From contig JACCXV010000125.1 of the NCBI GenBank assembly GCA_013696835.1, positions 1 to 30,019 on the forward strand: a stretch of DNA of 30,019 nt. The letters are read 5' to 3'. The position numbers and the translations under genes were made by a program. The number at the start of each line of letters is the position of its first letter. Positions within the stretch are counted from its first letter, which is position 1. The DNA comes from Gemmatimonadota bacterium. GTDB taxonomy: Bacteria; Gemmatimonadota; Gemmatimonadetes; JACCXV01. Positions 1 to 30,019 of the stretch are shown one piece after another. The notes under the pieces were generated by a model, which did no database searches, was not told where the DNA came from, and saw nothing but the letters and a program-made list of their open reading frames with translations.

Positions 1-2736
1 GTGCCGATGAACGGCCCGCTCGACGTGGACTTCACGGTCGCGAGCCGCGACCCGGGGGATCTCTACCCCCAGGGCGGTCCGATGCCGGCGCGGCGGTTCG
101 CAGCGCGCGGGACGGTCACCGGGCCGCGCACCGCGATGGACGTGCGGCTGGCCGTCGAGGCGGAGGGCCTCACCGCGCGGGGCCGGGCCGTGCAGCGCCT
201 CGACGCCACGGCCGCCCTCACCGATCTCGGCCTCCCGTCCTCACGCATGGTGCTGGACGGCACCGCGGCCGGCATCGCCGCGACGGATTCCCTCGTGCTG
301 GACTCGGCCGAGTTCCACGTCGGCTTCGCGGCGGACACCGCGGGCATCTCCGTGGGGGTCCAGGTGGACTCGGTGAGCCGTGCCGACGCGCACGTGGCCG
401 TGCGCCTGGGTGGCGCGGCGCCAACCGTCGTCCTGGACCGCGCGGCGCTCACCCGCAGGGACGCGACCTGGGAACTGCAGCAGCCCGGGAGGCTGACCTA
501 TCGAGGCGGGGAGATCCGCTTCGAGGACTTCGCGCTCGCCCACGAGGAGCAGCGACTCGCGCTCGACGGCACCCTCGACCTCGCCGGAAGGCAGGACCTG
601 CGGTTCGCGCTCGAGAACCTGTCGCTCGAGGACCTGCAGGCGCTCGCGGGAGTGGAGCCGAGCGCCAGCGGGACGCTGAACGGGTCCGTCGCGCTCGCCG
701 GCACGGACCGCGCGCCCACGTTGAGAGGGGAGCTCTCGCTTGCGACCGCGCGGGCCGGAGGCCTGAGCATCCGGCGCCTGGACGCTCGGTTCGACTACGC
801 GAACCGCCGCCTCGGCCTCGACGCGCAGCTCGTGCCGGAGCCCGCGCCGGCGGCTTCCTCGGCCGGGGACGACGATCCCGGCGCGCTGGTGCTGCGCGGC
901 TCGGTGCCGCTCGACCTGGCGTTCCGGGACGCCAGCCAGCGCTTTCCCGACGCGCCCCTGGACCTGCACGTGGAGAGTCGCGGTCTGCGGCTGGACAGCT
1001 TCCGGCCCGCCCCTCCAGGCGGCGCGGCCGCCCCGCCCGCCAGTCAGTCTGCCGACGGTGCTGACACCGCCGCGCGCCCGGGCGCCACGGGGCCGCTGGC
1101 GTTCCGGCTCGACCTCACCGGAACCCCCTCGGCCCCGTTGCTCGAGAGCACCTTCTCGCTCGAGGGGTCGCGTATCAACAGCCTCGACGTGGAGCGCCTG
1201 AGCGGCCGCTTCGGATACGCCCAGCGCGAGCTGAAGCTGGAAGCGGAGCTGGTCGCGAGGATGCCCGCGGCGGCAGCGAAGCCTGCGATGGACGAGGCTG
1301 CGAACGAGGAGGCGGGCACGGCCCCGCTCCAGCGGAGCGCGGAGGGGGAGCGTGCCACGCTGGCGGCGCGAGGGAGCTTCCCCGTCGATCTGGCGCTCGG
1401 CCCGGTGGCTGACCGCACCCCCGACCTCCCGATGGACGTGCGGCTCGAGAGCCGCGGCCTGACCCTCGGGATCGCGCGCTCATTCTCGCCGCGGGTGACC
1501 GAAGCCTCGGGTCCCGTAGAGGTGGGCGTGAGCCTGAGCGGCACTCCGTCGGAGCCGCGCTACTCGGGCGCTCTCACGGTGCGCGACGGGGCTTTCCGCA
1601 TGGGCCGCGACGCGGTGCGCTACTCCGACATCGAGGCCACGGTGCGCTTCGACAACGACCGCATCACCCTCGAGGAGATCCAGGTCTCGTCTCCGGGGGG
1701 CCGGGCGCGCGTGACAGGAGGGATCGCGTTGCGCGAGATGGCGCTAGGCGACATCGACGCGCGCCTCGAGGCACGGCGCTTCACGCTGATCGGCGAAGAG
1801 GACCGGCAGCTGGTGATCGATGCCGACCTGGACCTCAGCGGGACCACACAGGCGCCTTCCGTCGTCGGAAGCGTGAACGTGGAGCAGCTCGAGTGGCCTC
1901 TGCCCGAGCGCAGCGACAAGGAGGTCATCGACGTGGACGAGGCGATCCTCTACGTACGCGCGGAGGGCGACACCGCTCCGCAGCCGCCCCCGCCTCCGGA
2001 CGTCTGGCGCGAGACCCTGCTGGACGTCGACGTGACCATCGAGGACGACGCGTTCCTGCGCAGCCCGCAGGCGCTGATCGTCCTCGAGGGCGACCTCTCG
2101 ATCGCCAAGGAGCGCGGGGCCGACCGGCCCTCGCTGGCCGGCAACATCGACGTCGTGCGCGGCTTCTACTCCGACTTCGGCCGCCGCTTCGAGGTCGCCG
2201 AGGGGCAGGTGGCGTTCTTCGGCACGCCGGACCTGGACCCGGGACTGAACGTGCGGGCTGTGACGGAGGTCGAGAACTCCGACACGGGCCAGGACGTTGA
2301 GATCTCGCTGATCCTGGGCGGGACGGTTGGACAGCTCACGTTCGACGTGGCCTCGAACCCGCCCTACGAGAAGTCCGAGATCTTCTCGCTGCTGCTCTTC
2401 GGCACGACCACGCCAGGGCAGGGGCAGGAGACCGAGTTCCAGAGCACGATCTCGCGCGTGGCGGCGGGGCAGGCGACGGGCTCGCTCTCCCGCGCGCTCG
2501 CCTCGGAGCTGGGGCTGGACCTGCTTGAGATCCAGCCGGGCGCCGGTGGCGGTGCCGGGTTCCGCGCCGGCAAGTACGTCGCGAACGACGTGTTCGTGAC
2601 CTACTCGCAGTCCTCCGCCCCGGAGCAAGAGAACCAGCTCGGCGTCCAGTACCGCCTGTCCCGCCAGTGGACGCTCGAGACGGAGGTGGCACGGCGCCAG
2701 TTCGGGGCCGACCTGTTCTACGAGTTCCAGTATTGA
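1..2736 (+). CDS. tamB: Translocation and assembly module TamB / AsmA-like protein, 5'-truncated by the window edge (paralog 1)
   Basis: Open frame from base 1 to TGA 2734-2736. Long amphipathic beta-strand-rich repeats; DUF490-like C-terminus (L.GT...P...G.V, 'GKY...DVFVTYSQ', 'GVQYRLSRQWTLE') ending in ADLFYEFQY, similar to the aromatic-ended TamB terminus. Confidence 0.85.
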   Translation: MPMNGPLDVDFTVASRDPGDLYPQGGPMPARRFAARGTVTGPRTAMDVRLAVEAEGLTARGRAVQRLDATAALTDLGLPSSRMVLDGTAAGIAATDSLVLDSAEFHVGFAADTAGISVGVQVDSVSRADAHVAVRLGGAAPTVVLDRAALTRRDATWELQQPGRLTYRGGEIRFEDFALAHEEQRLALDGTLDLAGRQDLRFALENLSLEDLQALAGVEPSASGTLNGSVALAGTDRAPTLRGELSLATARAGGLSIRRLDARFDYANRRLGLDAQLVPEPAPAASSAGDDDPGALVLRGSVPLDLAFRDASQRFPDAPLDLHVESRGLRLDSFRPAPPGGAAAPPASQSADGADTAARPGATGPLAFRLDLTGTPSAPLLESTFSLEGSRINSLDVERLSGRFGYAQRELKLEAELVARMPAAAAKPAMDEAANEEAGTAPLQRSAEGERATLAARGSFPVDLALGPVADRTPDLPMDVRLESRGLTLGIARSFSPRVTEASGPVEVGVSLSGTPSEPRYSGALTVRDGAFRMGRDAVRYSDIEATVRFDNDRITLEEIQVSSPGGRARVTGGIALREMALGDIDARLEARRFTLIGEEDRQLVIDADLDLSGTTQAPSVVGSVNVEQLEWPLPERSDKEVIDVDEAILYVRAEGDTAPQPPPPPDVWRETLLDVDVTIEDDAFLRSPQALIVLEGDLSIAKERGADRPSLAGNIDVVRGFYSDFGRRFEVAEGQVAFFGTPDLDPGLNVRAVTEVENSDTGQDVEISLILGGTVGQLTFDVASNPPYEKSEIFSLLLFGTTTPGQGQETEFQSTISRVAAGQATGSLSRALASELGLDLLEIQPGAGGGAGFRAGKYVANDVFVTYSQSSAPEQENQLGVQYRLSRQWTLETEVARRQFGADLFYEFQY

Positions 2737-5700
2737 GTCACGGCACGGCTCCCGGAGACACCGCGCCTCCGTCGGTCGCGCCGCCGACGCCGGCCGGTGG
2801 TGGCGAGGGGGCGGCAGGTCCCCGACGCCGCTCCGGCACGCGCCGAGCCGTGCGGGGTGTGGGGTGGATCCTGATCTGCCTCGTCGGCCTCGTGGCCCTG
2901 GCCGCTCTCGTGGCGGGATTGCTGCTGCGCACGGACTGGGTGCACGAGCGCGTCCGGCTGTTCGCGCTGGAGCGGCTCCGGGCGGCGGTGCAGGGGGAGG
3001 TCGACGTCGCCCGCATCGGCGGAGACCTCCTGCGGGGCATTCGCCTCGAGGGGGTCGCGATCCGCGGCAGGAACGGGGAGCCCTTCCTGAACGTGGAGCG
3101 GCTCGAGGTGGACTACACCGCCGGCGGCTTCCTGGGGCAGAGGATCCTGCTGGGCGACGTCGTCCTGGTGCGGCCGCGCATCACGCTCGTGCAGGACTCT
3201 CTCGGCCAGTGGAACTACCTGCGCATCCTGCCCTTCCTGCGGGGCAGCGAGAAGCCGCGCGACCCCGGCGGCTGGGGCTCCGTGGTGCGGGTCGAGCGGC
3301 TGCGCATCGTGGACGGCGCGCTCGCGGTCACGACCGAGCGCGAGGCGCGCACGTTCGGCCCGCTCGGCGCGGGCCCGGAGCTCACCGGACTCAACGGCAG
3401 CATCCATCTCGACATCTCGCCGGCCAGCGACGGGGACCGGAAGCGCTTCGCGGCCGAGGACCTCGCGTTCGAGCTCCGTGAGCCGTCGCTCTCGGTGCGC
3501 GAGCTGGACGCCCGTGCCGCCTTCACCCCCCGCGGCCTCGCCGTGGACCGGTTTCTCCTGCGCACGGGCGCCAGCGAGGTGGCGGGACGGGGAAGCGTCC
3601 GCAACCTGGCTCGGCCGGTCTTCGACCTGGGGCTGGACGTGACCCCGCTCTCGCTGGCGGAACTGCGGCGCTTCGTCCCTGGGGTTCCCTTCGAAGGCAC
3701 GGTTCGAGGTTCGCTCGGCCTGGTCGGCCCCCTGGCGGATCCCGAGCTGTCGCTGGAGAACGTGGTCCTGCGCACGCCCGGGTCCGTCATCACGGTGCGC
3801 GGGCGCGTGACCACCGAGAAGGGCCCCGTCATCGACGCCAGGATCGCCCTCGAGCCACTCGCTCCGGCCGACGTGCGCGTGCTCTGGGGAGGGTGGCCGC
3901 TGAACGAGCCGGTGCGGGGGAATCTCCAGGTGCGCGGCTCGCTCGACCGAATGGTGGTCGACGGTCCCCTGACATTCGGAGAGACGGTGAGCCAGGTCTC
4001 CGGGAGCCTGGGCCTGGCCGGGCCCGAGCCGAGCTACGACATGCGAATCGCCGCCCGGGGCCTGGACCTCCAGGACATCCTGCACGAGGAGGCCTGGAGC
4101 AGCGTGGTGAACGGTGAGTTCCGCATCTCCGGCCGCGGCCTGGGGACTTCGGCGCGCGCCGCCTTTGGAGGGACGCTGCGCGACACGCGGGTGCTCTTCT
4201 ACGACTTCAGGTCCGGGGCCTTCTCCGGCCGCTTCCGGCCCGGCGCATTCGAGGTGGACAGCTTCACGGTTGCGCTGCCGCAGAGCCGCATCTGGGGCTC
4301 CGGGATCCTGCCCTACGACTACTCGCTGGCCCTCGATCTGCGGGCCGTGAGCCGCAACCTGCAGGACTTCTACCCCGGCGTGGGGCCGATGCCCGCGGCG
4401 CGCTTCGAGGGCCGCGGCAAGCTCGCCGGGCCGTTCTCCGGCATCGACCTCGAGATGACCGCGAGCGCCGAGTCGCTGGCCTGGAACGGCCTCGTCGCGA
4501 GCCGCTTCGAGGGCACGGGCGCCTTTCTCCATCTCGGGCGGCCGGAGTTCCGGATGGCGATCGACGGAACCGGCTCGGACGTGGATTACCTCGGTCCGAT
4601 CCGCTTCGGCACCGCCGAGTTCCACGCCGGCTTCGAAGGCGACACGATGGGCGTGACGGTCGCGGTGCAGATGGACTCGCTGCGCAGCGGAGATGGGCAC
4701 CTGGACATCGACTTCGCGGGCGAGGCTCCCCGCGTCGTGCTCGACCGCGGCACGCTCCAGGTCGACGGCCGCCCCTTCGCGGTCCAGGAGCCCTCGGGAT
4801 TCGCGTACCAGGCTGGCGAGTTCCGCTTCGACGACTTCGCTCTGGCGAACGACCGGCAGCGGATCGCACTCGACGGCACGCTTCGCGTGGACGGCGTCCA
4901 GGACTTCGGCTTCACGCTGCAGAACGTCGCGCTCGAGACGCTCCAGGCCTTCGGCGGGGCGCGGCCGGTGGCGGAGGGGATCTTCAACGGGTCCGGCAGG
5001 GTGACGGGCACCGACCTGGAGCCCGTGATCCAGGGCGCGTTCGACCTCTCCGAGGGCCGGCTGGCGGGTCTGGAGGTCCACCGCCTCGAGGGACGGGTGG
5101 ACTACGCCGGGCGCTCGCTGGGCCTCGACGTGCGCCTGCAGCCGGAGACCCTCGGCGCGGACAGCCTCGGAGACCACGGCTCCATCGCCCTGCGCGGCCG
5201 CCTTCCGGTGGACCTGGCCTTCGGGAGCGTCCCCCCGCGTTTCCCCGACGCCCCGATGGACCTACGGATGGAGAGCGAAGGGTTGAGCCTGGCACTCGTG
5301 CAGGCCTTCAATCCACGGCTGCGCACGGCGTCGGGCCCCCTGCGCTTCGACCTGCGGCTCGCGGGGCGGCCGTCCGCCCCCACCCTGGAAGGCCGCTTCG
5401 AGCTGCAGGAGGGACGCATCGGCAGCCTCGCCATCCACGAGGCGCAGGGGACGATCGGGTACGAGGACCGCGAGATCGAGCTCGACCTGACGCTCGCGCC
5501 CGAGACCGAGTCCGCGGACCGGGAGGAGGACCCCGGGTCGCTTGCCGTGCGCGGGACCTTCCCCGTGGATCTCGCGCTCACGGGCGTCGAGCGGCGCATC
5601 CCGGACCGTCCCATGGACCTCCGCCTGGAGAGCCGGGATCTGAGCCTGGAGCTGCTCGAGTCCTTCTTCCCGCGGATCACGGCCGCCGCCGGGCCGGTGG

Positions 5701-6923
5701 CGATCGACGTGCACCTCGCCGGAAGCCCATCCAGGCCCGAGTACGGAGGCGCGATCACCTTGACCAACGGCCGCCTGCGGGTCGGGGATGGGGCCCTCTA
5801 CTCGCGGATCGGCGGAGCCGTCCGCTTCGACAACGACCAGGTGACCTTCGAGGACGTCCGCGTCTCCTCGGCCACGGGCGATGTCCGGCTCGAGGGTCGT
5901 ATCGCGCTCCGTGAGCTCGCGCTGGGGGACATCCAGGCCTCGCTGCGGGCGCGCCGCTTCACCCTTATCGACGATGGCGGCAAGGAGCTGATCGTGGACG
6001 CCGACGTGACCCTCGCTGGCACGACCTCGCAACCCTCGGTGACGGGCACGGTCAACGTGGAGCAGCTGGAGTGGCCGCTGCCCGAGCGCACCGACCGTGA
6101 CGTGATCGACCTCGACGAGGCCATTCTCTACGTGCGCGCCGAAGGGGACACGGCGGCACCGACGCCCACGCCGGGCGTCTGGAGCCAGGCGCTGATCGAC
6201 CTCGACGTGAGCGTGGAAGACGACGCGATCCTGCGCAGCGACCAGGCGCTCATCGTGCTGGAGGGGGACCTCTCCATCGACAAGTCGCGGGGGCGCGACC
6301 TCCCCTCGATCGCCGGCGGGCTCGACGTGGTGCGCGGCTTCTACTCGGAGTTCGGGGCGCAGTTCGAGATCGAGGAAGGGGAGGTGTTCTTCTACGGCAC
6401 GCCCGAGCTGAACCCGGGCCTGCACATCATCGCCGTCACGGAGGTCCGCAACAGCGCCGACGACCAGGACGTAGAGGTAACGCTCACGGTCGGCGGCACG
6501 GTCGAGCGGCCGACGCTCGAGGTGAACTCGAACCCCGCCTACGAGAAGTCCGAGATCTTCTCGCTGCTGCTGTTCGGCACGCCCAGCCCGGGGCAGGGGC
6601 AGCAGGGCCGCTTCGAGAGCACCGTGGCGCGCGTCGCCAGCACCCAGGCCTCGCTGCCGCTCCAGCGAGCGCTGGCGTCGGAGCTGGGGCTGGACCTGCT
6701 CGAGGTGCAGCCCGGCCTCGGCTCGGATGCGGGCCGCTTCCGTGCCGGCAAGTACGTGGCCAACGACGTGTTCGTCTCGGTGACGCAGGCGACGGGTCCG
6801 CGCGACCGCGACACCTACAGCCAGTTCGGCATCCAGTACCGGCTCTCGCGCAAGTGGACGATCGAGACGCAGGCGGGCACGAGACAGGTCGGCGCGGACA
6901 TCTTCTACGAGTTCCAGTACTGA
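2733..6923 (+). CDS. tamB: Translocation and assembly module TamB / AsmA-like protein, full length (~1396 aa, paralog 2)
   Basis: N-terminal basic patch followed by one hydrophobic helix (RRRSGTRRAVR-GVGWILICLVGLVALAALVAGLLL), then beta-rich repeats and a DUF490-like end (ADIFYEFQY). The start is uncertain. TTG at 2733 overlaps the upstream TGA (TTGA) and is preferred over the track start at 2667; GTG 2850 is an alternative. Confidence 0.85.
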   Translation: MSHGTAPGDTAPPSVAPPTPAGGGEGAAGPRRRSGTRRAVRGVGWILICLVGLVALAALVAGLLLRTDWVHERVRLFALERLRAAVQGEVDVARIGGDLLRGIRLEGVAIRGRNGEPFLNVERLEVDYTAGGFLGQRILLGDVVLVRPRITLVQDSLGQWNYLRILPFLRGSEKPRDPGGWGSVVRVERLRIVDGALAVTTEREARTFGPLGAGPELTGLNGSIHLDISPASDGDRKRFAAEDLAFELREPSLSVRELDARAAFTPRGLAVDRFLLRTGASEVAGRGSVRNLARPVFDLGLDVTPLSLAELRRFVPGVPFEGTVRGSLGLVGPLADPELSLENVVLRTPGSVITVRGRVTTEKGPVIDARIALEPLAPADVRVLWGGWPLNEPVRGNLQVRGSLDRMVVDGPLTFGETVSQVSGSLGLAGPEPSYDMRIAARGLDLQDILHEEAWSSVVNGEFRISGRGLGTSARAAFGGTLRDTRVLFYDFRSGAFSGRFRPGAFEVDSFTVALPQSRIWGSGILPYDYSLALDLRAVSRNLQDFYPGVGPMPAARFEGRGKLAGPFSGIDLEMTASAESLAWNGLVASRFEGTGAFLHLGRPEFRMAIDGTGSDVDYLGPIRFGTAEFHAGFEGDTMGVTVAVQMDSLRSGDGHLDIDFAGEAPRVVLDRGTLQVDGRPFAVQEPSGFAYQAGEFRFDDFALANDRQRIALDGTLRVDGVQDFGFTLQNVALETLQAFGGARPVAEGIFNGSGRVTGTDLEPVIQGAFDLSEGRLAGLEVHRLEGRVDYAGRSLGLDVRLQPETLGADSLGDHGSIALRGRLPVDLAFGSVPPRFPDAPMDLRMESEGLSLALVQAFNPRLRTASGPLRFDLRLAGRPSAPTLEGRFELQEGRIGSLAIHEAQGTIGYEDREIELDLTLAPETESADREEDPGSLAVRGTFPVDLALTGVERRIPDRPMDLRLESRDLSLELLESFFPRITAAAGPVAIDVHLAGSPSRPEYGGAITLTNGRLRVGDGALYSRIGGAVRFDNDQVTFEDVRVSSATGDVRLEGRIALRELALGDIQASLRARRFTLIDDGGKELIVDADVTLAGTTSQPSVTGTVNVEQLEWPLPERTDRDVIDLDEAILYVRAEGDTAAPTPTPGVWSQALIDLDVSVEDDAILRSDQALIVLEGDLSIDKSRGRDLPSIAGGLDVVRGFYSEFGAQFEIEEGEVFFYGTPELNPGLHIIAVTEVRNSADDQDVEVTLTVGGTVERPTLEVNSNPAYEKSEIFSLLLFGTPSPGQGQQGRFESTVARVASTQASLPLQRALASELGLDLLEVQPGLGSDAGRFRAGKYVANDVFVSVTQATGPRDRDTYSQFGIQYRLSRKWTIETQAGTRQVGADIFYEFQY

Positions 6924-6987
6924 GCGCCGGCTCCGAACCCGGTCGCGTCCCGCCGAAGGAAGCCGCAGCCGAATCCGTGCTCTCCGG

Positions 6988-8228
6988 ATGAGCTTGCCCG
7001 AGGCCCGACCCACGCCCCGCACTGCCGCCGTCGCCCTGGTCACCCTCGCCACCTTCACGGATCTCCTCGCCTACACGGTGGCGGTGCCGGTGCTGCCCGA
7101 CCTCGCCACGCGGCTCGGCGCCAGCGCCACGACGATCGGCCTCCTCTTCGGGTCGTTCGGGGTGACCCTGCTGGCCGTGTCGGTGCCCATGGGAGCGGTG
7201 TCTGACCGGATCGGCCGCAAGGGCCCCATGGTGGCTGGAATGGCGGCGCTGGCGGCGGCGACGGTGGCGTTCGCCTTCTCGCGCAGCCTTCCCGTGCTGT
7301 TCGCGGCGCGGCTCGTCCAGGGAGCCGCGGACGCGGTGACCTGGGTAGTGGGCTTCGCGCTGATCGCCGACCTCTATGGCGTCGCGGAGCGCGGTCGCAT
7401 CCTGGGAATCGTGATGGCGGGCACGGGCCTGGGCGTGATGCTGGGGCCCCCGCTGGGCGGCTGGCTCTACGAGATCGGCGGCATGCGCCTCCCGTTCCTG
7501 TCGGTGGCCGGACTGGCCGCGGCGGTGGGTGTGGCGTTCACCGCCCTTCCCACGCCGCCCCGCGCTCCGCAGGAGGCGCGCGTGCCGCTAGCGCGCGTCC
7601 TGGGGTGCCCGCGGTCGCTGCCTGCGTGGGCGCGGCGGCGGTCGGCTCAGCGACGTTCGGGATGCTCGAGCCGGTGCTGCCGCTCACCTGGGAGGCGCGG
7701 TTCGGAGCCAGCCCTCGCGAGGTGGGCATCCTGTTCGGCCTGGGCGCGCTCTGCTCGACGGCCCTGCATCCGGTCTACGGCAGGCTGAGCGATCGCTCGG
7801 GCGGCCGGAGATGGATGCTGCTGGGGCTCATTCTCTCCGGCTGCATCCTGCCGCTGGCGAGCCTCCCCGCTTCCGTGCCGGGGGCGGGCGCCCTCATGCT
7901 CTTCCTGTGGCCGGCGCTCGGGATGACGATCACTCCGTCGCTGGCCTTCATGGCGCAAGCCGCGGCGGCGGCCCGCCTGCAGTCCTACGGTCTCGTCTAC
8001 GGGCTCTACAACCTCGCCTGGGGCGTCGGCCTGCTCTCCGGGCCCGCCGCCGGCGGGTTCCTGCTGGATCGGATCGGCTTCGGGCGCCTGGCCCTGCTCT
8101 GGGGGGTGGGGGTTCTCGTCTCGACGCTGCTGATCGCGCGCGCCTCGCGGACGGCGCCTCCGGGCACCGCTCCTGCCGAGGCGAGGAAGGACCTGCGTCC
8201 CGCGGTCCCGGGAGGCGCGGAGCCGTGA
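6988..8228 (+). pseudogene. MFS transporter (DHA1/SLC18-like), split by a single-base frameshift at the G4 run 7602-7605; may be a sequencing error
   Basis: The 5' frame has MFS motif A (GAVSDRIGRK) and six hydrophobic helices. The 3' frame (7605..8228) continues with more helices and a second motif A-like loop (GRLSDRSGGRR). Adding one G gives VLG-VPAVAAC and a continuous 413-aa protein. Confidence 0.8.
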
Positions 8229-8401
8229 AGGCAGGCGAGACGCGAGATAGAAACAAAAGGGCGCGTTCCGCGTATATTTCCCAAGCCCGGTCGTGGGTCT
8301 CCGCCGCGTGCGGAGGCATCGCGCCGGAAGAAGTCTGTCAAGCGCCGTCCGTCAACCCGATGATCGGCGGCTCCATCCTCAGAAAGTGACGGAACGCAAC
8401 G

Positions 8402-9232
8402 ATGTGGAACAACACCAAGACGCTGCTCCTGATGGCGGTGCTCACCGGATTGTTCGTGGCCGCGGGCTGGGCGCTCGGTGGGGAGCAGATGGCGGTCTTC
8501 GGCCTGTTCATGGCCGGCATCATGAACGTCGGATCCTATTTCTTCTCGGACAAGATCGTCCTGCGCATGTACCGGGCGCGGCTGGTCTCGAGGCAGGAGG
8601 CGCCCGAGTTCCACGAGATCGTGGAGCGGCTCGCCCGCAAGGCCGGGCTGCCGATGCCGAAGGTCGCGATCCTCCCCCAGGCCCAGCCCAATGCCTTCGC
8701 GACCGGGCGCAACCCCGAGCATGCCGTCGTGGCCGCGACGGAGGGCATCCTGAAGATGCTCACGCGGGAGGAGCTGGAGGGCGTCATGGCCCACGAGCTG
8801 GCTCACGTGAAGAACCGCGACATGCTGATCGGCACGATCGCCGCCACGCTGGCCGGGGCGCTGTCGCACCTCGCCTACATGAGCATGTGGGGCGGCCGTG
8901 ATCGCGAGGGCGGGTCGAACGCCCTCGGGCTGGTCATGATGCTGCTCGCACCCCTGGGCGCGATGCTGATCCAGATGGCCATCTCGCGCTCGCGCGAGTT
9001 CGGCGCGGACGCCGGTGGGGCCGAGATCAGCGGACGACCCAGGGCGCTGGCCTCGGCGCTGCAGAAGCTGGAGGCGTACGCGAAGCGGGTCCCCATGGAC
9101 GCGAACCCCGCGACCACGCACCTCTTCATCGTGAATCCCCTGCGCGGCGGCGGGATGGCGAGCCTGTTCAGCACGCATCCCTCGACGGCCAAGCGCGTGG
9201 AGCGCCTGATGCAGATGCAGGGCGTGGGCTGA
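8402..9232 (+). CDS. htpX: Zinc metalloprotease HtpX (peptidase M48B)
   Basis: [12 protein letters not shown]-terminal helices, [21 protein letters not shown] zinc motif, [17 protein letters not shown]. Confidence 0.95.
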
Positions 9233-9293
9233 GCAGGGCAGCGACTCGAGCAAGGGATGGGCTGAGTTTTCCAGGCCCACACCCGGAGGCCGA

Positions 9294-9322
9294 AGAAAGG
9301 GCGGCGACGAGCCGCCCTTTCT
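9294..9322. terminator. Intrinsic terminator after htpX, possibly bidirectional
   Basis: Perfect 12-bp stem AGAAAGGGCGGC / GCCGCCCTTTCT with a 5-nt loop; A-rich 5' base and T-rich 3' base. Confidence 0.75.
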
Positions 9323-9520
9323 CTTGACGACACGGATTCTTGGCCGCCCCGCCACACCTTCCTCACCCCTCTCAGCTAGCCTCCCGCTCCTGCATGCCGG
9401 AGCGTCGTGCCGAGCCGCCGCGCAGGGTCGCGTCCGGTCCGCTGCGCCCGAGCCGCAGGCACGACCCACCGCTCCCTCCGCTCGCGTTCCTCTCCCTGCA
9501 CCGAAAGGCGGATTGCCGGC

Positions 9521-11004
9521 ATGACATTCGTTCGAGCCATCGCTTCTGCGGGCGTCGGAGCCATGCTCGTGGCCGCCCCCCTGACGGCCCAGATCAGCCT
9601 GGAGCCGATCGGCACCTACGCGACGGGAATCTTCGACGAGGGCGCCGCCGAGATCGCGGCCTACGACCCCGAAACGCAGCGCCTGTTCGTGATCAATGGC
9701 GGGACGGCCTCGCTGGACGTGATCGACATCCGCCTTCCCAGCCTGCCGCGACTGGCGTTCTCGATCGATCTCACGCCCTACGGCGGCGGCGGCACCAGCG
9801 TCGACGTGTACAAGGGCCTGGTGGCGGTCGCCGTCCCGGCCGCGGACGAGACGCGGCCTGGATCCGTCGTGTTCTTCGGTCCCTACGGGCGCTTCCGGGG
9901 CTCCGTGCAGGTGGGGGCGCTGCCCGACATGCTGACCTTCACGCCCGACGGGTCGCGCGTGCTCGTGGCCAACGAGGGCCAGCCGAACGACGACTACACG
10001 GTCGATCCGGAAGGGTCCGTGAGCATCATCGACCTGACGAAGGGCCGCGGAAAGGGAATCATCACGCAGGCGATGGTGACCCACGCGACGTTCACGCACT
10101 TCAATGACGACGAGCTCGATCCGCGGATCCGGATCTTCGGCCCAGGCGCAACGGTTGCCCAGGACCTGGAGCCCGAGTACATCGCCGTTTCGCAGGACGG
10201 CAGGCTGGCGTGGGTGACGCTCCAGCAGAACAACGCTCTCGGGATCCTCGACGTGAACGATGCCTCATTCCGCGAGCTCATCCCGCTGGGAGTCAAGGAT
10301 CACGACCTTCCCGAGAACGCGCTGGACGCCAGCGACGAGGACGGCCGCATCCAGATCCTGAACCGCCCCGTGCGGGGGCTGTACCAGCCCGACGCCATCG
10401 CGGCGTATCGCTCCGCTGGGGCGATCTACCTGGTGACCGCGAACGAGGGGGACAGCCGTGACTACGAGGGGTTCTCGGAGGAGGAGCGCGTGGCGGACCT
10501 GACGCTCGACCCGACGGCCTTTCCCGACGCGGAGGCGCTCCAGCAGGAGGCGGCGCTCGGCCGGCTACGGGTGACCAGCGCCGACGGCGACACCGACGGC
10601 GACGGCGACTTCGACGAGCTGTTCGCCTTCGGTGGCCGCTCGTTCTCGATTAGGGACGCCGCGGGACGGCTCGTGTTCGACAGCGGGGACGACCTCGAGC
10701 GGATCACGGCGGAAGAGCTGCCGGCGGAGTTCAACTCCAGCAACGACGAGAACGGCAGCTTCGACAGCCGCAGCGACGACAAGGGGCCGGAGCCCGAGGG
10801 AGTCGTCCTGGGCAGGCTGTCGGACCGGACCGCGACTTCGCGGGGGACGCCGAGGCTGGCACGGCCGGGGACCTGGGACCTGAGGGGCTGCTCTTCATCC
10901 CACGCGCGCAGAGCCCGACCGGCGAGCCGCTGCTCGTGGTGGCCAACGAGGTGAGCGGGACGACCACGATCTACCGCATCGTGGAGGGCGCGCCCGCGCT
11001 CTGA
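9521..11004 (+). pseudogene. Secreted choice-of-anchor I family beta-propeller protein (alkaline-phosphatase-associated family) with an internal deletion and frameshift near 10831
   Basis: Signal peptide MTFVRAIASAGVGAMLVAAPLTA-Q. Family motifs [54 protein letters not shown]. The conserved end [24 protein letters not shown]...[15 protein letters not shown] reads in a different frame (10831..11004). Confidence 0.8.
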
Positions 11005-11029
11005 CGAACGCCCGCCACCAGCGCGCCGA

Positions 11030-11059
11030 GAGGGGCGGTTCCGCGAGGGGCCGCCCCTC
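11030..11059 (+). terminator. GC-rich hairpin after the choice-of-anchor I gene (terminator-like, no U-tract)
   Basis: GAGGGGCGG-TTCC-GCGA-GGGG-CCGCCCCTC: 9 Watson-Crick pairs plus 4 pairs including G-U, closed by a GNRA tetraloop. Confidence 0.45.
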
Positions 11060-11234
11060 GTGCGCATGCCGCCTTCTCTGGGGTCGCAACGCGTCCCGCT
11101 GCTACTTTCCAGGGCTCACCGGCGGTAGATTGCAAGGTTCCTCTCCGGCCGTGACCCTCGTGGGTGTCTCACGGGCCAGGGGGCCCACCACCTCCGTACG
11201 AGAGATCTCCTCCATGGCTCAAGGTCACGGATCG

Positions 11235-14096
<2,862 letters not shown>

Positions 14097-14110
14097 GGAG
14101 GCACCCATCC

Positions 14111-14530
14111 ATGCGCGCACGCCTGATCCCGATCCTGATCCTGCTGCCCGCGGTCCTGATCTCGACAGCCTGCGGCGGAGACGACCCGGACTTCCTGGCG
14201 CCGGGCGCGGGCGACTTCGTGCAGCTCGTCCAGCCTGGCGACGGCGACACGATCACGTCCGACGAGTTCGCGCGCCGCTCCGTATCCATCGTCCTCAACT
14301 TCACCATCGCCGAAGGCTTCACCTTCGCGTCGCTGCAGAGCTTCCGCTACGATGGGGACGACGTCCGCGACCGGCTCGACCGGGTGAACGAGGGGGACCC
14401 GCTCCAGCGCGTGAGCTTCTCCTTCCAGCCCGACGAGGCGGAAGAGGGCTCTCACGAGGTGCAGGTCGTGTACGCCGACACGCGCGGCACGATCCATCGC
14501 ATCCGCTGGGACTTCGAGGTCGAGGGCTGA
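14111..14530 (+). CDS. Small predicted lipoprotein (139 aa) with a single Ig-like domain, function unknown
   Basis: SD AGGAGG at 14096-14101 overlaps the uvrA stop. Signal MRARLIPILILLPAVLISTA-C followed by GGDD; beta-strand pattern ending GSHEVQVVYAD...IRWDFEVEG. Confidence 0.75.
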   Translation: MRARLIPILILLPAVLISTACGGDDPDFLAPGAGDFVQLVQPGDGDTITSDEFARRSVSIVLNFTIAEGFTFASLQSFRYDGDDVRDRLDRVNEGDPLQRVSFSFQPDEAEEGSHEVQVVYADTRGTIHRIRWDFEVEG

Positions 14531-14562
14531 GCCCGACCACCGGACCACGCTAGGCCGCGCCT

Positions 14563-15228
14563 TTGTCCATCCTGGACATCATCGGCCCGGAGATGGTCGG
14601 GCCTTCCAGCTCCCATACCGCCGGCGCGCTGCGTCTGGCGCGCGTGGCGCGCAGCCTCGTCGGTGGCACGCCTGAGCGCGCCCGCGTCGGCCTGCACGGC
14701 TCCTTCGGGAAGACCTACAAGGGGCACGGCACCGACCGCGCCGTTGCGGCGGGCCTGCTGGGCTTCGAGCCCGACGACCCGCGCATCGTCGCCGCGCTGC
14801 ACCTCGCCGGCAAGGAAGGGCTCGAGCTCCACTTCGAGGAAGCGAACCTCGGGGAGAAGATGCACCCGAACACCCTGCGGATCGTCGCCGAGCGGAGCGG
14901 CGAAGAGGCCGAGCTACTGGGGTCCTCCGTCGGCGGCGGCTTCATCGAGGTGTCCCGGATCGACGGCTACCCGGTGCTGCTGCACGGCGAATACCACACG
15001 CTGATGGTCGTCGCAGACGACATCCCCGGGACCGTGGCGGCCGTGACGCAGCTCTTCGCCGAACGGTCGGTGAACCTGGCCTACATGGAGGTGCGGCGAA
15101 AGCGGAAGGGAGAGCGGGCACTGATGATTCTGCAGTTCGATCAGCCGCTCGATGCGACGGCCCTGGCCGAGATCCGCGCCTTCCCCTGGCTGCACAGCGC
15201 GAGACCGATCCCCAAGCTGGTCCAGTAG
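14563..15228 (+). CDS. sdaAB: L-serine dehydratase, iron-sulfur-dependent, beta subunit with C-terminal ACT-like domain
   Basis: TTG start; DIIGP.MVGPSSSHTAG, LHGSFGKTYKGHGTD, HPNT, G.SVGGG motifs; C-terminal D.PG.VA.VT ACT-like region. Confidence 0.92.
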   Translation: MSILDIIGPEMVGPSSSHTAGALRLARVARSLVGGTPERARVGLHGSFGKTYKGHGTDRAVAAGLLGFEPDDPRIVAALHLAGKEGLELHFEEANLGEKMHPNTLRIVAERSGEEAELLGSSVGGGFIEVSRIDGYPVLLHGEYHTLMVVADDIPGTVAAVTQLFAERSVNLAYMEVRRKRKGERALMILQFDQPLDATALAEIRAFPWLHSARPIPKLVQ

Positions 15229-15352
15229 GGGTCGCCGGGCGGGCGGCCGAGCGCAGGCCGACGGCTTCCCGCGGGATGGGATTACCTTCCATTCCCCCTG
15301 GAACGACATTCCCGCTGAACCAACCCGAAGCGCCACCACCGGAGCACGCCCC

Positions 15353-16261
15353 ATGTTCGGATCGATGGCTGAAATGGTCCAGCGCGCACGGGACGCGGGA
15401 ACGAGCTGCTGGCGCGTGGTCCTCGACGAGGACCTTTCCCAGATCACCCTCGGCGAGGACGAGGTCCTCGGCACCCTCCGCTCGCGGCTTGCCACGATGC
15501 GCGAGGCGGTGGCCCTTGGCCTGGAGGGGAAGACGACCTCGCTCTCGGGGCTCTCGGGAGGGGGAGCGCACCGCTTCCGCGACTGGAGCCGCGGCGCAGG
15601 CGGCGGCGGGGAAGGCGGCGAACGTGGGCCGCTGTCCGGACCCTTCTGCGCGCCCATGATCGCACGCGCGCTCGCCACTATGGAGATCAACGCCGCGATG
15701 GGGCGCATCGTCGCGTCGCCGACCGCCGGGAGCGCGGGCATCCTGCCGGCCATCTTCCTCACGCTGGAGGAGGTGCGGGGCATCGACGAGGAGACCCTGC
15801 TGCGCGGTCTGATCACCGCCGGCGGCATCGGGGGCGTGTTCCGCGCGCGGGCGAGCCTCTCCGGTGCCGAAGGCGGGTGTCAGGCGGAGACCGGCTCCGC
15901 GGCCGCCATGGCAGCCGGGGCCGTCGTCGAGATGCTCGGCGGCGCGCCCGCGATGGTGTCCGAGGCCGTCTCGTTCACGATCCAGGGCATGCTGGGTCTG
16001 ATCTGCGACCCGCTGGGAGGGCTCGTCGAGATCCCCTGCATCACGCGCAACGTGAGCGCGGCCATGCAGGCCGTCGCGGCTGCCGATATGGCGCTGGCCG
16101 GCCTCACCTTCCCCATCCCGGCCGACGAGGTGCTGGACGTGATGGGCGAGATCGGGCGCGAGCTGCCGGAGCGGTATCGGGAGACGGGGCTCGGGGGCCT
16201 GGCCGCGACTCCCACGGGGCAGCTCCTCAAGATCCAGGTCATGGGAGGGGAGCTCGCATGA
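15353..16261 (+). CDS. sdaAA: L-serine dehydratase, iron-sulfur-dependent, alpha subunit
   Basis: GGAG at 15341-15344, then ATG 15353. Motifs IVASPTAGSAGILP, SLSGAEGGCQAE, GLICDPLGGLVEIPC..RN, YRETGLGGLA; three Fe-S cysteines. Confidence 0.92.
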   Translation: MFGSMAEMVQRARDAGTSCWRVVLDEDLSQITLGEDEVLGTLRSRLATMREAVALGLEGKTTSLSGLSGGGAHRFRDWSRGAGGGGEGGERGPLSGPFCAPMIARALATMEINAAMGRIVASPTAGSAGILPAIFLTLEEVRGIDEETLLRGLITAGGIGGVFRARASLSGAEGGCQAETGSAAAMAAGAVVEMLGGAPAMVSEAVSFTIQGMLGLICDPLGGLVEIPCITRNVSAAMQAVAAADMALAGLTFPIPADEVLDVMGEIGRELPERYRETGLGGLAATPTGQLLKIQVMGGELA

Positions 16262-16317
16262 CCGGCGCTCCGGCCCCATGACCGGCGCTCCGGCCCCATG
16301 ACCGGCGCCCCCGCTCC
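16258..16317 (+). repeat. 20-bp tandem repeat x3 (two identical units plus one 17/20 unit), each starting ATGA; creates two 7-codon mini-ORFs (16258-16281, 16278-16301)
   Basis: ATGACCGGCGCTCCGGCCCC at 16258 and 16278; ATGACCGGCGCCCCCGCTCC at 16298. Confidence 0.95.
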
Positions 16318-17476
16318 CTGCCCGGAGGCGAGGCCTGCCGTGGAGCCGCGCTCGGAAGCCCGCGAGCTGGTCCTCCGCAGCTGCGAAGAGCCGAGACGGC
16401 GGATGCTCATCCTCGCGGACGGCCGCTTCAGCGTCCTCGACGCCAAGACCGCCACCTGCGTGATCCGCTATCGCGGGGAGGAGGTGGTCGCCGTCCTCGA
16501 CCGGCAGACGGCGGGCCGCACGGCCGGGGAGGTGGTCGGCGTGGGTGGCTCGATCCCGGTGGTCGGCACGCTCGACGAGGGACTCGCGCTAGCTCCCGAC
16601 ATGCTTCTCGTCGGCGTGGCACCGCGTGGCGGGCGGCTGCCGGAGGCGTGGCGGGAGATGATCCTGGGAGCGCTGGCGCGCGGGCTCGAGGTGGTGAGCG
16701 GCCTCCACACGTTCATCGGCGACGACGCGGAGCTGGCCCAGGCGGCCGCTGCGGGAGGCGGCACGATCCGCGATCTGCGGCGCGTTCCCGACGACCTGCC
16801 GGTTGCGTCGGGACTGGCCGCGGATGTGGGCGCGACGGTGGTGCTCACGGTTGGCAGCGACTGCAACGTGGGGAAGATGACCGCCGCGATGGAGGTCGTG
16901 CTGGCGGCGCGCAGACGGGGGCGCCGGGCGGCGTTCGCGCCCACCGGCCAGACGGGGCTGCTGCTCGGCGGCTGGGGCCTCGCCGTGGATCGCGTGATCG
17001 CCGACTTCGTCGCTGGCGCCGCCGAGCGCATCGTCCTGCGCAACGCGCCGGGGGCGGAGCTGGTGGTGGTCGAGGGCCAGGGCTCCATCTTCCATCCGGG
17101 CTATTCGGGCGTGACCCTGGGACTGCTGCACGGTTCGATGCCCGACGCGCTGATCCTCGTCCATCAGCCCACGCGCGAGCGCTCGCTGAACGACGGCGTG
17201 CCGATCCCCCGCCTGCCCGAGCTCGTGCGGGCGTACGAGGCGCTCGCCGCACCGCTCAAGCCCGCCCGCGTCGTCGCGATCGCGATCAACGGCTACGACC
17301 TGGCTGACGCCGCGGCCCGGGACTGGGCGCGGCGGGCCGAGGACGAGACCGGGCTACCCGCCGTCGATCCCGTGCGCTTCGGGGCAGAGGCCCTGCTCGA
17401 GCCCCTCGTGGCTCTGCGCAAGGGGACTCCCACGTGGACTCCTTTCGCTCCCGGCCACAACGGCGGGCAGCCGTGA
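16298..17476 (+). CDS. DUF1611 family protein (DgcN-like, putative D-amino acid N-acetyltransferase)
   Basis: MLILADG, KTA..VIRY, VGVAPRGG.LP..W, VVSGLH, P-loop-like GSDCNVGKMT, TGQTG, VEGQGS, GYSGVTLGLLHGSMPD. Adjacent to an enolase-family epimerase, as is usual for this family. Confidence 0.85.
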   Translation: MTGAPAPCPEARPAVEPRSEARELVLRSCEEPRRRMLILADGRFSVLDAKTATCVIRYRGEEVVAVLDRQTAGRTAGEVVGVGGSIPVVGTLDEGLALAPDMLLVGVAPRGGRLPEAWREMILGALARGLEVVSGLHTFIGDDAELAQAAAAGGGTIRDLRRVPDDLPVASGLAADVGATVVLTVGSDCNVGKMTAAMEVVLAARRRGRRAAFAPTGQTGLLLGGWGLAVDRVIADFVAGAAERIVLRNAPGAELVVVEGQGSIFHPGYSGVTLGLLHGSMPDALILVHQPTRERSLNDGVPIPRLPELVRAYEALAAPLKPARVVAIAINGYDLADAAARDWARRAEDETGLPAVDPVRFGAEALLEPLVALRKGTPTWTPFAPGHNGGQP

Positions 17477-17513
17477 GTCGGGGCGCACCCGCCGGGGCGC
17501 AGGCGGTGAAACC

Positions 17514-18599
17514 ATGAAGCTGCGCGTGGTCCCCTTCCGGATCCATCCCCGCCATGCCTTCACGATCGCCCGTTCGAGCCACACGTGGTACGACAACGTG
17601 CGCGTCGAGGTGGAGGAGGAGGGGATCACCGGCTTCGGCGAGGCCGCGCCATCCGCCTTCTACGGTGAGACGCAGGGGACGGTGCTCGCGGCGCTGGAGG
17701 CCCTGCGCCCCGCCATCGAGGAGGGACACCCTGACGAGGTGCGCGCGCTGGAGGGGGCGCTCGAGCGGCGCCTCGGGGGCAACGGCGCCGCTCGCTCCGC
17801 GGTCTCCGCCGCCTGCCACGACTGGCGCGGGAAGCGCTACGGAGCCCCCCTCCACCGCCTGCTCGGGGCGGGGATCGCGACCATTCCTCCCACGTCGTTC
17901 ACGATCGCCATCGCCGCCCCCGCCGAGATGGCGGCGCGCGTAGCGGAGGCCGGGGAGTTCCGCCGGCTCAAGGTGAAGATGGGCTTCGAGGGTGACGAGG
18001 AGGCGATCCGGCGCATCGCCCAGGTGTCGGACGTCCCGTTGCGCGTCGATGCGAACGCCGGCTGGACGCGAAGCTCCGCCCTGCGGAAGCTGGACCTGCT
18101 GGAGGAGCTCGGGGTCGAGCTCGTCGAGCAGCCTCTGCCCGCGGCTGACCTGGAGGGCCTCGCCGCGCTGCGCGACGCCTCGAGCATCCCCGTCATCGCC
18201 GACGAGTCCTGCGTCACCGCCCGTGACCTGGCCCGCCTCGCGGGCGTGGTGGACGGCGTCAACGTGAAGCTCGCCAAGGCCGGATCGATCGGGGAGGCGC
18301 TGCGGATCATCGAGGGAGCGCGCGCTCTCGGCATGCTCGTCATGCTGGGATGCATGATCGAGTCCACGCTGGGAATCTCCGCGGCGGCGCATCTCTCGCC
18401 GCTGGTGGATTACGTGGACCTGGACGGGCACCTGCTTATCGGCGACGATCCGTTCACTGGCTTGCGCCTGGTGGACGGCTGCGTGCTGCCGTCGGGGGAG
18501 CCGGGCCTCGGCGTTCGTCCCGCGGACAGCCGCGAAGACGGCGGCGGCGGCGAGGATATCCATGTCGAGGAAGCCGGAAAGGAGCGAGGCAGACCATGA
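17514..18599 (+). CDS. Dipeptide epimerase / racemase, enolase superfamily (L-Ala-D/L-Glu epimerase- or DgcA-like)
   Basis: G.GEAAP, KVK catalytic motif, metal ligands in VDANAGW / VEQP / IADES, VNVKLAKAG, GCMIES, terminal DLDG motif. Confidence 0.88.
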   Translation: MKLRVVPFRIHPRHAFTIARSSHTWYDNVRVEVEEEGITGFGEAAPSAFYGETQGTVLAALEALRPAIEEGHPDEVRALEGALERRLGGNGAARSAVSAACHDWRGKRYGAPLHRLLGAGIATIPPTSFTIAIAAPAEMAARVAEAGEFRRLKVKMGFEGDEEAIRRIAQVSDVPLRVDANAGWTRSSALRKLDLLEELGVELVEQPLPAADLEGLAALRDASSIPVIADESCVTARDLARLAGVVDGVNVKLAKAGSIGEALRIIEGARALGMLVMLGCMIESTLGISAAAHLSPLVDYVDLDGHLLIGDDPFTGLRLVDGCVLPSGEPGLGVRPADSREDGGGGEDIHVEEAGKERGRP

Positions 18600-20773
18600 A
18601 GCTCGACGTCGGGGCGCGGAGGATGTCTTCCCGCGTGACGGGGATGCTGCTGGCGGCGGCGCTCGCGTGCGCCGGGGATCCGCCCGTGGGACCGGGGAAT
18701 TCCGCGGGCCCGCTGGCACCAGGGTCAATCGCCGGCCGAGTGCGTGACGCCGGGGGAGCTGCGCTCGCGGGGGTTCGCGTGACGGCCGGCACGCCATCCC
18801 CAGTGGCATCCGCCGTGACCGACCGCGAGGGCCGCTTCACGCTCGGCGACCTGCAGCCCGGCGCGTACGTGGTGGCCGCCGTGGCCGACGGCTACGGCCC
18901 GGTCTCCTCGTCGGTGGTCGTGACGGCGGGCTCCGCCTCGGCGGTGGACCTCGCCCTCGCGTCCCTGACGGACGAGCCTGGTCCGCAGGCCGGCTCCGTG
19001 GCGGGCCGGGTACTCCGCGCCGACGGTGCACTCGTGGGTGGAGGCATCGAGGTGCGGGTTCGCGCGGCTGCGGAGGGGTGCGACGCCGAAGCTGGTATCG
19101 CGACAGGCGCGACGGATGCGCTCGGACGCTGGGGGGCGCGAGGGCTTCCGCCCGGTGATTACGTGGCCTGCGCCCGGGCGTCGGTGGGCGGGAGGTCCTT
19201 CTCCGGCAGCTCGGCGTTCACCCTCGGGGCAGGCTCCTCGGTGGAGGCGGACGTCCTGTTGCGGCAGCAGGTCTCTGCGCCGTCCGCGCTCGAAGGAGGC
19301 GGGGCCGGTGTGGTCGCGCTGGGCGACGTCTTCCCCTACACGTTCACGATCGTGAGCGACGGCGAGGGCGGTTCGCACGAGGTCATCGTGACCGACACCC
19401 TGCCGCTCCTAGACGACCCGGCGGGACCGCCGGGTCCGCGGGACCGCGACGGCAACCAGGCGTTCCGCTACGTCACCGACAAGCCGACCTTCGATCCCGT
19501 CGCGATCCGCTACTACGTGGACGAGCGGGACGACGAGGGCGGGACGGCCACCGATCTCTGCTTTCAGGGCCCAGGGCCCTCTCTCCCCGCGCCGTTCGTG
19601 CGGCCCGCCTCCACGGCGCTGTGCGGCGCATTCCGGGAGTTCGCCACGATCGCCGAGGCTCGGACCGCCGCGGAGACGGCTTCCAGAGACGGCGATCAGA
19701 TCGTGGCCGTCGAGTACTACATCGAGGAGATCCTGGCCCGGACGCCCACGGGCGGAGACGTGGAGGCTGAGGATTCCTTCGAGGTGATCGTCGAGGCCAT
19801 TCACTCCGTCAACGAGTTCCGGCTGGATAACGGCGCGGTCCCCGCGATTGCGGACGAGAACGGCTGCTGGTGCAACCTCGTCACGGCGATCTCGGCGGAG
19901 AACGACTTTGTGGCGAAGGGTGACTGCACGCGTGTCGTCGAGGCCGTGCTGGAAGTGCGGAAGACGCTGGCCGACGCCGTCGTTCCGGCCGGCAGCCAGG
20001 CGGAGTTCCTGGTGGAGCTCGGCAACGTGGGCTCCGCGCCGCTCGGCGAGGTGACGGTGAACGACACGCTCGACCCCTCCTTCTCGAGTCCGCTCACGGG
20101 CGATCCCGGACTCGTCATGGAGGAAGGGCTCTGCGCCGGTTGCACGATCGGCTTCAGCACCGACTCGAGCGTGGTCACGATCACGATCCCCTCGGTTCCC
20201 TCAACCGATGCGGATGGCGACGGCATCCTGGATGACGACGAGGGCTTCCGGGTGGCGAACCTGGTTACCCGCACGCCCCTGCGGGCGGGGACGTTCTGCA
20301 ACCGGGTTACGGCGCGGGATGAGGCGGGCCGCACGGACTCGGACCTGGCATGCGCCGTGACACGCTCCGAGGTCGAGCTCGACGTGGTCAACGAGGACGG
20401 CCTGCTCGGCGCCGGAGGGTTCGAGGACATGGAGACGTTTCGCGTGGGGGACTCGGTGGCCTATCGGACGCTGATCACCAACCGTTCGAGCGTCGCGGCG
20501 ACCGGCCTGACCGTCCTCTGGGAGATCGCCCCCGGATCGCGGATCCTGGGCTTCGCGACGAAGTTGCTTGCCGATCCGGCGGGGATCGCGTGCTCGACCG
20601 CCAGCGACACGTGCTCGCTTGAGCTTCCGGAGCTGGGCCCGGGAGCCTCTGTCGCGCTGGACTACCTGACGGTGGCGAATGGCGTCGGATCCGACGTCAA
20701 TCGCATACGGCTCTTGGCGGCCGAACTCGGCCTTCCGCTGGTGAACGAGGAGCCGACCACGGTTACGCCCTAG
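18596..20773 (+). CDS. Predicted lipoprotein (725 aa): two carboxypeptidase-regulatory-like beta-sandwich domains plus three DUF11-like domains (short paralog)
   Basis: AAGGAG at 18579-18584; ATG overlaps the epimerase stop (ATGA). Lipobox ALA-C; GSIAGRVRD..GAAL.G..V and GRFTLGDLQPG.Y motifs; DUF11-like segments (FPYTFTI...VTDTLP; LEVRKT...NVG...V.V.DTL; GD.VAY...ITN). Confidence 0.8.
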   Translation: MKLDVGARRMSSRVTGMLLAAALACAGDPPVGPGNSAGPLAPGSIAGRVRDAGGAALAGVRVTAGTPSPVASAVTDREGRFTLGDLQPGAYVVAAVADGYGPVSSSVVVTAGSASAVDLALASLTDEPGPQAGSVAGRVLRADGALVGGGIEVRVRAAAEGCDAEAGIATGATDALGRWGARGLPPGDYVACARASVGGRSFSGSSAFTLGAGSSVEADVLLRQQVSAPSALEGGGAGVVALGDVFPYTFTIVSDGEGGSHEVIVTDTLPLLDDPAGPPGPRDRDGNQAFRYVTDKPTFDPVAIRYYVDERDDEGGTATDLCFQGPGPSLPAPFVRPASTALCGAFREFATIAEARTAAETASRDGDQIVAVEYYIEEILARTPTGGDVEAEDSFEVIVEAIHSVNEFRLDNGAVPAIADENGCWCNLVTAISAENDFVAKGDCTRVVEAVLEVRKTLADAVVPAGSQAEFLVELGNVGSAPLGEVTVNDTLDPSFSSPLTGDPGLVMEEGLCAGCTIGFSTDSSVVTITIPSVPSTDADGDGILDDDEGFRVANLVTRTPLRAGTFCNRVTARDEAGRTDSDLACAVTRSEVELDVVNEDGLLGAGGFEDMETFRVGDSVAYRTLITNRSSVAATGLTVLWEIAPGSRILGFATKLLADPAGIACSTASDTCSLELPELGPGASVALDYLTVANGVGSDVNRIRLLAAELGLPLVNEEPTTVTP

Positions 20774-20790
20774 CCGGGGATGCCCCGGCG

Positions 20791-20805
20791 TGGCCCCCTG
20801 CTTGC
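20791..20805 (+). promoter_or_regulatory. Possible sigma54 -24/-12 promoter upstream of the long DUF11 lipoprotein
   Basis: TGGCCCCCTGCTTGC has the correct GG-N10-GC spacing but lacks the ACG core and the final W; it lies ~265 nt upstream of the ATG. Confidence 0.3.
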
Positions 20806-21068
20806 CAGTAGTATGACTACCTGGGCTTCGGGCATGCGTTGCCCGACCCCTCAACAATAATCGCTGATTGGAGTTGCCCCCCACCCTCAACACGAGGGAG
20901 GGGTCCGCTCACAGTCAGAATTCTGAAGTTTCCCTCAGTTTTCTGAGGGGTCGTCGTTCTTTGACAAGGAAACGTGTCCAGCAAGGCCCTTCGAATTCCG
21001 AAGTATCGACCTGTAACCCTCAACATGACTTCCGATTGGCTGGAAACCTCAAACAGGAGTTCCACCAG

Positions 21069-24000
21069 ATGGCAGTAACACACAAGGTATGGCGGTTGCT
21101 GGCGATCAGCTTCCTGACCGTCATCCTGGGTTTCGTGGCCGCCTGCGGTGACGACGACGGAGCGATCCCGACGCCCGGTGGGGGCGACGAAACGGGCTCG
21201 ATCTCCGGAACCGTCAGCGACGCAACCGGCGCCGCGGTGGCCGGGGCACAGGTCGGAACCACGCCGGCGACGAACGTCGCCTTCACGGATGCCCAGGGCC
21301 GATTCCAGATCCAGAACGTGCCCGAAGGGTCCTTCGCCGTCACGGCTACGCGGGAGGGCTTCAACTCCAGCTCCGTCACGGTTGACCTGGACGAGGGCGA
21401 GGACGCCACCGGCGTCAACATCACCCTGACGCAGCAGACTGGCGGCGGCCCGGATTCGACGGGCACGGTCACCGGTCTCGTGTCGCGCAGCAGCGGTCAG
21501 GCCGTGGCAGAGGGCACCGAGGTGCTCATCTTCCGTGACGCCTCGGCCTGCGGCGACACCACGCTCACACCGAACTTCACGGCGACCACCGACGCGGGGG
21601 GCCGCTACCTCGTGAACGACATCCCGGCGGGCGCGTACGTCGCGTGCGTGACGGCGTCGATCGGTGGCCAGGAGTTCGTCGGTCGCGCGGGCTTCGTCGT
21701 CAACGGCGGCGAGATCACCGAGGCCAACATCACCGTCGGCCGCGACGCGGATCAGACGACCGAGCCGAACATCGGCGGCACGCCGGTCGATCTGGACGAT
21801 CAGGGCAACTTCGAGGGCGCGATCACGTTCATCGACGTGGACGGCGACGGCGACTCGGACGAGGACTGCAACGTCATCCGCACCCAGCACCTGTGGGTCG
21901 TCGAGGTGACGGACGGCGCCGGTACTCCCGTCTCGGGCGTGCGGGTCGAGTGGTCACTCAACCAGGCCGGCGGCGGCGTGCAGGTCACCGGTCCGGACGG
22001 CGAGATCTTCGTGCGCGGCACGACCGGCGTGATCGTCGACACCGACGATCCGTTCCTGGATCCGGTCCAGGCCGAGAGCGCCAAGCGCGCCTCGAGCAAC
22101 GTGACCCCGCAGTTCAAGGTGGACGACACCCACGCGGTGACGTACACGAACGACAGCGACCAGACGGTCGACTTCAACGGCGAGACGGTGACGGTCGCCA
22201 CCGGGCAGACCTGGATCATCGTCACCTCGCCGATCGAGGGCTTCACCGACGTGATCGCCTTCAGCCCGGATCTCGGGCGCGGCGTCACGGAGAACGGTGA
22301 CAAGGCCTTCGCGGTCAAGCGCTGGGTGAACTGGCGGCTCGAGGTCGCCGAGCTCACGGGCAACCTGAGCGGCGGCGCGACGGCCGGCGGCGGAGCCATC
22401 ACCGATACGCTGGGCATCATCGGTAGCGTGGTGGCCGACGGCGACACGATCACCAACCGTCTCGATCGCACCCCGGACTGCCCGGCGGGCGGGCTCGTGG
22501 GCGACGACTGCGACCTGAGCAACCGGGCCTTCCTGGGCCTGGTGATCAGCCGCCTCCGCACGGATTCGCCGTTCACGTTCATCTCGGGTGCCGTGAACTT
22601 CGCGGTGACGGACGACGTTCCGGATACCGACATCGACAACATCGACAGCTCCGAGGACGTCGGCGGCCCGCTCTTCACGGGCGGCGGCGTGATCTCGGCT
22701 GACGAGAACTCCGGCGACGTGGCCTTCGTGATGGATGGCCCGGTGTCCTTCGAGTGCGAGGCCGTGGACGTGGAAGGCGACTGCCTGGACATCGACGTCG
22801 TGAACGGCGCGACGAACGCGTTGGGCCAGGATCTGTCCGACTTCGGCTTCACGATCACGCCAGGCGCCGAGGGAACGGTCTCCGCGATCGCGGTGACGGT
22901 CTCGCTCGACAGCCTGGTCTTCTTCGCCGAGATCAGCGACACGACCGCCACGGGCTTCACCTTCAGTGACGACCTGCAGCGGCTGATCGAGGGCACGGCC
23001 GACCTCGAGTCCGGCTTCACCTTCACGGTCACGGACGAGTTCGGCGAGGTCTGCGCGGACATCGACATCACCAAGCGGTGGGTGTCGTCGGTCCTGCGGA
23101 TCTTCAAGCAGGGCCCGTCCGTAGTGGCCCTCAACGATCAGTTCGAGTACACGGTCACCGTCGTGAACGACGGCGAGGACCAGTCGAACGACGTGGTCAT
23201 CGCGGACACGCTGCCGCTCGAGGACGTGGCGGCGGTCGGCGACCGTCAGGGCGGGCAGGCGTTCCGCTACGTGACGGACGACCCGACGTTCGATCCCGAC
23301 GGCATCCGCTACTACATCGACACGGCGGATGACGGCCCGGGCGTCACGACTGACGTCTGCTTCGAGGCCCCGGACCCGGTCCCGACTGCGTTCGTCACGC
23401 CGGCTCTCTGCCCGACCGTGACGGCGTTCGCGACGATCGATGAGGCTCGCACGGCGGCCGAGGAGGCTTCGGCTGGCGGCGATCAGGTGGTCATCGTGGA
23501 GTACTTCGACGAGAACGTGCTGGCCCGTACCCAGCCGGGTGGCGACGTCGAGGCGGAGGACTCCTTCGAGATCACGCTCGAGGCCTTCCAGTCGATCAAT
23601 GCCTTCCGCATCGGAGGCGCGCTGCCGGTCGCGGGCGATCCGAACTTCGCGTTCTGCAACATCGCCACGGTCACGTCGGCCGAGAACGACTTCGCGGCTG
23701 ACAGCGTCTGCACGACGCCCCTCGAGGCTCTGCTCGAGGTCCGCAAGACGGTGGACGACGCCATCGTTCCGGCGGGTGACCAGGTCGAGTTCCTGATCGA
23801 GATCGGCAACAACGGCTCGGACGACCTGACGAACGTCACGGTCTCCGACACCTTCGACGTGGGTCTCGAGTTCGTGATGATCGAGAGCCTGTGCGAAGGG
23901 TGCACGGCAGACTCGACGGCCGTCGATACGACGGGCGCCGCGCGGTCCATCATCACCTTCACGGTGCCGGTGGTCCCGCCCACGGATGACAACGCCAACG

Positions 24001-24560
24001 GCATCTTCGACGACGGCGAGGGCTTCGTAGTGGCGAACCTCGTGCTCCGTACGCCGCTGGCGCAGGGTCAGTTCTGCAACCGGGTCACGGTCTCCGCGGT
24101 GTTCGGTGACAACGACCTCACCGACACCGACCTCGCCTGCGTGCTCACGCAGGTGGAGATCGAGTTCGACATCGTCAACGACGACGGTCTGATCGTCGGC
24201 GGCGCGTTCACGGACGTCGAGACCTTCCAGGTCGGCGACACCGTGGCGTACCAGACGATCATCACCAACCGCTCGAACGTGGCGGCTTCGAACGTCTCGG
24301 TCCTGTGGGAGATCGCTCCGGAGTTCGGCATCCTCGACTTCCTGGCCACCAGTCTCGAGGATCCGACGGACATCAGCTGCAGCACGGCGAGCGACACCTG
24401 CTCGGTGACCGTCGCCACGCTGGCTCCGAGCGCGTCCATCTCGCTGAACTACACGACGCTGGCAGTGCTCCAGGGCAACGACGTGAACCGTATCACGCTC
24501 AATGCCAACGAGCTCAGCCTGCCGGTGGTGAACGAAGAGCCGACGACGGTCAACCCGTAA
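21069..24560 (+). CDS. Large acidic predicted lipoprotein (1163 aa): two carboxypeptidase-regulatory-like domains, a ~440-aa central region and three DUF11-like domains (long paralog)
   Basis: AGGAG at 21055-21059. Signal MAVTHKVWRLLAISFLTVILGFVAA-C. D/E/T/V-rich; DxDxDG loops; clear C-terminal homology to 18596..20773 (both end LP[LV]VNEEPTTV[TN]P). Confidence 0.85.
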   Translation: MAVTHKVWRLLAISFLTVILGFVAACGDDDGAIPTPGGGDETGSISGTVSDATGAAVAGAQVGTTPATNVAFTDAQGRFQIQNVPEGSFAVTATREGFNSSSVTVDLDEGEDATGVNITLTQQTGGGPDSTGTVTGLVSRSSGQAVAEGTEVLIFRDASACGDTTLTPNFTATTDAGGRYLVNDIPAGAYVACVTASIGGQEFVGRAGFVVNGGEITEANITVGRDADQTTEPNIGGTPVDLDDQGNFEGAITFIDVDGDGDSDEDCNVIRTQHLWVVEVTDGAGTPVSGVRVEWSLNQAGGGVQVTGPDGEIFVRGTTGVIVDTDDPFLDPVQAESAKRASSNVTPQFKVDDTHAVTYTNDSDQTVDFNGETVTVATGQTWIIVTSPIEGFTDVIAFSPDLGRGVTENGDKAFAVKRWVNWRLEVAELTGNLSGGATAGGGAITDTLGIIGSVVADGDTITNRLDRTPDCPAGGLVGDDCDLSNRAFLGLVISRLRTDSPFTFISGAVNFAVTDDVPDTDIDNIDSSEDVGGPLFTGGGVISADENSGDVAFVMDGPVSFECEAVDVEGDCLDIDVVNGATNALGQDLSDFGFTITPGAEGTVSAIAVTVSLDSLVFFAEISDTTATGFTFSDDLQRLIEGTADLESGFTFTVTDEFGEVCADIDITKRWVSSVLRIFKQGPSVVALNDQFEYTVTVVNDGEDQSNDVVIADTLPLEDVAAVGDRQGGQAFRYVTDDPTFDPDGIRYYIDTADDGPGVTTDVCFEAPDPVPTAFVTPALCPTVTAFATIDEARTAAEEASAGGDQVVIVEYFDENVLARTQPGGDVEAEDSFEITLEAFQSINAFRIGGALPVAGDPNFAFCNIATVTSAENDFAADSVCTTPLEALLEVRKTVDDAIVPAGDQVEFLIEIGNNGSDDLTNVTVSDTFDVGLEFVMIESLCEGCTADSTAVDTTGAARSIITFTVPVVPPTDDNANGIFDDGEGFVVANLVLRTPLAQGQFCNRVTVSAVFGDNDLTDTDLACVLTQVEIEFDIVNDDGLIVGGAFTDVETFQVGDTVAYQTIITNRSNVAASNVSVLWEIAPEFGILDFLATSLEDPTDISCSTASDTCSVTVATLAPSASISLNYTTLAVLQGNDVNRITLNANELSLPVVNEEPTTVNP

Positions 24561-24581
24561 CGGGCCGGCGTCTTCCGGGAA

Positions 24582-24607
24582 CGCGGGGTCCCTCCGGGGG
24601 CCCCGCG
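24582..24607 (+). terminator. GC-rich hairpin between the long lipoprotein gene and the beta-barrel gene (terminator or stabiliser)
   Basis: CGCGGGGTCCC-TCCG-GGGGCCCCGCG: 11-bp stem with one G-U pair; no U-tract. Confidence 0.45.
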
Positions 24608-24660
24608 GACACCGGGTCGAAATTCCGACTTTCGTTCCAACCCATCGGAGGTGCTCGCAC

Positions 24661-25920
24661 ATGAAAAGGATTGCAGTAGCACTGACCCTGGCGGGCATGC
24701 TCTTGGGCATCCCCGTCCTGGGTCATGGCCAGACGCGTGACCGCAGCTTCGAGATCACGCCGTTCGGCGGATACACGATCTGGGACGACGACGTCGTCTT
24801 CCTGGAGGCAGGGCCGAACTTCGGCGGCAACCTCGCCTGGTTCCCCACCCGGAACCTCGGGATCGAGGGCACCATCGGGTTCAGCCCCGGGAACAGCGTC
24901 GACGAGGAGCAGCTCGCGAATGCCGGCGTCGACGCGACCGATTTCGTCGACAACGAGGTGGACGTCTGGGACGTGCACGTGAACGGCGTCTACCAGCTCT
25001 CCTTCAACCCCGAGCAGAAGGTCGTGCCGTACGTCTCCGCGGGCGTGGGTCAGCTCGTGTTCGACCAGGACACGCAGGCAGACACCTCACCGTCCGACGA
25101 CGATGACGACGAGCTCGAGGACCTGAACGAGCCGCAGTTCGCGATGAACGTGGGCGGCGGCCTCAAGATCTTCTTCGGGGAGTCGATCGCGCTTCGCCTC
25201 GACGCGCGCAACGTGATCGCGCAGGTCGAGCGCGGCTTCACGCGCAATGAGCTGCCCCCGGGAAACAACACGAAGACCTTCATGGCGGACAACGTCTATC
25301 TCACTGGCGGCCTGACCTTCACGCTGGGCGGCTCGGCCGAGGAGGAGACGCGGGACTCCGATCGTGACGGCGTGCTCGACAAGGACGACCTCTGTCCGAA
25401 CACGCCGGCCGGCGTCATCGTGGACGAGACCGGCTGTCCGGTCGACTCCGACGGCGACGGCGTGCCCGACGGCATCGACGCCTGCCCGAACACCCCGAGC
25501 GGAGCCACCGTGGACGAGCGCGGCTGCCCGACGGACTCGGACAACGACGGCGTGCCCGACGGTCAGGACCAGTGCCCGAACACGCCCGCCGGAACGCAGG
25601 TGGACGAGAAGGGCTGCCCCATGGAGGAGCCGGAGCCGGAGCGCACCGACTGCCTGGGCAGCCAGTCCTTCTACACGAACAACGAGGCGATCAACGTCGA
25701 GGGCAAGAACTGGCTGCAGTTCGGCGACGTCCAGACCGCCAACACCGCCGATGTCGAGCAGATCGGCGACTACCAGGGCGTGGCGGTGTTCGCCAAGAAG
25801 GGCGCACGCCGGCCGCTCCGCGAGATCTGGCTGCCTCTCTGCGACGGCGAGGGCCGCTTCCAGCCCTTCCGCCTCGAGAGCGAGGTCCGCGGCACCCTGG
25901 GAACGCTGAAGGCTCGGTAG
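24661..25920 (+). CDS. OmpA-like outer-membrane beta-barrel protein with three thrombospondin type-3 repeats and an atypical C-terminal domain
   Basis: GGAGGT at 24647-24652; signal peptide ending GHG-Q. Barrel strands FEITPFGGY, GIEGTIGF, PYVSAGVG, NVGGGLKIFF, ALRLDAR, YLTGGLTF; three D.D.DGV.D..D.CP.TP.G..VD..GCP units. Confidence 0.85.
   Translation: MKRIAVALTLAGMLLGIPVLGHGQTRDRSFEITPFGGYTIWDDDVVFLEAGPNFGGNLAWFPTRNLGIEGTIGFSPGNSVDEEQLANAGVDATDFVDNEVDVWDVHVNGVYQLSFNPEQKVVPYVSAGVGQLVFDQDTQADTSPSDDDDDELEDLNEPQFAMNVGGGLKIFFGESIALRLDARNVIAQVERGFTRNELPPGNNTKTFMADNVYLTGGLTFTLGGSAEEETRDSDRDGVLDKDDLCPNTPAGVIVDETGCPVDSDGDGVPDGIDACPNTPSGATVDERGCPTDSDNDGVPDGQDQCPNTPAGTQVDEKGCPMEEPEPERTDCLGSQSFYTNNEAINVEGKNWLQFGDVQTANTADVEQIGDYQGVAVFAKKGARRPLREIWLPLCDGEGRFQPFRLESEVRGTLGTLKAR
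25354..25620 (+). repeat. Three 90-bp coding repeats (TSP3-type Ca-binding units)
   Basis: Units start at 25354, 25444 and 25534: DSDRDGVLDKDDLCP, DSDGDGVPDGIDACP, DSDNDGVPDGQDQCP. Confidence 0.9.
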
Positions 25921-25966
25921 GGTCGGACGAACGTTGCGGCCGAGTTTTCCGGCCGCTGGCAAAGGC

Positions 25967-26000
25967 AAAGGGCCCCACGCAGGTGGGGCCCTTTCGCTTG
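25967..26000 (+). terminator. Intrinsic terminator after the beta-barrel gene
   Basis: Perfect 12-bp stem AAAGGGCCCCAC / GTGGGGCCCTTT, loop GCAG, followed by pyrimidine-rich CGCTTG(TTCC). Confidence 0.75.
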
Positions 26001-26174
26001 TTCCTCCCATTTTCGCTACAGCACTCCCCCCGGTGTCCCTGATGGCTTCGGGCCGGCACACCTCTTTGCGTTCTCGGGCGTACATGGGCATTATGGCGCG
26101 GCCCCGCATCTGCCCCCACGCCCCCTGCGCCTTGTAAGTAGCTGCGATGATTGCAGTTGAGGCCGGACATGGGG

Positions 26175-26190
26175 TGGCTCGCGCTTTGCT
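26175..26190 (+). promoter_or_regulatory. sigma54 (-24/-12) promoter
   Basis: TGGCTCGCGCTTTGCT matches TGGCACG-N4-TTGCW with one mismatch; it ends 54 nt before ATG 26245. Confidence 0.65.
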
Positions 26191-26244
26191 ACGGAGAGGC
26201 GCGCGGCCGAACACGCCATCAGCCACTCCCCTCCACTGCCTACC

Positions 26245-27861
26245 ATGAGGTCGAGCGTGCCCCACGCCGTGGTCTACCGGCTCCTTCGAGCAGGGTGTTT
26301 CGGGCTCGTCGTGCTCGTGATGGCGACGATCCAGGCCTGCAGCTCCAGCTCCGGTGGGCCCTCCGCGCCCCTCACGGCGAATGCCGCTCCCACCCTCGTG
26401 CGCGTGAGCCCGTCCGAGACGTCGCTCCAGCGGGAAGTGGGGCAGGCGATCGCCTTCGAGATCGAGGGAACGGACCCCGACGGCAGTCCTCTCACATTCG
26501 AGTTCCTTCTCGACGGCGACCGGGCTTCGACCTCCAGCAGGTTTAGCTTCACGCCCGACTCGGCAGGCACGCACGAGGTGACGGTGCGCGTCTCGGACGG
26601 CGTCAACGTGGTGACTCGCCGCTGGACGATCACGGTCGCGCCCGACGTTCCCCGGCCGCCGGTGGCCACGGTAGTCGTGAGTCCCGACTCGGGCTCCGCG
26701 CCGCTGCAGGTCACGATCACGGTCACGGCCAGCGACGAGGACGGCGCCGTCGCGCGCTACCAGGTGGACTCGCAGGCGGACGGCACGTTCGAATACGATG
26801 GCGCCACGCCGCCTCCGGCGCCGGGACTCACCGCGACGTTTCCGGCCGCGGGCACGTACCGCGTGCGCGCGCGCGTGACCGACGACGAGGGTCTGACCGC
26901 GATCGTCGAACGCTCGGTGCGAGTCAGCGCCAACCGGCCGCCGCAAGCGAGCCTGACGGTGGCGCCCGCGGAGGGTCTCGCGCCACTGGCCGTGCGGGTG
27001 AATGGCGCGGGGACGGATGCCGAGGGCGGGATCGCGCTCTACGAGCTGGATCTGGACGGCGACGGAGGGTACGAGCTGGCGCAGGCAGCGCCCTTCGATA
27101 CGACGATCGTCTTCGACGACTACACGCGCGCGGTGGATCTCGTCCTGCGGGTCACGGACGCCGCCGGCCAGACGGACGTGGACCGCGCGACTGTCCGCCC
27201 CCTCCCAGACGTCGACGAGTCGGCCTCGACGCTGCGGCAGTCGGGAACCGAGCGGCTGCCCTCGGACGGCCGTTCCGTGCGCAGGATCATCGTGCGCATC
27301 GTCGACCCCACGGGCCGGCCCCTTCGAGGCGTGACGGTGGAGCTCGCCTCCAGCCGCAACGGCGGACCGATGGGAACGGTCGACGTGATCTCCCCCGCGG
27401 CCGCGACGACCAACGCGGCGGGGGAGGTCGAGGCGAACTTCAGCACGAACTCGAGCTCGACGCTCCTGGGCGACGCCGTGGTCACCGCCCGCGCCGCCGG
27501 CGAGACGCTCGCCGCCTCGATCACGATCCAGTTCGTGACCCCCGTGAACACCGCCCGAAGCTCGATCCGCTGCCCCTTCACGGCCGTGCACGTCGTGGGC
27601 TCGCGATCCACGCCGCGGCAGGCTGACGTGCTGGCCACGATCCGCGACGCGACTGGCAATCCACTGCCCGGGATCTTCGTCGAGTTCAGGACGCGCGACC
27701 CCGCGATCTGGCCCGTCATGCCGGCGAGCGGTCGCACGAACGGAGCCGGCCAGTTCGGAGGGGTCGTCACCTCCGCGCGGCCGAACGACAGCACGTTCGT
27801 GGACGTGTACGCGGATGGCCACAAGACGGGGGCGATCTGCATCGTGAGCTTCCTGCCCTGA
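26245..27861 (+). CDS. Predicted lipoprotein with an N-terminal Ig-like domain, two PKD-like domains and two Big_1/invasin-like domains
   Basis: Lipobox-like IQA-C followed by SSSSGG. PKD patterns (GSAPLQVT...ASDEDG...GTYRVRARVTDDEG; GLAPLAV...TDAEGGI.LYE.DLDGDG); Big_1 patterns (LPSDG....IIVRIVD.TGRPL.GVTV; TN.AG). GTG 26257 is an alternative start. Confidence 0.8.
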   Translation: MRSSVPHAVVYRLLRAGCFGLVVLVMATIQACSSSSGGPSAPLTANAAPTLVRVSPSETSLQREVGQAIAFEIEGTDPDGSPLTFEFLLDGDRASTSSRFSFTPDSAGTHEVTVRVSDGVNVVTRRWTITVAPDVPRPPVATVVVSPDSGSAPLQVTITVTASDEDGAVARYQVDSQADGTFEYDGATPPPAPGLTATFPAAGTYRVRARVTDDEGLTAIVERSVRVSANRPPQASLTVAPAEGLAPLAVRVNGAGTDAEGGIALYELDLDGDGGYELAQAAPFDTTIVFDDYTRAVDLVLRVTDAAGQTDVDRATVRPLPDVDESASTLRQSGTERLPSDGRSVRRIIVRIVDPTGRPLRGVTVELASSRNGGPMGTVDVISPAAATTNAAGEVEANFSTNSSSTLLGDAVVTARAAGETLAASITIQFVTPVNTARSSIRCPFTAVHVVGSRSTPRQADVLATIRDATGNPLPGIFVEFRTRDPAIWPVMPASGRTNGAGQFGGVVTSARPNDSTFVDVYADGHKTGAICIVSFLP

Positions 27862-27932
27862 GCTAGAACGAGCGTTCCGGGCGCTGCAGCCGCTCGGGCT
27901 CCTCCCCGGAGGCCCCCGCCGGCCGTTCTCGA

Positions 27933-27961
27933 TTGACCCTCCCCGCCGGGCGCCCTATCTT
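27933..27961 (+). promoter_or_regulatory. sigma70-type promoter
   Basis: TTGACC (27933-27938), exactly 17 nt, TATCTT (27956-27961); predicted start near A27968. Confidence 0.65.
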
Positions 27962-27993
27962 CGGCGCATTCCAGACACATTGGCGGTGTGACA

Positions 27994-28030
27994 CGGGGCC
28001 CGCGACAAACGAGGGCCCCGCGGTCTTTTT
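27994..28030 (+). terminator. Terminator-like hairpin within the 5' leader of the 28047 gene
   Basis: 8-bp stem CGGGGCCC / GGGCCCCG, followed after CGG by TCTTTTT. Confidence 0.4.
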
Positions 28031-28046
28031 CTCCGGGGTCGAACCC

Positions 28047-29417
28047 ATGAAGCATTCGCTCGCGCTCCAGTCGCTGCTCCACTCGCTGGCAGGGCTTCTG
28101 CTCCCGCTGTCGCTGGCGGCCTTGCCGGGCTGCAGCGGGGGGGGGAGCGGGCCCGATGAGGCTGGCGGCACGCTGCGGATCACGGCCGACGATCTCGATG
28201 GACCCGTGGCGGCCATCGCGCCGGCTGGTTTCGAGGTGGGCGAGGTCACGACCTGGAAGGTGCGGGTGAACGCCGGGCCGCGAACGGTAGTTGACAGCAC
28301 CTTCGCGGGGGGAACGGGGCCCTTCCGCGTGAATTTCCGTGTGCGTCCGGACACCTACCTGGTGCTCGTGGAGGGCTTCCAGGCCAGCGACGTGCTGCTC
28401 TTCAACGGCGCAACGCAGGCGACCGTAGCCGCCGACGATACCGCCTCGGCGGCGATCGACCTGGATCCGGCGCTCGGACCGTCGGAGTTCGTCGTTGAGA
28501 CGCCGGGCGGCTCGGGATCGGTCGCCACGAACGGCACGGCCGTGCTACGCGTCGTCGTTCGGAACACCGAAGGCCGGCCCGTGTCGGGCGCCACGGTCGC
28601 CTTCGGCGTGGAGCCCGCCACGCTGGGGGAGGTGGCATTCGACGGGTCGCCCGAGACCGGCTCCGACGGCACGCTGCGCGCGACGTTCGTTCCCGCGCGC
28701 CGCGAAGGCACCGGGGCGATCCGGCTGACGATCGACGGCCTGCCTGCCGCGGCCGGTGCGACGCGAGCCCTCTCCGTCGTGAGCCCCGTCAGCGCTACGC
28801 TTTCGACCGTCGAGGTTTCCAACGACGTGCTGCTCCCTGCCGACGGCGTGACCCCGGCTCGGATTCTCGTTCGGGTCGTGGACGCCGCGGGGATCCCTCA
28901 GGCCGGCATCCCCGTTGTCGTGCGCTCCAGCCGCAACGGCCCCGGGGATGCTCTCGACACGATCCGCAGCGACCAGACGGTGACCGACGCCGCGGGTCAG
29001 TTCCTGGCCACGCTCGTGACCTTCTCCAGCTCGAACCTCGCCGGCGACGTGGTCGTCACCGCCGAGGCCGATGGAAAAGTTATTTCGCGGAGGCCCTCGA
29101 TCAGCGTGCGCTCGCTCGTGAACGCCTCGCTAGCCGAGATTCGGGTTGTGCCGCAGACGGTGCCGGCCAACGGCGTGAGCGCGGCACAGGCGGATGTGAC
29201 GGTGCGGGGGCCTGGCGGCGCCACGCTCCCCAACGTGCTGGTTCGCCTGCAGACTAAGGACGACTCGCTTTTCCGCATCGAGCCCGCCTCGGCACGTACG
29301 AACGCCTCCGGGACCGTCCGCTTCCGGATCTCCTCAACTGTGCGCACGGGCACGATCCTGGACGTCTTCGCGGACGGGCTGAAGACGAGCGCCGTGGGCT
29401 TCGTGCTGTTTCAGTGA
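28047..29417 (+). CDS. Predicted lipoprotein with three Big_1/invasin-like Ig domains (456 aa)
   Basis: Signal MKHSLALQSLLHSLAGLLLPLSLAALPG-C. Repeated V.V.N/D..G.PV/Q.G..V, T...G and PADG/PANG motifs; the last two domains are paralogous to those of 26245..27861. Confidence 0.8.
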   Translation: MKHSLALQSLLHSLAGLLLPLSLAALPGCSGGGSGPDEAGGTLRITADDLDGPVAAIAPAGFEVGEVTTWKVRVNAGPRTVVDSTFAGGTGPFRVNFRVRPDTYLVLVEGFQASDVLLFNGATQATVAADDTASAAIDLDPALGPSEFVVETPGGSGSVATNGTAVLRVVVRNTEGRPVSGATVAFGVEPATLGEVAFDGSPETGSDGTLRATFVPARREGTGAIRLTIDGLPAAAGATRALSVVSPVSATLSTVEVSNDVLLPADGVTPARILVRVVDAAGIPQAGIPVVVRSSRNGPGDALDTIRSDQTVTDAAGQFLATLVTFSSSNLAGDVVVTAEADGKVISRRPSISVRSLVNASLAEIRVVPQTVPANGVSAAQADVTVRGPGGATLPNVLVRLQTKDDSLFRIEPASARTNASGTVRFRISSTVRTGTILDVFADGLKTSAVGFVLFQ

Positions 29418-29511
29418 TGGAGGCAGTGACTTCACAGCTGGCGGGGTCGGCCTTCGGGCGGAGCCCTCAGGCCGGCGGGGGGCGTGGGAGCCCAGCTGGT
29501 GGAGGGGAGCC

Positions 29512-30019
29512 GTGTGGGCGGCCGGCGCAGGAGTCGCCACGACCTTCGTAGCAGTGGTCTTTCCGGTGCCCGTGCACCGGGTCTTCACGTATCACCCTCC
29601 CGCCGGCGAAGCTCCGCCCCAGCCCGGCGCGCGCGTGCTGGCCCCTTTCGGCAGACGTTCAGCCATCGGCTTCGTGGTTGATCGCGGCGAGGCGCCGCCT
29701 CCCGACGTGAATCCCAAGCTCCTGCTCCGCGTCCTGGACGACGAGTCGCTGTTCACGCCGGTGCTGTGGGCGCTCGCCGAGTGGATCTCGGCCTACTATG
29801 TGGCGCCCCTCGGGATGGTCCTGCGCACGATGCTGCCACCGGGGTTGCTCCGCCGCGAACGTGGCGCAGGACGCCGCCCTCGCGATGCCGGAACTTTCCA
29901 GCCGACGGAACCCGCTACTCGCGCCTTTCTCGAGCCCCTCACCCGGGAGGTGCCCGTCGAGCTGTCGCGCCGCGCCCCGGCGCGGGCTCGTGCGCTCGGG
30001 GCGCTGATCGCTCGCGGCC
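29512..30019 (+). CDS. priA: Primosomal protein N' (PriA), 5' part; runs off the window end
   Basis: Absent from the ORF track because it has no stop. GGAGG at 29501-29505, then GTG 29512. Translated by hand: FVAVVFPVPVHRVFTY...GARVLAPFGRRSAIGFVV...LAEWISAYYVAPLGMVLRTMLPPGL, the PriA 3'-DNA-binding domain pattern; open to the end. Confidence 0.88.
   Translation, partial: MWAAGAGVATTFVAVVFPVPVHRVFTYHPPAGEAPPQPGARVLAPFGRRSAIGFVVDRGEAPPPDVNPKLLLRVLDDESLFTPVLWALAEWISAYYVAPLGMVLRTMLPPGLLRRERGAGRRPRDAGTFQPTEPATRAFLEPLTREVPVELSRRAPARARALGALIARG

Follow-up and report, generated by a model that had tools for sequence, protein, structure and literature searches.

The junction between sdaAA and a DUF1611 gene in an uncultured soil Gemmatimonadota bacterium carries three consecutive ATGA overlaps, at positions 16258, 16278 and 16298 of the window (the whole 30,019-nt stretch of DNA analysed here), each with the NUGA stop/start arrangement of co-directional coupling. 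Our combined findings suggest that this array is a lineage-specific, slippage-prone and tolerated tandem duplication of a coupled ancestral 4-nt ATGA junction between the two genes, a reading to which we assign a probability of about 0.7.

The sdaAA-DUF1611 junction and its repeats

The array lies in a co-directional row of genes on the forward strand, in a 2.37-Mb metagenome-assembled genome (MAG) of 431 contigs whose nearest named relatives are Gemmatimonadota MAGs. The sdaAB gene (14563-15228) precedes sdaAA (15353-16261), which codes for the L-serine dehydratase alpha subunit (Pfam SDH_alpha) and whose product scored 283.9 bits against TIGR00718 sda_alpha (cutoff 243). A C-terminal alignment with relatives placed the end of this protein (...KIQVMGGELA) at the ancestral position. 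Downstream are the DUF1611 gene (DgcN-like; 16298-17476, 392 aa when counted from the third ATGA; Pfam DUF1611_N and DUF1611), an MR/MLE-family epimerase gene (DgcA-like; 17514-18599) that begins 37 nt after the DUF1611 stop, and a gene for a CarboxypepD_reg/DUF11 repeat protein (18596-20773), whose ATG overlaps the epimerase stop in a single ATGA with AAGGAG upstream. The best NCBIfam matches for the DUF1611 and epimerase products were DgcN (247.8 bits) and DgcA (236.1 bits), the D-glutamate catabolism pair; both proteins carry the corresponding Pfam domains, DUF1611 and MR_MLE, and both scores fall below the equivalog cutoffs of 480 and 400, respectively. A search of positions 14300-18800 found neither a sigma-70-like promoter nor an intrinsic terminator, which gives no support to an internal promoter in the spacer.

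Direct reading of the sequence shows the sdaAA stop (TGA 16259-16261) overlapping ATG 16258, which opens a first mini-ORF (16258-16281) coding for MTGAPAP. Its stop (TGA 16279-16281) overlaps ATG 16278, from which a second mini-ORF (16278-16301) codes for MTGAPAP again, and the stop of the second (16299-16301) overlaps ATG 16298, the first codon of the 392-aa ORF that ends at 17476. This stop-start chain had been described in the original prediction, made from the letters alone, and is borne out here, as is the Shine-Dalgarno (SD) sequence GGAGG (16244-16248) before ATG 16258, which lies inside the SD-like motif GGGAGGGGAGC (16243-16253) within the 3' end of sdaAA. Viewed as repeats, unit 1 (16257-16276) and unit 2 (16277-16296) are identical, and a diverged third unit (16297-16316), with three third-codon-position differences from them, forms the start of the long ORF.

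Tandem Repeats Finder reported the array as 16257-16308, with a period of 20, 2.6 copies, a 100% match and a score of 104. Equally clean repeats with a period of 8 or more number 23 in the 2.37-Mb genome, seven of them with a period not divisible by 3; none of the other non-triplet clean repeats of the MAG lies on an ATGA junction or forms an ATGA relay. When the same genome was searched for the 20-mer with up to three mismatches, only this locus and two unrelated chance sites were found (one match for the reversed control), and a mobile-element origin, of the MIRU type, was rejected on the grounds that the unit occurs at a single locus in its own genome. The predicted RNA fold of 16225-16425 was no better than that of shuffled sequences (z = 0.35), which gives no support to a riboswitch or attenuator hairpin, and an Rfam search returned chance-level matches only.

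The ancestral junction and the start of DUF1611

The order sdaAA then DUF1611 is kept across the bacterial order to which the genome belongs. In the sister family the DUF1611 ATG is found 15 nt upstream of the counterpart of 16403 and shares 8 nt with the end of sdaAA (ATGGNTGA). The nine closest relatives, which belong to the window's own clade (74-79% protein identity), have one NTGA overlap each, ATGA or GTGA, and the end of sdaAA in each carries a G-rich, SD-like motif. Eight of these junctions were read by sequence (G003 (L007), G002 (L040), L036, L037, L038/L039, L041, L042 and L043); for the ninth, P0003, the 4-nt overlap was taken from gene coordinates and the leader from the protein sequence. 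The segment between the junction and the conserved RR-ILILAEG strand is hypervariable and GC-rich and contains low-complexity repeats, and the leader peptide that it encodes is not conserved. The leaders, of 6-78 aa, are in frame with the strand in 9/9 cases, for which the chance expectation is (1/3)^9. Thus the junction start is the genuine start in the clade and the ancestral start of DUF1611.

A comparison of related genomes for unit number had been proposed together with the original prediction. Junctions were read in 30 relatives, the nine closest included, and a multi-unit array was found in 0 of them. Exact-pattern scans of JGI metagenome contigs (two patterns) and of GTDB species genomes gave no match to the 22-nt joint between units. 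Clustering at 90% groups the two annotation versions of the window's DUF1611 protein with no other sequence, the closest other relatives being those at 74-79%. On the sequences covered, the array is lineage-specific.

In the window, DUF1611 has three in-frame start candidates, ATG 16298, GTG 16340 and ATG 16403 (16403-16405), and public records hold both a 392-aa and a 357-aa version of the protein, the latter from one annotation that begins at 16403. The longer version places a 35-aa non-conserved leader ahead of RRR-MLILADG. Over the leader (16298-16402), this frame has the best GC3 of the three, 0.86, equal to the genome coding mean of 0.86, and also the best codon log-likelihood, which at +0.03 per codon is weak compared with +0.67 in the domain. 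Among 114 homologues, the hydrophobic strand is preceded directly by Arg or Lys in 113 and by at least three residues in all 114, and the window codes for R-R-R (AGA CGG CGG) in frame just before 16403. The Met at 16403 is found in the window only; the residue at this position in the homologues is I, V, F, Y, H, L or S. A true start at ATG 16403, independent of the repeats, had been named in advance as an outcome that would undo the original prediction. As the sole start it is unlikely, since it would lose the conserved Arg, still encoded in frame upstream, and no homologue starts there.

Across the genome, SD cores show an approximately 2.5-fold peak 9-14 nt before starts (distances refer to the core's 5' end). 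Cores lie 14 and 9 nt before ATG 16258, and none was found before ATG 16278, ATG 16298 or ATG 16403. The absence of an SD at ATG 16298 had been stated correctly in the original prediction, but the in-frame GTG 16340 had been overlooked. This GTG follows the SD-like motif GGAGGCGAGG (16324-16333; motif and codon together span 16324-16342), with cores at -16 and -10, so that DUF1611 may not depend on the relay and may be initiated independently at this codon. Carried further, this would make GTG 16340, with GGAGGCGAGG 6-16 nt ahead of it, or else ATG 16403 the main start of DUF1611 translation, and the repeats a harmless insertion in what is now an intergenic spacer. The motif sits at the offsets of the genome-wide SD-core peak and, if read as coding, would contain the rare AGG codon (7.8 per 1000); the weak coding signal of the leader, the public annotation at 16403 and the window-only Met point in the same direction. 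These observations have to be set against the in-frame, and hence ancestral, junction start of all nine clade relatives, the top rank of the leader frame in both GC3 and log-likelihood, the loss of the conserved Arg that a start at 16403 would entail, and the fact that SD cores precede 16% of candidate starts by chance. We therefore consider an irrelevant relay possible, though on the unlikely side.

Relay geometry and third-position divergence

The relay has a design-like look, and we examined how it could arise by simulating the addition of a single junction copy, 12-30 nt long. With copies of 3n+2 nt, the first ATG always stopped exactly on the next ATGA. Copies of 3n nt gave an in-frame N-terminal insertion every time, whereas with 3n+1 nt the first ATG was read on into the gene in the wrong frame for about 50 codons and the link was broken. 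Since 20 is 3n+2, the ATG of each copy reads into the TGA of the next ATGA, and the mini-ORF relay is thus a by-product of geometry. The same holds for the use of the three reading frames in turn, which was predicted correctly and is automatic for a 20-nt unit. Each unit also brings its own ATGA, so the reading frame of the gene is restored at any copy number and, as had been foreseen, gain or loss of units never frameshifts it. No design is needed for this appearance; at most, a survivorship filter may have retained those duplications that preserve the hand-over.

A tolerated duplication of the coupled junction could have come about as follows. As present-day relatives show, the ancestral DUF1611 gene began on the stop codon of sdaAA, whose 3' end carried a G-rich, SD-like motif, and had a short, variable leader ahead of the conserved RR-ILILAEG strand. 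Duplication of 20 nt from this junction would then have produced two identical copies ahead of the gene's own, diverged copy, and selection would have tolerated the change because a termination-reinitiation path to the gene survived. Ribosomes ending sdaAA would restart at ATG 16258 with the aid of its SD and would then reach ATG 16298, less efficiently, by two further restarts that lack an SD; in addition or instead, DUF1611 could be initiated independently at GTG 16340 behind its SD-like motif. Slippage would alter the number of units, and any effect on expression would be a side effect rather than a demonstrated adaptation.

Published work on coupling bears on this sequence of events. In six native gene pairs, termination-reinitiation needed an overlap or very short spacing, and approximately 20 nt nearly abolished coupling (PMC10666635). 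The in-frame ATG now lies 40 nt from the sdaAA stop, a displacement that would uncouple DUF1611 from sdaAA unless the mini-ORFs relay ribosomes. In 4 of 5 E. coli gene pairs, reinitiation fell by 60-90% or ceased once the SD was removed; the SD aids reinitiation, yet is not always required (PMC6728339). The second and third links have no SD, so the relay should be leaky, and we expect DUF1611 output below that of a single junction unless GTG 16340 compensates. Control was also claimed for the epimerase and lipoprotein genes further downstream. The array does not imply this: with 37 nt between DUF1611 and the epimerase gene, a relay can act directly on DUF1611 only.

The original prediction went beyond a relay and proposed a chain, tunable by copy number, that sets expression, possibly with selection on the peptide. 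On this view the array would be an evolved device: a selected chain of mini-ORFs, variable in copy number, whose SD-less restarts attenuate DUF1611 without frameshifting it, with the MTGAPAP peptide or its translation under selection. The stop-start chain is indeed unbroken, the unit count differs between two assemblies (see below), the differences between unit and gene are confined to third positions, and direct coupling across 40 nt would otherwise fail (PMC10666635). However, the geometry follows automatically from any 3n+2 length, the array is absent from all relatives and from the metagenome and species-genome collections covered, the second and third restarts have no SD, the leader peptide is unconserved in the clade and GTG 16340 with its SD-like motif could bypass the relay. 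We consider it improbable that the array evolved as such a device.

The third-position pattern deserves separate consideration. Mismatches between the unit and the gene's N-terminus fall at 12, 15, 18, 21 and 24 nt from the A of the ATG, all of them third codon positions. The three synonymous pairs listed in the original prediction are confirmed, but the list was short, as a fourth synonymous pair (CCA/CCC) follows and then TGA/TGC, a stop versus Cys. The probability of such placement by chance is 0.018 for 3/3 in 20 nt and 0.0013 for 5/5 in 28 nt, both calculated post hoc. This divergence suggests that the first duplication was not fresh and that at least one copy was under codon-level constraint. 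It is no demonstration of selection on the mini-ORF peptide, which is inseparable here from the usual constraint on codons or from recombination between diverged alleles. Two other routes could produce the pattern equally well: every change could have arisen in the copy that belongs to the gene, the only one under constraint, or unequal recombination could have brought in the unit from a diverged allele of the genuine N-terminus. The soil run X1 also contains an 89%-identical relative of the 3' part of sdaAA (28 differences in 250 nt), and thus diverged alleles do co-occur.

A broader proposal is that 3n+2 duplications of ATGA junctions recur across phyla as a class of frame-neutral relay repeats, graded expression dials driven by slippage, in which every added SD-less restart would reduce synthesis of the enzyme downstream and whose mini-ORFs are kept translatable by selection. 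If true, such a class would account for the third-position-only divergence in the array; we regard its existence as improbable.

Copy number, known systems and significance

Evidence on unit number came from assembled contigs of public sequencing runs. In X1, a 173-nt contig (depth about 2.8) joins 16242-16256 (15 nt) straight to 16277-16434 without a mismatch, and therefore has one mini-ORF unit compared with two in the window, or two versus three units when the gene's own copy is counted. Runs X2, X3 and X6 yielded no contig spanning the array. Unit number thus differs among populations, or else one of the assemblies miscounted it; it is probably not fixed, in agreement with the variability that had been anticipated.

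We also weighed whether metagenome assembly created the second identical unit, or even the entire array, as an artefact. The source is a fragmented MAG, the X1 contig has one unit fewer, and on contig C376 of the same MAG a gene is interrupted by a perfect 43-nt duplication. Yet the 52-nt array is below the usual final k-mer and read lengths, and the independent k = 31 assembly of X1, which contains a unit together with the diverged gene copy, needs real 31-mers across the joint between the two. At least one mini-ORF must thus be real and the array not wholly an artefact, and we judge an assembly error very unlikely.

The closest published analogue of this tolerated junction duplication is the mycobacterial MIRU, or MIRU-VNTR, whose units are roughly 50-100 nt long. 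As summarized in PMC12548453, Supply et al. (1997) described MIRUs as short repeats located at start codons within operons, each with a small ORF coupled to the next at -4 nt, an arrangement thought to minimise the effect of insertion or duplication on the downstream gene, and as able to occur in tandem and in variable number. The unit of the array likewise carries an ORF that overlaps its flanking ORFs with -4 spacing. However, MIRUs are interspersed and apparently mobile, occur at many mycobacterial loci and are several times longer than 20 nt, whereas the array is a 20-nt piece of a junction, at a single Gemmatimonadota locus and with no sign of mobility.

Other known systems share parts of the arrangement. 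The first link, with a 4-nt ATGA overlap and an SD in the upstream 3' end, is the same as in ATGA/NUGA coupling and represents the ancestral state (PMC6728339, PMC10666635), but here three overlaps run in series via two 7-codon ORFs, and the second and third lack an SD. Mycobacterium tuberculosis has NUGA-overlapping uORFs, including overlaps of one uORF with another, for which ribosome hand-over has been proposed (bioRxiv 10.1101/2022.06.01.494293). These too are short ORFs whose stop overlaps the next start, but they do not repeat a single unit in tandem and have no known copy-number variation. In the lic contingency loci of Haemophilus, tetranucleotide repeats near alternative start codons switch expression by frameshift. 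The likeness is that a slippage-prone repeat at a translation start could alter expression with unit number. The array nonetheless lacks the hallmark of phase-variable contingency, in which repeat number shifts the frame or the promoter spacing and turns expression on or off; its units restore the frame, which leaves room for graded effects alone.

Found once, in a single fragmented MAG, and seen so far at the level of sequence, the array is a curiosity rather than a demonstrated mechanism. For annotation, it accounts for the conflicting start calls of 392 aa and 357 aa, of which the upstream start is favoured. If junction duplications do pass ribosomes on, tightly coupled operons can absorb start-codon insertions without uncoupling, and simple repeats could then grade, rather than switch, expression without frameshifting the gene.

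DUF1611 leaders and gene spacing

Among relatives of the window's clade (loci L007 and L036-L043; 74-79% identical), the N-terminal leader of DUF1611 that follows the NTGA start ranges from 6 to 78 residues, is GC-rich in composition and contains simple repeats of the GGCGC/GCC type. Despite this variation in length, the NTGA overlap, in which the sdaAA stop and the DUF1611 start share 4 nt, is in frame with the leader in every case. The window's DUF1611 protein has a methionine at 16403-16405, a position occupied in homologues by I, V, F, Y, H, L or S. This ATG may have arisen as a secondary start once the junction between sdaAA and DUF1611 had been displaced. One public annotation places the DUF1611 start at these same nucleotides.

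Further along the row, DUF1611 and the epimerase gene are separated in the window by a 37-nt gap (17477-17513). In one relative (L038), 4-nt overlaps are found at all junctions of the row, i.e., sdaAA/DUF1611, DUF1611/epimerase and epimerase/next gene.

Other tandem repeats

A tandem repeat with a period of 90 nt (25354-25619; 3.0 copies, 76% identity, TRF score 256) lies within a coding region further downstream. On another contig of the same genome (C376, 3555-3641), a 43-nt unit is repeated perfectly in tandem (2.0 copies) at the overlap of two open frames on the minus strand (1986-3698 and 3617-5149). The arrangement looks like a single gene of about 1,050 amino acids broken by a frameshifting duplication, or else an assembly artefact.

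Co-occurring populations in soil

Assembled contigs of the public soil sequencing run X1 include a near-identical copy of the window's locus. They also include a relative that is 89% identical to the 3' part of sdaAA (15974-16223) and differs from the window mostly by third-position G/C changes. Related populations live together in this soil sample.
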